Both the position numbers and the translations under genes were made by a program. Shown one piece after another: positions 1-64,000 of a DNA stretch of 64,000 bases. The notes beneath the pieces are model-generated. The model did not search any database, had not been told where the DNA came from, and saw only the letters and a list, made by a program, of their open reading frames with translations. Within the stretch, counting starts at the first letter, position 1. The number at the start of each line of letters is the position of its first letter. The stretch is from a virus, in the IMG/VR virus record IMGVR_UViG_3300037461_000951, positions 47,067 to 111,066 of that record; one strand, given 5' to 3'.

Positions 1-432
1 AAACTTATGAAACGCTCGCTGTAAGCCGTACTTCACCTGTTTAGATAAAGGTTGTTTTTTATCAGCCCAATACAGCGATAAAAATTCAGCCAATTCATCG
101 GCACGTTGTACTGTGTTGAAGATAGTATCACCTACCAAACGTCCAGATGCTTTGGGATGACGACACAGCTCTCGTGCTAACAACAATGAAGCGTGACGAA
201 TCCGGTACTGTGTTCTGGCTTCAATAGCTAAAGCAGCTACATCTTTCGGATCACACTTGACAACTAATTCTTTAATACGAGTTGCAATATCTTGACCGGA
301 TTCATAAAATTGATCTTCCCACAATAAACACGCCAATACAGCACGACGTAATTCTTTTATGGGAGTTAATGGAATAGCAGGAGCACCTTCATGAGTGAAG
401 GTGGTGCATTTAGCTTTGGTATTGAGTTGCAT
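1..432 (-). CDS. rsr: TROVE-domain Ro60-like RNA-binding protein, N-terminal part (runs off window)
   Basis: Not in the ORF track. Manual translation from ATG 432: MQLNTKAKCTTFTHEGAPAIPLTPIKELRRAVLACLLWEDQFYESGQDIATRIKELV...VAALAIEARTQYRIRHASLLLARE...VQRADELAEFLSLYW...PLSKQVKYGLQRAFHKF. These motifs are typical of bacterial Ro60; Y RNA-like units lie directly upstream. Confidence 0.9.
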   Translation of the reverse strand, partial: MQLNTKAKCTTFTHEGAPAIPLTPIKELRRAVLACLLWEDQFYESGQDIATRIKELVVKCDPKDVAALAIEARTQYRIRHASLLLARELCRHPKASGRLVGDTIFNTVQRADELAEFLSLYWADKKQPLSKQVKYGLQRAFHKF

Positions 433-480
433 TACAAGACCTCACATGAATCACAACATGTAAGGACAAACAGTGAAAGT

Positions 481-608
481 TCGGGAAACAAGCGAAAACA
501 GTAACGTAGGCGCTCTACCGACTGAGCTACATTCACCGAAATGAATGACCAGACTCGAACTGGCGACATCCCGCTTAAATGGCGAAGTAACTGTTCTCTA
601 CACCACGA
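481..608 (-). ncRNA. YrlA-like Y RNA with permuted tRNA-like domain (unit 1)
   Basis: Minus strand: closing stem CGTGGTGTAGAGAACAGTTACTTC...ACTGTTTTCGCTTGTTTCCCG. T arm GCCAG-TTCGAGT-CTGGT, loop-closed acceptor stem CATTCAT-TTCG-GTGAATG, then D arm GCTC-AGTCGGTA-GAGC. Confidence 0.85.
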
Positions 609-620
609 AAATCGTGTTTG

Positions 621-745
621 TCCGGGAAACAAGCGTTAACGGTACAAAACTCGCGCTCTACCAACTGAGCTACACACTTTGCAGTGTGACCAGATTTGAA
701 CTGGTGACATCGAGTTCCAGAAGTAACCGTTAACTACACCACAGA
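621..745 (-). ncRNA. YrlA-like Y RNA with permuted tRNA-like domain (unit 2)
   Basis: Same scaffold with compensatory change AACGGT/ACCGTT. T arm ACCAG-TTCAAAT-CTGGT, acceptor CACACT-GCAA-AGTGTG, D arm GCTC-AGTTGGTA-GAGC. Confidence 0.85.
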
Positions 746-752
746 AAAACTA

Positions 753-829
753 TTGGGGGAAAAGTTAATTACAGTGTAATCGAGGTCGCTTGCAAAGCAA
801 ATGAAGTAACTGTAATCTACACCACCCAA
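753..829 (-). ncRNA. Short Y RNA-like unit 3 (no tRNA domain)
   Basis: Shares the GTGGTGTAG..ACAGTTACTTC 5' motif and an ATTACAGT/ACTGTAAT stem; closed by TTGGG/CCCAA. Confidence 0.7.
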
Positions 830-839
830 AATCAAATCG

Positions 840-899
840 TCCGGGGAACTGGCGTTAACAGTATCTTTTAGCCGAAGTAACTGTTAACTACACCACGGA
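840..899 (-). ncRNA. Minimal Y RNA-like unit 4 (no tRNA domain)
   Basis: TCCGTGGTGTAGTTAACAGTTACTTC...ACTGTTAACGCCAGTTCCCCGGA; same motif, 9-bp stem. Confidence 0.7.
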
Positions 900-957
900 T
901 AAGCCAGTTTACTACTTATCAAGTACCCCGTCAAGTGTTTGTTGGGGTGCGTGTTGG

Positions 958-1254
958 TTATACCTTAGTAAATATTGCTGGTTTTTCAGCAGCACCTTGT
1001 TTACCTTCTGCTTGAATTCCAAAATTATAATTTGGACGTTCCATAACAGGCGTATCATCCAACACATTAATTCTGGACACATCAAACCACAGTTGTTCCA
1101 GTAGTTTGTTATCTTTATCGGTACCTGGATGGACAAGAACTTGTATACATCCATAAAGATCAAAACAAATCGAAGTAACAATACCTTCAAAATTGGTTAC
1201 TTTTTCAGTAACTCTTTTACCCAGTAAATCAAAATGTTTTTGAATGTTAATCAT
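958..1254 (-). CDS. Conserved phage hypothetical protein
   Basis: 98 aa ORF with GGAG RBS; LG..V.EKVT.F.G.VTS..FDLYGC.Q..V.P...WFD pattern recalled from phage proteins. Confidence 0.7.
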   Translation of the reverse strand: MINIQKHFDLLGKRVTEKVTNFEGIVTSICFDLYGCIQVLVHPGTDKDNKLLEQLWFDVSRINVLDDTPVMERPNYNFGIQAEGKQGAAEKPAIFTKV

Positions 1255-1402
1255 ATCAGCACATCTCCGTAATTAGTCACATGTGAATTTCTGTTTCAAT
1301 TCATTGTTCGTTCATGGTTATACCTAACTATATTGTTCAAAAATTATTATATGATTTAAAGAATGAATATTGTTTGGGCTGTAAAGGTTGAACATAACCA
1401 TA

Positions 1403-1549
1403 TCATTTAGTTCTTTGAATCAATGCAAAATTAAAGATGTCCAAACAACTGGCTAAGTAATGGGCCAGTATAAAATCTGGAGTATTGCTCCGATTTTCTT
1501 CGGAATAAATATTAATTAGTTTGGTTAATTCTTTTTCAAAGGTTTCCAT
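1403..1549 (-). CDS. Small conserved phage protein (SNTPDFILA motif)
   Basis: METFEKELTKLINIYSEENRSNTPDFILAHYLASCLDIFN; start at the internal Met of the ORF-track entry. Confidence 0.65.
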   Translation of the reverse strand: METFEKELTKLINIYSEENRSNTPDFILAHYLASCLDIFNFALIQRTK

Positions 1550-1796
1550 GAGTATTTTCCAATTGATCATTGTCAGTGCAAAGAACAAGTACTTGATATT
1601 TTATATTATCGTTATTAGTAACGAGTAGATCACATAATTCATCTGTAAATTTCGGTGCTAAAATTTTATTCAAAGCTTCTAACAATTCAGTGAACGCTTT
1701 ACGGTTGCCAACAATTTTAGCAATGTCATAAGGATGTTGCTGTGGATAAAGCATTAAATAAGATTCTTTATCTCGTTTAAAGGTTTCCATTTTCAA
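1536..1796 (-). CDS. Hypothetical protein
   Basis: Overlapping operon-like packing with neighbours. Confidence 0.55.
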   Translation of the reverse strand: MKMETFKRDKESYLMLYPQQHPYDIAKIVGNRKAFTELLEALNKILAPKFTDELCDLLVTNNDNIKYQVLVLCTDNDQLENTHGNL

Positions 1797-2097
1797 TCAC
1801 CTTTAGTAAATTAAGAGCTGAACATTTTAATATTAAATGAAAATAACCATTCTTATTGACTTTTACAATTTCACAATCTAACCAACGAATATTTTCATTA
1901 TTTGCTGAGTATTTGAATAATAGCTCATCATGGAGATGTCCGAATTTTCGAATATAATAATATTCCATGTGACCTACATACAAAACTAAATCCGGTTCTT
2001 GTTGTATTTTTTCAATATAACTTGCTTTTGTTTTTAAAATTTCATTTGCAAAATTATTAAGTATCTCAATATCTCGAGAACAATCACGTTTTTTCAT
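1777..2097 (-). CDS. Hypothetical protein
   Basis: 106 aa ORF, operon packing. Confidence 0.55.
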   Translation of the reverse strand: MKKRDCSRDIEILNNFANEILKTKASYIEKIQQEPDLVLYVGHMEYYYIRKFGHLHDELLFKYSANNENIRWLDCEIVKVNKNGYFHLILKCSALNLLKVIENGNL

Positions 2098-2272
2098 GAT
2101 TATTTCTCATATTGTTAGATGTATGAATAACAACCATCCATGCGAACCATGCAGTCGTAAAAGCAAACCATACTGCCACCCAAGACCAATAAAAGTCTTT
2201 TTCATTAAAAGCGTTTAAAAAGATTAAAAACGCAACAATAGTATGTACCCAAGCAATTAATTTATGTTTCAT
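2084..2272 (-). CDS. Small membrane protein
   Basis: MKHKLIAWVHTIVAFLIFLNAF...WSWVAVWFAFTTAWFAWMVV: two hydrophobic segments. Confidence 0.55.
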   Translation of the reverse strand: MKHKLIAWVHTIVAFLIFLNAFNEKDFYWSWVAVWFAFTTAWFAWMVVIHTSNNMRNNHEKT

Positions 2273-2285
2273 AACAAGTTTCCAA

Positions 2286-2519
2286 TTATTTTGGAGGATT
2301 CCATTTACGAGGGGCTGGATTAAATGAAGGATGTTTTTGTATGATGACTCTTTCTTGATAAATGTAGTTTCGATAATGATCACGATAATTGTGTTTATCT
2401 TTATGATAATGAAATCTATCATACTCTTTATGACACGAATCTCTTTTACAATCTCTATCGGCATAAACACTATGGGACATTAAAAGAGTTAACAACAATA
2501 ATAGTTTTGGGTATTTCAT
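2286..2519 (-). CDS. Small secreted protein
   Basis: Signal peptide MKYPKLLLLLTLLMSHSVYA followed by a His/Arg/Tyr-rich tail. Confidence 0.6.
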   Translation of the reverse strand: MKYPKLLLLLTLLMSHSVYADRDCKRDSCHKEYDRFHYHKDKHNYRDHYRNYIYQERVIIQKHPSFNPAPRKWNPPK

Positions 2520-2586
2520 AGTTAAGTTTCCATAATTTTTTCAATTTGAGAGTACAGTTTACGACATTATACCTTTTATTTTACAT

Positions 2587-4035
2587 TTAAAGTTCATCAA
2601 CAACATCTTTCACAGTTCGATAATGACCGGATTCTTTACTTTTCATTTTAGTTTTTAATCTTTTTAAAGCTACGTTACGTTGCTCTTTTATTTTTTGTTC
2701 TAGTGTTTTTAATTTATGATTGGCTTCTTCCAATAAAGTATCTTCAGCAGAAGAAAGTCTTTGTTTAGTTTTCAAATCTTCTTTAAACCAATCAAGATAT
2801 AATATAAGAATTCTTTTTTGTTCCATAAATGGTAATAAATTAAAAGATTCTTTAGCAATATCTTTAGTTAATAGAAGTTGTAATTCTGATACATTTGTAA
2901 ATTCTTTTATTAAATCTTCAAAAATTTGTTCAAATGTTTTTGTCAATTCTTCTTTATTTTTAATATGTCCATATATTATTAAATCTCTGTTATTTTCATC
3001 AATTGCATCTTCTTTACGTTTAAAATAAACAACACAATCTTGTGCTGTTTTTGAATACAAAGATATATGTATCCCTTTTCCAGTGCTGTGTGTGCCAGTT
3101 TGACCTTCAGGCCAGTGTCCAAATAAACAATCTAATTTTGTTTTAACAGCGGGATTTTTTATAAAATTAATATATTCTCGATATTGCTGATATGAAATTT
3201 TATCAGCTTCATTGGGTACAAAATCTTTTGGTAACATTCCTTGACATTTTAACCAGTTAATACTCCAATCACAATATAATCCCGTATCAAAAAATAACGA
3301 ATGTAAGCATTGATTGACTTCTTTTTGGGTTAAAACAAATCTTATTATGTTTTGCAACCAAGGTTGATCTATTGTGATCAATTTTGATAACAATGGACTA
3401 AAGTTTAAAGTCATATCACGCTTCCACAATTCTAAGAAAGATATTTGAAAATGAACTTCAATTAAGTAATTTTTATGTTCTTCTCCATAAGATTTTACTT
3501 CATTAAAAACAGAAATTAATAAAGAATTCCATTCAGATGTAGAAGAAGCACCTTGAAATTTGTAATTGGGCTTCAATATAAAACTAGCATCACGCATTTC
3601 TCGAAGTTTATCCAGCAACCATTCTTTTGATTTATGAACATCACCTAAATCATTTAAAAGGTTTGCTGGTGAAAAAACACAACTGCGATACTCAAGACCA
3701 TCTACGATAGTAGTATGTGTTCCATATTTTTCTGGTTGGGCGAGTAAAAGATCAATAATATTTCGATGAAGTGGCGTTAAACAACCTTGTCGTAATATGG
3801 ACGTGCCATATTTGTTCATACGAACAATTGGCCTTTTCGTGGTAGCATAATGCTTATCGTCCGTTTTATTTACATGCGTAAATAACGGAATTCGATTTAA
3901 CAGCATAGTTGTGTGTGGTAAATTTTTATAACCCGTATTTGGAATAATAAATGTTTTCTTGTTAAGCGAAACGCTTTTTTTAATTGTTTTAAGATTTAAA
4001 GTGAGTCTTTCAAGTGGTAATGGGTGTCGTTTCAT
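2587..4035 (-). CDS. Plasmid-type replication initiator (TrfA/RepA-like winged helix)
   Basis: LLNRIPLFT...LTPLHRNIIDLLL...FSPANLLNDLG..HKSKEWLLDKLREMR pattern; adjacent iteron cluster and RHH gene. Confidence 0.65.
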   Translation of the reverse strand: MKRHPLPLERLTLNLKTIKKSVSLNKKTFIIPNTGYKNLPHTTMLLNRIPLFTHVNKTDDKHYATTKRPIVRMNKYGTSILRQGCLTPLHRNIIDLLLAQPEKYGTHTTIVDGLEYRSCVFSPANLLNDLGDVHKSKEWLLDKLREMRDASFILKPNYKFQGASSTSEWNSLLISVFNEVKSYGEEHKNYLIEVHFQISFLELWKRDMTLNFSPLLSKLITIDQPWLQNIIRFVLTQKEVNQCLHSLFFDTGLYCDWSINWLKCQGMLPKDFVPNEADKISYQQYREYINFIKNPAVKTKLDCLFGHWPEGQTGTHSTGKGIHISLYSKTAQDCVVYFKRKEDAIDENNRDLIIYGHIKNKEELTKTFEQIFEDLIKEFTNVSELQLLLTKDIAKESFNLLPFMEQKRILILYLDWFKEDLKTKQRLSSAEDTLLEEANHKLKTLEQKIKEQRNVALKRLKTKMKSKESGHYRTVKDVVDEL

Positions 4036-4092
4036 ACTATACTACTCCGAATGACTCATTATATGTTATCCCAAAATTTAAGGACTGTCAAC

Positions 4093-4311
4093 ATGGCAAT
4101 GTTGTACGAACGCGAACGTCATCTACAAGTCATCGTAAAAAGTGAAACAAAAAAGATTTTAAAACAATTAGCAGATGAACATAGTTGCACACTTTCCAAA
4201 TTTGCAAATCAAGTTTTGGAAGAATATATTAATAAAAATTATCCACAATTAATAAATAAGAAACAACAAATTCTTCGTAAACCATTACCAAAATGTTTTG
4301 AAAATCTTTAA
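4093..4311 (+). CDS. Ribbon-helix-helix (CopG-like) DNA-binding protein
   Basis: HLQVIVKSETKKILKQLADEHSCTLSKFANQVLEEYI has the strand-helix-helix pattern; AAGGA RBS; divergent from rep. Confidence 0.7.
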   Translation: MAMLYERERHLQVIVKSETKKILKQLADEHSCTLSKFANQVLEEYINKNYPQLINKKQQILRKPLPKCFENL

Positions 4312-4354
4312 ACTAATACTTGTGTTTGACAGATTTTGATTAAATTTTGATGTG

Positions 4355-4623
4355 ATTATTCCCCCGATTGGTTGAGTAAGATATTAAATTATTCCCCCAA
4401 TTGGTTGAGTGATTTTTTCGTTTTTAAACTGAATTACAATCATTTAGCGAAAATTAAACCAATCGGGGGAATAATTGAAAAAAGTCAACCAATCGGGGGA
4501 ATAATTTGAAGATTTTTTAATAAATTTCTTAAGCATGACTCAACCAATCGGGGGAATAATGGTCAGATCTCTCAACCAATCGGGGGAATAATTTGCTAAA
4601 ATTAAACCAATCGGGGGAATAAT
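4355..4623. repeat. Iteron cluster / putative replication origin
   Basis: 19-bp AACCAATCGGGGGAATAAT direct copies at 4457, 4487, 4542, 4574, 4605; inverted copies at ~4355 and ~4388; AT-rich spacers. Confidence 0.85.
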
Positions 4624-4754
4624 TTGGAGATTTTTGACCATTTTTGAAGAGTTTTTGTGGGTTTCCCAAGTGTTTATTCAAGTCGTAACACTCCCAAGTG
4701 TTACGACGACTTGAAGTTTCAAAAAACGAAATTATTAAAAATCCATCATCAACA

Positions 4755-4859
4755 GTCTGTCCATCGGACAGACAGCTAATGAGGAGTCTGAACGAACACA
4801 ATAACTCCCTTCTTCGAAGGTCGTATTGGTTCGTCCCGACCTCTGATTCTCATTAGCTG
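4755..4859. other. Structured element with complementary loops next to the origin
   Basis: CAGCTAATGAG/CTCATTAGCTG 11-bp helix encloses two hairpins with complementary loops; preceded by hairpin GTCTGTCC-ATC-GGACAGAC. Confidence 0.5.
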
Positions 4860-5107
4860 GCTACACTCTTTTGGTTGGACTTCGATATGGAAACTGATAC
4901 TGCATACTGTGAAAAACATCTTATAAAAATCCCATGTTTCGCATTTTTTAATATTGCGCCGCAACCCACTCATGTAATCCGTCTCACAACCCACCAAATA
5001 GTCGATTGTAGCCATTTAAATGTTTCGGGAATGACAACGTAGCGGGTCGTTATCAAAGTGGCTAAAATTGCCATTTTGGTGGCTTCCCTTCGATGTCGAA
5101 GTTTCGG

Positions 5108-5136
5108 TTGACAACGGGAGTGGTGGCGAGTATAGT
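5108..5136 (+). promoter_or_regulatory. Sigma70 promoter for small RNA
   Basis: TTGACA-17 bp-TATAGT. Confidence 0.8.
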
Positions 5137-5141
5137 GAGGA

Positions 5142-5214
5142 TGCTGTGGGGTAGTATTGCTTCACATCATGCTTAATTCTCCGTAAAGCCCGAATTGCAA
5201 GATTCGGGTTTTTT
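5142..5214 (+). ncRNA. Putative ~70-nt small RNA carrying an anti-RBS sequence
   Basis: Lies between a consensus promoter and intrinsic terminator GCCCGAAT-TGCAAG-ATTCGGGT-T-tract; G-U-rich 5' hairpin; single-stranded CATGCTTAATTCTCC; no ORF. Confidence 0.65.
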
Positions 5215-5338
5215 AATCTTGTTTAAAATGTTTCCATACATTTTTCCAAAAAAGATCTAAAGAGTTACAATGCGTCCAATAATCATCTTCGTAGCTCACA
5301 TTCCAAAAAACCCAAAGCCAGTGAATGTAAAATTTCAT
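5213..5338 (-). CDS. Small Trp-rich protein (41 aa)
   Basis: Manual translation MKFYIHWLWVFWNVSYEDDYWTHCNSLDLFWKNVWKHFKQD; GGAGAG RBS; ends at the shared terminator. Confidence 0.5.
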   Translation of the reverse strand: MKFYIHWLWVFWNVSYEDDYWTHCNSLDLFWKNVWKHFKQD

Positions 5339-5355
5339 AGTAAACTCTCCAACGG

Positions 5356-5393
5356 TTACTGGATAGTATAAATATATTTATACTATCCAGTAA
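5356..5393. repeat. Perfect 38-bp palindrome with no loop
   Basis: TTACTGGATAGTATAAATA|TATTTATACTATCCAGTAA. Confidence 0.9.
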
Positions 5394-5397
5394 AATT

Positions 5398-6015
5398 TTA
5401 AAATCTGGTTGTTAAAATATCTATCAACCAGTATTTATCGATCTTACTGAGATCGATATAATGTATGGACTCTTTTAAAAAATCTTGTATGTTTTTGGGT
5501 TGAATACGGTAATATGCAACACGTGTTTCATCATTACCCCCTTCTTTGGCAGCTTTTAAGAACTTTAAACGAATCCAGCGTTGAACAGTTCGGGGGTCTA
5601 CATTTAAGATGTGTGCTAATCCCTCTGCGGTATAGCCCACAATCGTTTCATCGCGTTCCACTTTCATTCGCCAACCATCTCGAAAACGGAACCCATCAAC
5701 GGCATCGGGTGTTCGACGGTATCCAGCTCTACGAAGAGCACGGCTGGCTTCTTCATGCGTTAGGTGGGGCATTTTACGTAGTAAAATAATTTCTGGTGCC
5801 GTCCATCGACGGACGGGGTTTTTATTGGAGATGGGTTTTAGACCCAGTTGTCTAGCTCTTTTTGTTAGTTTATCAGTTCTGCATTGCCAAATTTGGGCTT
5901 GTGTCGAGATGGCACCCAAGATATAAGGTGGGGTATACAATTCCACAATGCGGGCATCCATCTCGGGAGTAAAATTCATGGCGTGTTTCCAAGTTTGTTT
6001 GACATGAAACATCAT
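5398..6015 (-). CDS. DNA-binding protein (Myb-like repeats plus MerR/excisionase-type HTH)
   Basis: FTPEMDARIVELY / WTAPEIILLRK repeats; YTAEGLAHILNVDPRTVQRWIRLKFLKA HTH. Confidence 0.7.
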   Translation of the reverse strand: MMFHVKQTWKHAMNFTPEMDARIVELYTPPYILGAISTQAQIWQCRTDKLTKRARQLGLKPISNKNPVRRWTAPEIILLRKMPHLTHEEASRALRRAGYRRTPDAVDGFRFRDGWRMKVERDETIVGYTAEGLAHILNVDPRTVQRWIRLKFLKAAKEGGNDETRVAYYRIQPKNIQDFLKESIHYIDLSKIDKYWLIDILTTRF

Positions 6016-7808
6016 TCGTGTTCCGTTAAATGGACTCTTATTAAATTTCTGGCACTAGCGATAATCTTTTTAACGTTTTTCTCACCGATTACTCGTTGAA
6101 TTTTATCGGGATTACGAATAACATCTTGCCATGTGGTGATTCCCATGGCGGCTAGTTTTTTAGCTCTGACACCACCAATGCCCGGAAGTTGGACTAAAGC
6201 ACACAATTCGGCACTCACTCCATATCTTAAACGAATGGGAAGTATTTTGAGCATGTCGGGAATGCCCATCTTTGCAATGCCCATAATCCATGAGATCGCA
6301 CCGACAATTCTTTCAGCGTCACTTTGTAAAGGTCGGGATTGCGGAGTTGCTTTATCTCCGCATAATAAATCATGAACATCTCGACTGAGCGTGGATTGTT
6401 TTAAATACGGTCCATTTCTCCACACTTGACGAAGCGCATTGAAATATGTTTGGACGGTCGCTTCTTCACTGCGGGGAATATACGGGAGTTGCATGGAAGG
6501 TGCTGATAATCCATACGCGATGCAAAGATCGTTCTTCCATAAATTTTGGCGTTCAATATGCGAGAAACATTGCCACCAGTGGTGGACATCTTCGGGATGA
6601 AAATATAAAGTGGCGGCAACGGTTCCCAAAGCGGTAATGCTAAAGGTATTGTCGGGATTGATGACAATGGCTTTCCAGTTTTGGAGTGCGTTTAACACCT
6701 CATCAATGTGTTGCTTTTCCAGTGGACTTTGGATACTGGCTAAGGTACGGTGATACCATGTGTACATCGTATCATAATCTTTGATGACTTTATTTTTGAT
6801 CTCCGCACACAAATGAAAAGCCAGTGCATACGTATCCAATAAGGTGGAGGTGACATTGCGGGGATGGGCAACTTTTTCCTTCCATTCGGGAATATTGTCG
6901 CAAATTAAGAACACATTGCCATAAGGTGCTTTTCCAAATCTTCCAGCACGACCGGCTTCTTGAACAATGTCTAGTTCATCCACGGGTTGAATACCTCGTG
7001 CAACGCCTACTATAATTGCGTTCTGCGCAGAAGTGTTACATCCCCATGCGAGGGCTGAGGTGCTAATTAATGCGGCGATGCGATCATTATTTTCTGATTC
7101 AAATCTTTTTAATAAGTCATGACGAGTTTCAGTATCTAAATCGGCATTATAAAATTCACAAGCAATACCTAAATCTTTTAAAATAGCATCAATTCTTCGT
7201 CCCGTGTTTTTATCGTGAACAAATACGAGTGTAGATTCATTTTGATGCTCTTGCACAATTTCGATGGCTTTACGAATTTTATCATCTTGATTTTCCCAAT
7301 ATGAACCGAAGGCGTTATGGGGAATAAAATTCCAGCGAAGTTCAGTAGGTCGCCATGTGGAGTTAATAATTTCCGAAGGTTTTTTATTGAGGGTGGTGAG
7401 CCATTGTGCAAATTCTTCACAATTGGGCATGGTGGCGGACATGAACCACACTTTAGCTTGTGGTGCTATCTCACAAAAACGCATGATGGATGCTTCAATG
7501 ACATGTCCTCGACCTTCCATGGTCACTCCGTGTGCTTCATCTACCACGAGTAATTGAACATGTTTGACCCATTGATAGTGTTCACTGTAATGATTACGAG
7601 TCACACTATCTAATAATTCCGCAGTCATGATGAGGATATCAGCCGTTTCCGCTTCCTTCATCATTTCCAAACGGATTTTTTGACTGGTCAGTGTATCTCC
7701 AGTCAGTTGTAAAATCTTTTTATCTGGAAAAAGCTTACTCCAATCTTCGTATTTTTCATTGGAGAGTGCTTTAAGCGGGGCTGAGAAAATAACCTTTGCC
7801 ATAATCAT
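6012..7808 (-). CDS. Ski2/Hel308-like SF2 DEAH helicase, C-terminal part (motif Ia onward, lacks Walker A)
   Basis: APLKALSNEK (Ia), VVDEAH (II), MSAT (III), STSALAWGCN (V), QEAGRAGR (VI), ITALG winged helix, C-terminal HhH LPGIGGVRAKKL. Confidence 0.9.
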   Translation of the reverse strand: MIMAKVIFSAPLKALSNEKYEDWSKLFPDKKILQLTGDTLTSQKIRLEMMKEAETADILIMTAELLDSVTRNHYSEHYQWVKHVQLLVVDEAHGVTMEGRGHVIEASIMRFCEIAPQAKVWFMSATMPNCEEFAQWLTTLNKKPSEIINSTWRPTELRWNFIPHNAFGSYWENQDDKIRKAIEIVQEHQNESTLVFVHDKNTGRRIDAILKDLGIACEFYNADLDTETRHDLLKRFESENNDRIAALISTSALAWGCNTSAQNAIIVGVARGIQPVDELDIVQEAGRAGRFGKAPYGNVFLICDNIPEWKEKVAHPRNVTSTLLDTYALAFHLCAEIKNKVIKDYDTMYTWYHRTLASIQSPLEKQHIDEVLNALQNWKAIVINPDNTFSITALGTVAATLYFHPEDVHHWWQCFSHIERQNLWKNDLCIAYGLSAPSMQLPYIPRSEEATVQTYFNALRQVWRNGPYLKQSTLSRDVHDLLCGDKATPQSRPLQSDAERIVGAISWIMGIAKMGIPDMLKILPIRLRYGVSAELCALVQLPGIGGVRAKKLAAMGITTWQDVIRNPDKIQRVIGEKNVKKIIASARNLIRVHLTEHE

Positions 7809-8719
7809 TCACCTTTTTTGTCGATGTAGTACATATTGTTGATGATTTCTTTCAGCTCAAGATTTAAATCTTTTTTCCATTCTATTTGCATGTGACAACT
7901 TATGCAAAGAGTTACTAAGTTTTGTGGTTGATTTAAAACGTTTAAATCTTCACCACTTCGTATTGGAATTAAGTGGTGAACGTGTAAAATTTTTTCTGAT
8001 TCTTGACACAGTAAACACTGATTGTTATCTCTTTCTTTTATTTCTTTACTTAATTCAGTCCAAAAAATACCTCTACTTCTTTTTATACTGTCATTCCATC
8101 GATAGTGTTCTTCTTTATGTTTTATCCAAGGTAATTTTGTAAGATCGTTTCCGTAATTATTTTTGAGCGTTTGTAACGCTTTTTCAGATCTATTTTTTAT
8201 AAAGATAGGATCTGCATATTTTGCAGACATTATTGCTGTGTATTTCTCTTTTACTTTTTGATCATGCATTGGATTATTTTCTCCAGTGCGACGTTCATAG
8301 TTACCACCAGGTAATCGTTGTGCTTCGTGTCCTTTTTCAAGGAATTCTTTAAAAAGTTCTGGATTTTTTTCCCACCGTTTTTTAGTTTGTAAGCCACCTA
8401 ATCTACCGCAAGCAGCCATTTTAGCACGATGCTCGTCAGTATCTGGCCCCCAAGTAGGTCTGTTTTCTCTACGAGTTTGTACTGCTTTAGCTTTTAATTC
8501 TGGTACTTGACTAGCATTGGTAATATTCTCACCATATTTACGTTGGAAAGTTAATTTACTCTTTTCAGTAGCTTGAGATCTATCTCGATTTCTTTGAAAT
8601 TGTTTTAATTTCTCAGTACGCATGTGGTGTCCTCTTGCGTAAAGAGCATTTGGTTTTTTCACCAGTTGTAAACAACCACAGTGACAAAACGGAATCGATT
8701 TTCGAATGACCTTTGCCAT
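7805..8719 (-). CDS. HNH homing endonuclease
   Basis: RDNNQCLLC...LHVHHLIP...NQPQNLVTLCISCH; N-terminal CHCGC..GHH and KYG-type DNA-binding repeats. Confidence 0.85.
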   Translation of the reverse strand: MAKVIRKSIPFCHCGCLQLVKKPNALYARGHHMRTEKLKQFQRNRDRSQATEKSKLTFQRKYGENITNASQVPELKAKAVQTRRENRPTWGPDTDEHRAKMAACGRLGGLQTKKRWEKNPELFKEFLEKGHEAQRLPGGNYERRTGENNPMHDQKVKEKYTAIMSAKYADPIFIKNRSEKALQTLKNNYGNDLTKLPWIKHKEEHYRWNDSIKRSRGIFWTELSKEIKERDNNQCLLCQESEKILHVHHLIPIRSGEDLNVLNQPQNLVTLCISCHMQIEWKKDLNLELKEIINNMYYIDKKGE

Positions 8720-8746
8720 GTTACGTTTCCATGTGGGTTTTCCAGT

Positions 8747-9073
8747 TTAACCACCAGGATATGGTGTGTGGTGATTAGTAAAATCTAAATATTGGTAGAT
8801 ATTTAACCATATTTTTTGAATATTTGTTGAACCGTCATATTGGTATGGAAAATAGATTGCTTGATCATCTTTTGCAATGAATCGGGGACACGAAGGACTA
8901 CCAAAACCATCGTCAAATTCTTGATGAAGAATTGGATGGTTGTTGTTAATGATTTCCGCGTTTATTGGATCATACCATCCGGGCGCTTCATTCTTTTCAA
9001 CAGCTTGAAAAATTATTACACCTGATGAAAAATCAAAGTCTAGTTCAGTAAGCCAGTCATAAATAGTAGCCAT
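8747..9073 (-). CDS. Hypothetical protein
   Basis: 108 aa ORF, operon packing. Confidence 0.65.
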   Translation of the reverse strand: MATIYDWLTELDFDFSSGVIIFQAVEKNEAPGWYDPINAEIINNNHPILHQEFDDGFGSPSCPRFIAKDDQAIYFPYQYDGSTNIQKIWLNIYQYLDFTNHHTPYPGG

Positions 9074-9076
9074 GTA

Positions 9077-9307
9077 TTAATCCTCATCATCTTCTTCAAA
9101 TTGATCTTCTTCAAATTGATCTGCTGCCCAAATATCTAACACTTCGTTGTTAAAAAATTCAGACATACATTCATATACTCCTGGGATGCTCATAAAACTG
9201 TAGTGATCATCTGTTAGATATTTATATACAAGATCAGTTAAAATTTCATCAAACTCTTCATTTGTCATTTCACTGTAGTCTACACTATCAGTATCAATGG
9301 GTAACAT
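9077..9307 (-). CDS. Small acidic hypothetical protein
   Basis: Very acidic; resembles the small protein near 45438-45638. Confidence 0.6.
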   Translation of the reverse strand: MLPIDTDSVDYSEMTNEEFDEILTDLVYKYLTDDHYSFMSIPGVYECMSEFFNNEVLDIWAADQFEEDQFEEDDED

Positions 9308-9590
9308 CTGTATGTATTCCAGTGGTTGTGGGTTGCTAAAGCATGGTCAGTTTAACATATATCAAAGTTATGGTCAAATCGTTTTATTCAGGTATGTGAA
9401 TATAATAGCGATGACATATTATAGGTTCTGTAATGAAAAAGTTTATGTTGATTTTGTTATATATCATGATTGTTTGTGTTCTTATATATGGGGCATATTG
9501 GTTGAATAAGAATGGATCTTATTTTTTATGGTATGAGGATATGGTAAAAGACACCATTCGTGGAATGGTAAAAGCAGAGGCATTGAAAAA

Positions 9591-9619
9591 TTGATATGTG
9601 TTTTATTCAGGTATATCAT
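9591..9619 (+). promoter_or_regulatory. Sigma70-type promoter
   Basis: TTGATA-17 bp-TATCAT, 28 nt upstream of ATG 9648. Confidence 0.6.
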
Positions 9620-9647
9620 AGCTCAATCCATCGTTGGAGTTATCGTG

Positions 9648-10418
9648 ATGAAGATACTACATGAGTTGTTAGCGACTGAAAAGAACTTCACTTCGCAAGT
9701 GAACAAGTTGCAGTTGGAGACTTTGCAAAAGTTTGATAAAGATCATTATTTTAAGGGCTATATCAAAACTTTAAAAATGCTTAAAGATGCTCCGAATAAC
9801 GAAGAATTGGAGCTTGCGGGGAGTGAAAAGAAAGAATTAGTAACGACGGTTAAGCAGACGTTAGAATATTTGCTGACGTTCTGGATCAATGCTGAAGATT
9901 TGCAAGCTACGAAGAATGTGACGAATCAACGAGCCGTGGCAAATGTGGAGATCAATGGAAAGACTTTGTTGACAAATCTTCCCGTGGATGAGTTGATGGG
10001 TTTGGAATCACGGTTGTTAGATTTGCGGAAAGTTTTTGAAAAAATGCCAACTTTAGATGCGTCAAAGACCTGGATTCCGTCCTCGGTCAGTGATGGGGCT
10101 TGGGAGGCGGCAACAGTCGATGTCACAGTTAAAACTGAAAAGGTTTTGACTCCAGTAGTGTTGTATGAAGCCACCAAGGAACACCCGGCGCAGGTGAAAG
10201 AAGTTTCTAAAGATGAAGTGGTGGGAACGTTTACCACGAAACATTTTTCAGGCGCTTCAACCTCGTTGCAAAAAGCGCAGTGTTTAGAGCGTTTGGACGT
10301 GTTGTTGGTGGAAATTAAAAGAGCTAGAATGCGGGCGAATACGGTAGCGATTCAATCCGTTTCTGTGGGTCAGTCGATTGTGGATTTTATTACGTCCGGC
10401 ACGATAGCTCAGGTATAA
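9648..10418 (+). CDS. Conserved protein of unknown function (HPAQV-motif family, recalled as DUF7873-like)
   Basis: GGAG RBS and ATG 9648; motifs LHELLATEK, ATKNVTNQRAVANV, LP.DEL..LE, PTLD...W, EATKEHPAQV, FSGA, KRARMRAN. Confidence 0.85.
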   Translation: MKILHELLATEKNFTSQVNKLQLETLQKFDKDHYFKGYIKTLKMLKDAPNNEELELAGSEKKELVTTVKQTLEYLLTFWINAEDLQATKNVTNQRAVANVEINGKTLLTNLPVDELMGLESRLLDLRKVFEKMPTLDASKTWIPSSVSDGAWEAATVDVTVKTEKVLTPVVLYEATKEHPAQVKEVSKDEVVGTFTTKHFSGASTSLQKAQCLERLDVLLVEIKRARMRANTVAIQSVSVGQSIVDFITSGTIAQV

Positions 10419-10423
10419 TTTGA

Positions 10424-10633
10424 ATGTAGTGCAGTGTTATCGTTGTAGTGAGTGTTGAGCATCCACCACGGTATGGGTGGCGAAGGCTACATACTTGAAA
10501 GTTCGAATCTTTCCTCGCTCACTGAATGTTTGAAGCTTTCGAATATTCAGTGAGCGAGTGCCGGAATTGGTAGACGGGTGGAAACCGTGTTACGGAATGG
10601 ATGTGTGTTGGTGGTTATCGTGTTTCACTACAT
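10424..10633 (+). ncRNA. Permuted tRNA-like ncRNA A (class II-like)
   Basis: Closing stem ATGTAGTG/CACTACAT; variable-arm-like hairpin 10471-10494; T arm GAAAG-TTCGAAT-CTTTC (10497-10513); ~21-bp closed acceptor hairpin (10514-10558); D arm CCG-GAATTGGTAGA-CGG (10561-10577). Confidence 0.8.
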
Positions 10634-10647
10634 GCGTTGTTTTAAAG

Positions 10648-10813
10648 ATGTATGAAAGAATCTTGGGTTATTGACTGTGAAAGAGTTGGTTCGACTCCAA
10701 CACTCCTCGCCCAATGATACTGGGAGTTGAGTATCATTCGGGAGGAGTGCGTATGCTGGTTGAGTACATCACAAATGTCGATATTGAAATAACAGCAAGT
10801 GAATTTCATGCAT
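10648..10813 (+). ncRNA. Permuted tRNA-like ncRNA B
   Basis: Closing stem ATGTATGAAA/TTTCATGCAT; long interrupted stalk; T arm GTTGG-TTCGACT-CCAAC (10685-10701); acceptor ACTCCTC/GAGGAGT extended by AATGATACT/AGTATCATT; D arm GTAT-GCTGGTTGA-GTAC. Confidence 0.75.
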
Positions 10814-10835
10814 GTGACCAATAAGATCACAATGG

Positions 10836-10872
10836 GCCGTCAATATTTGGCTATAATGTTGACGGCTTTCTT
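10836..10872 (+). terminator. Intrinsic terminator closing the protein-ncRNA unit
   Basis: GCCGTCAATATT...AATGTTGACGGC followed by TTTCTT. Confidence 0.65.
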
Positions 10873-10939
10873 CTATTGACAGTTGATCCTGTATGCGCTA
10901 TGTTATTCATAAATGTCATACACACTTGAAGATTAAATC

Positions 10940-11146
10940 ATGACGAAAGATGAGTGGATTGCCAGGCGTCAAGAAAACTCTGAATTTACCTGGGATGAAA
11001 TTTTAGCATCGGGTTATGATGCCATGCCTTGTTCTTGTCAATTGAAAGGTTGTTTAGGTTGGAAGTTGCTCAAAGTGCAAAATTCTTTTATTCCAGTCAA
11101 GAAAAAAGTGAGTTTGGTCAGTCAAACTCCACCAGAGGCGGCTTAG
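10940..11146 (+). CDS. Small Cys-containing hypothetical protein
   Basis: PCSCQLKGCLGW motif; upstream TTGACA promoter-like sequence. Confidence 0.6.
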   Translation: MTKDEWIARRQENSEFTWDEILASGYDAMPCSCQLKGCLGWKLLKVQNSFIPVKKKVSLVSQTPPEAA

Positions 11147-11156
11147 GAGATTTTCA

Positions 11157-11435
11157 ATGTTGGTCAGATGTAAAAAATGTGGATGGATACACATGGGGTT
11201 ATCGATAGGATCAGCCGAAGAATGCATTCGTGAATTTAATTCGATGTACGTGCAATTGACCAATGAGCAGCAAGCGGATTATTATAATTCTAATCCTGCA
11301 CGATTAAAAGATTATCAACACTGTCATCGGTGTAATGAAAATTACAAACAGATGGAAGTGATTGCTTTTAATGATGTAAGAGCTGGTAAAATTAGTGGAC
11401 GAACTTTGCAATCGGTGTTATTACCTAATGAGTGA
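11157..11435 (+). CDS. Small zinc-ribbon protein
   Basis: CKKC..H and CHRC pairs; AGGAG RBS. Confidence 0.65.
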   Translation: MLVRCKKCGWIHMGLSIGSAEECIREFNSMYVQLTNEQQADYYNSNPARLKDYQHCHRCNENYKQMEVIAFNDVRAGKISGRTLQSVLLPNE

Positions 11436-11634
11436 CTTAGTTTTGATGCAGTGCATAGAGTGTGGTTGGTTGCATGAAGCGATTTACCCATCATTGGATT
11501 TTAAGGATGAGCATAAATATTTACACTGCCATAATTGTTATGGGGATTATTTAAATTTTGAACCCGTAAAAGATTTAAGTTTAGTCAATTTGAAGCGGTA
11601 TAAAGCGGGTGTTAAGATTTTGGTAGATTATTAG
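11428..11634 (+). CDS. Small zinc-ribbon protein (paralogue of preceding gene)
   Basis: CIECGWLH...CHNC mirrors CKKCGWIH...CHRC. Confidence 0.6.
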   Translation: MSDLVLMQCIECGWLHEAIYPSLDFKDEHKYLHCHNCYGDYLNFEPVKDLSLVNLKRYKAGVKILVDY

Positions 11635-11652
11635 CTGTTGGTATGGTAGAGT

Positions 11653-11680
11653 AAAAACCCGGATTAAACCGGGTTTTTTA
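11653..11680. terminator. Bidirectional terminator
   Basis: AAAAACCCGG-ATTAAA-CCGGGTTTTTT between convergent genes. Confidence 0.75.
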
Positions 11681-11681
11681 A

Positions 11682-12434
11682 TTATGTATGTTTTTCTTCT
11701 TTTGTCATTAAAAAGATAGCTTTTGGATCGGAGTATTTTTCTTTTAATTTTAGATTTTTTTCAGGTGAGAGTGTTTTTGTATCAAAGTAAATTTTCTTAT
11801 CAAGATCAAAGCATTCATTATATATGAAATGGTCTATCCAATTATTGTAGTCTGTTTCAGAGAAAATGTTAACGTTGATCCGTTTATCGTAACCTACACT
11901 GGGAGGTTGGTATATAATGCTTTTTGTTTTAGGTTTAACGTGATTTCTAGCAAAATATAAATTATTAATTCTTCTACTTAAACTGGATAGAATACCTCCA
12001 CTTTTAACGAGTTTTTTGTCTAGCATTATTTTTGTTATTAATGTATAAAAATCAATGATTTCACCGTTATCAATTTTTGTAGTGAGTGTTTTTAATCTTT
12101 CAACAATAGAAAAATAAGGTTCTTGATATTTTTCAAGATCTGTTTTGGGTGGTACTATGGGTTGTTGTGGATCTTCTTTTTTAATGGGAGGTGTGATGGC
12201 ATGTGTTTCGTTTTTTAATTCTGTGTTGTTAAGGATTCTGGTTTTTAGGGGTGTTCTAAATGGAATTCCAGTAGCTTTGAGAGCTTGTTCAAATTGCTCT
12301 TGAACATTATTTCGTAATTGAATTTTGTGGGTATTCCAGTACACTGTATCGTTGATTGCTACAAATTTTAGATATTGTAAGTAATGAACGACGTGGTCTA
12401 ATTTGAAATAAAAATCTTCGTTAAAGTCTTGCAT
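11682..12434 (-). CDS. Hypothetical protein
   Basis: 250 aa ORF, AAGGTG RBS. Confidence 0.65.
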   Translation of the reverse strand: MQDFNEDFYFKLDHVVHYLQYLKFVAINDTVYWNTHKIQLRNNVQEQFEQALKATGIPFRTPLKTRILNNTELKNETHAITPPIKKEDPQQPIVPPKTDLEKYQEPYFSIVERLKTLTTKIDNGEIIDFYTLITKIMLDKKLVKSGGILSSLSRRINNLYFARNHVKPKTKSIIYQPPSVGYDKRINVNIFSETDYNNWIDHFIYNECFDLDKKIYFDTKTLSPEKNLKLKEKYSDPKAIFLMTKEEKHT

Positions 12435-12450
12435 GTGTCACCTTAATTTA

Positions 12451-12783
12451 TTACAGTTGTTTTAAAATGTAAGAGAGTGCTTCAAACTCTGGGTTAAAGA
12501 GTTTGGTGGGAATCACTGCACTGCTGATGAGTACAAAAATGATAATGCCAATGATAAGAGTAATACATCCAATTCTTTTCATTTCTGCATCTGTATTTGC
12601 TAGTTCTTTATTTTTGGTATGAGGAATTAACTTGATAGCGATTAAGATAAAAATAAAGTCAAGAATTAAAATAGTAATTCCTTCAATATAAGCTTGTTTG
12701 ATAAGAGCAGCCCATAAATATTCTGTAGTGACATTGAGTTTTTGGGCTAGTGCTTGTAGCAATTCTAAAGTTTTGTCATTCAT
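12451..12783 (-). CDS. Membrane protein
   Basis: Two TM segments; LAQKL.VT.EYLW..L.KQA...NPE..AL pattern recalled from phage proteins. Confidence 0.7.
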   Translation of the reverse strand: MNDKTLELLQALAQKLNVTTEYLWAALIKQAYIEGITILILDFIFILIAIKLIPHTKNKELANTDAEMKRIGCITLIIGIIIFVLISSAVIPTKLFNPEFEALSYILKQL

Positions 12784-13125
12784 TTAAAGTTCTCCAGAAG
12801 TTATTCCAAGATTCATTGAATCTGCTGATAAGCAAAGTGCTTTGTATTGATCATGTTTTTCTTTAGCGATTTTAATTTTATTTAAGTCTCCTGTTTTTTC
12901 TGCATTACTGAGTTCTTTAGCGAGTTTGATTAAAACTCGAAAATTAGTCACAATTCTAATCATTAAAGTTCTTAAGTAGGTGTTTAAATAGGTTTATATT
13001 TTTCTACTTTGTCCACATTACAATGTGGACAATAATAATGAATACCTTCGTTGGTTTCGATAAAGTATCTCCATTGATGCTTTCCTGATAATTTACAAAA
13101 AAGAATTTTGATGTAGTTATACACA

Positions 13126-13974
13126 TTAATCTCCATAAAGAATTTTGGCGATAGCAAGTTCTGCACAGATTGTTTTTCCTGAACTGGTTGCGGTGCCTAA
13201 AATTAAATTACAATCTTTATTCCAAACATTGGAATGATATACTGTGGTTTGCACATGATTAAATTCTTTAAATGGGTAGCGAATAAAAGGCCACTGTTCG
13301 GTGGGAACACACACTTGTTCGGTGTCGATGTCCCAATTTTTGAAGTTAGAGTTTTTTGGAAAAGTGGTATGAGATTTAATAGCTAATGTTTCAATTTTAC
13401 GTTCAATCTCGGGTGGTACTGCCGACATTTGGTAGTTTTGATCTTTAAATGGATTCTCTTTTAATGGATAATTTCTAAAAGCGTTTTCCATTTTATTGAA
13501 ACCGCTTTTACTGCATTGTCCAAAGATCGAACAACCATAAAAAACGGCTCCATCAGATTGACGTGTGCGTTTTACCGTGTGTACCCGATTCTGAACACAT
13601 TTACAAAAGCGATTTTGTTGTTGCATCAAATCTACGACCTTGTTCATGTGATTCACTCGGTCGGTTAAACGCTCTTGTACGGTAGTATCACCTTCTACTC
13701 GTAAAATTTTACTTTCTTGATAACAAATTTTACCGGCAAAGCGATCCCATAAAATGATACGAATAGCATCTTCTCCAACACTTCGAGTGAGTCCTTCTCG
13801 TTCTTCAACGGTCGTATAAATATGACATTCTAATCCATGGACCGGGTAACGATGGCAAATAACCAATTCTGTGCCACGGGTGGGCGTACTGATATGGTAG
13901 TCGTTGGGTCCGAAATAATGGTCAGCCCAAGCAGTAAAATCTTGTTTGGTTAAAGTAACGAATTCTTTGCTCAT
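13126..13974 (-). CDS. N-terminal part of split helicase (Zn-ribbon, Q motif, Walker A)
   Basis: C4 ribbon FCKC...FYGCSIFGQC; ends YPFKEFNHVQ...NLILGTATSSGKTICAELAIAKILYGD-stop. Confidence 0.85.
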   Translation of the reverse strand: MSKEFVTLTKQDFTAWADHYFGPNDYHISTPTRGTELVICHRYPVHGLECHIYTTVEEREGLTRSVGEDAIRIILWDRFAGKICYQESKILRVEGDTTVQERLTDRVNHMNKVVDLMQQQNRFCKCVQNRVHTVKRTRQSDGAVFYGCSIFGQCSKSGFNKMENAFRNYPLKENPFKDQNYQMSAVPPEIERKIETLAIKSHTTFPKNSNFKNWDIDTEQVCVPTEQWPFIRYPFKEFNHVQTTVYHSNVWNKDCNLILGTATSSGKTICAELAIAKILYGD

Positions 13975-14039
13975 GGTATGTTCATGTGGTGGTGTGGGTA
14001 AATGCAGTATAGCATATATTAATATGATAGTGCAAGTGT

Positions 14040-14561
14040 TTACTCTTTATTAACAAAGAATTTTTTATAAGCGGACAAGATGGCTGCTTTGGCAGCGTAA
14101 TCTACTGGATCTCCAGATTTAACGGGCATTAAACTGAGACTCGCTTTAAAATAACGAACTAGATGTTGCCAAATTTCATCGTTGTCATTAATAAATATCC
14201 ATCGTTTGGATGCAACGAAGATGTGGTTATTTTTTGGATCTTTAATGTTAAAAAATCCCATGAAGCGACAGTCAAAGGTTCGACAAACGGTGGGGACACG
14301 ATCATGGATGGAACAACCTTGTGGAACTAAATAAGTACACTCTCCATTGGGTTTGTGTTTTAAATGATATCTGTTTTCTGATTTTGAAAATTTGGTTTTA
14401 AAGTTGAGTTTGATTTCATGAGGATAGAGTTGTGCGTTGACAAATCCAGTACAACACGCATGACATTCTCCACATGGAACAGCAATTCCTTTTTCTTGGC
14501 CTTCTCCAGTATCTTTTACCCATTGAGATACATAAACATTGACTTTAGTTAATTCTTTCAT
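14040..14561 (-). CDS. YkgJ-family CxxCxxCC cysteine-cluster protein
   Basis: CGECHACC...CTYL...CSIHDRVPTVCRTFDC. Confidence 0.85.
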   Translation of the reverse strand: MKELTKVNVYVSQWVKDTGEGQEKGIAVPCGECHACCTGFVNAQLYPHEIKLNFKTKFSKSENRYHLKHKPNGECTYLVPQGCSIHDRVPTVCRTFDCRFMGFFNIKDPKNNHIFVASKRWIFINDNDEIWQHLVRYFKASLSLMPVKSGDPVDYAAKAAILSAYKKFFVNKE

Positions 14562-14620
14562 GGCGATGATTCACAAAAAGGTTTTAAGAATAAAGCCCGG
14601 AGAGTATCCGGGCTTGGTGA

Positions 14621-14947
14621 TTATTTCAGTTCCAGAATTAAATCTTCAGGTTGGATGACATAACCAAACTCGCTACGTTGTTCATATCGATGTTTTTTTA
14701 CTGCGAAGTAATAAACACCTTGCGCATCATCCCCATTGATGGCTGCACGAACCATGAGTTCATCTTCATCCAAAGTGGGATCATCTACATCGCGTTCCCA
14801 ACACATCGTTTCAATGAGTTGACCTTTATTTTTTTTCAGCCAGTATAAATAATGAGCCTCTACACTGGTGGCTTTAGTGGGAAGTACAATAACATTAAGA
14901 TCTTGTTCATATTGTTCAGGAAAAAAGTGTCGTTGATTGTCGTTCAT
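14621..14947 (-). CDS. Hypothetical protein
   Basis: 108 aa, ATGA overlap with upstream gene. Confidence 0.6.
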   Translation of the reverse strand: MNDNQRHFFPEQYEQDLNVIVLPTKATSVEAHYLYWLKKNKGQLIETMCWERDVDDPTLDEDELMVRAAINGDDAQGVYYFAVKKHRYEQRSEFGYVIQPEDLILELK

Positions 14948-15363
14948 GCCTGTAAAGAGACTGCTGATTTGGTGGAAGGTTTTAGCTCTTTGAGCTTTCG
15001 CTTACTACGGAAGGTGCGATTTCCCTTAGTGGTGGTGGTGATTAAATTGAATTGTTTGGGATTGAGCCATTTTTTTAAATCTTCAATTGAAAATTGGGCC
15101 AGTTCAATAAATTTTTCAACTCCAAGTTCTTGTAATACTTTTTTATTGTCAGTCACGATGGTTTTTTCTGCGGGTGCTGTAATGAGCAATTCGAATTCTT
15201 TACCTGTTAAGTTTAAACTATCTTCTGGTAGATCTTTAATGATCGCTTCAATAATTTTTTTACAGCCGTCTTTAATTTTAGTTTGTTCCTTAATGATTTC
15301 GGAGCTACGACCGTATTGATCGATTTCAGACATGATTGCGGGTTTGACTTGAACATTTTGCAT
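14944..15363 (-). CDS. Hypothetical protein
   Basis: GGAGAATTAAC-ATG start. Confidence 0.7.
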   Translation of the reverse strand: MQNVQVKPAIMSEIDQYGRSSEIIKEQTKIKDGCKKIIEAIIKDLPEDSLNLTGKEFELLITAPAEKTIVTDNKKVLQELGVEKFIELAQFSIEDLKKWLNPKQFNLITTTTKGNRTFRSKRKLKELKPSTKSAVSLQA

Positions 15364-15531
15364 GTTAATTCTCCAGTGATTAAAGCACAACCCGGTTTTT
15401 GGGTTGACGTATTATATAGTGTATGACATGGAATGTCAAATGTCGCTCTTTAAAAAGTATTTGACATTTAAGTTCAGGTATAGTAACATATTGAAAACAT
15501 TTAATTTATTCACCTTTGAGAGGCTTTTGTC

Positions 15532-16110
15532 ATGTATCCTGCCACACACATTAGTATGCATTTTAATCAGTATTGGCGTTCAGGATTGATTGAAGTAAAA
15601 CCGATTAGAGTTGTTGATTTTAAAGAACTAGCATTATTATACGATTTAGAAGATTTTATAGAAGAAGTTGATTTACCATTACGAGCACAAAGAAATTCAG
15701 AATTTTTATTGGAAACAAGTTCATTAAAAGATGTTTTTTATTTTGCATTAATGACGGTGGTTCGACAACGAGGGGTAAATAGTAAAGATAGATGTTTTAA
15801 GAATCAAAAGTTTTTATCATTGCAGGAATTGAAAAGTAAGACGATTAGTGGACAGTTGGAAAAACGACATGTATTAGATTCATTGTATGATTTATTTATA
15901 TTTGCATATCGACGATGTTCAGGTTATTTTAAACAAGAATTGAGTTTTTTGGTGACGAATAAAGATCATTATTATTATTATCTGTGGTTGTTTAATCAAG
16001 TGTATGATCGAATTGTGTGTGGTAGGAAGCAGCTTCAAGGGGAGTTGCATACGAAGGCGTTATTGACTACTTTATTAAAGAAAGATGTTTTGCAAGCATT
16101 AAAAGAGTGA
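15532..16110 (+). CDS. Hypothetical protein
   Basis: 192 aa, GAGG RBS, followed by a hairpin terminator. Confidence 0.6.
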   Translation: MYPATHISMHFNQYWRSGLIEVKPIRVVDFKELALLYDLEDFIEEVDLPLRAQRNSEFLLETSSLKDVFYFALMTVVRQRGVNSKDRCFKNQKFLSLQELKSKTISGQLEKRHVLDSLYDLFIFAYRRCSGYFKQELSFLVTNKDHYYYYLWLFNQVYDRIVCGRKQLQGELHTKALLTTLLKKDVLQALKE

Positions 16111-16393
16111 TCAATAGTTACCCGGTGTCATTGCCGGGTTTATTTTTAAAATTATTTGTCCTATGGATTAAAATGTGCTATGGTGCTTTTTATATTATGA
16201 GGTATTGCTGTTGTGATTGATGGTAGATTACAAAAGAAGATCAGTGATGTGGTGTTAGCGTGTCGGACGTGTAAACATTTCCGAGATGATGATCTTGATT
16301 ATTTTTATTGTGTTTTACAGAAAAAAGAATTTCCGGCGTTGTGTTCTGATTATGAATATGTTTTTAAATTACCAACATTTGGGGTGGATGTAG

Positions 16394-16834
16394 ATGTATA
16401 ATCCACTAGATGATTTAGATGTCATGGCTTTGACGGTGTGGGCAGAAGCACGTGGAGAAGGCATTAAAGGACAATCCGCAGTCGCTTGGGTGATTCGTAA
16501 TCGGTGGGAACATCCTCGTTGGTGGAGTCGGCATCGAGATGGAATTCCTGATGATACGATTGAAGCAGTGTGTAAAGATCCTTGGCAATTTTCTTGTTGG
16601 AATCCCAATGATCCCAATCGTAGATTGTTAGATGATGCTAGAACATTGGAACATCCGAGCTTAAAGAATATTCGTTTAATTTGTGAGAAAGTGCTTTTGA
16701 GTGAGATTCTTGATCCAACAGATCGTGCTGATCATTATTGTACGACTAAGATTATTAAATATACAGGTTGGGCACGTGGAAGGAAGCCGGTAGCGGTTAT
16801 CGGTAATCATTCGTTTTTTAGGATTGAGCTATGA
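16394..16834 (+). CDS. SleB-family cell wall hydrolase (putative endolysin)
   Basis: ALTVWAEARGE...AVAWVIRNR...WQFSCWN...DPT..ADHY...IGNHSFF. Confidence 0.9.
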   Translation: MYNPLDDLDVMALTVWAEARGEGIKGQSAVAWVIRNRWEHPRWWSRHRDGIPDDTIEAVCKDPWQFSCWNPNDPNRRLLDDARTLEHPSLKNIRLICEKVLLSEILDPTDRADHYCTTKIIKYTGWARGRKPVAVIGNHSFFRIEL

Positions 16835-17046
16835 AAATCATTCATCCGAATACGCAATCCACATTGATCATGAACGATCAATGCCCGTTCATTGCCGAGA
16901 TCGAAACTCACGCTGGATCGGATGAAGTGTTTTATTGCGCAGTGCAGTTTGGTGAGATTGGCTATTCCGGCGCGTTGAATGTGATGCGTGAGGATTGGGA
17001 AGGGTTTAAGGCGCTCGTGGCGGAGATTGACCGGGAGTGGTCATGA
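16831..17046 (+). CDS. Hypothetical protein
   Basis: ATGA overlaps at both ends. Confidence 0.55.
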   Translation: MKIIHPNTQSTLIMNDQCPFIAEIETHAGSDEVFYCAVQFGEIGYSGALNVMREDWEGFKALVAEIDREWS

Positions 17047-17182
17047 AAATTATCGTCATGATCGGGGTGGTTTTAGTCGAAGGATGCGCTCAACCGCCGC
17101 TCGCGGTTTCGCCGCAAACAGCCTGCCAAATACCATTGGCCGTGTCTCTCTATGCGCAGCATTATTATTGCGGAGGCCGATA

Positions 17183-17566
17183 GTGAACTGGTTATTGAAT
17201 CGGTTGCGCGAGGCGAGTACCTGGCGCGGGCTGGTCTGGCTGCTGACAGTTTCGGGTGTGGCGCTACGGCCTGATCAAGTGGAAGCGATTGTATTAGCGG
17301 GTATGGCGATAGCCGGACTGCTTGGTGTGTTTCTCCAGGACAAAGTGCGCGATCCAAATGAAAGAACCCGTGCGACGGATATTCCCGAGATCGAGTTGGT
17401 GGGACGCAGCGAGTCCACTGACGCGCCGCGTCCTCCGAACGTTGTTTCTGATAATGTGCGTGTTGATTATGATGACGACGGTGGGGTTATCTGCGTGCGC
17501 CGATCTCCAGTGCCATCCGACGCTGCAATTCAACCTGAAGAGCGAGGACCTGGCTGGAATGGTTAG
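17183..17566 (+). CDS. Putative holin
   Basis: GGAGG RBS and GTG; WLLNRLREASTWRGLVWLLT...IVLAGMAIAGLLGVFL two-TM pattern; near the endolysin. Confidence 0.65.
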   Translation: MNWLLNRLREASTWRGLVWLLTVSGVALRPDQVEAIVLAGMAIAGLLGVFLQDKVRDPNERTRATDIPEIELVGRSESTDAPRPPNVVSDNVRVDYDDDGGVICVRRSPVPSDAAIQPEERGPGWNG

Positions 17567-17600
17567 CGGGGGCGCAATTCAGTGTCAAACATTGTTTTGA
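17454..17600 (+). CDS. Small lipoprotein overlapping the holin in another frame (o-spanin-like?)
   Basis: Hydrophobic run ending in lipobox LSAC; start codon uncertain. Confidence 0.4.
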   Translation: MCVLIMMTTVGLSACADLQCHPTLQFNLKSEDLAGMVSGGAIQCQTLF

Positions 17601-17682
17601 TGAGGTTAAGTGTTTTTACGTGTCATTGTGGACAGTGTTGTGATGATTATAGTGGGCTTAATTAAATCTTTTGGAGATGACG

Positions 17683-17871
17683 ATGAACAATGATAAGCGT
17701 TTGGATGTAAAGATCACATTGGTGATTACCGATAACGAGAAGCCGTTTTCTTCCTCAGTAGTGACGTGGGAAGACATGCCATATCCTATTGTTTTAGAAG
17801 TCGAGAAAAAGCTAATTGCCTTTCTCGGTGAAATGAATCAGTTGGGATATGCGGCTTTGGCAGTTGAGTGA
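17683..17871 (+). CDS. Hypothetical protein
   Basis: GGAG RBS. Confidence 0.55.
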   Translation: MNNDKRLDVKITLVITDNEKPFSSSVVTWEDMPYPIVLEVEKKLIAFLGEMNQLGYAALAVE

Positions 17872-17875
17872 TGCG

Positions 17876-18115
17876 ATGAAAGCCTTTCTGGTGGCAGCTC
17901 TGCAAACTATTGTGCGCGCCTTGGTGGGTGCGCTCAATTATGAGCGGGTGGCATTGTTGGTGCATGATTTGGAAGCGTCTGGTCTGACCGGGACGCAGAA
18001 AAAGGCCAGAGTGGTGTCAGAGTGCCAGTCGATTGCGCTGGAGATTGGCGTGGGGCTGTTGAATCTGACGATTGAGGCTGTGGTAGCCGCAATCAACGTG
18101 AAGAAGGCAAAGTAA
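17876..18115 (+). CDS. Hypothetical protein
   Basis: LTGTQKKARV motif; operon packing. Confidence 0.55.
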   Translation: MKAFLVAALQTIVRALVGALNYERVALLVHDLEASGLTGTQKKARVVSECQSIALEIGVGLLNLTIEAVVAAINVKKAK

Positions 18116-18118
18116 TCC

Positions 18119-19372
18119 ATGCCCGCTCCCAGTGGTCTAAATGTCGCCAATATTACCGCGAGCGCGGCGCGTCTGCAATGGACGCCCGTGGCTCCGACGC
18201 ATTGGCGGCTGACGGTTCAGACAACGGGAGCGGGTCAAGATTACACAGTCAATATTGCCGCAGGCACGACGCCAAATATCGACATTGATTGGGGCGATGG
18301 TGGCGCAGTGGAGAACTTCACCTCGACGGGCCAGAAAACCCATACGTTCACTTCGGCGGGGACGTATACGGTTAAGATCAGTGGGTCATTTGCGAGTGGC
18401 GGAAATATTCGGTTAGGGAGTAATGCAGGCAACCGGGCGCGATTGAAGGCGACGGGAGCGATTCCGCTGATCAGTGGGCTGGTGAATTTTAGGGATTCTT
18501 TTTCTAATTGCACAGGAATTACAGCAATTCCCACGGACCTATTCAGATACAACACCGCAGTTTCTACGAGTGGTTTTTATGCGACCTTCCAAGGTTGCAC
18601 AGGTATTACAGCAATTCCCACGGACTTGTTTAGATATAACACGGCGGTTTCTTCGAATGGGTTTAATACGACCTTCTACGGTTGCACAGGAATTACTGCA
18701 ATACCCACCGACTTGTTCAGATACAACACCGCAGTTTCTACGAGTGGGTTTCAGCAGACCTTCTACGGTTGCGCAGGTATTACAGCGATTCCAACAGGAT
18801 TGTTTGATTATAACACCGCAGTTTCGACGAGTGGTTTTTATGCGACCTTCCAAGCTTGCACAGGTATTACTTCAATTCCCACCGACTTGTTCAGATACAA
18901 CACCGCAGTTTCTACGAGTGGTTTTAATATGACATTTCGTGACTGTGCAAGTATTACTGAAATCCCAACGGACTTGTTTAGATACAATACATTGGTTTCG
19001 ACGAATGGGTTCGAAAGGACTTTCTTTGGTTGTTCGTCGCTTGCCACGGCTCCTGCATTACTCTTTAAATATAATACAGCTTGTACATCTTTTTATCAGT
19101 TATTCATGAATTGCAGCAAACTCCAACTCCGTGCTGATCTATTTTTCGATACAGGAGAAGAAAGCACTCGTTTTCTGAATAAGTCTGTTGATTTTTTAGA
19201 GGCTATGCGAATTGTTAGCACCTTCACCGGAACTCAAGGGACGGCTCCTGCGTTGTGGACCTGTGATTTCGGCACCGGAACACCGACGACTACGAACTGC
19301 TTCACCGGCCACACAACCAGTTCTGTCACCAACCATGCCAGCATTCCGACCGCTTGGGGAGGACCCGCTTAA
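18119..19372 (+). CDS. Virion surface protein: FN3 fragment, PKD domain and BspA-type LRR repeats
   Basis: PSGLNVANITASAARLQWT; IDWGDG..HTFTSAGTYTVKI; six 28-aa repeats CTGITAIPTDLFRYNTAVSTSGFxxTFxG (84-bp DNA repeats). Confidence 0.8.
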   Translation: MPAPSGLNVANITASAARLQWTPVAPTHWRLTVQTTGAGQDYTVNIAAGTTPNIDIDWGDGGAVENFTSTGQKTHTFTSAGTYTVKISGSFASGGNIRLGSNAGNRARLKATGAIPLISGLVNFRDSFSNCTGITAIPTDLFRYNTAVSTSGFYATFQGCTGITAIPTDLFRYNTAVSSNGFNTTFYGCTGITAIPTDLFRYNTAVSTSGFQQTFYGCAGITAIPTGLFDYNTAVSTSGFYATFQACTGITSIPTDLFRYNTAVSTSGFNMTFRDCASITEIPTDLFRYNTLVSTNGFERTFFGCSSLATAPALLFKYNTACTSFYQLFMNCSKLQLRADLFFDTGEESTRFLNKSVDFLEAMRIVSTFTGTQGTAPALWTCDFGTGTPTTTNCFTGHTTSSVTNHASIPTAWGGPA

Positions 19373-19782
19373 TGATGCAATTCACGCGCATTGAAGAACA
19401 CATCGATTCTGACGGACAACCTGAGTTGTTCGTTTCGGGAACCACGACTGACCCCTTGACTGGCGATAGTGTTCTGTTTGCCCATTGGGTGCAGAACGTG
19501 GCGTATGCCCGCTACAAATCCGGGGAATCCCTATCCACGATTCTCAGTGGGGTCGTGGCGCAACGGATCAGCGCTCATCGCCAGGAACAGGGCCAAAACG
19601 TCGCCAAGCTGCTGGAATTGGACGCGCTGAATCGCGGGCAGTTTCTCGCAAAAGACGTGGATACAGAATACACCTTGCAATCTCCCACGGGGGAAATTGT
19701 GACCACTTTCGTGCCAAAAGGCACGGCATTGACTTTGCCCGCAGGGCATTCATTTATTGCCGAATTTCCGGTAGGAGTGTGA
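19372..19782 (+). CDS. Hypothetical protein
   Basis: GGAGG RBS, TAATG coupling. Confidence 0.65.
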   Translation: MMQFTRIEEHIDSDGQPELFVSGTTTDPLTGDSVLFAHWVQNVAYARYKSGESLSTILSGVVAQRISAHRQEQGQNVAKLLELDALNRGQFLAKDVDTEYTLQSPTGEIVTTFVPKGTALTLPAGHSFIAEFPVGV

Positions 19783-19783
19783 T

Positions 19784-20083
19784 ATGGCAACTCTGGTTTA
19801 TATCGACAAATCCAAGGCTTTGGGGCAGCGCACTCTTTCTGCCGTGCGTCTTATCAATCAAGGCATCTACGAACTTATGGCGTTAAATGGGACACGTGCG
19901 GAAGTGATTGCTGTCTCCCAAGCCGCGATGGCGAATGCTTTCGGGGCGGATTCCAACGCTTCGGCACAAGCCTTATCGGATCGCATCAGCACCGTGGTGA
20001 CGAAGTTCAACGGCGCGACGGATTTTGCTGTGTCTTTGCGTGACTTGCTGAATGCCACGATTGATGGCGCACCTCCGGCTTGA
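19784..20083 (+). CDS. Hypothetical protein, paralogue of 26677-26943
   Basis: Shared G.RA..I...FG...AQA.SDR...L.D...AT pattern. Confidence 0.7.
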   Translation: MATLVYIDKSKALGQRTLSAVRLINQGIYELMALNGTRAEVIAVSQAAMANAFGADSNASAQALSDRISTVVTKFNGATDFAVSLRDLLNATIDGAPPA

Positions 20084-20095
20084 TGAGTTGAGCGC

Positions 20096-21091
20096 ATGAG
20101 CGTCCTCTACGATGTTGAATGGCGATTAGCTTCTACTGACGTAGTAATCGGCTCTGTCAGTGGCTTAACGACGGTCGATTATTACTACCTGTCGGGGCTG
20201 TCGTCGTGTACCTCGTATGAGTGGCGCATTCGTGCAGATGATTTCGGAACCAAATCGGATTGGAGTGACTGGACGGCGTTCCAGACCGCATTGGTGACTA
20301 CTGCGGTTAATGTCGTTGTTGTGGCGCACCCTCCATGCGTTAATGGGGTTTGGCGTACAGCAGATGAAACCAGTGGAACCGCAGATGAGACCAGTTTAAA
20401 AGCAGATAAAACTTGTTCACCATTTGCAAATGTGGGGTTACTGCCTGTAAATGTTGTTGTTGGAACATCTGTGCCGAGTATTGCTACGGGTGTTGCAGTT
20501 TCCATTTCATCTGTTAATGTGAATGTTGATCTTAGTGTACCATCTATTCATACAGGTGCCAGTGTTTCAACTTCGTCAGTTGATATATTGATTGAAACTT
20601 TTGTACCTAGTATTGCCACGGGAGTGAATGTTGAAGTTCCAGTACAAGATATTGGAATTTCTGCAATAGTGCCATCTATTGCAACGGGTGCCAGTGTTGA
20701 AGTTCCAGTACAAGATATATTGATTGAAACCTCTGTACCCAGTATTGCAACGGGTGCCAGTGTTGAAGTTCCAGTACAAGATATATTGATTGAAACCTCT
20801 GTACCCAGTATTGCAACGGGTGCCAGTGTTGAAGTTCCAGTACAAGATGTTGAAATTTCTGCAATAGTTCCATTAATTGCAACGGGTGTTAATATATTTG
20901 CAACAGAAGTTATTGTTGATGTAGTATCCGTGGTGCCGATGATTCAAACAGGCAGTAATGTGATTGTACCATTCAGTGAAATTATTATTAATGTACCTGA
21001 CGTGACTTTTGTGGGGATGATGCCGGATGGAGTAGATCGTCCACGGGTTGTCTCTAGCACCCGTCGATTACGAGTGAGTCGTGCGATATGA
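20096..21091 (+). CDS. Virion fibre-like protein with FN3 domain and 22-aa Val/Ser-rich repeats
   Basis: LSGLSSCTSYEWRIRA..SDWSDW; VPSIATGASVEVPVQDILIETS repeats (66-bp tandem DNA repeats). Confidence 0.75.
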   Translation: MSVLYDVEWRLASTDVVIGSVSGLTTVDYYYLSGLSSCTSYEWRIRADDFGTKSDWSDWTAFQTALVTTAVNVVVVAHPPCVNGVWRTADETSGTADETSLKADKTCSPFANVGLLPVNVVVGTSVPSIATGVAVSISSVNVNVDLSVPSIHTGASVSTSSVDILIETFVPSIATGVNVEVPVQDIGISAIVPSIATGASVEVPVQDILIETSVPSIATGASVEVPVQDILIETSVPSIATGASVEVPVQDVEISAIVPLIATGVNIFATEVIVDVVSVVPMIQTGSNVIVPFSEIIINVPDVTFVGMMPDGVDRPRVVSSTRRLRVSRAI

Positions 21092-21441
21092 GTCTTTTAA
21101 GAGAAACTTTTTTTGCTGCCCATAATAATGTGATTCGCTTAACCTTAAGCGAAGATACATCTGTTTTTTCTGTCGCATATCCCACAGTCACACCTACTCG
21201 TTGGTTATTTACGATACATGCGACGGTGCCGATTGTAGCAGATTCTTTGATCACACCTAATGCGTTTGAGTGGGATGCAGTACATTCTATTTTAGAAATT
21301 AAATTGGGAACATTAGTGACCACGGCAATGAATTATACCGCATCTACTTTGGTGGTGTATGCGGCAGAGTGGCCTGAAGGTTTAGTTTGGTTTAATCCTA
21401 CATGTACACCTGATAAGGTGTTCATTCGTATTTGCGCTTAA
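21088..21441 (+). CDS. Hypothetical (probable virion) protein
   Basis: ATGA overlap within the structural operon. Confidence 0.6.
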   Translation: MSLLRETFFAAHNNVIRLTLSEDTSVFSVAYPTVTPTRWLFTIHATVPIVADSLITPNAFEWDAVHSILEIKLGTLVTTAMNYTASTLVVYAAEWPEGLVWFNPTCTPDKVFIRICA

Positions 21442-21458
21442 TTTTAGGAGTTTTTCTT

Positions 21459-21905
21459 ATGGCTGTCACTGTCACGCTCTACAATCACACGGTCGCTCGC
21501 TTTGCGTCAGGCGCAAACGCCATAGGTGACACGTATAAAATTAATTTGTATTCTGCGTTTACTTTTGATGCAACGGCAACGACGAAAGCGGCTGCTGAGT
21601 CTGGTGCGACTCAATTAACGACGCAGTATGGTTATACTCAAGATGATATGACGCTCTCGAATGCGGCAGTCACAGTTGTTGCGACGAATGATGCTAAATT
21701 TGATGCAGATGATGTAACGTGGAATGCTTTAGGTGGGGATATCGGTCCAGCATCTTATGCGTTGATTTATAATGACACCGATACGGATGATCCTCCGGTT
21801 GCGTATGTCGAATTTGGTGAAGCCAAAACATCTAATACGGGTACGCCTTTTATCATTACGTGGGGTGCCTCAGGAATTGTAACGTTTAGTTATACTCCTG
21901 CTTAA
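21459..21905 (+). CDS. Putative virion structural protein
   Basis: AGGAG RBS; GYT..G/D.TL...FDADDVTW...ALIYNDT pattern typical of tail/decoration proteins. Confidence 0.7.
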   Translation: MAVTVTLYNHTVARFASGANAIGDTYKINLYSAFTFDATATTKAAAESGATQLTTQYGYTQDDMTLSNAAVTVVATNDAKFDADDVTWNALGGDIGPASYALIYNDTDTDDPPVAYVEFGEAKTSNTGTPFIITWGASGIVTFSYTPA

Positions 21906-21942
21906 TCATGATCAGCCGCAGATTTACATGAGAGTTTAAATT

Positions 21943-22371
21943 ATGGCGAAGCAAACAATTAATGTGGGTACTGTGGCTGATGATGATACTGGAGATACGT
22001 TTCGGGCTTCTTTTATTAAGTGCAATGAGAATTTCACTGAGTTGTATACGGTGCCTGTCGTTGCTGTAACGACGACAGTGACTCCTGATGACACGAATAG
22101 TGGAACGATTTACACTAATGAAGGTGATGCAGATGGAGCCACGGTTTTTCTTCCGACTGCTGCCGCAGGGTTGAAATTTATCCTTTATGTGCAGACTGCA
22201 CAAGTGTTGACTGTCACTGCCGCCGCAGGCGACACGATTCGCATTGCTTCCAACGCCACGGCAGAGGCGGGCAGCATTACTTCTTCTGTGGTGGGGTCGT
22301 CTGTGACTCTTGTAGCGATTAATGCCACTGAATGGGTGGCGACCTCTTCTGTAGGTTCTTGGAGCTTCTAA
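21943..22371 (+). CDS. Structural protein with T4 gp9/gp10-like N-terminal motif
   Basis: KQTINVGTVADDDTGDTFRASFIKCNENFTELY. Confidence 0.75.
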   Translation: MAKQTINVGTVADDDTGDTFRASFIKCNENFTELYTVPVVAVTTTVTPDDTNSGTIYTNEGDADGATVFLPTAAAGLKFILYVQTAQVLTVTAAAGDTIRIASNATAEAGSITSSVVGSSVTLVAINATEWVATSSVGSWSF

Positions 22372-22949
22372 TGCCGACTGTACATGCGGGTTCTCCGATC
22401 ACCTGGACCGATGCGCTTTGTCCATCTCACGCAGCAGGTGCAGGATCTACTGCACCGAGTTACACCACTGATTTTATTGCTGAGACGGGAAGTGATGACA
22501 ACGAGTTGCGCATCCCTGTTTTTAATCCCGGCGACCGAGTGTATACCTCGTTGCAACTCCCGCATGATGTCTATCGTCCGTCGAGTGGGAATGTGATTTT
22601 ACGTCCTCATGTTCACTGGACTTTCGTTGCGGAACCGACGACGAGCCGAACGGTAATCTGGGAATTGCATTATGTCGTGGCGAAGATTGGTGCGACATTT
22701 GCCAGTTCGGTGACGCCTTTAACGGCAACGACCTACACCACGACGGGTGACGCTGAGGTGCGGATGCATTTCGTCACGAGTCTGGGGAATATTACCGTGG
22801 CGGCGGCGGATATGGGACCGAGTATGATTTTTATCGGCAACCTGGTATTGAAAAACACCTCCACCGTTGATAACGCCCGTGTGGGGTTGCTGTCGTTTGA
22901 TTATCACTATCAGACGGGACCGCGCGGTACTGATACTGAGTTTTCTTGA
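22371..22949 (+). CDS. Hypothetical beta-rich virion protein
   Basis: QLPHD...PHVHW...VIWELHY motif; TAATG coupling. Confidence 0.65.
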   Translation: MPTVHAGSPITWTDALCPSHAAGAGSTAPSYTTDFIAETGSDDNELRIPVFNPGDRVYTSLQLPHDVYRPSSGNVILRPHVHWTFVAEPTTSRTVIWELHYVVAKIGATFASSVTPLTATTYTTTGDAEVRMHFVTSLGNITVAAADMGPSMIFIGNLVLKNTSTVDNARVGLLSFDYHYQTGPRGTDTEFS

Positions 22950-23061
22950 TGCTTCGCGTTCTGGCCTATTTAGTGATGTTGATCTTTTGTATCGGAGCTT
23001 CTTTGTGGATCGGGACACTGTAATTAATTTAGATTCAGATGATGATTCCCCGGAGGAATTG

Positions 23062-23412
23062 ATGGTCAGTTTAACGAAAGACCGTCGTTCGGGTCATGAT
23101 CGTCGGATAGAATTTGTGGAACCAGATTCTGCTAGGCAGTTTCGTCGAGATGTTGAACGGGAATATCGTTTAGAAATTCGGCAACTACGAGAAGAAGAAA
23201 CCGCAAAAGACTTGGTAATTTCTGAGTTGAAAGCCGAATTAGCAACGATTCGAGAGTGGCAACGGGATAAGGAAGAAACTCTGCAAGCGGCAAAAGTGAT
23301 TGTTCATGCCGGGGTTGCATTAAAATTTGCGATTATGGTCTTAATTGGAATTACGGCAGCGATTGGTGGGATTGCGGCCAGTTTAGAAGCGTTTAAAGCA
23401 TGGTTCAGATAA
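23062..23412 (+). CDS. Coiled-coil protein with C-terminal TM segment
   Basis: GGAGG RBS; coiled coil then hydrophobic tail. Confidence 0.6.
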   Translation: MVSLTKDRRSGHDRRIEFVEPDSARQFRRDVEREYRLEIRQLREEETAKDLVISELKAELATIREWQRDKEETLQAAKVIVHAGVALKFAIMVLIGITAAIGGIAASLEAFKAWFR

Positions 23413-23894
23413 CTCGTTGGTGGAGTGAGACCTGTCGATTTTGCCGTATTATAGATCGCTTATTGTCTGCGGCGTTGCGCTTGTTGGTGATTGTGTTATC
23501 ACTGTATGGTGGTTATTTGATGATAGGTTGGTGGCAAGATGCTTCTTCAGTAGTAGAATTTGGTTTTGGAGATGTGAGTAATTCTACTGCACGACCTAAT
23601 GATGTGTTAATTTTTTATCAGTCTTTTAAGAAGAATCGCAACTGTTGGGGAACCGTTCGGCGTATTCTCGTTGGGGAGTGTGGATTCTTTATCATTAGTG
23701 ATAGTCCTTCATGGATTCATGCCCCTTGGGAAGGTCGTTTGACCTATGCAGTACAAATTCCACCTGAGGCGATTCCTGGAGAGTGTGGTTTTCAGATTGT
23801 GGCACGATTTGTCTGTAATCCATTGGATCTGATTGATCCACGTATGGTATCTACGAAACCTATTACATTTAAAGTGTTACGTTATGACCAATAA
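23400..23894 (+). CDS. Membrane-anchored hypothetical protein
   Basis: N-terminal TM, Cys-containing soluble domain. Confidence 0.6.
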   Translation: MVQITRWWSETCRFCRIIDRLLSAALRLLVIVLSLYGGYLMIGWWQDASSVVEFGFGDVSNSTARPNDVLIFYQSFKKNRNCWGTVRRILVGECGFFIISDSPSWIHAPWEGRLTYAVQIPPEAIPGECGFQIVARFVCNPLDLIDPRMVSTKPITFKVLRYDQ

Positions 23895-24025
23895 AGATGC
23901 AGATCGATTGATTAAAAAGTTGATAGATGCTCAAACTCGTTATCCGTTACCTAAGCTTCGTTCAATTTATAAAGAAAAGGTAAGTCAACGGTCGTTTTTT
24001 CGTTGTTTCAAATTGGAGAATCGTC

Positions 24026-24406
24026 ATGTCTAATGAACAAAACATTGAGTTGGAAATTCAATCTAAAGGTCTAAATGCTCCAAGACTTTCTCCAGAAAAA
24101 ATTGATGCGGTTATTGTTGGGGAAGATTATTATGTATTTCCTAATACGACAGTGACGGTCTGCTGTTTGAAACTGCGTAATGGTTACACCGTAGTCGGAG
24201 AAAGCGCGTCGGTCAGCGCAGAAAATTTTGATGTTGAATTGGGAAGAAAAATTGCCCGTCAACATGCAAGAGATAAGATTTGGGCGCTGGAGGGATATTT
24301 GCTGCGTGAATCACTATCGCTTTGGCAGGCGAAAGAAGAAATGATGGCTCAGAGTGTTCTAATCAATCCTAAGATTGATTCAGGTAATGAAAATGAAAGT
24401 TTTTGA
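24026..24406 (+). CDS. Phage N4 gp49/Sf6 gp66 family protein (candidate Acb4-like nucleotide sponge)
   Basis: IQSKGLNAPRLSPEKID...VTVCCLKLRNGYTVVGESASVSAENFDVELGRKIAR..ARDKIWALEGYLLRE. Confidence 0.85.
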   Translation: MSNEQNIELEIQSKGLNAPRLSPEKIDAVIVGEDYYVFPNTTVTVCCLKLRNGYTVVGESASVSAENFDVELGRKIARQHARDKIWALEGYLLRESLSLWQAKEEMMAQSVLINPKIDSGNENESF

Positions 24407-24596
24407 GGTTGTCATTGAGTTTTGTCGTGATAAGAGCCAAATTATTGAAAAGGACGTTCAATATGTGACTTCTGAAGAAAATACTCTTTTATCTGTGGCG
24501 GAGTATTTTGCACAACATTGTTTTGAGTATGAGAAAGATTTAATCAGTGTGAGAGAGGTTTTAACTGTTGTGCAGCATATACAGAATGTTGAATGA
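24393..24596 (+). CDS. Hypothetical protein
   Basis: Operon packing. Confidence 0.5.
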   Translation: MKVFEVVIEFCRDKSQIIEKDVQYVTSEENTLLSVAEYFAQHCFEYEKDLISVREVLTVVQHIQNVE

Positions 24597-24618
24597 ATAT
24601 TCTGGGACTGGAGGATGT

Positions 24619-24831
24619 ATGAAAGATAAAACACTTATGAAAGATAAAACACTTACTATTTTAGCTTTATTTGGTTGGGTGTTGTTATTGGGGCTGGCCG
24701 GGTATCAAATTGTAGATTATTTTAAGTTTAAAAATGCGGGGAAGCGTTTTACAGCGGCAGATGGACAAGCGTTGTGTTTACGAGTACAAGCCTTGGAAAT
24801 GGACAAAAAGCCGTGTCAGTATGCTCCATAG
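24619..24831 (+). CDS. Small membrane protein
   Basis: GGAGG RBS; TM segment; GKRFTAADG motif. Confidence 0.55.
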   Translation: MKDKTLMKDKTLTILALFGWVLLLGLAGYQIVDYFKFKNAGKRFTAADGQALCLRVQALEMDKKPCQYAP

Positions 24832-24894
24832 TTTTTCTTGACATTTAAGAAAATTATTTATACAGTATTATTTAAATAAAGGTGGGATCAAGAT

Positions 24895-26658
24895 ATGGCA
24901 AGTAAATTGAGTAGTTTAATTTCTGCATTGGTTACTAAGGCTACACCCGTAGATGCGGATAAATTGCCTATCTTAAATTCTGCTGATTCAGATAATTTTA
25001 ATTGGTTGAGTTTTTCTAGTTTAAAAACATATTTGTCGGGTTTATATGCGGCGGTTTCGCATAATCATTCTGGTGTTTATATAGCGACTGGAGCCGATGC
25101 GGCTGACCTCACCAGCGGCACAGCGACGGATGGTCATGTCTTGACCGCCGATGGCTCTGGCGGCGCGGCCTGGGAAGCGGTCCCTGGCGGCGATCTCGTC
25201 AACGATACCAGCCCGCAACTGGGCGGCGATCTCGACTTGAACGGGAGTCAGATTACCGGCAGTGGCGGGACGGTGACGACCTCGCAGCCCATTCTTGATG
25301 TTTCGCAGACGTGGAACAATGCGGCGGTGACGTTCGCCGGGATTAAGGCGAACATCACCGATACCGCGAGTGCTGCTGGTAGTTTGCTGCTGGATTTGCA
25401 GGTGGGGTCTGCTAGCCTATTCAATGTTACAAAGACGGGTGATTTACGGAAAGGCACCCAAACAATATTGTCGTATGGCGTCATAGACGCATATACGGTG
25501 GAGGTTCCAGATGCAGGTTTTCGTGCGGGGACAGCATCAGGGAAAATTTTTGTCGGGAATTTTGGGCTTGTAACCAATATATTTGGAATGTCGGCTAATG
25601 TTCCAAACCGCGGGACCGTGCCCGATGTTTATTTAGAGCGCGATGCCGCCAATACCTTCTCTCAACGCAACGGCACCAACGCCCAAACCTTCCGCCTCTA
25701 CAACACCTACACCGACGCGAGTAATTACGAGCGGTTGGCGCTTACGTGGGATTCTAATGTCGCCAAAATCCAGCCGGAAGCAGCAGGTACGGGAACACTG
25801 CGCAATTTACAGATAGGCCCATCTGTAAATTTGGTAGGTGGCACTGTCACTACGTCGAAGCCGGTTTTGGATGTCTCGCAGACCTGGAACGATGCGGCGG
25901 TCACGTTCACGGGAATCAAGGCGAATATCACCGATACCGCGAGTGCGGCGGCGAGCAATCTGCTCGATCTCCAGTTGAATGGGGCGAGTAAGTTTAAAGT
26001 ATCGAAGAGTGGGATTATCACACTTTCCTCAAATGCTGTTATTGCATATCAGACATTTCTAGGTAAACTTATTTCGTTTGACCCGTCTGGGCTAAGCATC
26101 GTTGCAAGCATTTCAAATAACATTGGTCTTTTAATTGACTCTAGGGATGGGCGCGGAGTTGGGTTTATTGGAGGGAGCGCCAGTGGAGGAGGCAATCCTG
26201 ATACAGTTTTAACCCGCGACGATGCCGATACTTTAGCCCAACGCCGTACCACCAATGCCCAAACCTTCCGTCTCTACAACACCTACACTAATTCCAGCAA
26301 TTACGAGCGGCTGGCGCTCAAATGGGATTCCAATGTTTTCAAGATCACTACCGAAGCCCTTGGTACTGGCACCCTGCGCGGATTAAATATTGGCGAGGCC
26401 GTGACCAGTCTGGTGGGCTTTTATGGCGTAACGCCAGTCGTGCAACAGGCCAGCGCCGATCAAGCGGTGGTGACGCTCGGCAATGCGGACAGTGAAATTG
26501 GAGGATTGACGTTTTCCAGCACTCCGACACAAGAAGAGTGTCAGGCGCTGCGGGACAAGTGCGAAGAATTGGCGGATGACGTGCGAGCGTTATCCACGTT
26601 AGTGCATTCGTTACGAACGGCACTGCTCAATGTCGGCCTCATCAAAGGCGCGGCTTAA
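24895..26658 (+). CDS. Tail/head fibre-like protein with internal duplication
   Basis: DTSPQLGGDLDLNG motif; two copies of TVTTS..LDVSQTWN.AAVTF.GIKANITDTASAA and of NAQTFRLYNTYT..SNYERLAL.WDSNV; C-terminal coiled coil. Confidence 0.75.
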   Translation: MASKLSSLISALVTKATPVDADKLPILNSADSDNFNWLSFSSLKTYLSGLYAAVSHNHSGVYIATGADAADLTSGTATDGHVLTADGSGGAAWEAVPGGDLVNDTSPQLGGDLDLNGSQITGSGGTVTTSQPILDVSQTWNNAAVTFAGIKANITDTASAAGSLLLDLQVGSASLFNVTKTGDLRKGTQTILSYGVIDAYTVEVPDAGFRAGTASGKIFVGNFGLVTNIFGMSANVPNRGTVPDVYLERDAANTFSQRNGTNAQTFRLYNTYTDASNYERLALTWDSNVAKIQPEAAGTGTLRNLQIGPSVNLVGGTVTTSKPVLDVSQTWNDAAVTFTGIKANITDTASAAASNLLDLQLNGASKFKVSKSGIITLSSNAVIAYQTFLGKLISFDPSGLSIVASISNNIGLLIDSRDGRGVGFIGGSASGGGNPDTVLTRDDADTLAQRRTTNAQTFRLYNTYTNSSNYERLALKWDSNVFKITTEALGTGTLRGLNIGEAVTSLVGFYGVTPVVQQASADQAVVTLGNADSEIGGLTFSSTPTQEECQALRDKCEELADDVRALSTLVHSLRTALLNVGLIKGAA

Positions 26659-26676
26659 CTTTAGAGGGTATTACTC

Positions 26677-36055: not shown

Positions 36056-36501
36056 TAATATCTCCGTATGTGCTGTGAATATAGTGTCGTTGCACCATGC
36101 TATTTTATCACAGTTATTTAGATTTTGCAATTTTTAATGTTGTAAATTTAAATCGGTGTCTTGCTGTATAAATGGTCTAACGCTTCATCTACATCTGCTC
36201 CCAAAAATCCACAAGCAAGAAAATTGCTTGTGGATTGGGTTTTATTTAACTTTAATTTTTGGATAAATAGGTATTTTCAGTTGTTTTTTGACGAGATTCA
36301 TTAGTCGTTCTTTTGTTTCAATACCTACTTTAGTTTCCCAGTATGTCGCTTCACACAAAAAACGTAATGCTATATTACGATCTTTTTCAGTGACAATATC
36401 GGTTAATTTAGACAATTCGTCGATGTAGTGTTTAGCATTTCTTGAAATTTTGAAATTATCATATTCTATTCTAATCATCACACAAATATGTTGGAGTTCC
36501 G

Positions 36502-36750
36502 TCATGCGAACTCCTTATTTAAAGTTTCTTCAAGTAGAGAATTAAAAACTTCATCGGAACATGGAGTAAATTCTTTTGCTCCAAATAAACCAAGGTGTTT
36601 GGATGTGGTTTGACTGTATTTTTTCTCGGTTTTAAACCGACCTTCTGGACTGGAAAAAGCCACACAAGTTTCGTATGAAAAGTAAAGAGTGACTTTATCA
36701 ATAATGACTTCTGTGGCATTGTTGCTAATGATTTTTAATTTGACGATCAT
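36502..36750 (-). CDS. Conserved small phage protein
   Basis: LYFSYETCVAF...KYSQTTSKHL motif. Confidence 0.7.
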   Translation of the reverse strand: MIVKLKIISNNATEVIIDKVTLYFSYETCVAFSSPEGRFKTEKKYSQTTSKHLGLFGAKEFTPCSDEVFNSLLEETLNKEFA

Positions 36751-37075
36751 GATTCTAACTCTTGTTTAGCGAATACTTCTGAAAGTGTTTTTAAAACATA
36801 ACTCATTTTATAGTCTTTTAAAATAAGTTCCATAATTCCAGATAATGGTAATGTTTGTAAAAAATAGATGTTTGCTTGTGTAGAAAAACCTTTTCTACTT
36901 ATTTGATAAATTATTGCATCTAATAAATTTGAAATTTCTTCATTTTCTTTGTCGTTTTGTATATGCGAGATTCGCAATAATAGTTCATGAGTTAAAGATT
37001 TGGTTGGTATTTTAATTAAAATATCTTTTACATCTTGTTCAGACAGTTCAATGTCTTTTGTTAAAGTAACCATAC

Positions 37076-37714
37076 TTATATCTCATTTAAAGATTCTGTG
37101 GGTTTGGTGATTTTACGCTTGAGTGGGGTTTTCTTGACAGCGGGTTCTTTAGCGGGTTTCTTTTTAGTTTTAAATTCCAAAACTTCTGCGGTTTTTTGTA
37201 CGGTTACAACATCTGCTACAATTTCTTTAACGGGTTCAGTTACGGGAACATGTGGAGTTAAAACCTCCATGAGTTCTTCTACAATTTCCTTTTGTTGTAA
37301 GCGAAGTTCCAGCATTTTGGAAATTCGTTCTTGAGTTTTTTCATTCTCTTTATCGAAGTTGTTGGGAAGATTTGGAGTGGTGAGTAATGATACACCGCCT
37401 TCGTCCCATCCTTTTGTTCCATGGACTGCCCGTCTTCCGGTGCTGATAATGACTAATGCGGCATCTGGAACAGGTTCTTCCAAACTGAATGCTTTTTTGA
37501 TTTTAGTTAAGAGTGCTTTTGGAATGATTTTTTGTAGTGTGCCTTTTTGATAGTGGTTTAAAACCACATCAAGGATACCTTTGTACTGAGTACCCAAAGC
37601 TCTTTTAGCGAGAAATTGGATTCCTTTGGGTGAAAAAAAATTCTTATCACCTAAAAATTCAATCAATTCTTGTTGTTTAGACAAATTGCGTTGTCCGGTT
37701 TTAACTTCTGACAT
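37076..37714 (-). CDS. Hypothetical protein with Lys/Pro-rich tail
   Basis: Own promoter cassette, GGAGAATTAAC-ATG. Confidence 0.7.
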   Translation of the reverse strand: MSEVKTGQRNLSKQQELIEFLGDKNFFSPKGIQFLAKRALGTQYKGILDVVLNHYQKGTLQKIIPKALLTKIKKAFSLEEPVPDAALVIISTGRRAVHGTKGWDEGGVSLLTTPNLPNNFDKENEKTQERISKMLELRLQQKEIVEELMEVLTPHVPVTEPVKEIVADVVTVQKTAEVLEFKTKKKPAKEPAVKKTPLKRKITKPTESLNEI

Positions 37715-37794
37715 GTTAATTCTCCAGTAAATTTATACAGTTTGGGTTGCTTGGCGCATAGCGATTGTAACACAATGCGCCAGAGTTTTCAATG

Positions 37795-38295
37795 TTAATC
37801 GTCGTACACTATTCTTCCTTGTTTAACGGATACTACATTATCTTTGACTAATATTTTCCAACGATCATCATAATCTTCACCATATGCGGTGAGTTCTCCA
37901 TTACAAATATGGTCGAAGGTGAAATTTACAAAGTATGACGATTCTGAATCTTTTGCTTTTGCATTGGGTTTTAAGAAAGTGTCGATTAAATATCGAATCC
38001 ATTCTTCAGCGTCGTATGTTTTTTCACCTTCATCCCAAATAAGTTCACTTCCATCTTCTGTGGGAATAAAATGGCACCAAATTCCTGGTTGTCCACCTTC
38101 TGGTGAATTAGCATTCATACAATTTGGATCATTAAAAAAAGGTTCAGAATAAACTCTTGATTCATTAATGTAAAATGGACCTTGTTTGCGGGTCATGTGT
38201 CGGGTGTATGCAAACTTAGTCAAATAATCAATTTCAGCTTCATTGAGAGGTGGATTGATATTAATACGGCCTTCAAAATCAGTGTTATAACCCAT
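37795..38295 (-). CDS. Conserved phage protein
   Basis: MGYNTDFEG...QPGIWC...WDEGEK.Y...EWIRYLIDTFL...GE..DDRW. Confidence 0.8.
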   Translation of the reverse strand: MGYNTDFEGRININPPLNEAEIDYLTKFAYTRHMTRKQGPFYINESRVYSEPFFNDPNCMNANSPEGGQPGIWCHFIPTEDGSELIWDEGEKTYDAEEWIRYLIDTFLKPNAKAKDSESSYFVNFTFDHICNGELTAYGEDYDDRWKILVKDNVVSVKQGRIVYDD

Positions 38296-38565
38296 GGTTA
38301 ATCTCCATAATCAAACAATCTGAGCATGGCTCGTTCTAAAATTTCTTCATCGTTGGTAAAGTAAAAGTCGTAATAATCTTCAATAGCTTCTTCTAATTCT
38401 TGTCGATCACAATCTCCTGGTATTTCATGGATACTGAGAATTTCGTGCTCTTCAAATTCGTCAGTGTTTTCTCCATGGACAATTTCAAAAACTACATAAC
38501 GAGACATTGGAGCGAGTAAGTCGGTTATTTCTTCATCGGATTCTAGTGAAAACTGATACAAGCAT

Positions 38566-39108
38566 TTATCCACGGTAGTTTTTTCCTTCAATGGTGAGTG
38601 CTCCATTTTTCTTGAGTAGTTTTTTCTCAATTAATCCTTGTTTTGCAGTTTCCCATCGAGTTTCAGACATGCCAATTTGCTGTCGGCGTGAAATACCAGC
38701 ATAAGAGGCTTTAAATTGTTGAGTTGCTTTAAGACACCGTTTTTCATCTTCAGTTAGTGTTAGTGTTTGTGGATTCGGTAAGAGTTTGTTGATGTTTTCT
38801 TTATTGGTATAAATGAATAAACCGGCATCCTTACCGCAACTGATCATGTGCTCTACCACGGCGTGGTTGGGAGGAATTTCAAAAGAGGCGTGAGCAATTT
38901 TTAGAAATGGATTGGAAGTTTGTGAATCGGGAACTTGAATGTCTCCGGTAGTAAAATTAACGACTTTACAATAACTTCTTGAACCTTCATTCCAATAATT
39001 AGACATGCAATAACTATTGGATTCCACCAATCTAAATTTTTGTCCAGTATAGTCTGTATAGCAGTTTAAAATGGTTTGTGGAATTTCAGCTCTTTTTAAG
39101 TAATACAT
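38566..39108 (-). CDS. Hypothetical protein with C-terminal wHTH-like segment
   Basis: YWNEGSRS..; LIEKKLLKKNGALTIEG. Confidence 0.7.
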   Translation of the reverse strand: MYYLKRAEIPQTILNCYTDYTGQKFRLVESNSYCMSNYWNEGSRSYCKVVNFTTGDIQVPDSQTSNPFLKIAHASFEIPPNHAVVEHMISCGKDAGLFIYTNKENINKLLPNPQTLTLTEDEKRCLKATQQFKASYAGISRRQQIGMSETRWETAKQGLIEKKLLKKNGALTIEGKNYRG

Positions 39109-39180
39109 GTTAATTCTCCATGAGTGTTGGTATATACGCTTACTGGCGTAAGCGTATCATAGCATATTGTTAAAGAGTTT

Positions 39181-39603
39181 TCAAGCAAAAACATCCACGT
39201 AATCTTTCAATGTTCCTTGTTTAAAAGAATCGGAACGAATGATTGTTTCAAGATCTTCAATAAAAGGTTTTAAGTATTCATCGAATGAGATGTGTTGATA
39301 TTCATCAATCCACGTCACTCCATCTGCATAACGAGCCATGCACAATTCTCGGGTGGCTTGTAACGCTTCATCAATACATTCTTCCAGTGTGGGTTTAATA
39401 ATGCAAAGTTCATCGGAATCTACTACATAAGAATTATAATGAGGACTTGGAGCATAAGGAATCCATTCAAATCCTTTTTCTGGATCTCCTAAAAGATGAT
39501 CAGTGATGTACTTTAATTCTTCATCGGTTTCTACATAAGCCCAATCGATAGAGCTTTTGACGTAACAACAAAGCATGACATAGCAAGGTGTTTTCATGAT
39601 CAA
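39181..39603 (-). CDS. Hypothetical protein
   Basis: 140 aa acidic ORF. Confidence 0.6.
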   Translation of the reverse strand: MIMKTPCYVMLCCYVKSSIDWAYVETDEELKYITDHLLGDPEKGFEWIPYAPSPHYNSYVVDSDELCIIKPTLEECIDEALQATRELCMARYADGVTWIDEYQHISFDEYLKPFIEDLETIIRSDSFKQGTLKDYVDVFA

Positions 39604-40264
39604 ACGTCCAGTGGCATGGTAGGATAACCATAGTTGTCTAAAGATTCATTAACGGATTCAGCTAAATCTGAAAAGTCATCATCCGGTGACATTTCTCTAA
39701 ATTCATCACGCCATTCTTTTAATTCTTGTAATAGTCCATCTTCTAAATCTAAACGGAATGCCCAAATGGGGGAAAAAAAGGAAATAAATTCTTGTCGTGT
39801 CATATTGTTCTCCTTACGGTAATTTTCTGGCTGCGGTGGCAATTTTCCAGCAGTGTCTTCGATACAAAGCGAGGTTCAATGTGTTACTCCATCCATGGAG
39901 AGTGGCTGACCAGAGTGGGATATTGAGTGCTTCCTGTCTGGATGATGTTTTCCACATCTTATAGTCAAAACGAACAGATGTTAAATGATAACCTGAAGCT
40001 TTTAGAGCTTGTGTGTATTTTGACATTAAAATTCTCCATACGCCGTCCTTGGCGTTGACTGCTCAGTAAGTTGTTTTTACGTAGTTATCTGACCATGGAC
40101 CTACTTTGTAAGTTCTTTGACAGTTGGCGGGTTTTGAACATGTTTTTGAACTGGCTTCTGGATTACTGCAATGTTCTTTGGCATGTTTTTGTGTGACAAA
40201 AGTGCGTAAAACGCGCTCTTTTTTAGCATCGTGATAATAGCGAACAATTTTATATGTGTATTTT

Positions 40265-40591
40265 TTATTCATCAAACAGTTCCTTTTTCCAGTTTTCAAA
40301 CCATTCTTCATTAACGAGAGTGTTAATTCGAGTTTCAACTCCGTCAGTGAGGCTATTACCGTATACCTCCCATGCACTGTCTGGATCTTCCATCGAATTT
40401 AATTCATGAGCAAAAAATTCAAACGGTGAGTAAGACCTGTAGTTATCGTCAGCTTGCCAAACTAATGTATAAATGGAGTCTATGTAATCTTCATAGTCCA
40501 TATCTTTGGTGATTTTGACATCTTTGTAGTTATACGTGACTAAGTCTTGTCCAACGGAATAGCCTTTTTGATAAATAAAATCGTTGTCCAT
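40265..40591 (-). CDS. Hypothetical protein
   Basis: RSYSPFEFFAHELN motif; promoter cassette. Confidence 0.7.
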   Translation of the reverse strand: MDNDFIYQKGYSVGQDLVTYNYKDVKITKDMDYEDYIDSIYTLVWQADDNYRSYSPFEFFAHELNSMEDPDSAWEVYGNSLTDGVETRINTLVNEEWFENWKKELFDE

Positions 40592-41355
40592 GTTAATCTC
40601 CAGTATGGTGAACGTGTGGCGCTTGTTGCGCAAAATCATTTTATCATAATAAATAAGAATTTGCAATTATAATTGCAAATAATCTTTTTTGGATACGGGT
40701 TTAGTTTTACCTGAACAATAGTATTCTAGTTGGAGTTGCATACAAAATTCGTCAGTGACAGGTTGTGTAGTATTTTCATTTTTATGAAACATCTTTTTAC
40801 ATTTTGGACAAATCGCCCAATTTTTTAAGAATTGTTTTAATGACGGTTTATTCATTTCTATACCTTAAATTTATATGTTTTAATAGATTTAATAGTGATG
40901 GATTGATCAGGGAAATGATGTGTATAAGCATCAAAAAGAGCTTGCTGAACTTTTGGATTCAAAGTTTCAGTATTTTCAATGAGTTTTAAGACATTGACGA
41001 AAAAATTAATTGTATCTTTTTTGGAAATTTCTTCCAATGCGGAGTTTTTCATGTTAAAAATCCTCTAATTTAGAGTTGCAATCTTTCATTAATTTTGCAA
41101 AGTAATCAGCCCAAGAAGGATAGCCTAATTCCCAAGCAACACATTCTCTGACCATGGCTGCGGGTTGCATTTTAAGAATTTGTTCATCCTTGCTATTATT
41201 ATTGCTGTCTAAATTCTTTCGTTGTCTTAATATTTCTATGATGTGTAGTGGAATTGTCATTTTAATCTCCAATCAATGTGCGATACAGCATTCGTTGCCA
41301 CGAATGCAGTTTAGCATATTTTTGAAGGTATTACAATCAAATTGTGGAGGTGTTT

Positions 41356-41817
41356 ATGTTGTATAAATCCGAATCTGGTCATATTTACGAAGAAAAAACA
41401 TGTGAATTGTGTCAGCATCAATTTTTTTATCGACGAGATTGTAATGATGAATGTCCCATTTGCAAACGCAAAAGACGTTTGTCCAAACCTGATTTAACCG
41501 ATCCTGCCATAAAAAGAACATATAGTAGTTATTACAGTATGTTGTCTCGATGTACGAATACGAATCATAAAGATTATCCCAATTATGGAGGACGGGGGGT
41601 GATGGTTCAACCTGAATGGATCGAATCTTTTGATCAGTTTTTAGCCGATGTGGGATTAAGACCTGAACATACCAGTTTAGATCGAATTTCTCCCAACAAA
41701 CATTACACAAAAGATAATGTTCGTTGGGCGAATCAGCACGTACAGAACACAAATAAACGCAAAAAGTTCCAAGGTCTTTGGAGTAAAGTCTTAAAACCCC
41801 AAGCTGAAAAATTTTAA
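41356..41817 (+). CDS. HNH-type homing endonuclease inserted against the local gene orientation
   Basis: YSMLSRC.N..HKDYPNYGGRGV.V..EW..SF.QFLADVG.RP...SLDRI....HY...NVRWA; GGAGG RBS. Confidence 0.85.
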   Translation: MLYKSESGHIYEEKTCELCQHQFFYRRDCNDECPICKRKRRLSKPDLTDPAIKRTYSSYYSMLSRCTNTNHKDYPNYGGRGVMVQPEWIESFDQFLADVGLRPEHTSLDRISPNKHYTKDNVRWANQHVQNTNKRKKFQGLWSKVLKPQAEKF

Positions 41818-42024
41818 TCAGGATATTCTTCTATGTGATCTTCACAGTTGTAATCAACAATGCTTGGATCTTTTTCAAAAAGAATTTTATATAAACCTGT
41901 GGTACACATGGCATCTTCAATGATGTCTGCATCTACGCCTTGTAACTCATTGGGCGTAAAAATAGCCAGTGCAAAGCCTTTGTTTCTTAATTCAGTGATG
42001 GCATTTTCAATGTGGGGAGGATAT

Positions 42025-42435
42025 TTAATCATTTTGATGCTCCATTAAGATGAGTGTGTTTTCTAGTAATTTGATCATGTCGGTGGGATCATTGAAAGAT
42101 CCAATATATGTATCATTGCAAGTCACACTGTGTATTCTGACGATGGGACAGTATTCATCGGTTTCATCAGAATAACAATCGCAATCGTCATCGGGAGCTA
42201 TGTCAGAGTATTTTTTACATAAGGCGCAATTACGTCCATCGAAGTGTAAATTTTCACCTGTTACAACGCCGAATAACGCATGTTGTCTGTATCTGACATC
42301 ATGCTTTTCACAATTTTCGGGTAAGGCCCCTTTCCATTTTTGGATGCTGTGTTTTAAACATTCTTCATCGGTTTTATTGGTATAGTCAGCAGCATCTATC
42401 GGATAAAATTCTTTTATCCAAGTATCGAATGACAT
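42025..42435 (-). CDS. Cys-rich hypothetical protein
   Basis: HSIQKW.G...CALCKKY...C.C...CPI. Confidence 0.65.
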   Translation of the reverse strand: MSFDTWIKEFYPIDAADYTNKTDEECLKHSIQKWKGALPENCEKHDVRYRQHALFGVVTGENLHFDGRNCALCKKYSDIAPDDDCDCYSDETDEYCPIVRIHSVTCNDTYIGSFNDPTDMIKLLENTLILMEHQND

Positions 42436-43549
42436 AAAATTCTCCATTAAAGAGTTTTTAGAATGTGAATGACTTTTTCAAGAATATGGATGCGTTCTTC
42501 CATCCATTCTATGGTAGTGTCATCAGCATAAGGTATGTGTCTATTTAAATGTTTTTTAGCGCTTTCTAAATCATCATAAATCTTTTTTATGTTATTTTGG
42601 TACCTTTGTATTTCAGCTTGAGCAAATTTTAAACGTTCTTCAATGGAATAAAATGGATTTTCCCATAAATTGAGCATAAAGATTCCTTAAAGTTCTTTCA
42701 ATTTGGTTTTTACGGTTTCAAGATTACATGTCGCCCATGTGGTTTTCTGATCCGTTTGTCGATAAGTAAATCTCATTGGTCTTTTACCGACAAATCCGAA
42801 CCAAATATCTCTATCTGATTCTTTTTCTACAATTCCTTTACAGTATGTTAAATCTAATTGCAGTTTGATTTCCAAACTTTTAAAAACATCGTAAGGAATG
42901 ATTGCCAGCAGTGTTGTTTTTTTGTCTGGTTTAAACATTGGCATCTTCCGTAAAGTGGATATGGTCAAAATCGCTTGACGCATTTATTTTAGCATGGATT
43001 CGAAGATATTACAAGTGGAATTTAATGTTTGACGATGAATGTGTAGGCACGTGTGTCTAGATGCTTAATCCGTCTGGTAAGCGGTCAAATCGGTCATTTT
43101 AGCGACTTTCTAACGACTCCAGTATCCCAACAACCCCTGGGTGGGAAAGTTGCTCAAATCGTCTCACAGGCGGTTTTTTGGATAGATAAAATTTCAACAG
43201 AACTTTTTTGTCTGGCCCCAAAAAGGCGGGGCTGTGCAGCAAAATCTGCCGAACAGCCCCGCCTTTACAGCATGGAGAATTTAATCAACGTCTAGCCAAC
43301 TATCTTCATTATCGAATAGTTTGGTTTTTTCAAACACCTCAAGTTGGAAATCATGAATTTCTTGAAAATCTCCAGCATAAGCCTTACACCATTTTTTTAC
43401 CAATTCTGGTTCTTCAAACAAATTGTATAAGTAATCTGCATCTTCTTGTTTTAAGGTGTAAATATAAGAGCATGGCTGATTGTACCAACCAATTCCCACC
43501 ACAATGAGTCGATTCTCGTAGTATTGAACTAACATATCAATTCTCCCAA

Positions 43550-44107
43550 TTAATTGAACAAATCCATATCACGAAGATAGTCATACACATCGGGGGGAAT
43601 TTCATCGTCTCGACGTGCTGCAAAGATACTATCATCGGTTTTGCGGCAGTATTCCATTCGCTCTTCTAGTGTGCAATCTTGCCAAAATTGATAAATGGCT
43701 TCATCTTGACGCTGGGAATAATCATCGTCATCTAAAATGGGATATTCGTTCTTTAAATAGTGGTACAGTTCATCGGCCTTTTCAATCAGCTCTTGTGGAG
43801 CATCTTCACGAATCATTAAATATTCTACCCAACCCACTGCCCAATGGGAAGCGGACCAGACGTACAGCCAATCACTTGGAAGTTCTTCCTCTTCCCCATA
43901 ATACGTTCTTTTGTAACGAGTGTTGGGTTTTGGTAAGTCTTCAATGATAGTTTCTAATTCTTGTTGTAAACATTCCCAATTGGATTCTGTTAGTAGTGTG
44001 GAATCTCTATGGCGGGAATATAAAACATAATCTCCAACGGGATCAAAACCAAAATAAGAATCGGGAGTTGTCCACTTTGGTAAGGTGATTTGTGTGGCTG
44101 TGTTCAT
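43550..44107 (-). CDS. Conserved acidic phage protein
   Basis: RDS.LL.ESNW...ASHWAVGWVEYL...YPILDDDDYS. Confidence 0.75.
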   Translation of the reverse strand: MNTATQITLPKWTTPDSYFGFDPVGDYVLYSRHRDSTLLTESNWECLQQELETIIEDLPKPNTRYKRTYYGEEEELPSDWLYVWSASHWAVGWVEYLMIREDAPQELIEKADELYHYLKNEYPILDDDDYSQRQDEAIYQFWQDCTLEERMEYCRKTDDSIFAARRDDEIPPDVYDYLRDMDLFN

Positions 44108-44178
44108 GCTTTTTTCTCCATGAGTTTGAATGGCTTGCGGCTTTTTGCCGCAAACGCAGTATAACACAGTTTTAAAGA

Positions 44179-44649
44179 TTAAGCAATCACAAAATGATTG
44201 ATTGCTAAGAGTGCTGTATCAATAGTCATGTTAAGTTCTGGAATAACAAAACCATCCGTACCAAAGCCATAATAATCTTCAATGACAGCTTTATAAACAT
44301 GGCCTAATTCTGCCATTTCAGAATCTTCAAATTTAATATTTTTCCAGCATTCTACATTGAAAATCTGTCCAATCATTCGTTCTCCGGGACTGGGAAGATC
44401 AAATGAATCTGTTTCGCAAATGGCGTTATACCAATTGAGTAGACGTATGGCTTCATCTGTGTTGGGAGGAAAAGGCGCTTCATAGTGATGAAACATGAAG
44501 ATTGCATAACATGGATCATTTAGTCCAATACAGCTACCTTGTGGGTAAGTATATGCTGTTTTCTCATCTTTAATTTCCAAACTCTCATCTTCCATAATTT
44601 CAGCCATGAAGGTTTCATTCGTGCGGTTATCTACCAATGGGATATACAT
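44179..44649 (-). CDS. Hypothetical protein
   Basis: 156 aa acidic ORF. Confidence 0.6.
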   Translation of the reverse strand: MYIPLVDNRTNETFMAEIMEDESLEIKDEKTAYTYPQGSCIGLNDPCYAIFMFHHYEAPFPPNTDEAIRLLNWYNAICETDSFDLPSPGERMIGQIFNVECWKNIKFEDSEMAELGHVYKAVIEDYYGFGTDGFVIPELNMTIDTALLAINHFVIA

Positions 44650-44650
44650 G

Positions 44651-44923
44651 CTAAGGTCTCCAATTAATTTTCATGCGTTTCTTCATTTTTAATTGACAGT
44701 TATAAAGGTTTTCATAAACCTTTTTTACGTATTCAGTTTCATCTTCAGTGGCTAGTCGTGTCTTTTTAACCACTCCTTGGGGATCACCTTCCCCATGTTG
44801 TCCAATTTCTTCCCACATATCTACGGTGTAATTGTGTGGATTAATTTCTTTTGGAAAGATTAAAATGGGAGTCTTGGGTTTAATCTTCCATACGCGGCAT
44901 ACCGCTTCTAATGGTGTGTTCAT
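44651..44923 (-). CDS. Conserved small phage protein
   Basis: IFP...IGQHGEGD...TRLAT.DE motif. Confidence 0.65.
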   Translation of the reverse strand: MNTPLEAVCRVWKIKPKTPILIFPKEINPHNYTVDMWEEIGQHGEGDPQGVVKKTRLATEDETEYVKKVYENLYNCQLKMKKRMKINWRP

Positions 44924-45426
44924 AGATCATTAACATTGATACAAGTGTAGGTATCACCACCGAATTCAAATTCTACCATGGCTCCATCATGTTCAAATTC
45001 TTCAGCAATTTTTTCATAGTCAATGTAATTTCGAATTGATGAAGATACATCATATATTTCATTGAACATGTCATACGCAGCATCAAACAAAGTTCCACGA
45101 TGGAGATATACATCGTCAACTTTATTTATGGCATCTTTTAGTGAAATACTCACATTGTTATCCAACAAGAAAAACAATCGGGGCCAATCACTCTCATCCA
45201 TGTTTTCAATGACATCAAGCACATCTTGTAAATTGCCTTGATTGACTCCAATGGTTTGGACTAATTCAATTTCTTCACGATTACCATCGATGATCTCAAT
45301 TGAGAATTCTTCAACGGGGAATTTATATTCTTTTTCAAGCTCTTCAACACCCTCTTCAAACTCATCATACGTTTCAAAGTAAAATCCAGTGACATCTGCA
45401 TTATACGGATTGGCGTAAAATTTCAT
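44920..45426 (-). CDS. ardA: Antirestriction protein ArdA-like (DNA mimic)
   Basis: Highly acidic; FYANPYN..VTGFYF...EEFSIEIIDG...IRNYIDYEKIAEEFEHDG. Confidence 0.75.
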   Translation of the reverse strand: MKFYANPYNADVTGFYFETYDEFEEGVEELEKEYKFPVEEFSIEIIDGNREEIELVQTIGVNQGNLQDVLDVIENMDESDWPRLFFLLDNNVSISLKDAINKVDDVYLHRGTLFDAAYDMFNEIYDVSSSIRNYIDYEKIAEEFEHDGAMVEFEFGGDTYTCINVNDL

Positions 45427-46284
45427 CTTGAGTTTCCTTAAATGGTGGTCTCTTCGATGTTAGCGAATGGCAATTCTTGTGGATGTTCCCATTGAGACAC
45501 AACGGTATCGTTGAGTTGTTCTTCAATAATATCTCTGACTCCGTAAATGTTGAGCAATTCAATGGGCGAAAGATTGGCGAGTTCATAATACAAATTTTTC
45601 ATGAATTCTTCATCACTCATTTGATGATAAGGTTGCATTTTAAATTCTCCGGTGATTGCCATCCTTGGCATAACGATGTTAAATACAAGGCATCCAACGC
45701 TCATATTGAGCAATTTCTTTGCAAATACGTGCAGCAATCTTACACGCTTGTTCATTACGAAGGTCGTAATATTGATTTTCGTATTGATCATTCAACCCTT
45801 CGATGTACTTCAAACACAGTTCCATCTTGGCTTGGAGTAATGTACGATGGTCTCTGAGCATTAAATCAGCTAATTCTTGCATGTCTTCACGACATCCCGC
45901 ATTGACAATACGGCTAATTCCTTCAGCCGTGGTTTTAATCAATTCTTTTAGTTCGTCATGAGTCATGTTTATTCTCCAGTATTGTCGGAATAATCATCAT
46001 AACAATCTTCAACATGATTTTTGATGTGGATGTCTTTAACTTTCTGGGGTGCATCCAGTTGCGCAATGATCTCGTAATTGTATTGTTGTAAAAATCTCCC
46101 ATAAAGATGGGGATTTTCATCCACATGATTAAAGTTGACACCTGCTGGATGCAGTTCATTCCAATTCTTCATAACATCATCAAGTAAACTCATACTGAAT
46201 TCTCCAAAGTTTGAGTGGTTGCTACCATGCTGGCGCATGGCAATCATAACACAGTATGGAAGATTAATCAAATAATTTATTGAA

Positions 46285-46671
46285 TTAATCTTCCGGTGTA
46301 TATAAACCGATTTCAACGGCATCTTGATGCGTAATTAAGCATTTACGCGCTTTTAAAATCTCTTTACTGGCGGATTCGTTCAGTAATCTTTTTACCGCGT
46401 CTTCCGTGACGACCCAATGGGGACCTGTTGGGTATGCTCCGTTGAGAGGCGGTTGTTTGTGCGTGTTAGGCGTTGTGGATACCTCAATGATGAGAATGCC
46501 TTGATTAAATAGTTCTTGGCATTTTTTACAAGGTTCATAGTTTGTTACTATTTTAAGGGGTGATTCATCTTTATAAGCGTTTCCCAATAAAGCAATTTCT
46601 CCAGTGCTTTCTCCACACCAAAAGCACTGGCACATCGTAGGATTTAATCCGTATTCTTTATGAAGTTTCAT
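46285..46671 (-). CDS. Zn-binding phage protein
   Basis: GLNPT...CFWCG...IALLG...YEPCKKC...PTG. Confidence 0.7.
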   Translation of the reverse strand: MKLHKEYGLNPTMCQCFWCGESTGEIALLGNAYKDESPLKIVTNYEPCKKCQELFNQGILIIEVSTTPNTHKQPPLNGAYPTGPHWVVTEDAVKRLLNESASKEILKARKCLITHQDAVEIGLYTPED

Positions 46672-46895
46672 TGAAATTCTCCGTTTGTTTGATTTCTAAC
46701 ACCACCCACATATTGCGAGAATTCAATTCACATTGAATTTCTTGCATGGTGATCATCCATTCTTTGTAGCCAATTTCGGCATGATTAATGGATTCTGGCA
46801 AATGGTAAAAATGAGCTTTGGCCCATTCTACTAATGCATCTGTGGGTATCCAATCTAAAATAATATCTTTTTTTTCATAAGCCATGGGAGTTTCC

Positions 46896-47420
46896 TTAAA
46901 CTCTGACAGTAAGTGCCATGAGCTTCTGCATGATGGCTTTACATTCGTGGGGATAAAAGGCGGTATTGATCCCCAATAACCAATCTCGGTAATTTCCGAT
47001 ATTCCAATTATCATTGGAGTCAATTTTAAAGAGTAGCATTGCATCTGCTAAAGTGCTCGGAAAAAAGACATTGGCATTTTTAAACGGTTCTAACAATTTT
47101 TGATACAATGCTTCTCCACGATCATCTAATTTTACAATTTCAGTCCAATTAAATTTTGTGGGTTTGAGATCAATTGTACATGCAAACAGTGGATCAGCTC
47201 TTGGTGTATCATAGTCTCGTGTACCGCAATAACCCGTAATATAATACGGCATACCTAATTTGGTTAATTCCGTATTAATGGAATCCATAAGCAGATTTAT
47301 GGGGAAGTTGGGTATGTTTTGTACAGCATGGTTGATGATATGTTCTGTTGCGGAGCAACCATGTGATTCTTCAACATCATTTAAAATTTGTGTTAAACTT
47401 TTTAGTATTTCTGTGGACAT
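46896..47420 (-). CDS. Hypothetical protein
   Basis: Promoter cassette, GGAGAATAGC-ATG. Confidence 0.65.
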   Translation of the reverse strand: MSTEILKSLTQILNDVEESHGCSATEHIINHAVQNIPNFPINLLMDSINTELTKLGMPYYITGYCGTRDYDTPRADPLFACTIDLKPTKFNWTEIVKLDDRGEALYQKLLEPFKNANVFFPSTLADAMLLFKIDSNDNWNIGNYRDWLLGINTAFYPHECKAIMQKLMALTVRV

Positions 47421-48015
47421 GCTATTCTCCAATTGTGTTGGGTTGTGTAAATCCGCTGGACGGATGAAGTTTAGCACACTTTTTAAGAATGTGCAATATG
47501 CAATGGTTGTAATTCTTTGATTTTCCAATGGACTTCTTTATTGATAAAGCGCAAATCTTCCACACGCATGGGAAGTTTATACAACTTAAAAGAGCGATTG
47601 ATTTCTTTAATAGCCCAGTCTTTATCTTCGAGAGATAGTTCAAAATTAGTCAGTATGAATTCTGCTGCACAGTCGGGATGACCGTTGATCTTTTTGATCA
47701 CTTCCCCTGGGGTTAAAAAGTTCATGAGAGACTCCTTTAAAAAAAGGAACATGATACTACGGATATTGCATTGCAGCAAAGGCTAATTGCTGCAATGCAA
47801 CTTTTTGCTATGAGGTGGCTGCCCGTAATTGAGATATTTCATGAAGAAGTTGTGGATTTTTACGGAGGATTTGTGGATACAGTGGTTCGTGTCTGGATAG
47901 CTGCTCTTCTGCTTTCTTCAGCTTTTTTAAGCCTTTGAGCATTCGCTCATGATTCCGAAACATGAGGTTGGTCATGCGTCGATCACGACGCTCTTTGTTC
48001 TTGACATAGTAAAAT

Positions 48016-48498
48016 TCATGCGGCATGACACATCTCCTTATACTGTTTAAATGCCCAATCCCACGCATTGTCTTGGAATTTGATACCGTGGTGACAGATG
48101 ATTGCAGCCCCTCCAGCAAATTCATCGGGTCGAGGTTTACTACAAGTTTCAGCCCATGTAAAAACGACATAACCTGTTTTGGGTTTTAAAATTTCTAAAC
48201 GAATCAATGCGTATAGCCATTCTGTGGCTAAATCTATGTCACCACACTCTTCAGCATATACGTAGTATTCTGATTCGTATATTGTCGTTTCAAATCCACA
48301 ACTTTCATGTTCATAGAATATTTGTTCAAACATTTCTCCAACGATATTATTAATGTGGTCGGGTAGTTTCAGTTCATCAATTTCTTCAATTTCATGGGTT
48401 GTTACAGTCTTTAGCCATTTTTCCATGGCTTTTAACTCTTCTACTTTGTCTGGATTAATATCTACCGCCACGCTGAATTGCAAGTAATTGTTTGCCAT
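48016..48498 (-). CDS. Conserved phage protein
   Basis: MANNYLQFS...WAETCSKPRPDEFAGGA. Confidence 0.75.
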   Translation of the reverse strand: MANNYLQFSVAVDINPDKVEELKAMEKWLKTVTTHEIEEIDELKLPDHINNIVGEMFEQIFYEHESCGFETTIYESEYYVYAEECGDIDLATEWLYALIRLEILKPKTGYVVFTWAETCSKPRPDEFAGGAAIICHHGIKFQDNAWDWAFKQYKEMCHAA

Positions 48499-49434
48499 AA
48501 CTTATTCTCCCAAGTGAGCGTAAATTTCTTTAAGTACTAATTCTTCGGGTGCGCCAATAAAATGTGGAAAGATGGGCATGACGGATTCCCCCATGGGGTC
48601 TTCGATCATGCGTCTTTTTAAGTTGATGTTGAATTCACCGATCTGATTGCCCAGTCCATCAGCCCAATCTTGCATGGGGTTGACTTTTTTAATCTTTTTG
48701 TTTTTGGATATATTCAATTTAATATCTTCAAAAACATTAAATTGATCTTCAATAAACCAAAGCTGTTCTACCATTGTATTCATAGCAATTCTCCGAACGT
48801 TGGACAATAAAAAGCCCGTAATTTCTACGGGCGGTATGGTTACTTTTGGTTGAGGATGTAATAATTCTTTCCGTATTGGTACGGAACGAAATGGAAACCT
48901 TCTTCATCAGAAGAAACAAATCCACTAATATTTTTTCTTTTGTATTGAATCTTAGCGGGGATACTGAACCAAGTGTCCGGTTCTCCAGTAATTCGTGCTG
49001 TGAGTCGCAGTGTGGTTCCTGCAATGGGGCAGTTTTTCACCTTAGTAAGGTGATGATACCCCGGTGTGTGAAAGCTCTTACATCTGTTGGGATGTTCGGT
49101 GCCAGGATCTTTTGGGTCGGTGTAGTACATCATTAGACAATTCCGATTTCTACGTTGCAAGTATCTTCCGTATTAATTGAAATTTTCATTTCTTCGCTGG
49201 AAATTAGGAAAATTTCATTTTCCATTTTATTCTGGCCGTCATCACATCGAATAGTGAGTTTGATCTGTTCGTGAAGCACTTTATCTGACCAAAACGGCTT
49301 TTTGAGTATTTCAATACTCTGAACGTTATGTAAAAACGTTGTTATGCTGTTCATGTCATTTCTCCAGTTTTCAGTGGGTTGCGCCATGCTGGCGCAAAAT
49401 GAGTGTAGCATACGTTTAAAGAGTTTGCAACAAA

Positions 49435-49914
49435 TTACTGTAAAAATGTGAGACCATATTCAGCACATTCTTCAGCATATTTGAAAAATTCTTGTTCAAC
49501 ACTGGATTGCCATGCGCAGTAGCCTGGAAAATTTTTATCTGGATCTGGAATATATTCTTCATCATCACCCAGATATTCCACGGCCCATGTTAAAAGGTCG
49601 TAGTGTGATTCTGCTTCCTTGGTTTGAATCCATCCTACGAAACAGTCATCCATAGATGTACCAATCAAGTGTCCATTTTCTGATCCTTTAAAGAATGGAA
49701 CATTGGTGAGATTACGATAGTAGTAATTGGGAATTACTATTTTCATTTCATCAAAAGATATAGTGGGAAGTTCAGTTATTTTATGACCACCTTCATCTAA
49801 AAAATAACCTTCCGCATCAATCCAAAAGCCTTTTCTTAAAATTCGGTAAATTTCAGTAAAAGACTTTTTATCACTATAAGTAATCTCACCTTCAATACGA
49901 GAGTAAAAAGACAT
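49435..49914 (-). CDS. Hypothetical protein
   Basis: GGAGAATTGAC-ATG. Confidence 0.65.
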   Translation of the reverse strand: MSFYSRIEGEITYSDKKSFTEIYRILRKGFWIDAEGYFLDEGGHKITELPTISFDEMKIVIPNYYYRNLTNVPFFKGSENGHLIGTSMDDCFVGWIQTKEAESHYDLLTWAVEYLGDDEEYIPDPDKNFPGYCAWQSSVEQEFFKYAEECAEYGLTFLQ

Positions 49915-50148
49915 GTCAATTCTCCAGTTGGGGAATGGAGACGGATTGGAGTTGCGTCCAACCTCCACCAATTTCATACACAAAGCCTTCGACAACGCAT
50001 GGTGTTTCAAAAGCACCTTTTTCAAAAATGCGATCTACTGCCCAACGGGCAATAGAGTCACGTCCATGACCTACGATCATGGCATCCTCAAGCTTTTTAC
50101 CTGTCATTTTCCTCACAACGACGTTAATCAAGTTCATTTTATTCACCT

Positions 50149-50700
50149 CTAAATTGGAAAAGCTAAGATTTTACGGAGTCTTTCCGCACGGAAAGTCAGT
50201 TTTGGATCTCGTTCACACTGTTGAAGTTTTGTCTCACGTAAAAACCATCTGAATTCGTCAGAACGCATTTCTGGTAAGTTCAACAGTTGACAGCAAAGAC
50301 GAATGGTAGCAACGCCTGACACTCGGCTGTATGTGGGGTTGCCTTGATAATCTCTCCAGTTGCTCAAAGCACAAAATGTCGCTTCTATGAGCGGGTTACG
50401 ATCTGGAAACATGCTATTCACCCACGAAGAGTTGCTACTCCATGGACCTTTTAGTTGACGAGTTGTTCCGTCTTTCATAGTGATTGTAAAGACGTGACCA
50501 CTAAAGCCACCTTCGTTATGGGGACCTTTCCAATGCAAAAAGTCCCCTAAACCTTCATCATTTTCTGCACGATAAGTTCCATCTCGTTCTTCGTATACAA
50601 AATTATAGTCCTTTTTGGTGGGCATGGCATCGAAGAAAAGCTCAATGGTGGGGTCAATATCCCATTCTAGTTGGTAGTTGATCTGAGCACTTAAAATCAT
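50149..50700 (-). CDS. Conserved phage protein
   Basis: GGFSGHVFTITMKDG...LKGPWSSN; GGAGAATTGCA-ATG. Confidence 0.7.
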   Translation of the reverse strand: MILSAQINYQLEWDIDPTIELFFDAMPTKKDYNFVYEERDGTYRAENDEGLGDFLHWKGPHNEGGFSGHVFTITMKDGTTRQLKGPWSSNSSWVNSMFPDRNPLIEATFCALSNWRDYQGNPTYSRVSGVATIRLCCQLLNLPEMRSDEFRWFLRETKLQQCERDPKLTFRAERLRKILAFPI

Positions 50701-50741
50701 TGCAATTCTCCCGTGGGTTGCCATCCTTGGCAGTGGATTAT

Positions 50742-50951
50742 TTAGCTGACCTTGACAACAACACCGTCTTCAATGGTTGCTGTAGCATACCATTTATGAG
50801 GCTGTGGGTAGTGTGGCCCCTCCAAGCACACTTTGCCACTCTTTGGGGGATTACCCCCAAATGGGCCTGGTTGGAATACGGTCACTCGTTCACCTTTGGC
50901 AACCGCTTCTTTCAACGCTTTTTTGGTTTGAAAATTGATTGTGCTATACAT
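50742..50951 (-). CDS. Conserved small phage protein
   Basis: NF.TKKALKEAV..G..V.VFQPGPFG...LEGPHYPQPHKWYA. Confidence 0.75.
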   Translation of the reverse strand: MYSTINFQTKKALKEAVAKGERVTVFQPGPFGGNPPKSGKVCLEGPHYPQPHKWYATATIEDGVVVKVS

Positions 50952-50954
50952 GGT

Positions 50955-51227
50955 TTAACCCTTGTATGTGGGGTACAGTAGGCGGGATTCTTCAGTATCC
51001 CAAAAATAGCCATCGTCATCCTTACCTCTAAATTTGACGATACGCAAGGCGCTGTTATACTTTTCTAGCACCTTATTACAAATACTGACCATTTCTTCCG
51101 GTGTATATACCGTGGGATCTGGTAAGCATTCGCCAAATGCAGTGACCGCTTCTTCACCACATTCTTGCTCCAGCCAATCCATGATTTCTTGATCATGGAG
51201 TTTCTGATGTATTTTTACGTTAATCAT
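50955..51227 (-). CDS. Hypothetical protein (tandem paralogue)
   Basis: HDQEIMDWLEQECGE shared with the next gene. Confidence 0.7.
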   Translation of the reverse strand: MINVKIHQKLHDQEIMDWLEQECGEEAVTAFGECLPDPTVYTPEEMVSICNKVLEKYNSALRIVKFRGKDDDGYFWDTEESRLLYPTYKG

Positions 51228-51244
51228 GTCAATTTCTCCGGTTG

Positions 51245-51529
51245 TTATGCCGCACCTTCATGTACCGTTATCTGTACTTTCCATGTATAACCATCGTCAT
51301 CATGGCTGACATATTCTAACAATTTAAGTTGACTTCCTAAATCTTTTAATACTTTATTTAGGATCTTTTTTACGGGTTCCATGTCATCTGGAACAAGATA
51401 CATGTGTTCGGGTAACGCTTCTCCATAAATGGCAGCGATATTAAAATTTTCTGCACAATCTTCACCGCACTCTTGTTCCAGCCAGTCCATGATTTCTTGA
51501 TCATGCATTTTTTTGGTTACTTCAATCAT
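51245..51529 (-). CDS. Hypothetical protein (tandem paralogue)
   Basis: HDQEIMDWLEQECGE...DDDGY.W. Confidence 0.7.
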   Translation of the reverse strand: MIEVTKKMHDQEIMDWLEQECGEDCAENFNIAAIYGEALPEHMYLVPDDMEPVKKILNKVLKDLGSQLKLLEYVSHDDDGYTWKVQITVHEGAA

Positions 51530-51992
51530 GCGTTTTCTCCGTAATTCAGTGGGTTGCGCAAAATTGGCGCAATTGCAGTGTATCACGCCAATAAAGAGTT
51601 TGCAATGGGATTATGTTAAAAATACACTCAAAATCTTGAATGAGTGTAGTGTGAAGTCTTGACTTAGTAAATTTTCCACAGCTAATCTTGCTACTTCTGC
51701 GCATGTCGCACAGAATCGAAAAGCACTCTTGCGAATACCATTCTTTCGAGTAATAGCAATGTATGTAATTCTAAACTCATTCATGTCAATTCTCCAGTCA
51801 ATAAAAAAACCACCTACGGTGGTTGGAAATGTTGTGCTTGCTAACGCAAACGAATTTTATCATGTCATTGAAGAATGTGCAACATAAATTGCAATCATTT
51901 GTTAGATAAATGGCTGTTTTTTGTAGAATTAATTTCCACGCCTCATCTACATCTGCTCCCAAAAATCCCGCCCGAAGGCGGGTGTTGAAGGA

Positions 51993-52340
51993 TTAAACGT
52001 AAAAGTCTAAGTGGTTGATAGTGGTTCGGAATGAATCTTCCATGTCATTATCTTCATCGTCATTGGATACATGAAATTGTTCTGACACATGACATTCTTC
52101 ATCATGTGTATCGGGATCACAAACCATCCCACAATCTGCACAAACCCAAATAGAAGCTTCCGGCCCAATGGCAAAGCGGTCATAACGACCTTTGCTTTTT
52201 AGTGGAAAGCTTGTGGAAACGACCTGTTCGACTTTTTCTTCATACTGCTTAGCGCATCCGGTGTCTTCATCGCATGGGATGAAGCCATCAGATGAACCGT
52301 ATGAATCCCAACCGGGACAATCTGTATTGAACATGCACAT
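51993..52340 (-). CDS. Cys/acidic hypothetical protein
   Basis: GGAGAATTAGC-ATG; followed by a UUCG-loop terminator. Confidence 0.65.
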   Translation of the reverse strand: MCMFNTDCPGWDSYGSSDGFIPCDEDTGCAKQYEEKVEQVVSTSFPLKSKGRYDRFAIGPEASIWVCADCGMVCDPDTHDEECHVSEQFHVSNDDEDNDMEDSFRTTINHLDFYV

Positions 52341-52611
52341 GCTAATTCTCCTCTTAGTTTGTGGAATAGCGATTGATGATCTTACGATCAACGATGTAAT
52401 CAAACCCTTTACGGTCAACATCTGCCAACGTGAGTGATGGACGACCGTCTTCCAGTACCACAATGGATACTAGATTTTCACGGTGATCTTTAGCCAACAA
52501 TTGATTGGCCCATTCTACCAGTCGGTCAAATGATGAATCGTTCTTCCACTGTGCAAATGACATAGCGCGAAGCATACTCAATTCTCCTCTGAATGAATGT
52601 GGTCAAATGGT

Positions 52612-52917
52612 TTACGGAATGATCTTCGGCACACGTAACACGATGAATTCTTCGAGTGTAGCACCCAGTTCTTCCATTTTGTCGGCGGTCATTTCTACGC
52701 CACGGAGTTCAGCGGGGATGTTCAGAACTAAGTGATGGTAGCTGCCTTTTCGATCCCAAATTTCCGCAGCTAAATGTACGGGCAAGGTGCCCAACACATT
52801 GTCACCTGCTCTGACCACATTTACGTCAAAGTGAGACACGATTTCTGCATCGAAACCTTGACGCGCTGCCCAATCTTTTGCGCCTTGATGACGTGTAACG
52901 AAGTAAGTCTTAGCCAT
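52612..52917 (-). CDS. csx16: Csx16-family protein (candidate phage ring nuclease / type III anti-CRISPR)
   Basis: TYFVTRHQGAKDWAARQG...VSHFD...GDNVLGTLPVHLAAEI...YHHLVLNIPAELRGVEMTADKM..LGA.LE.F; GGGAG RBS. Confidence 0.88.
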   Translation of the reverse strand: MAKTYFVTRHQGAKDWAARQGFDAEIVSHFDVNVVRAGDNVLGTLPVHLAAEIWDRKGSYHHLVLNIPAELRGVEMTADKMEELGATLEEFIVLRVPKIIP

Positions 52918-53125
52918 AATTTTTCTCCCGAAAGCGAGTTTTCCGATGCTCTTTCCAGCACCGTGACGGTCTGGCCCACAAATCGTCCCACGCATTGGGA
53001 AGATTGTGGTCTGAACGACATTGGCGCATCTTGATTTGCGCCAATTCTTTGATTTCTTGATCGGTTTGAACGGCTACATATTGTTTCCGTTCTTGTGTGG
53101 TTTTGGGATGACGATAATATCCCAT
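52910..53125 (-). CDS. Small basic phage protein
   Basis: YYRHPKTTQERK...LPNAWDD...RCWK.HRK. Confidence 0.7.
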   Translation of the reverse strand: MGYYRHPKTTQERKQYVAVQTDQEIKELAQIKMRQCRSDHNLPNAWDDLWARPSRCWKEHRKTRFREKNYG

Positions 53126-53173
53126 GTTATTTTCTCCAGTATTGGGGTCGTAAATACGACCCCGTTGATCTAA

Positions 53174-53542
53174 TTACTCGTAAAACTCGACTTGGAATTC
53201 TATTCCATCCGTGTAGTATTCTGGCTCCGTTTTGGTAATGTTGACCTCATGAATTACCATCTTCAGTTGGGGATAGTTCCAACTGAACATTCTTGCTGCG
53301 AATAACAAACATTCTGCTTTTGAGCTATCTTCCACTGCATCTGCCAGCCATTCATAAAACTGGCATCCCAAGCTCCCCTCCGCATTGACAGCAAGCGGAT
53401 TGACATCTTCAGCTTCGATAGTACCAAAAGTGTCTCTGATTTGAGACACGGACATCCACATCCTTTTGTTCAATGGTAAATCAATACCAATCTTTTGGAC
53501 GTTTTGCAACTGCCAATCTTCAAATTTGAAGTTTTCAATCAT
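53174..53542 (-). CDS. Hypothetical protein
   Basis: Promoter cassette upstream. Confidence 0.65.
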   Translation of the reverse strand: MIENFKFEDWQLQNVQKIGIDLPLNKRMWMSVSQIRDTFGTIEAEDVNPLAVNAEGSLGCQFYEWLADAVEDSSKAECLLFAARMFSWNYPQLKMVIHEVNITKTEPEYYTDGIEFQVEFYE

Positions 53543-53758
53543 GGAAAATCTCCGATTGTGGGGTGGTTATGCGCTTGCGGCGCAAATGCAGTTTAGCACA
53601 CTCGAAAAGAATGTGCAAGCATTAATTTTCAATGATCTTTGGGTGCAAAATACCCACTGATGAATTCTAGCATCATAAGCATCACAAAGATGAAAAACAG
53701 GATCTTGAGTATCAACATGGCGATTTTCCCAGTAAAGCCATCCTTGGCATGGTTAATC

Positions 53759-54400
53759 TTAGTTGGATTCTAGCCAGCACATTCTCATGTGCTCTAAAAT
53801 CTCCATTAAAGTATGCCCACCGATCTTATTTCGGGGGTGGTTCAAATCCAAATCTGGTCCATTACTCTCACACCAGTTGATCATCTGGTTGATGGTTTTA
53901 TGGATAGCTTCAAATTGGCCTTCTGTTCCACCCAAGTCCCCTTCACAGCCAATGAGCCAATCCTTTTTGGCATAAATGGGGAATACAGGCATGATATATT
54001 CTGCCGCTGTGGTGGGTTGAACGCCACCTGGACGCAGTACATCTACCCACCATGAATACGGCGCATATTCCCACGGTCTTAATGACCGTTCCAGCACTGG
54101 TGAATCTTCGATAGCCGAAGCGCCCAAGCACAGAAACCCATACACCTCGTTGGGTTGCATTTCTGGTCCGTCCACTTCTTCAATGAACATACAGAATGTG
54201 ACCGACGATAGTCGGTGTTCTGGATCTATCGTATCCCACAATGGGATGGGAGGTTTCACTCGCCATATCTGGCCCATTTTGGCATCTTTGGGCTGCAAGT
54301 GTCCCAAGAGCTGCCGAACTGTGGAAGTCCGACTAATTGCGTCTTTAATGAACGCGGGAACTTCTGCAACTTGAGCAGTTGCCGCTTGCATCTGGGTCAT
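53759..54400 (-). CDS. Hypothetical protein
   Basis: 213 aa, GGAGAAT RBS. Confidence 0.7.
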   Translation of the reverse strand: MTQMQAATAQVAEVPAFIKDAISRTSTVRQLLGHLQPKDAKMGQIWRVKPPIPLWDTIDPEHRLSSVTFCMFIEEVDGPEMQPNEVYGFLCLGASAIEDSPVLERSLRPWEYAPYSWWVDVLRPGGVQPTTAAEYIMPVFPIYAKKDWLIGCEGDLGGTEGQFEAIHKTINQMINWCESNGPDLDLNHPRNKIGGHTLMEILEHMRMCWLESN

Positions 54401-54657
54401 ACGGATTCTCCAGCGATGGACTTCAGAATATCATGGACCTCTGCCCAAGTCAAAAAGCCTTGGACATCATATATCAAACTCCAGTCATCGTTATCTTCGG
54501 AATGAAAAACGATTTCTGCGAGTTCCCACAGTCCTTCATCATAGCCTAAGCTACCGAAAAAGCGCACTACGGACGCACCGTGGTTATTCTCAAATCGGTA
54601 AATCAAATGAAATCCTTTGGGGTCTGCATGATGGACTTTCTCGATAATCGGCTTCAT
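54397..54657 (-). CDS. Conserved phage protein (paralogue of 32958-33287)
   Basis: YRFENNHGASVV...G...GLWELA...DVQGFLT..EV..IL..I. Confidence 0.7.
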   Translation of the reverse strand: MKPIIEKVHHADPKGFHLIYRFENNHGASVVRFFGSLGYDEGLWELAEIVFHSEDNDDWSLIYDVQGFLTWAEVHDILKSIAGESV

Positions 54658-54739
54658 CGCTTTTCTCCGGTGTTGGGGTACATATCAATGGTTCTGGACA
54701 TTGATATGCACCCCACTCTTGCGAGTGGGGTGAATACTG

Positions 54740-55138
54740 TCATGTTACTATCTTTGTATCGGATTTGTGTTCTTCCCATACTTTAATAACCAAAGCAATC
54801 TGATTACTATCCCATCCGTACATCTTGTTAAAGAATTTAAATGCCTGGATTTTACCACACCCAACAGCTTCGAAGAAATAGCTGGCCGTTTCCCACACCT
54901 TTTGTGAAATAATCATCCATTGATGGTTATCTACGATGGCAACTTCACCAATGAGACAACGTGCCCGCCTTTCAGCTTCAATGACTTCTCGTTCGAATTT
55001 GGATTCGATGTTCGTGATTACATCCTTGTCCATTGGAAAAAGGACTTGTGCTTTATCCTTCAGTTGGCGGAACATCACCACATCTTTCGTGGCAAGTTTG
55101 TTACCGATTACAACCGGATTCTTGATGATTTTGCTCAT
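54740..55138 (-). CDS. Hypothetical protein
   Basis: GAGGA RBS. Confidence 0.6.
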   Translation of the reverse strand: MSKIIKNPVVIGNKLATKDVVMFRQLKDKAQVLFPMDKDVITNIESKFEREVIEAERRARCLIGEVAIVDNHQWMIISQKVWETASYFFEAVGCGKIQAFKFFNKMYGWDSNQIALVIKVWEEHKSDTKIVT

Positions 55139-55484
55139 TTTGATTTCCTCATGGTTGTTTTGACTACCCACTCTTGCGAGTGGGGTGAATGTTATTTAAA
55201 AATCTTCACGCTCTTCGTCACGCACCTCGGCAATTGCATGTGCTATGTGTAATGTTGGAGCCAGTTCTAGTAGTTGCATACTTTGAAACCAGCGAATGTC
55301 TGAATCACTGACATCTTGAGTGTCAACGCCAATGACTTCTTGATCGCCCACCATGAAATAATCTTGATTTTCATGGGTGAATGAAAAAATGCTCTGTGTG
55401 AGCGTTTGTTCTACGGGTTGAATCGTGATTTGCATTGCAATTCTCCAATGAATTGCCATCCTTGGCGAGTGGGGATGGAATGAA

Positions 55485-56462
55485 TTAAGCAGCTCTGGCT
55501 GCTTTGCCAGTCTTGGGTTTGCTCACCTTGACTTCCGGTTTGATCGTCTCGGGCTTGGCTTCTGCCGCTTTAGCGGCATCGGCTGCTTTCTTAGCCCGCA
55601 ACCTTTCCAGTGCCGCGTTCGCGGCAGCAGCAAAATCTTTGGTGGATGACAACGTCTTAGCGACCGTCAAGCCACCTTCCGCCAGTAAACTAGCCAGTCG
55701 TTTCTGCGACTCAATCGCAGTTTGAACACTGGTATCTACTGGAATTTCTTCCACGATGGGACGTTGTAACAGCTCTGCGATGGTGTCGCAGTATTCAGCA
55801 CACCATTCATCTCGGATGGGGTTGTTTTCCACGTAGCCCATCTGTGGTGCCACGACTCTTGGCACTTTGGGTTGGAAATACACCAGCCAATCCTCATTGG
55901 TTGGTTTGACTTCCAACATCTGTACCAGCATGTCATCATACGCCGCCCACGGTTCTTCGTTGGAAACCTTAATTTTGGTGGGAGCCATGCCGTTCTTCAC
56001 TGACCGGCTCGTACCTACCCATAGTGATTGGGTCATTGCCATACGCCAGCTCTGTGCCCACGCAATGAACTCCTGTGGCCGACCCGTTTTAGCCGCATCC
56101 TTACTTTGATGTCGGTCCACCTTCGACTTTTTGGCCGAATTAAAAGCCAGCACAAATCTGGGACTGGTTCCGCAAGCATAACCTACGCTTACGGGATCGG
56201 CAATACCAACATACTCTTCCGGGATGAATTCCCCGGACTGAAAATCTTTCCAGTTTTCCAGCATCCATGCGACAATCTGGAAGTTGTTTCCATTACACAG
56301 TAGATGGGCAAACATGTTCGCCCGCATGTCCTTATTGGACACCGACAAGCCTGCTGTGGTTGTCTTGGGATTGGCCCGCTTGAGCTCTAATCCGGTGATT
56401 CCTTTGATGCACCGGATTAACTCCTCCCGTTGCTTGTGTACCAATTCGTTAGTCTTAGCCAT
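55485..56462 (-). CDS. Hypothetical protein with Ala/Lys-rich tail
   Basis: 325 aa; promoter cassette, GGAGAATTAGC-ATG. Confidence 0.75.
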   Translation of the reverse strand: MAKTNELVHKQREELIRCIKGITGLELKRANPKTTTAGLSVSNKDMRANMFAHLLCNGNNFQIVAWMLENWKDFQSGEFIPEEYVGIADPVSVGYACGTSPRFVLAFNSAKKSKVDRHQSKDAAKTGRPQEFIAWAQSWRMAMTQSLWVGTSRSVKNGMAPTKIKVSNEEPWAAYDDMLVQMLEVKPTNEDWLVYFQPKVPRVVAPQMGYVENNPIRDEWCAEYCDTIAELLQRPIVEEIPVDTSVQTAIESQKRLASLLAEGGLTVAKTLSSTKDFAAAANAALERLRAKKAADAAKAAEAKPETIKPEVKVSKPKTGKAARAA

Positions 56463-58586
56463 GCTAATTCTCCAATGCGGCAAAAAGTCTTAAAAAAAGC
56501 GCCAAGCGATAACTCGCTGGCGCGAATGAAGTATAGCACACTCAAAAAGAATGTGCAATGATTTTTTCAAAATTCTGGCAGTTGAATTGCTCCAAGTACT
56601 TCATCTGCCCACGAATATTTCTTAATTGCTTGCTGTTTGGCATCTGTTTCGCTTGGTGCCAAAAGCATAACGTTAACCTCCGCTCCATGGAAGTCATCTT
56701 GCACAACGTATAAAACAACAATGTATTCTTTCATGTCAATTCTCCAGTTAGTGCGCCATGCAGTATAGCTTGGCGCGTTTGCAGCATATCACGCTGCGAA
56801 AGATCATGCAATCATTAATTTGTAGCACTCTGTGGAATAAATGCCCGTTCCCCTTGTTTGTCCCAACAAGAGGGATAAATGATTTGGTATCGTGTGCTCT
56901 TATACACGGCAGAGCCGTCAGCAAAGAGCGTCAACGTGACATCGGGCGACAAGATCACGGAAATGCCCAAAAATCTTCGTACCCGAACAGCATAAAGTTT
57001 TCAGCCATAGTACCTTTCATCGTAGTTCTCCAGTGACGATCCATTGACCTTGGATCAGTTGAATAGATTTCGCTATCATCTTTTGATGACTGTGGGTAAG
57101 AGCGTGAGTCATTACGTCTTCCGCACACAGGTGTGGTGCTACCTGTCCACATGGGACGGGTAGTAAATCTCCATACTGGAGCCACACGGCAATCGATTTC
57201 TTTCCGTGTTTTTTCTGGTTGTCCATCATAAAACCTCAAAAAAAGTGAGAAATGAAATGGCTTTGCAGTATAAGACAAAGCCACTTCATTTCCCACTCTT
57301 GCGAGTGGGTGTTGGTGGTCTAGTAGTGTTGGCGCTCCATGTGCCAGTAACATTCTGTACTTTCAATCATGACCGGAAATTCTGAATCATTCGGTTCCTT
57401 AATCTGATTGATTAGCGGTTCTCCACTGATCGCTTCCCTCAACACCCAGATCATGGGTGCGGGTGCTGACCAGTTTCCGCAGATCGGGTTATAACCGCCC
57501 AACTCTTGGTGGGCGCACTTTCCGTAATTGCATTCTTGAGTCCATGCACTCGCTGTTCTGTATTTACACATTTCACACCTCCACGATTTCAGTTTCGCCA
57601 GTGTTCCAATCTTCCAGCCGAAGCCGGAAACAATCAGATGGATAAGCAGCTCTGGTAAAAGCTAATTTCAACAGAGCTTGTTTTCTAGTCAATTTACGAT
57701 ATGACTGAAAACCTTCAAAATAGCCGGGTTCGTCTGGAGCGCAGCCAAACCGACTGAAAATCTGTACAACAACGTTGTCAATCTCGTCCATCATCATTTC
57801 CTCATCGTTGTGAATTGCCCCACTCTGGTGAGTGGGGCGTGAATATCTTTAAAAAACTTCGCAGTTGCCCATCGCCGCCTCGACAATCAATTTGCAATCA
57901 CGCAAGCTTTTCTCGGGAAAGGCAATCCGCATCAATTTGATCTGGCTGACCTTACGGTCAGGGATCGTGATGCTCGCAAGAAGCGTAGCAAAGTCCCACT
58001 CGCGCTCCTTCACGATGGTGGAGTACTCGCCTTCGCTAACTACCAACTGCCGGGTAATCTCGATAGCCATGTTATTTCCTTCGTTGTGTAAGAGTGAAGT
58101 AGCGCACTCTCGTCGCTCCCATGAACACGGAACATTCTGTTCAATGCTCATGGGTAGCCATCCTTGGCCTGGAACATCACGAAATTTCAATCTGGATCGT
58201 ACTCCCATCCTTATGGGCCGTAAAGCCCTTGTGAAACGCACCTTTGATTTCGTAACCGTCGCGGCGGAGATCTTTCCCGATCTCCCGTAAAATCATCGCC
58301 ACGATATTTCCTTGTCGAGTGATGCTGTTCTTCACAGCATCTCCGAGCACCTCAATGGTGTAGTCTCGGTTCATTCTTATTCCAGCTAAGTTCATGACTT
58401 TTTCTCCGTAACGTCTTTGATGGTTTCTGGTTTGGCAAGCCATAAGTTTGCCACGGTTAAATACGCCAAAGTTTGCGCTCTGGCATAAGCTTGCTCTTTA
58501 CTCATACCAATTCTCCATTGGGTGGATAAAATTTAAAGATGCATCACCAGTGGCAGCACCTAAGTCTGCCACTGAGTTGCACCTTT

Positions 58587-58871
58587 TTATTCGTCAACGA
58601 ACATATCGTCGAACACAAACCTAATCCAGCGCATGAACGCTGCGTAAACTTCTTGGAACTGACCGTACTTCCTGGTGTCGGCAATGAACCGATATTCGCC
58701 GGTATCTGTCGTGGCCGTGGCAACCAATTTGCCTTCGAATGGCATATTGTTGATCCAAGTAACCAATTGTTGCATGTCTTCCAAGCTCACGAACGAAAAC
58801 TGCAATTCGCTCTTGGAAACATAGTTGTAGCCTTTTGCAGCGTGGGTCAACTTCAAAGTTTTAGTCGTCAT
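58587..58871 (-). CDS. Hypothetical protein
   Basis: GGAGAAA RBS at an internal Met. Confidence 0.55.
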   Translation of the reverse strand: MTTKTLKLTHAAKGYNYVSKSELQFSFVSLEDMQQLVTWINNMPFEGKLVATATTDTGEYRFIADTRKYGQFQEVYAAFMRWIRFVFDDMFVDE

Positions 58872-59031
58872 GCTCGTTTCTCCGGTAAATGCGCCATGCA
58901 AAATAGCTTGGCGCATCCCATTGTAAATCCAATCAAAAGAGTTTGCAAACATTATTTTCATCCCATCTGAAAATAATTTGCCCGAAAACATAGACATAGC
59001 TTTCAACGCCATGCTACGTTCTGCTCCCAAA

Positions 59032-59565
59032 TTAGACACGGGATTGCAGACACAGCTTCCAAAGGTCACCATCGAATTCTCCACGCCGCCAGTCTTCAAA
59101 CAAAATTCTGGCATCTTTCAAAAATTCCGTTTCTGCAAACAGCATGGGAAATCCTCGACCTCCACGTGCTTGCCCATCGTAAATCCCGAACTCTTGCATG
59201 TGACGATTCCATTCTCGTCCATGGGGATTGACGGTAATTCTTCGTAGCGCATGTGAGTAATACTGCCTCTGCGTAATGCCGTGGCACACTTCATGGACTC
59301 CCGTATGCGCCACTTGATTAAACAGATCATCAGCAGTCTGCACCCGGTTACAATCCAAGATGGTGTACGGTGAAATCGTCACCTTTGATACGTTCTGATC
59401 GAAGTAGTACGTACACACTCCCAAAGAGCGTGCTTGGGAATCTTTGCCTACCACAATGTGAGCAGCATCATTCCGTAACATTTTGCTCTTGTGAACGAGC
59501 AACTGAAACCACAACCAAGCCGCCTTAGCTTCGTTGGGACGATTCAAACCTTTGTTGAACTTCAT
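59032..59565 (-). CDS. SprT-like zinc metallopeptidase domain protein
   Basis: LGVC...HEVCH...PHGREW. Confidence 0.75.
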   Translation of the reverse strand: MKFNKGLNRPNEAKAAWLWFQLLVHKSKMLRNDAAHIVVGKDSQARSLGVCTYYFDQNVSKVTISPYTILDCNRVQTADDLFNQVAHTGVHEVCHGITQRQYYSHALRRITVNPHGREWNRHMQEFGIYDGQARGGRGFPMLFAETEFLKDARILFEDWRRGEFDGDLWKLCLQSRV

Positions 59566-59697
59566 GTCAATTCTCCCATTAGAGCGTTCACACGCTCTCT
59601 GAAAAGACGAAAATCTCTGAAAAAAGCGGTTGAAAAAATGTAGAGAAAAACAAGTGTTTTCCTCTACATCATTTGTTTCGCATGAAACAAACTTAGC

Positions 59698-62139
59698 TTA
59701 TCTCAACCCGGCCCAAGTCTGCCGCTTGACTTCTCCATCGAAAAACATCTTGCGGAACTGTACCGGCTTCTTATAAGCCGTTAAAATCTGCTTGATGTCG
59801 CTGGTATCCATACCGCAATCTTCAACCAGTTGCCGTGCTTTCTGCAACCGTGTCAATTCATCCATGTTGACGCATCTGCAAAGCACTTGGACATCTTCCG
59901 GGAACAAATGCTCACGAATGTTGAGCCACGGCGAATCTCCATCCATGTACACGCTCTCGATTGACATATCGTTCAACCGAATCATGTAATTCTTCAACAT
60001 ACGCTCCCGGTCATCCTTGGTCAGCCCAATACCACCTTTAGTGAATCCCCGATCCCCTTCCAGTGTTTCCCGCATCTGATCGACAAGCGGAGCCACCTCA
60101 GCTTCAAATTCGGGATCGTCAATTCCCGCTTCATGAATCTTCCGTAATCCAGCCACCGATGCGGTTCTCAGTCCATTGATTTCTTCGCCACGGTGCATCT
60201 CTTCCGCATTGAACTCTACGAAGTTAAATCCAAGCGCAGTAAACAACTTCTCCATTTTATCGGCATCGACAATCTTGGATCGACCATTTCCGCATACTTC
60301 ACCAATGAATTCTCCATTAGCGAATTCGGACTCGAAGCCTTCCACCACTCGCTCTGGCGAACAAGTGATCTCCATGTAAATCGTGCTTTCCGTCAGCACC
60401 GCCGATCTGGCACCGTTGACGGTACACGACTTGTCACCTGTCCGAAGTTTTCCGCTCTTCGACCGGATCATTTTGCCGACATTGGCTTCCGCCTTTTTCG
60501 TCAATTCCCGTCGAGCATTCTTCGACGAAGCTACCCAAGCTTTCGCCAATTCTTTCCTTGCTTGCTCATAGTACGTTAATCCCGATTCTTCATGGATTTC
60601 ATCGTACCAGTCCGACACGTCGAACTCTTGAGCATCCGAAAACCCCGTACTGGCGCTCTCCACGAATTGGAGTTTGATTTTCCCATCGTGAGTCTTGACC
60701 GGATTGCCATCTGCATCCAATACTGGAACGAGTATTGGCTTGCCATCGGCATCTACCACCCGATTTGTCGCCATGTCGGGATCGACATTCTTCATGGTGC
60801 GAATGTCGGACTTGAGCTTCTCATGACCCAACAGCTTGCGAATCTGATCATCCAAATTCCATTGAATGAATCTTTCACAGTTCTGCTGCCGCCGCATGGC
60901 ATCCAAATGCGGAATGTAAATCTTGGGGGCTAATCCAGCCTTCGTCAGCCGGGAACTGTGAACCCCTGCCATGGCATTGATAGCCAGTTTCCGAGCATCT
61001 TTGTTCGGAAACTTCCATGCATAATACGATTCTAGCGGGTTGGGATGATCCGCCAGCCACCCTTCCAGCACCGACCAATCTTCCGCTTCGGCACAGTGAT
61101 GCGCCAGTTCTCCGTGGATCGAGTTCCATTTCGTTAGATGGACAGCACTACCTGCCACGTTAATCCATCCATCAGCACATCTGCACTGCCGGTGCCGAAC
61201 ATACGGCACCAGTCCCACCATGAACACCTCACGTTGGTTCTTGCCGGATGCCATGTTGCCATCTCCAGCATTTTTACCACCGGACTCCTGTGCCCCCATT
61301 CCGTTGGTAGTCATCGGAACTGTCACCACCTTTAATGATTCAAACTCCTCCTTGAGCATGATCCCACATTCGATGGAGTTCTCCATCGGCTCATGCACCA
61401 ACACCTCACGTTTAAACACCGTCCCACGTTCTTCGAACTGAATTTCGACGCTTGGATGCTTTGCCACCTCAACGGGTTTCAGCGAAATCACCGTTCTCCC
61501 GTATTGGCGACTCGATGTCATAAACGTGGGCTTGTTCTTTTCATTCAACCCACCGTCGAACACCTTCAGCGTTCCAGCCGATTGTGAACCACGCGGATTC
61601 TGTAACTGAACATCCCAATCCGATCCGAATTTCTCGGACATTGCCACGTCAAACGCACTCTTGATGCGCTTTTCCGTGACCACGGAATCTGCGGATTGGG
61701 GCGTCGTGGCAATGCGGTCAATCACTTTTTCATCTTCGAAAAACTGACCGTCAATTTCCACGATCTCTTTGACAGTTTCTTGCCAGTGGTATTCCACACC
61801 ATTTCCTGAAACCGTGGTGTGGATAGCGCATTCGACTTCCATATCTTCGGTATCCATTCTGCGAACCAACTCCAGTTTGAAACACGCTTCCTGCTTGGAC
61901 AATACTTCTCGCTGGCATTTCGGCTCGAACTGTGAGCCGCCGTTCTTTATCCATTCCATCTGATCCGCTGCATTTAAGCAACGGAAATAGGCGGATAAAG
62001 CGACCGAATCTAAGTCACCGAAATCCAAGTTTTCCAGCGCACCCCATACTGCCGATACTACATCCGGTTCTCCGGGGCAGTTCACTTCTAGCCGGAGTTT
62101 CATCTCCAGCAAACGAGTGTCAATTTTGTTCATGCTCAT
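59698..62139 (-). CDS. Large hypothetical protein (~813 aa)
   Basis: Long open frame; GGAGAAT RBS before MSMNKID; no motif recognised. Confidence 0.8.
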   Translation of the reverse strand: MSMNKIDTRLLEMKLRLEVNCPGEPDVVSAVWGALENLDFGDLDSVALSAYFRCLNAADQMEWIKNGGSQFEPKCQREVLSKQEACFKLELVRRMDTEDMEVECAIHTTVSGNGVEYHWQETVKEIVEIDGQFFEDEKVIDRIATTPQSADSVVTEKRIKSAFDVAMSEKFGSDWDVQLQNPRGSQSAGTLKVFDGGLNEKNKPTFMTSSRQYGRTVISLKPVEVAKHPSVEIQFEERGTVFKREVLVHEPMENSIECGIMLKEEFESLKVVTVPMTTNGMGAQESGGKNAGDGNMASGKNQREVFMVGLVPYVRHRQCRCADGWINVAGSAVHLTKWNSIHGELAHHCAEAEDWSVLEGWLADHPNPLESYYAWKFPNKDARKLAINAMAGVHSSRLTKAGLAPKIYIPHLDAMRRQQNCERFIQWNLDDQIRKLLGHEKLKSDIRTMKNVDPDMATNRVVDADGKPILVPVLDADGNPVKTHDGKIKLQFVESASTGFSDAQEFDVSDWYDEIHEESGLTYYEQARKELAKAWVASSKNARRELTKKAEANVGKMIRSKSGKLRTGDKSCTVNGARSAVLTESTIYMEITCSPERVVEGFESEFANGEFIGEVCGNGRSKIVDADKMEKLFTALGFNFVEFNAEEMHRGEEINGLRTASVAGLRKIHEAGIDDPEFEAEVAPLVDQMRETLEGDRGFTKGGIGLTKDDRERMLKNYMIRLNDMSIESVYMDGDSPWLNIREHLFPEDVQVLCRCVNMDELTRLQKARQLVEDCGMDTSDIKQILTAYKKPVQFRKMFFDGEVKRQTWAGLR

Positions 62140-62384
62140 ATTCTCCAGTTTCGATCCCATCTGATGGAATCGGGGTTGAAAACACAATTTCCCACCGTGA
62201 TTTTACCACCGTTGGGGAGATTTTACTACTTGGAATTGCAGACCGTGTTGCCAGTCTGCATGGTGAGAACGAACTTCAACGGTTCCCACCTGGACAGTAA
62301 ATAGCCACAAGCAGCCCAAGATCAAAATCCATCTGGGCAGTTGCGGCCATACAAAACAATGGAACCACCGAATAAACTCAGACA

Positions 62385-62657
62385 TCAAGTTTCTTCCACA
62401 TAAAAATCTGCATGGTCGGGGTATTGCTGGAATACGAATTCATCCGTCAGAAAGTATGCTGTCTGGAAAAACACCTGATGGCAGTCGGGGTCAAAATACT
62501 CGAACGTCTGTTCAACAACGAATGAACCGTCTGACAGTTTGAGTATCATGCTGTCGGGGTCGAAGACATGAATTTCTGCCACATCGGTATAATCCAAGGG
62601 CATTTGAGATTCGACGGTTTTCTCAGCCAGTGACAAACACTTGTTTTTCTGATTCAT
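62385..62657 (-). CDS. Hypothetical protein
   Basis: GGAGAA RBS, ATGA overlaps. Confidence 0.6.
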   Translation of the reverse strand: MNQKNKCLSLAEKTVESQMPLDYTDVAEIHVFDPDSMILKLSDGSFVVEQTFEYFDPDCHQVFFQTAYFLTDEFVFQQYPDHADFYVEET

Positions 62658-63208
62658 GACATTTTCTCCAGTGAACGCAGTAAGCTCTGAACGTTAATTT
62701 CCAGTTTTCGCAGCTTCTTCTCGATGGGCATATCGGTATCCGCCAGTAAGAGTGCCAAGTTCTGGCGGTATGTTTTTGTTCTGGAATTTAACTGGTCTCG
62801 AAATTCCGATTTTAATCTTTCGGGTTGCTGTGCCAGTTGGAATTCCAAGATGCGAATTTCTTGGAGCAGTGTTTCGCTCATTTCATTTTCTCCGGTTGTC
62901 AAACATTTCTGGTCATTTTGACCATTTGAAAATGATGCTGGCGCATCCATGATAAACCCGATTTGCAGAGTTTTCAATCCATTTCGATGGATTTTCTGCG
63001 GGTTGGATTTAAAACCCATGTCAAATTCGTCTGGAAAGCGTTCAAAATCGTCTCACAAGCCCCGCTATCCAGAAAGTGGTGCGATGGTAGCGGGTAGAGG
63101 ATTGACCCCTCTTAAATCGTCTCGTTGGGGCATTATCGAATACACTTTCTTCGAACATGAATTTCTCGATGGGTGGACGGAACGCTACCCTCCCGGTCGG
63201 TGAAATCC

Positions 63209-63237
63209 AGTTTAGCATACTTTTTCAGAGTTTGCAA
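63209..63237 (-). promoter_or_regulatory. First early-type promoter of the array
   Basis: TTGCAA-17-TAAACT with extended TG. Confidence 0.65.
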
Positions 63238-63461
63238 GCTTTTTATTGTAATCATGAAGAGTATCATGTTATGTAATTACTGTACAAATCTTCATGATTG
63301 GGTTTTTCAGTATGGAGAGTTTGTAACGCCGACTCTGCTTCTGCTCCCAAAAAGAGGGTGAAAAACTCTTTGTTGATGACGATTTCCGTCTCTATACCCC
63401 ATGCACACGCTATTTTAGTAAGGTATGAGTTCCTCTATACCACATGTTTTTGGAGAGTTTG

Positions 63462-63761
63462 ATGAAAAAATTATCGTTAGAAGAGCGTTGGCTCAGCAAA
63501 TTGGACGAATCTTTGGATGATGAATCTTGTTGGATATGGAAAGGGAGTGTGTCGAGTCAAGGTTATGGAAAGCTCCGAGTAGATGGAAAAAACATTCTTG
63601 CACACCAGATCGGTTGGCGGTTACTGGGTAACACGGGGTGTAGAGGCAAAACACATCTTCGAAACAAGTGTGGTAACAAACTCTGTGTCAATCCCGACCA
63701 CTGGGAAAAAGAGTTGAAAGTGAAGTCTTTGTTGGGGTGTACTGAGGAAGATATCGATTAA
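63462..63761 (+). CDS. HNH (His-Me finger) endonuclease, possibly degenerate
   Basis: CWIWKG....GYGKL......AHQIGW...RNKCGNKLCVNPDH; the expected catalytic His before the first Cys is replaced by Asn. Confidence 0.75.
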   Translation: MKKLSLEERWLSKLDESLDDESCWIWKGSVSSQGYGKLRVDGKNILAHQIGWRLLGNTGCRGKTHLRNKCGNKLCVNPDHWEKELKVKSLLGCTEEDID

Positions 63762-64000
63762 AACTCTTTTATACATCGAGTTTCCCGTCTCTATACCCCA
63801 TGAGCCAATTCAGCATGAAGGTATTACGTAATATGTGTCATGTAATATCTTCATGACTGTGTAAAGGGTCATAAACTCTCCAATATCGTGGGAATACTGG
63901 AAGCCTTACACCATTGGACATCAGGTGTCGTTCCCATTTCTTCCCGCATGATTTTCGTCCAGATCTTACCATGATGTGCATGGGACTGAAATCTTTTGCA

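Follow-up and report, generated by a model that had tools for sequence, protein, structure and literature searches.

A predicted phage small RNA complementary to the leader shared by a class of putative early genes

Does a short intergenic locus that carries a promoter, a hairpin and a terminator encode a small RNA directed against the leader that many genes of the same virus share, as an earlier note on this DNA proposed, or is it the mirror image of a lost gene start? We examined this question in a 64-kb stretch of viral DNA (the window), which is the final part of the 111-kb IMG/VR record IMGVR_UViG_3300037461_000951 (G000; completeness estimate 75%). Our best explanation, to which we give a probability of about one in two from the sequence, is that positions 5141-5217 (+) are an independent gene for a ~75-nt trans-acting anti-leader small RNA (sRNA), which would lower the translation of mRNAs tagged with GGAGAAUU, perhaps with the help of a ProQ protein of the phage. 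What the earlier note had observed was confirmed overall, and its interpretation was partly supported.

The window is divided into three parts: from 0 to 15 kb, the minus strand carries replication-type genes; from 15.5 to 33 kb, structural genes lie on the plus strand; and from 33 to 64 kb, a long series of small ORFans follows on the minus strand. A Pfam search at the curated cut-off gave no family for 10 ORFans of the last block, so that its label "early" is an inference from layout, made only on gene size, orientation and the absence of known domains. The relatives compared with G000 were G001, G002, G003, G004 (L096-L097), L003/L084 and L086. No close cultured relative of the phage was found, and searches of phage and plasmid collections in near and distant modes gave 0 matches; the sole related contig with a named source derives from an activated-sludge metagenome. 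A tRNA/tmRNA scan found nothing.

The candidate RNA and its architecture

The elements of the locus are collected in Table 1. The promoter claimed in the earlier note is present, in near-consensus form, and the locus is, by prediction, an independent transcription unit with a promoter, a Rho-independent terminator and no ORF. The plus-strand RNA (5143-5218) folds with -24.3 kcal/mol (z = -4.07), and 0 of 200 shuffled sequences folded as well. On the opposite strand, the 5′ hairpin is lost (z = -1.37), which bears out the claim that its wobble pairs work only on the plus strand. The stretch proposed to be single-stranded is predicted to be so, with an unpaired probability of at least 0.9 across most of 5167-5183, and its core is the exact reverse complement of a GGAGAATT-AAGC-ATG leader. 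The A-rich 5′ flank of the terminator (AAAG) pairs with the U-run. The terminator is common, in a tail-to-tail arrangement, to a minus-strand 41-aa gene, on whose side just three U follow the stem. The hairpin directly 5′ of the promoter is probably the end of another plus-strand RNA, encoded upstream (Block B, see below). A five-codon plus-strand frame (ATG...TAA) lies at 5169-5186 in the unpaired stretch, with no Shine-Dalgarno (SD) sequence before its start, and is probably meaningless.

Table 1. Coordinates of the predicted elements of the locus and of predicted target leaders in the window
Feature	Position	Strand	Details
Terminator-like short hairpin	5088..5101	+	directly 5′ of the promoter
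Sigma-70-type promoter	5108..5136	+	TTGACA (-35, 5108-5113), 17-nt spacer, TATAGT (-10, 5131-5136); 11/12
Inferred transcription start	~5141-5144	+	from promoter position
5′ hairpin	5145..5166	+	9 bp, 4-nt loop, three G-U/U-G pairs
Unpaired anti-leader seed	5167..5184 (18 nt)	+	core 5168-5182
Intrinsic terminator	5185..5217	+	12-bp stem (5185-5212), GCAA loop, six U
Orphan leader and two-codon frame (ATG ATG TGA)	5162..5182	-	mirror image of the seed
Trp-rich 41-aa gene, convergent	5213..5338	-	stop abuts the terminator; leader GGAGAGTT
Predicted target leader, AAC spacer	15361..15374	-	gene 14944-15363
Predicted target leader, AAC spacer	37712..37725	-	gene 37076-37714; -19.8 kcal/mol
Predicted target leader, AAC spacer	39106..39119	-	gene 38566-39108
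Predicted target leader	51530..51552	-	gene 51245-51529; two blocks, 10 + 7 bp; -23.0 kcal/mol
Predicted target leader, AGC spacer	52338..52351	-	gene 51993-52340
Predicted target leader, AGC spacer	56460..56473	-	325-aa gene 55485-56462; -20.4 kcal/mol
Predicted target leader, GAC spacer	59563..59576	-	gene 59032-59565

Statistical controls set limits on what this layout can say. Promoters that match at least 11 of 12 positions number 10 in the record, compared to 5.5 in shuffled sequences (about twice chance), and promoter-to-terminator units of 40-200 nt were seen 3 times, compared to ~2.6 expected from the promoter and terminator counts. In addition, real genes in this phage group often begin just past a hairpin, and the opposite strand then resembles an anti-leader followed by a terminator. 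Since these controls lie near chance and such mirror-image layouts occur, the case for an RNA does not stand on architecture alone; it rests on uneven conservation, on the orientation of the T-run and the wobble pairs, and on the finding of no minus-strand gene at the site in either lineage.

The leader family and its AAUU extension

We then looked at the leaders to which the seed is complementary. GGAGAATTNNNATG occurs in 16 copies, all on the minus strand, compared to 0.02 expected. GGAGAATT is the commonest 8-mer before predicted starts (20 of 222 genes) and has 25 minus-strand versus 5 plus-strand copies in the whole record; 21 of the 25 lie 2-5 nt 5′ of an ATG (ORFs of at least 37 aa), and 20 such genes are in the 33-64 kb block. 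After GGAG, which was found in 84 leaders, AATT comes next in 20, while the runner-up, AAAA, follows in 7. The starts given as examples in the earlier note (15363, 37714, 39108, 49914, 50700, 52340, 55435, 56462 and 59565) are all real gene starts, and its count of more than 20 genes holds for the GGAGAATT core with any spacer (21 genes), whereas the four spacers that it named (AAC, AGC, GAC and GCA) give just 11.

The complementarity is class-specific and favours the putative early block. When translation-initiation regions (TIRs) were scored against 5164-5188, a match of at least 8 contiguous complementary bases was found in 22 of the 68 TIRs of the 33-64 kb block versus 8 of the 152 elsewhere (odds ratio 8.6, p = 3e-7). 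The median duplex energy is -14 kcal/mol in this block and -10 to -12 kcal/mol in other gene sets, with a random-window mean of -7.7 kcal/mol. The earlier note had expected these leaders to rank top in a genome-wide duplex search. In a duplex-only scan of both genome strands, annotated TIRs made up ~23 of the 60 best sites and a few more resemble very short gene starts; many G-U-rich sites outside TIRs give similar scores. The best TIR duplex after the self site is that of gene 51245-51529.

As the RNA complement has a 4-nt spacer (AAGC), most targets would pair over 8-10 bp plus CAUG with a one-base bulge; for the common RRC-ATG leaders, the pairing, worked out by hand, is 10 bp plus CAUG across one bulged C. 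The 8-bp core is a modest interaction. Gene 14944-15363, whose leader ranks among the best predicted sRNA targets, lies downstream of the sigma-70 promoter at 15439 (-), which is the one perfect match (12/12) in the record. A short hairpin followed by GCAACCCAC (or GCAATTCA) was also seen just upstream of several early leaders (49381, 50720, 51556 and 55456, all on the minus strand), with a similar motif on the other strand at 4962 (+), the beginning of Block B; its function may lie in RNA processing or in a promoter element specific to the phage.

The conserved anti-SD tail of the 16S rRNA pairs with GGAG but cannot pair with the AAUU that follows it. The extension is nevertheless not confined to G000: G004, whose early proteins are ~60% identical, has ~30 starts with AATT, and L086 has several. 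When 34 orthologous leaders of G000 and G004 (63% protein identity) were compared position by position, the identity was ~0.33 over the 20 positions before GGAG, then 0.88, 0.79, 0.62 and 0.62 at A, A, T and T, and 0.38 thereafter. Since single orthologues flip between variants, the motif behaves as a preferred state and not simply as an inherited sequence. Judged from these alignments, the leader motif is under selection across lineages, and what reads AAUU could be an RNA, a protein or a preference of the ribosome for an A/U-rich spacer. In G004, the more distant relative, spacers of 4-5 nt (AAGT or AAGTC, for example at 13431, 22869 and 36990) are common and are one G-U pair short of the exact seed complement.

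Conservation of the locus and alternative readings

A scan with the neighbouring helicase led to L003 (helicase 92% identical), which is the only independent relative with the RNA locus; L084 carries the same locus. The other scans added no further one. The single-protein scan with the HTH neighbour gave no relative, and HTH alignment scans of viral and genome contigs gave only relatives of ~30% identity, none with a comparable downstream unit; HTH homologues with 46-78% identity are present in other assemblies. The scan with the Rep-like neighbour gave L002, which ends 151 nt short of the locus. A 15-mer scan of viral contigs matched 80 stretches, but the one homologous stretch, L024, belongs to the L003 contig itself, and a 20-mer metagenome scan found L084 alone, identical to L003 at the locus. 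L035 and L053, also matched by the 15-mer, were rejected as chance matches inside coding sequence, as were the two matches to a degenerate pattern of the 3′ half, both within a structural gene. The early-block contigs G003 and G004 are without the RNA locus; in the case of G004, a whole-contig scan found neither an sRNA-like unit nor the helicase, so the locus lies off this contig.

Conservation between the window and L003 is uneven. The -35 box is identical (6/6), and the -10 box is TATGAT in L003 versus TATAGT in the window, each matching the consensus at 5 of 6 positions with the mismatch at a different one. The 21 nt surrounding the seed are 100% identical in L003 and L084, and the terminator stem is kept, with one G and one U lost on opposite sides and one loop base changed. 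Just 7 of the 17 bases of the promoter spacer are kept, and between the -10 box and the hairpin the two sequences have diverged widely. L003 has a 5′ hairpin of its own in the same place (7 bp), in which one pair is altered on both sides (G-C to A-U) and two others by single changes that wobble pairing tolerates, and the two hairpins are out of register in the alignment. With -4.4 kcal/mol, the L003 hairpin is weak; among random mutants of the hairpin in the window, 24% fold equally well (p = 0.24), and its retention is not significant. Before the -35 box, L003 has a different and stronger plus-oriented hairpin with a T-run, as a separate 30-nt insert; as both genomes thus have a plus-oriented terminator just before the promoter, plus-strand transcription is expected in this region. 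In summary, L003 conserves the locus as one would expect of an sRNA gene, and the conservation in related phages asked for in the earlier note was found in this one relative for the -35 box, a consensus-like -10 box, the seed and the terminator stem.

This pattern bears on the reading in which the site is the orphan or relic start of a minus-strand gene (or a start-stop mini-frame), left when a cassette of hairpin, leader and gene lost its gene, with a promoter that is fortuitous or has another use and with no trans-acting RNA. Even decay would then be expected, yet the -35 box, the -10 box, the 21-nt seed region and the stem were kept while the promoter spacer and the hairpin sequence diverged to roughly 40-50% identity. 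The T-run also sits on the plus-strand side of the hairpin, and the wobble pairs suit the plus strand only. On the minus strand, the leader is directly followed by the Met-Met-stop described earlier, and L003 again has two codons (ATG AAG TGA), so that the two-codon state is common to both lineages; a 49-aa GTG frame that overlaps the site stops after 19 codons in L003. The judgement of the earlier note that this is an unlikely gene start was therefore upheld, since no intact minus-strand gene is found at the site in L003/L084. Moreover, 5168-5182 is the only intergenic orphan copy of GGAGAATT in 111 kb. What speaks for a relic is that the sequence falls within natural leader variation, including 4-5-nt spacers such as AAGT in G004, that a hairpin followed by a leader is the normal intergenic layout of the early block, that an equal mirror image at G004 14558 belongs to a real 109-aa gene, and that the promoter and promoter-terminator statistics alone are not above chance. 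Taken together, we consider a relic start unlikely.

The surroundings of the locus also differ in how they are conserved. Block A (4754-4860, +) is ~105 nt of non-coding sequence, ~96% identical to L003, with 39 pairs in its predicted fold, two of which are changed on both sides; no Rfam family matched this block, which likely encodes a further structured RNA on the plus strand. Block B (4980-5100, +) is ~120 nt, ~93% identical to L003, and ends in the terminator-like hairpin before the sRNA promoter; its fold has 33 pairs, and the five one-sided changes relative to L003 are all wobble-compatible on the plus strand. A perfect 38-bp palindrome (5356-5393) lies between the HTH and 41-aa genes and overlaps weak minus-strand promoter matches. 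In L003, its centre is identical, its outer arms are altered symmetrically and the adjacent HTH protein is ~60% identical, which suggests an operator that may be co-evolving with the HTH protein. In L003, the place of the RHH gene (4093-4311) and of the seven 19-bp iterons (4355-4625) is taken by an unrelated module, which has repeats of a different kind and a Rep-like gene of 384 aa (window 4040-4700 versus L003 9600-10360); close relatives thus seem to have swapped replicons. Because this module was replaced while the RNA and the two upstream blocks were kept, the RNA is not tied to the adjacent replicon. A role in plasmid-replicon copy control is rejected on the same ground, and the link to the replicon drawn in the earlier note is weak.

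A plus-strand sRNA could be real and have another job, the leader match being a by-product: it could be an antisense RNA or insulator against read-through from the operon of the 41-aa, HTH and helicase genes, a ligand or sponge of ProQ, or a regulator of host mRNAs via CUCC. It is a generic feature of sRNAs that a C-rich or CUCC seed is directed against SD sequences. The seed here goes beyond a plain SD and matches the phage-specific AAUU extension and the AUG, and the extension is under selection in the leaders. The RNA would be fully complementary to any minus-strand read-through transcript, and it is clustered with two other conserved, structured plus-strand blocks. ProQ ligands, for their part, often act via their terminators (PMC9977716). 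On balance, a different function for the RNA seems improbable to us.

The convergent 41-aa gene, which is intact in L003 (equal length, 66% identity, all Trp retained), is by this comparison a real gene, and no database homologue of its protein was found. A par/Fst-like type I toxin-antitoxin pair, in which this gene would be the toxin and the convergent RNA an antitoxin masking its ribosome-binding site, is very improbable: the two genes converge on a common bidirectional terminator, lie side by side in both lineages and could pair through the GGAGAGUU leader (8 bp including one G-U), but the Trp-rich peptide with its acidic middle is not membrane-like (maximum 15-residue hydropathy 0.59), the predicted duplex with the seed (-14.6 kcal/mol) is not outstanding but average for the early block (median -14), and more than 20 better-matched leaders elsewhere would be left unexplained.

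Proposed mode of action and relation to known systems

In the preferred reading of a trans-acting anti-leader sRNA, the host RNA polymerase would initiate at the near-consensus sigma-70 promoter, and the computed fold of the RNA consists of a 5′ hairpin, which would be protective, followed by the open seed of 18 nt and the intrinsic terminator. The seed would pair with the SD sequence, the spacer and the AUG of phage mRNAs with the GGAGAAUU leader; their complementarity is seen directly, and we infer the pairing in the cell. This pairing would block 30S binding, and the translation of ~20 small ORFan genes, mostly in the 33-64 kb minus-strand block, would drop together. The promoter looks unregulated, and therefore the RNA would accumulate with time and genome copy number. 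Its role could be a delayed shut-off, or a lock in a plasmid-like carrier state; a constitutive promoter fits a timed switch awkwardly.

A FinO-domain protein encoded by the phage may take part. A 129-aa ORF outside the window (G000:C1:43284-43673(-)) matches PF04352 (ProQ/FinO) with 52.7 bits at 43290-43583, and homologues are present in G001 and G002 (50-53 bits over the three records); G000 and G001 carry the RNA locus. [quoted passage not shown] Of these ligand features, the RNA sequence offers a 12-bp stem, six U and the AAAG flank, which makes the phage protein a plausible chaperone.

A wider reading, in which AAUU is an SD-extension address tag that is maintained in several lineages on ~20-30 early-type genes and a single sRNA with ProQ/FinO silences the class, as an RNA counterpart of T4 RegB/RegA, is put forward tentatively, with the odds somewhat against it. 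For large lytic or plasmid-like phages, the usual explanations of temporal control are sigma and anti-sigma factors, nucleases and repressor proteins. If the reading were true, a single virus-encoded RNA would silence an entire class of viral genes via a shared private leader tag. It would give phage-borne ProQ/FinO proteins a concrete role, offer a reason for the retention over long divergence of an SD extension unable to pair with 16S rRNA, and provide synthetic control with a leader and anti-leader that form a compact, orthogonal pair. If it were wrong, the locus would be a warning that a mirrored standard gene start beside a hairpin can mimic an sRNA.

Among known systems, FinP/FinO of F-like plasmids and Inc/FopA resemble the present case in that a FinO/ProQ-domain protein is encoded on the same element and the candidate RNA has a terminator, a U-tail and an A-rich flank. 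However, FinP and Inc each have a single target, to which they are antisense in cis; the candidate RNA would act in trans on ~20 leaders. As for a FinP-type cis-antisense arrangement, the opposite strand holds only the two-codon frame in both lineages.

In the case of c4 (P1/P7) and P4 CI, an RNA of a phage or plasmid-prophage blocks the translation of its own lytic-function mRNA at the ribosome-binding site (PMC12197685). [quoted passage not shown] The c4 RNA is processed from the operon under its control and uses two loop segments against one mRNA region. Unlike c4, the candidate RNA has a promoter to itself and one linear seed, and could reach many targets in trans, which lie at distances of 10-55 kb on the opposite strand. 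Rfam searches of the window at the gathering score, and of 4600-5300 at E-values up to 10, gave only noise and no C4 match. Hence, the analogy drawn in the earlier note with P1 C4 and P4 CI is one of function only and does not extend to family membership, given the lack of an Rfam match, the RNA's own promoter and its one seed.

The layout is that of the multi-target seed sRNAs of bacteria (RybB, GcvB, CcsR/Cuckoo and 6C-type C-rich sRNAs), which have a 5′ structure, a single-stranded conserved seed and a Rho-independent terminator and direct one seed against the translation-initiation regions of a whole gene class. These bacterial sRNAs are encoded on the chromosome, respond to stress and have targets with short motifs in common, whereas the regulon proposed here would be a gene class of the virus itself with a private SD extension. 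In T4, the RegB endoribonuclease and the RegA repressor bring about a global post-transcriptional shut-off of early genes through the GGAG ribosome-binding region; the T4 effectors are proteins, while the effector proposed here is an RNA. For the sRNAs of PAK_P3, a conserved 11-bp stretch in a stem-loop was proposed to bind and block ribosomes, and the phage targets are single 11-nt matches (PMC4933390). This paper does not support the PAK_P3 sRNAs as a precedent for targeting early-gene ribosome-binding sites. In summary, as far as the comparison of sequences goes, the candidate RNA is one that would work like FinP/FinO, c4/CI and the seed sRNAs, but it is a member of none of these families.

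What the first reader, a model, noticed from the sequence alone, without database searches (positions are those of the whole stretch)
9591..10872. Candidate new ribonucleoprotein system: HPAQV-family protein co-transcribed with two permuted tRNA-mimic RNAs
Seen: a self-contained plus-strand unit with a promoter (9591-9619), a 256-aa gene, ~400 nt of non-coding sequence and a terminator (10836-10872). The non-coding part folds into two tandem RNAs. Each has tRNA parts in permuted order: T arm with TTCRANY loop, then an acceptor stem closed as a very long hairpin (~21 bp in A), then a D arm with GG. A long stalk replaces the anticodon arm; there is no anticodon and no CCA end. RNA A also has a variable-arm-like hairpin and a Leu-type D arm. 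Established: this topology is that of YrlA Y RNAs, whose stalk binds Ro60. However, these stalks lack the GTGGTGTAG..GTTACTTC motif of the true Ro-associated RNAs at 481-899. Inference: a Ro-independent RNP in which this protein family uses tRNA-elbow mimics, for example as decoys for anticodon nucleases or tRNA-sensing defences, or as tethers to tRNA-handling enzymes. I know of no description of this pairing.
Basis: partly seen in the sequence, partly recalled or inferred. Interest (0 to 1): 0.92.

Follow-up and report, generated by a model that had tools for sequence, protein, structure and literature searches.

The report
tRNA-mimic RNAs paired with DUF7873
A phage gene of unknown function (DUF7873) is followed by two folded RNAs that are tRNAs "turned inside out". 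The same gene-plus-RNA pair recurs in nearly every related phage and bacterial locus I tested, usually without Ro60, so it is probably an undescribed protein-RNA system.

Summary
Window 9648-10418 encodes a 256-aa DUF7873 protein (Pfam PF25283, 232 bits). It is followed by two structured RNAs, A (10424-10633) and B (10648-10813), and a terminator (10834-10868). Each RNA has a T arm, a closed acceptor hairpin and a D arm, enclosed by a closing stem and a stalk. Neither has an anticodon loop.

A covariance model of this core found 54, 88 and 107 matches in viral, metagenomic and bacterial DUF7873 loci. All lie on the gene's strand, and nearly all just downstream of the gene. All 21 base pairs covary (about 96% paired, about 45% when the partners are slid). 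No other protein gene is conserved nearby.

The RNAs share their architecture with Ro60-bound YrlA Y RNAs but fail the Rfam YrlA threshold. They also lack the GTTACTTC stalk motif found in 8 of the 9 R1 or Rfam-YrlA matches parsed near Ro genes. The cassette occurs in 11 of 14 complete phage genomes and 18 of 40 bacterial genomes that have no TROVE gene. About half of the relatives encode N-CCA after a 7-bp acceptor; this window's copies do not.

Binding of the protein to the RNA, and the function, remain inferred. This scan has reported the same pair before on other DNA (at least 91 genomes). I found no paper describing it.

The parts
9591..9619 (+). promoter-like site TTGATA-17-TATCAT
   Evidence: Consensus scan. 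The -10 box is kept as TATGAT or TATAAT in sister lineages. The -35 box is not conserved. Unverified.
9648..10418 (+). DUF7873 gene (256 aa) with an invariant HPAQ motif at residues 179-182
   Evidence: Pfam PF25283, 231.7 bits against a cut-off of 27. 711 homologues. Invariant N93, A96, P112, L116, L119, P134, K165, H179-P-A-Q182, R227, A230, N231. AlphaFold2 model with pLDDT 93 and no informative fold match.
10424..10633 (+). RNA A: permuted class-II-like tRNA mimic. Outer helix 10424-10431/10626-10633; closing stem 10466-10469/10578-10581; variable-arm hairpin 10470-10495; T arm 10497-10513; 21-bp acceptor hairpin 10514-10558; Leu-type D arm 10561-10577.
   Evidence: Sequence. RNAalifold on three lineages, 16 pairs with compensatory changes. 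Model R1 gives 22.9 bits with filters off.
10648..10813 (+). RNA B: permuted tRNA mimic. Interrupted stalk of about 25 bp, 10648-10675/10774-10813; closing stem 10676-10680/10769-10773; T arm 10685-10701; acceptor hairpin 10702-10748; D arm 10751-10767.
   Evidence: Model R1 gives 32.5 bits. RNAalifold consensus on three lineages.
10815..10830 (+). small conserved hairpin GTGA...TCAC between RNA B and the terminator
   Evidence: columns 194-210; 4 pairs, invariant in three lineages.
10834..10868 (+). intrinsic terminator
   Evidence: 14-pair stem plus T tail. Five pairs show changes on both sides across lineages.
506..733 (-). separate Ro60-linked YrlA-type RNAs (not part of the cassette; used as an internal comparison)
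   Evidence: Rfam YrlA 49.5 and 33.1 bits. R1 40.9 and 32.9 bits. GTTACTTC-type stalk and a 6-8 bp acceptor closed by a 2-4 nt loop. TROVE gene at the window's left edge.

Best explanation
The unit is one copy of a widespread two-component cassette: a DUF7873 protein gene followed on the same strand by one or two circularly permuted tRNA-like RNAs.

Shown:
- Each RNA folds as a tRNA body (T arm, 7-bp or longer acceptor helix, D arm, and the elbow nucleotides U8, G18-G19, T54-Psi55-C56, A58).
- The acceptor end is closed by a linker.
- The anticodon arm is replaced by a closing stem that leads into a stalk formed by the RNA's own 5' and 3' parts. This is the YrlA plan.

Inferred:
- DUF7873 binds the stalk or inner loop of its own RNA, as Ro60 binds the Y RNA stem, and forms a Ro60-independent particle.
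- The exposed tRNA-shaped head is handled by tRNA enzymes such as TruB, Dus and RNase P. It either tethers the protein to tRNA-handling machinery or occupies that machinery.
- In the roughly half of lineages that encode N-CCA after a 7-bp acceptor, RNase P cleavage and 3' trimming probably give a two-piece, CCA-ended molecule, as was shown for M. smegmatis YrlA.
- In this window the acceptor is a continuous 21-bp (A) or about 19-bp (B) hairpin without CCA, so the RNAs probably stay in one piece.
- In this phage the gene and both RNAs appear to be one transcription unit that is later cut into species of about 210 and 165 nt.
For: Position:
- Model R1 (built from six sequences) gave 54 matches at E <= 0.01 in 45 viral DUF7873 loci (274 kb, both strands). 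All were on the gene's strand and downstream of the gene.
- It gave 88 matches in 80 metagenome loci, all on the + strand. 69 of 80 loci had a match; most of the rest end within 250 nt of the gene.
- It gave 107 matches in 80 bacterial genome loci, all on the + strand and 40-500 nt after the gene. 74 of 80 loci had a match, and 3 of the remaining 6 end at or near the gene.
- It found modules in all four cultured phages tested: phiRSL1, FBKp24, Ronaldo and K479.

Structure:
- 95.6% and 96.3% of cells are paired, against 58-61% in shuffles and about 45% when partners are slid.
- All 21 pairs covary, with 434 and 725 double changes.
- Elbow nucleotides are near-invariant.

A two-part unit:
- DUF7873 is the only protein conserved across the loci.
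- Bacterial neighbours are unrelated housekeeping genes.

Trans action is plausible:
- In L004, L005 and L041 an opposite-strand NUMOD3 endonuclease gene separates the gene from the RNAs, yet the RNAs are intact.

Ro independence:
- TROVE is present in only 3 of 14 complete phage records (6 of 50 overall) and 22 of 40 bacterial genomes. In the three bacterial genomes where both genes lie on one contig they are 1.9-4.5 Mb apart.
- Several phages that have Ro, including this one, carry separate Ro-adjacent YrlAs with a GTTACTTC stalk. None of the 54 cassette RNAs has that motif.

Precedent:
- M. smegmatis YrlA, which has a 7-bp acceptor, is cut by RNase P and ends in CCA in vivo (PMC4201824).
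Against: - There are no transcript, binding or processing data.
- The DUF7873 fold gives no functional hint. The best match is 3kdq_A, a protein of unknown function, at Z 9.7. No fused forms were found.
- I found no sequence motif in the stalk shared by all lineages that could serve as a common binding site.
- The fixed order, gene then RNA on one strand, would also fit a cis-acting 3' element or a transient enzyme-substrate relation.
- In one phage (L060) the order is Ro60, DUF7873, RNA, with no separate YrlA nearby. Some tie to Ro therefore cannot be excluded.
- 55% of the bacterial carriers sampled do have a TROVE gene.
- An earlier check within this scan priced the bold 'binds and works as one unit without Ro60' reading at only 22/100.
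Confidence: 0.5

Rival explanations
1. DUF7873 is an enzyme or maturation factor that acts only transiently on the tRNA-like RNA (cutting, modifying or loading it), or the RNA is its cofactor or guide. There is no stable Ro-like particle. The tRNA-like RNA is the working molecule, for instance a CCA-ended and possibly aminoacylated carrier.
For: The synteny evidence is the same as for the main reading. N-CCA is encoded after a 7-bp acceptor in 40 of 81 distinct modules, which points to a matured 3' end. The protein has invariant polar residues (K165, H179, Q182, R227, N231) that could be catalytic.
Against: No known catalytic fold or family matches. CCA has decayed in many lineages, including this window's, where the acceptor is a closed long hairpin. 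A CCA end therefore cannot be essential to the shared function.
Confidence: 0.2
2. The RNAs are cis-acting 3'-UTR elements of the DUF7873 mRNA. The tRNA-like fold would be a processing or stabilising signal (an RNase P or exonuclease barrier) that sets the messenger's 3' end and lifetime.
For: The RNA lies downstream of the gene on the same strand in nearly every locus, and all 249 matches at E <= 0.01 are on the gene's strand. No terminator separates gene and RNAs here.
Against: An elaborate four-way junction with preserved tRNA elbow nucleotides, often in two different copies, is far more than a stabiliser needs. The RNAs persist 670-1000 nt away behind an opposite-strand inserted gene in four loci. 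A TATAAT/TATAGT box overlapping the stop codon is conserved and could drive the RNAs on their own. FBKp24 has an annotated promoter between gene and RNA.
Confidence: 0.1
3. In this phage the two RNAs are simply further Y RNAs of the phage's own Ro60 (YrlA paralogues), and their position next to DUF7873 is incidental.
For: The core architecture is the same: R1 hits the Ro-linked YrlAs at 41 and 33 bits. Rfam YrlA is the best sub-threshold family for short-linker relatives, at 23-27 bits. The phage encodes Ro60 about 9 kb away. In L060 the order is Ro60, DUF7873, RNA.
Against: Rfam YrlA gives no match to 10380-10900 even at E <= 10. No GTTACTTC stalk motif is present. Ro has its own adjacent YrlAs here and in L008, L050 and L025. 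The cassette occurs without any TROVE gene in 11 of 14 complete phages and 18 of 40 bacterial genomes.
Confidence: 0.08
4. They are true circularly permuted tRNA genes, or a two-piece tmRNA. The ends would be cut and joined, or left as two pieces, to give a decoding tRNA or a trans-translation RNA.
For: The order (3' half, N-CCA, linker, 5' half) is that of permuted tRNA genes and of two-piece tmRNA. L042 gives partial matches to cyano_tmRNA (19.3 bits) and tmRNA_permuted (17.7 bits). The positions flanking the closing stem are weakly anticodon-loop-like (T at +2 in 46%, A at -1 in 49%).
Against: There is no conserved U33 or R37 and no 7-nt loop. Instead there is a conserved long stalk. ARAGORN finds no tRNA or tmRNA. 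There is no G3:U70 (both window modules have G3-C70, read from the sequence) and no tag frame. Discriminator bases vary. This window's copies have no CCA.
Confidence: 0.04

Closest known systems
YrlA Y RNAs with Ro60/Rsr (Rfam RF02553; Chen et al. 2014, PMC4201824; Wang et al. 2018, bioRxiv 10.1101/312249)
   Same: Both have a permuted tRNA-like domain (T arm, closed acceptor, D arm) inside a stem formed by the RNA's two ends. Both keep the tRNA elbow nucleotides. Both often occur as tandem RNAs beside one protein gene. The M. smegmatis form has a 7-bp acceptor, is cut by RNase P and carries CCA. Both occur in bacteria and phages.
   Different: The adjacent gene is DUF7873, not a TROVE protein. 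The stalk lacks the Ro-type motif. Scores are far below the Rfam cut-off (none, or 23-27 bits against 69). The acceptor is a full 7 bp plus discriminator plus, often, an encoded CCA, with linkers of 7-95 nt, instead of 6-8 bp closed by a 2-5 nt loop. The cassette mostly occurs in genomes without Ro60 and coexists with true YrlAs in this phage.
Two-piece (permuted) tmRNA with SmpB (Keiler et al. 2000, from memory; Rfam RF01851 and RF04321)
   Same: The gene order is T arm, 3' acceptor strand, CCA, excised linker, 5' acceptor strand. It is a tRNA-like domain without an anticodon arm, working with a dedicated small protein whose gene is often adjacent.
   Different: Here there is no tag reading frame, no pseudoknots and no G3:U70. 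ARAGORN finds nothing, and the Rfam matches are only partial (17-19 bits). A full D arm is present.
Circularly permuted tRNA genes of Cyanidioschyzon merolae and some archaea (Soma et al. 2007; Chan et al. 2011; from memory)
   Same: The 3' half is encoded before the 5' half, and the acceptor ends are joined by a linker.
   Different: Those genes mature through a bulge-helix-bulge cut and circularisation into normal decoding tRNAs. Here there is no anticodon loop and a long conserved stalk stands in its place.
SPFH/Band-7 module with a 'novel tRNA-like molecule' predicted by Burroughs and Aravind 2016 (NAR 44:8525; abstract recalled from memory; the paper could not be opened)
   Same: It proposes a Ro-independent protein scaffold with its own tRNA-like non-coding RNA.
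   Different: The protein family differs: DUF7873 gives no Pfam or fold match to SPFH. No RNA-repair genes are linked to the cassette. Whether the RNAs are related was not checked.

Membership tests
DUF7873 (Pfam PF25283) | Profile match above the curated cut-off over the full length | tested here: met
   231.7 bits against 27, residues 1-249 of 256.
YrlA / Ro60-bound Y RNA (Rfam RF02553) | Permuted tRNA-like core (T arm, closed acceptor, D arm) enclosed by a stem | tested here: met
   R1 matches at 10676-10773 (32.5 bits) and 10488-10601 (22.9 bits). The same model hits the window's Ro-linked YrlAs. Covariation is shown.
YrlA / Ro60-bound Y RNA (Rfam RF02553) | Reaches the family's gathering score (69 bits) | tested here: not met
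   No match at gathering score in the window or in 20 related loci. No match at E <= 10 in 10380-10900. Short-linker relatives score 23-27 bits. The phage's Ro-linked YrlAs are themselves below the cut-off (33-49.5 bits), so this test alone is weak.
YrlA / Ro60-bound Y RNA (Rfam RF02553) | Ro-binding stalk sequence (GTTACTTC-type 5' strand in this group of phages) | tested here: not met
   Present in 8 of the 9 R1 or Rfam-YrlA matches parsed near Ro genes in 5 phages; the ninth, which encodes CCA, lacks it. Present in 0 of 54 DUF7873-linked modules within one mismatch in the 90 nt upstream.
YrlA / Ro60-bound Y RNA (Rfam RF02553) | Encoded next to a TROVE/Ro60 gene | tested here: not met
   Ro lies about 9 kb away on the other strand with its own YrlAs. 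TROVE is absent from 11 of 14 complete phage records and 18 of 40 bacterial genomes that carry the cassette. L060 is an exception: there the Ro gene is adjacent.
YrlA / Ro60-bound Y RNA (Rfam RF02553) | Bound by Ro60 in vivo | not testable with these tools
   Needs immunoprecipitation or EMSA.
Canonical or permuted decoding tRNA | Seven-nt anticodon loop with U33 and a purine at position 37; detected by tRNA finders | tested here: not met
   ARAGORN finds none. Rfam tRNA finds none at gathering score. The flanks of the closing stem have T at +2 in only 46% and no invariant position. A conserved stalk stands where the loop would be.
Two-piece tmRNA | Tag reading frame, G3:U70 alanine identity, encoded CCA before the linker | tested here: not met
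   ARAGORN finds no tmRNA. Both window modules have G3-C70 and lack CCA. tmRNA_permuted scores 17.7 bits against 47 in a relative.

The most novel reading that the evidence does not exclude
DUF7873 and its permuted tRNA-like RNA form a new, ancient class of ribonucleoprotein. It is found in many bacterial phyla and in phages and is independent of Ro60. In this reading the RNA is matured by RNase P and 3' trimming into a two-piece, CCA-ended tRNA body in many lineages, perhaps even charged with an amino acid. The protein holds the stalk that replaces the anticodon arm. This would be a third tRNA-mimic particle beside tmRNA-SmpB and Y RNA-Ro60, with a cellular role still to be found, and one that phages have captured into their tRNA gene clusters.
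Probability: 0.3. Interest if true: 0.9.

Novelty: new variant of a known kind. Interest (0 to 1): 0.78.

Why it matters
Only a few tRNA-shaped non-coding RNAs with dedicated protein partners are known, chiefly tmRNA-SmpB and Y RNA-Ro60. Each of those opened a field: ribosome rescue and RNA quality control.

This is a second protein family tied as tightly to a YrlA-like RNA as Ro60 is. The protein matched in at least 585 bacterial genome stretches, and the gene-RNA pair held in nearly every sampled locus of at least 7 phyla. The protein also occurs in 75 cultured phages, and all four that were tested carry the RNA. Neither the RNA nor the pairing is in Rfam or in any paper I could search.

It is directly testable in tractable systems: Klebsiella phage FBKp24, Ralstonia phage phiRSL1, Gordonia phage Ronaldo, Anabaena/Nostoc and Nocardia.

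In practice the RNAs are currently unannotated or mis-called, for example as a 'suppressor tRNA' in FBKp24 or as small hypothetical ORFs. A covariance model would therefore improve phage and bacterial annotation.

Tried and rejected
- **Rfam.** Nothing at gathering score, and only chance-level miRNA or tRNA-Sec matches in the region at E <= 10.
- **DNA similarity.** The locus has no match in GenBank phages.
- **Protein libraries.** PHROGs, NCBIfam and PADLOC gave no family for the protein.
- **PDB sequence profile.** Nothing found.
- **Fold searches.** Foldseek against PDB and BFVD gave nothing at E <= 0.001. VIA-align wide gave only 3kdq_A, a protein of unknown function (Z 9.7), followed by generic helical hairpins.
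- **ESM Atlas.** Only unnamed clusters at 0.80-0.81.
- **Fused forms.** The search for longer forms found none.
- **Universal motif.** Looking in leaders and stalks for a shared sequence by k-mer enrichment and position counts found only T-arm and D-arm words plus clade-specific words such as TTAAACG and TTATCG.
- **An anticodon in the 3' flank.** Several clades read AUUAG, AUAAG or AUCAG, which looks like Leu anticodons. I rejected this because position 33 is U in only 46% and discriminator bases vary.
- **Autoregulation through GTTATCGT.** The motif sits at the RBS and twice in RNA A. In L067 the RBS copy is kept while the RNA copies differ, so there is no co-variation.
- **Apparent direct repeats flanking the modules.** On inspection of the flank sequences, many of these repeats are built from CTNAG-type words, which are their own reverse complement. 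I read them as stalk strands, not as a separate signal. This was not tested computationally.
- **Tools and papers that failed.** Burroughs and Aravind 2016 could not be opened.
Full report
**What is in the window**

The window is part of a 111-kb uncultured virus record. At 9648-10418 on the plus strand lies a 256-aa gene that matches Pfam DUF7873 over its whole length (231.7 bits). It matches nothing in PHROGs, NCBIfam or PADLOC.

A promoter-like site lies at 9591-9619 and a terminator at 10834-10868, and there is no terminator between them. The -10 box and the terminator stem are kept, with compensatory changes, in two sister lineages (L008/L066 and L067-L070). The -35 box is not kept.

The 457 nt after the stop codon fold much better than shuffles (z = -6.4).

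**The two RNAs**

Reading the sequence, my own parser and RNAalifold on three lineages gave two tandem RNAs.

RNA A spans 10424-10633:
- an outer helix, a large inner region and a 4-bp closing stem
- a variable-arm hairpin that covaries
- a T arm, GAAAG-TTCGAAT-CTTTC
- a 21-bp acceptor hairpin
- a D arm, CCG-GAATTGGTAGA-CGG, of the tRNA-Leu type

RNA B spans 10648-10813:
- an interrupted stalk of about 25 bp
- a 5-bp closing stem, TGTGA/TCACA
- a 4-nt variable loop, a T arm, an acceptor hairpin and a 4-bp D arm

Neither RNA has an anticodon loop. ARAGORN and Rfam at gathering score find nothing.

**Is the pairing with the protein real?**

I fetched 58 viral loci that encode DUF7873 relatives of 29-87% identity. 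Almost every one has one or two T arms 40-400 nt after the gene on the same strand. These are followed at once by a 7-nt strand, a linker, the complementary 7-nt strand, U8-N9 and a D arm.

I built a covariance model, R1, from six such sequences: closing stem, T arm, 7-bp acceptor and D arm, 21 pairs in all. Its matches at E <= 0.01 were as follows.

| Set searched | Matches | Strand and position |
|---|---|---|
| 45 viral loci without tRNA arrays (274 kb, both strands) | 54 | all on the gene's strand, all downstream of the gene |
| 80 metagenome loci | 88 | all on the + strand; 69 of 80 loci hit; most of the rest end within 250 nt of the gene |
| 80 bacterial genome loci | 107 | all on the + strand, 40-500 nt after the gene; 74 of 80 loci hit; 3 of the remaining 6 end at or near the gene |
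| 4 cultured phages (phiRSL1, vB_KpM_FBKp24, Ronaldo, K479) | modules in all four | unannotated or mis-called in the records |

The bacterial loci come from Nocardia, Actinomadura, Nostoc/Anabaena, Polyangiaceae, Planctomycetota, Burkholderiales, Chloroflexota and others.

In loci that hold tRNA arrays, R1 also scores junctions between neighbouring tRNAs. That is why those loci were left out of the count.

**Is the fold real?**

- On the viral alignment 95.6% of cells pair, against 58% after shuffling and 42-48% when the partners are slid. All 21 pairs covary, with 434 double changes.
- The bacterial alignment gives 96.3% paired and 725 double changes.
- Both alignments are fitted to the model, but the slid controls and the diversity of pair types leave little doubt.
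- The elbow nucleotides are near-invariant: T54 in 54/54, T55 in 51/54, C56 in 53/54, A58 in 54/54, G53-C61 in 53/54, U8 in 52/54, and GG in the D loop in 44/54.

**New points about the family**

- Right after the 7-nt 3' acceptor strand, 40 of 81 distinct modules read N-CCA. The rest read decayed forms such as CCT, CCC and CTA. The ancestral form is therefore a full acceptor end with discriminator and CCA, closed by a 7-95 nt linker.
- This window's copies (ACTG, GCCC) have lost CCA and have extended the helix instead.
- Two-module loci are common: 33 of 74 bacterial and 12 of 42 viral loci. The two modules differ in a regular way. The first has a 3-bp D stem with a 10-11 nt loop, and the second has the usual 4/7/4 D arm.
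- DUF7873 is the only conserved protein in the loci. Bacterial neighbours are unrelated housekeeping genes. In phages the cassette often sits in or beside tRNA gene arrays.

**Relation to Ro60 and YrlA**

The architecture is that of YrlA. R1 hits the window's Ro-linked RNAs at 650-714 and 506-574 on the minus strand. Rfam YrlA is the best, though far sub-threshold, match for short-linker relatives (23-27 bits; in L028 only model positions 23-85, the core).

Four things set the cassette RNAs apart.
1. Rfam YrlA gives nothing for 10380-10900 even at E <= 10.
2. Of the nine R1 or Rfam-YrlA matches parsed near Ro genes in five phages, eight carry (G)TTACTTC in the 5' stalk strand and a 6-8 bp acceptor closed by 2-5 nt without CCA. 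The ninth is a CCA-type module without the motif. None of 54 cassette RNAs has that motif within one mismatch.
3. In this phage, and in the phages of L008, L050 and L025, both kinds coexist, each next to its own protein gene.
4. TROVE is found in only 6 of 50 virus records with the cassette, and in 3 of the 14 that are at least 90% complete. It is found in 22 of 40 bacterial genomes. In the three of those genomes where both genes lie on one contig they are 1.9-4.5 Mb apart.

There are caveats. When a phage has Ro, it is often within 10 kb of the cassette. In L060 the order is tRNA array, Ro60, DUF7873, RNA, with no separate YrlA nearby. Some functional kinship of the two systems is therefore likely.

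**The protein**

The AlphaFold2 model is confident (pLDDT 93). It shows long helices and a long beta-hairpin whose tip carries the invariant HPAQ motif (residues 179-182; strands 158-173 and 182-197).

No fold search gave an informative match. There are no fused forms.

A conserved proline at the tip of a beta-ribbon arm recalls how IHF and HU insert into nucleic-acid helices. That is my inference only.

**How it most likely works**

Shown: a conserved two-part cassette, a covarying tRNA-like fold with intact elbow, no anticodon loop, and independence from a Ro gene.

Established elsewhere: YrlA is modified by TruB and DusA. M. smegmatis YrlA, which has a 7-bp acceptor, is cut by RNase P and carries CCA in vivo while both halves stay together (PMC4201824).

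Inferred: DUF7873 binds the stalk or inner loop of its RNA. The tRNA-shaped head engages tRNA enzymes or other readers of the tRNA elbow. CCA-type relatives become two-piece, CCA-ended molecules. This window's long-hairpin versions stay whole.

I put the stable-RNP reading at 0.5. The rivals are an enzyme-substrate or cofactor relation (0.2), a cis-acting 3' element (0.1), ordinary Ro60 Y RNAs (0.08), and true permuted tRNA or tmRNA (0.04).

The cis-element idea is weakened by four loci in which an opposite-strand NUMOD3 homing-endonuclease gene separates the gene from intact RNAs. It is also weakened by a conserved TATAAT/TATAGT box overlapping the stop codon.

The decoy-for-anticodon-nuclease idea is weak because there is no anticodon loop. 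In addition, the system lives in ordinary bacterial chromosomes.

**Novelty**

Full-text searches for DUF7873, permuted tRNA in phages, YrlA, tRNA-like Y RNA in phages and circularly permuted tRNA-like RNAs found no description. The jumbo-phage survey mentions only ROT/TROVE with its tRNA-like partner. The Thermus phage Ro60 paper concerns Ro-adjacent Yrl RNAs. A 2026 preprint on three families of tRNA mimics treats other motifs.

Burroughs and Aravind 2016, as I recall its abstract, predicted an SPFH/Band-7 scaffold with a novel tRNA-like RNA. I could not open the paper. DUF7873 shows no SPFH match.

This scan has reported the same pair many times on other DNA (117 notes in at least 91 genomes). 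One later check priced the bold 'binds and needs no Ro60' reading at 22/100. My own tests of the pairing in three collections all came out strongly positive. Binding remains untested.

**Verdict**

This is a new variant of a known kind: a YrlA-plan tRNA mimic with a new protein partner. Interest is 0.78.

Noticed in passing
window 1-900 (minus strand) and G000:C1:46683-47363: A phage Ro60/TROVE gene at the left edge of the window, with at least two YrlA-type RNAs just upstream of it (Rfam YrlA 49.5 and 33.1 bits, below the cut-off of 69). Their stalks carry GTTACTTC.
   Followed up: partly
L025 and L036, 3001-3747: The DUF7873 match in a 341-kb jumbo-phage contig holds one in-frame stop codon under table 11. 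This may be stop-codon recoding or a sequencing error.
   Followed up: no
L041 3726-4442 (-); also L004, L005, L006: In T4-like phages an opposite-strand NUMOD3 homing-endonuclease gene is inserted between the DUF7873 gene and its two RNA modules. The modules stay intact 670-1000 nt away.
   Followed up: partly
L063 4013-4097 (Klebsiella phage vB_KpM_FBKp24, MW394391 46041-46120): The annotated 'tRNA-Sup-TTA' (ARAGORN: tRNA-Stop) overlaps the T arm and 3' acceptor strand of permuted module 2. It is probably a false tRNA call.
   Followed up: partly
L060 1319-3977 (= L151): The order is tRNA array, Ro60 (527 aa), DUF7873, permuted tRNA-like RNA, all in a row on one strand. No separate YrlA was found within about 4 kb. 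This is the one case in which Ro and DUF7873 might share an RNA.
   Followed up: partly
window 9639-9646, 10436-10443, 10614-10621: GTTATCGT occurs at the gene's ribosome-binding site and on both sides of RNA A's inner region (4 copies in 64 kb against 1.8 expected). In L067 the RBS copy is kept but the RNA copies differ, so there is no co-variation.
   Followed up: yes
window 10410-10419: CAGGTATAAT (TATAGT in L008) overlaps the stop codon and is conserved in three lineages although the protein C-termini differ. It may be an internal -10 box for the RNAs.
   Followed up: partly
window 6012-7808 and 13126-13974 (minus strand): The cassette lies among about 10 genes, including an HNH endonuclease gene (7805-8719). 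According to another first-stage note, these genes lie between the two halves of a split SF2 helicase. Pfam confirms DEAD/Helicase_C in 6012-7808 only.
   Followed up: no
L027 1473-1873: A 392-kb phage contig carries a full tmRNA gene (Rfam 108.7 bits) about 1.1 kb upstream of its DUF7873 cassette.
   Followed up: no
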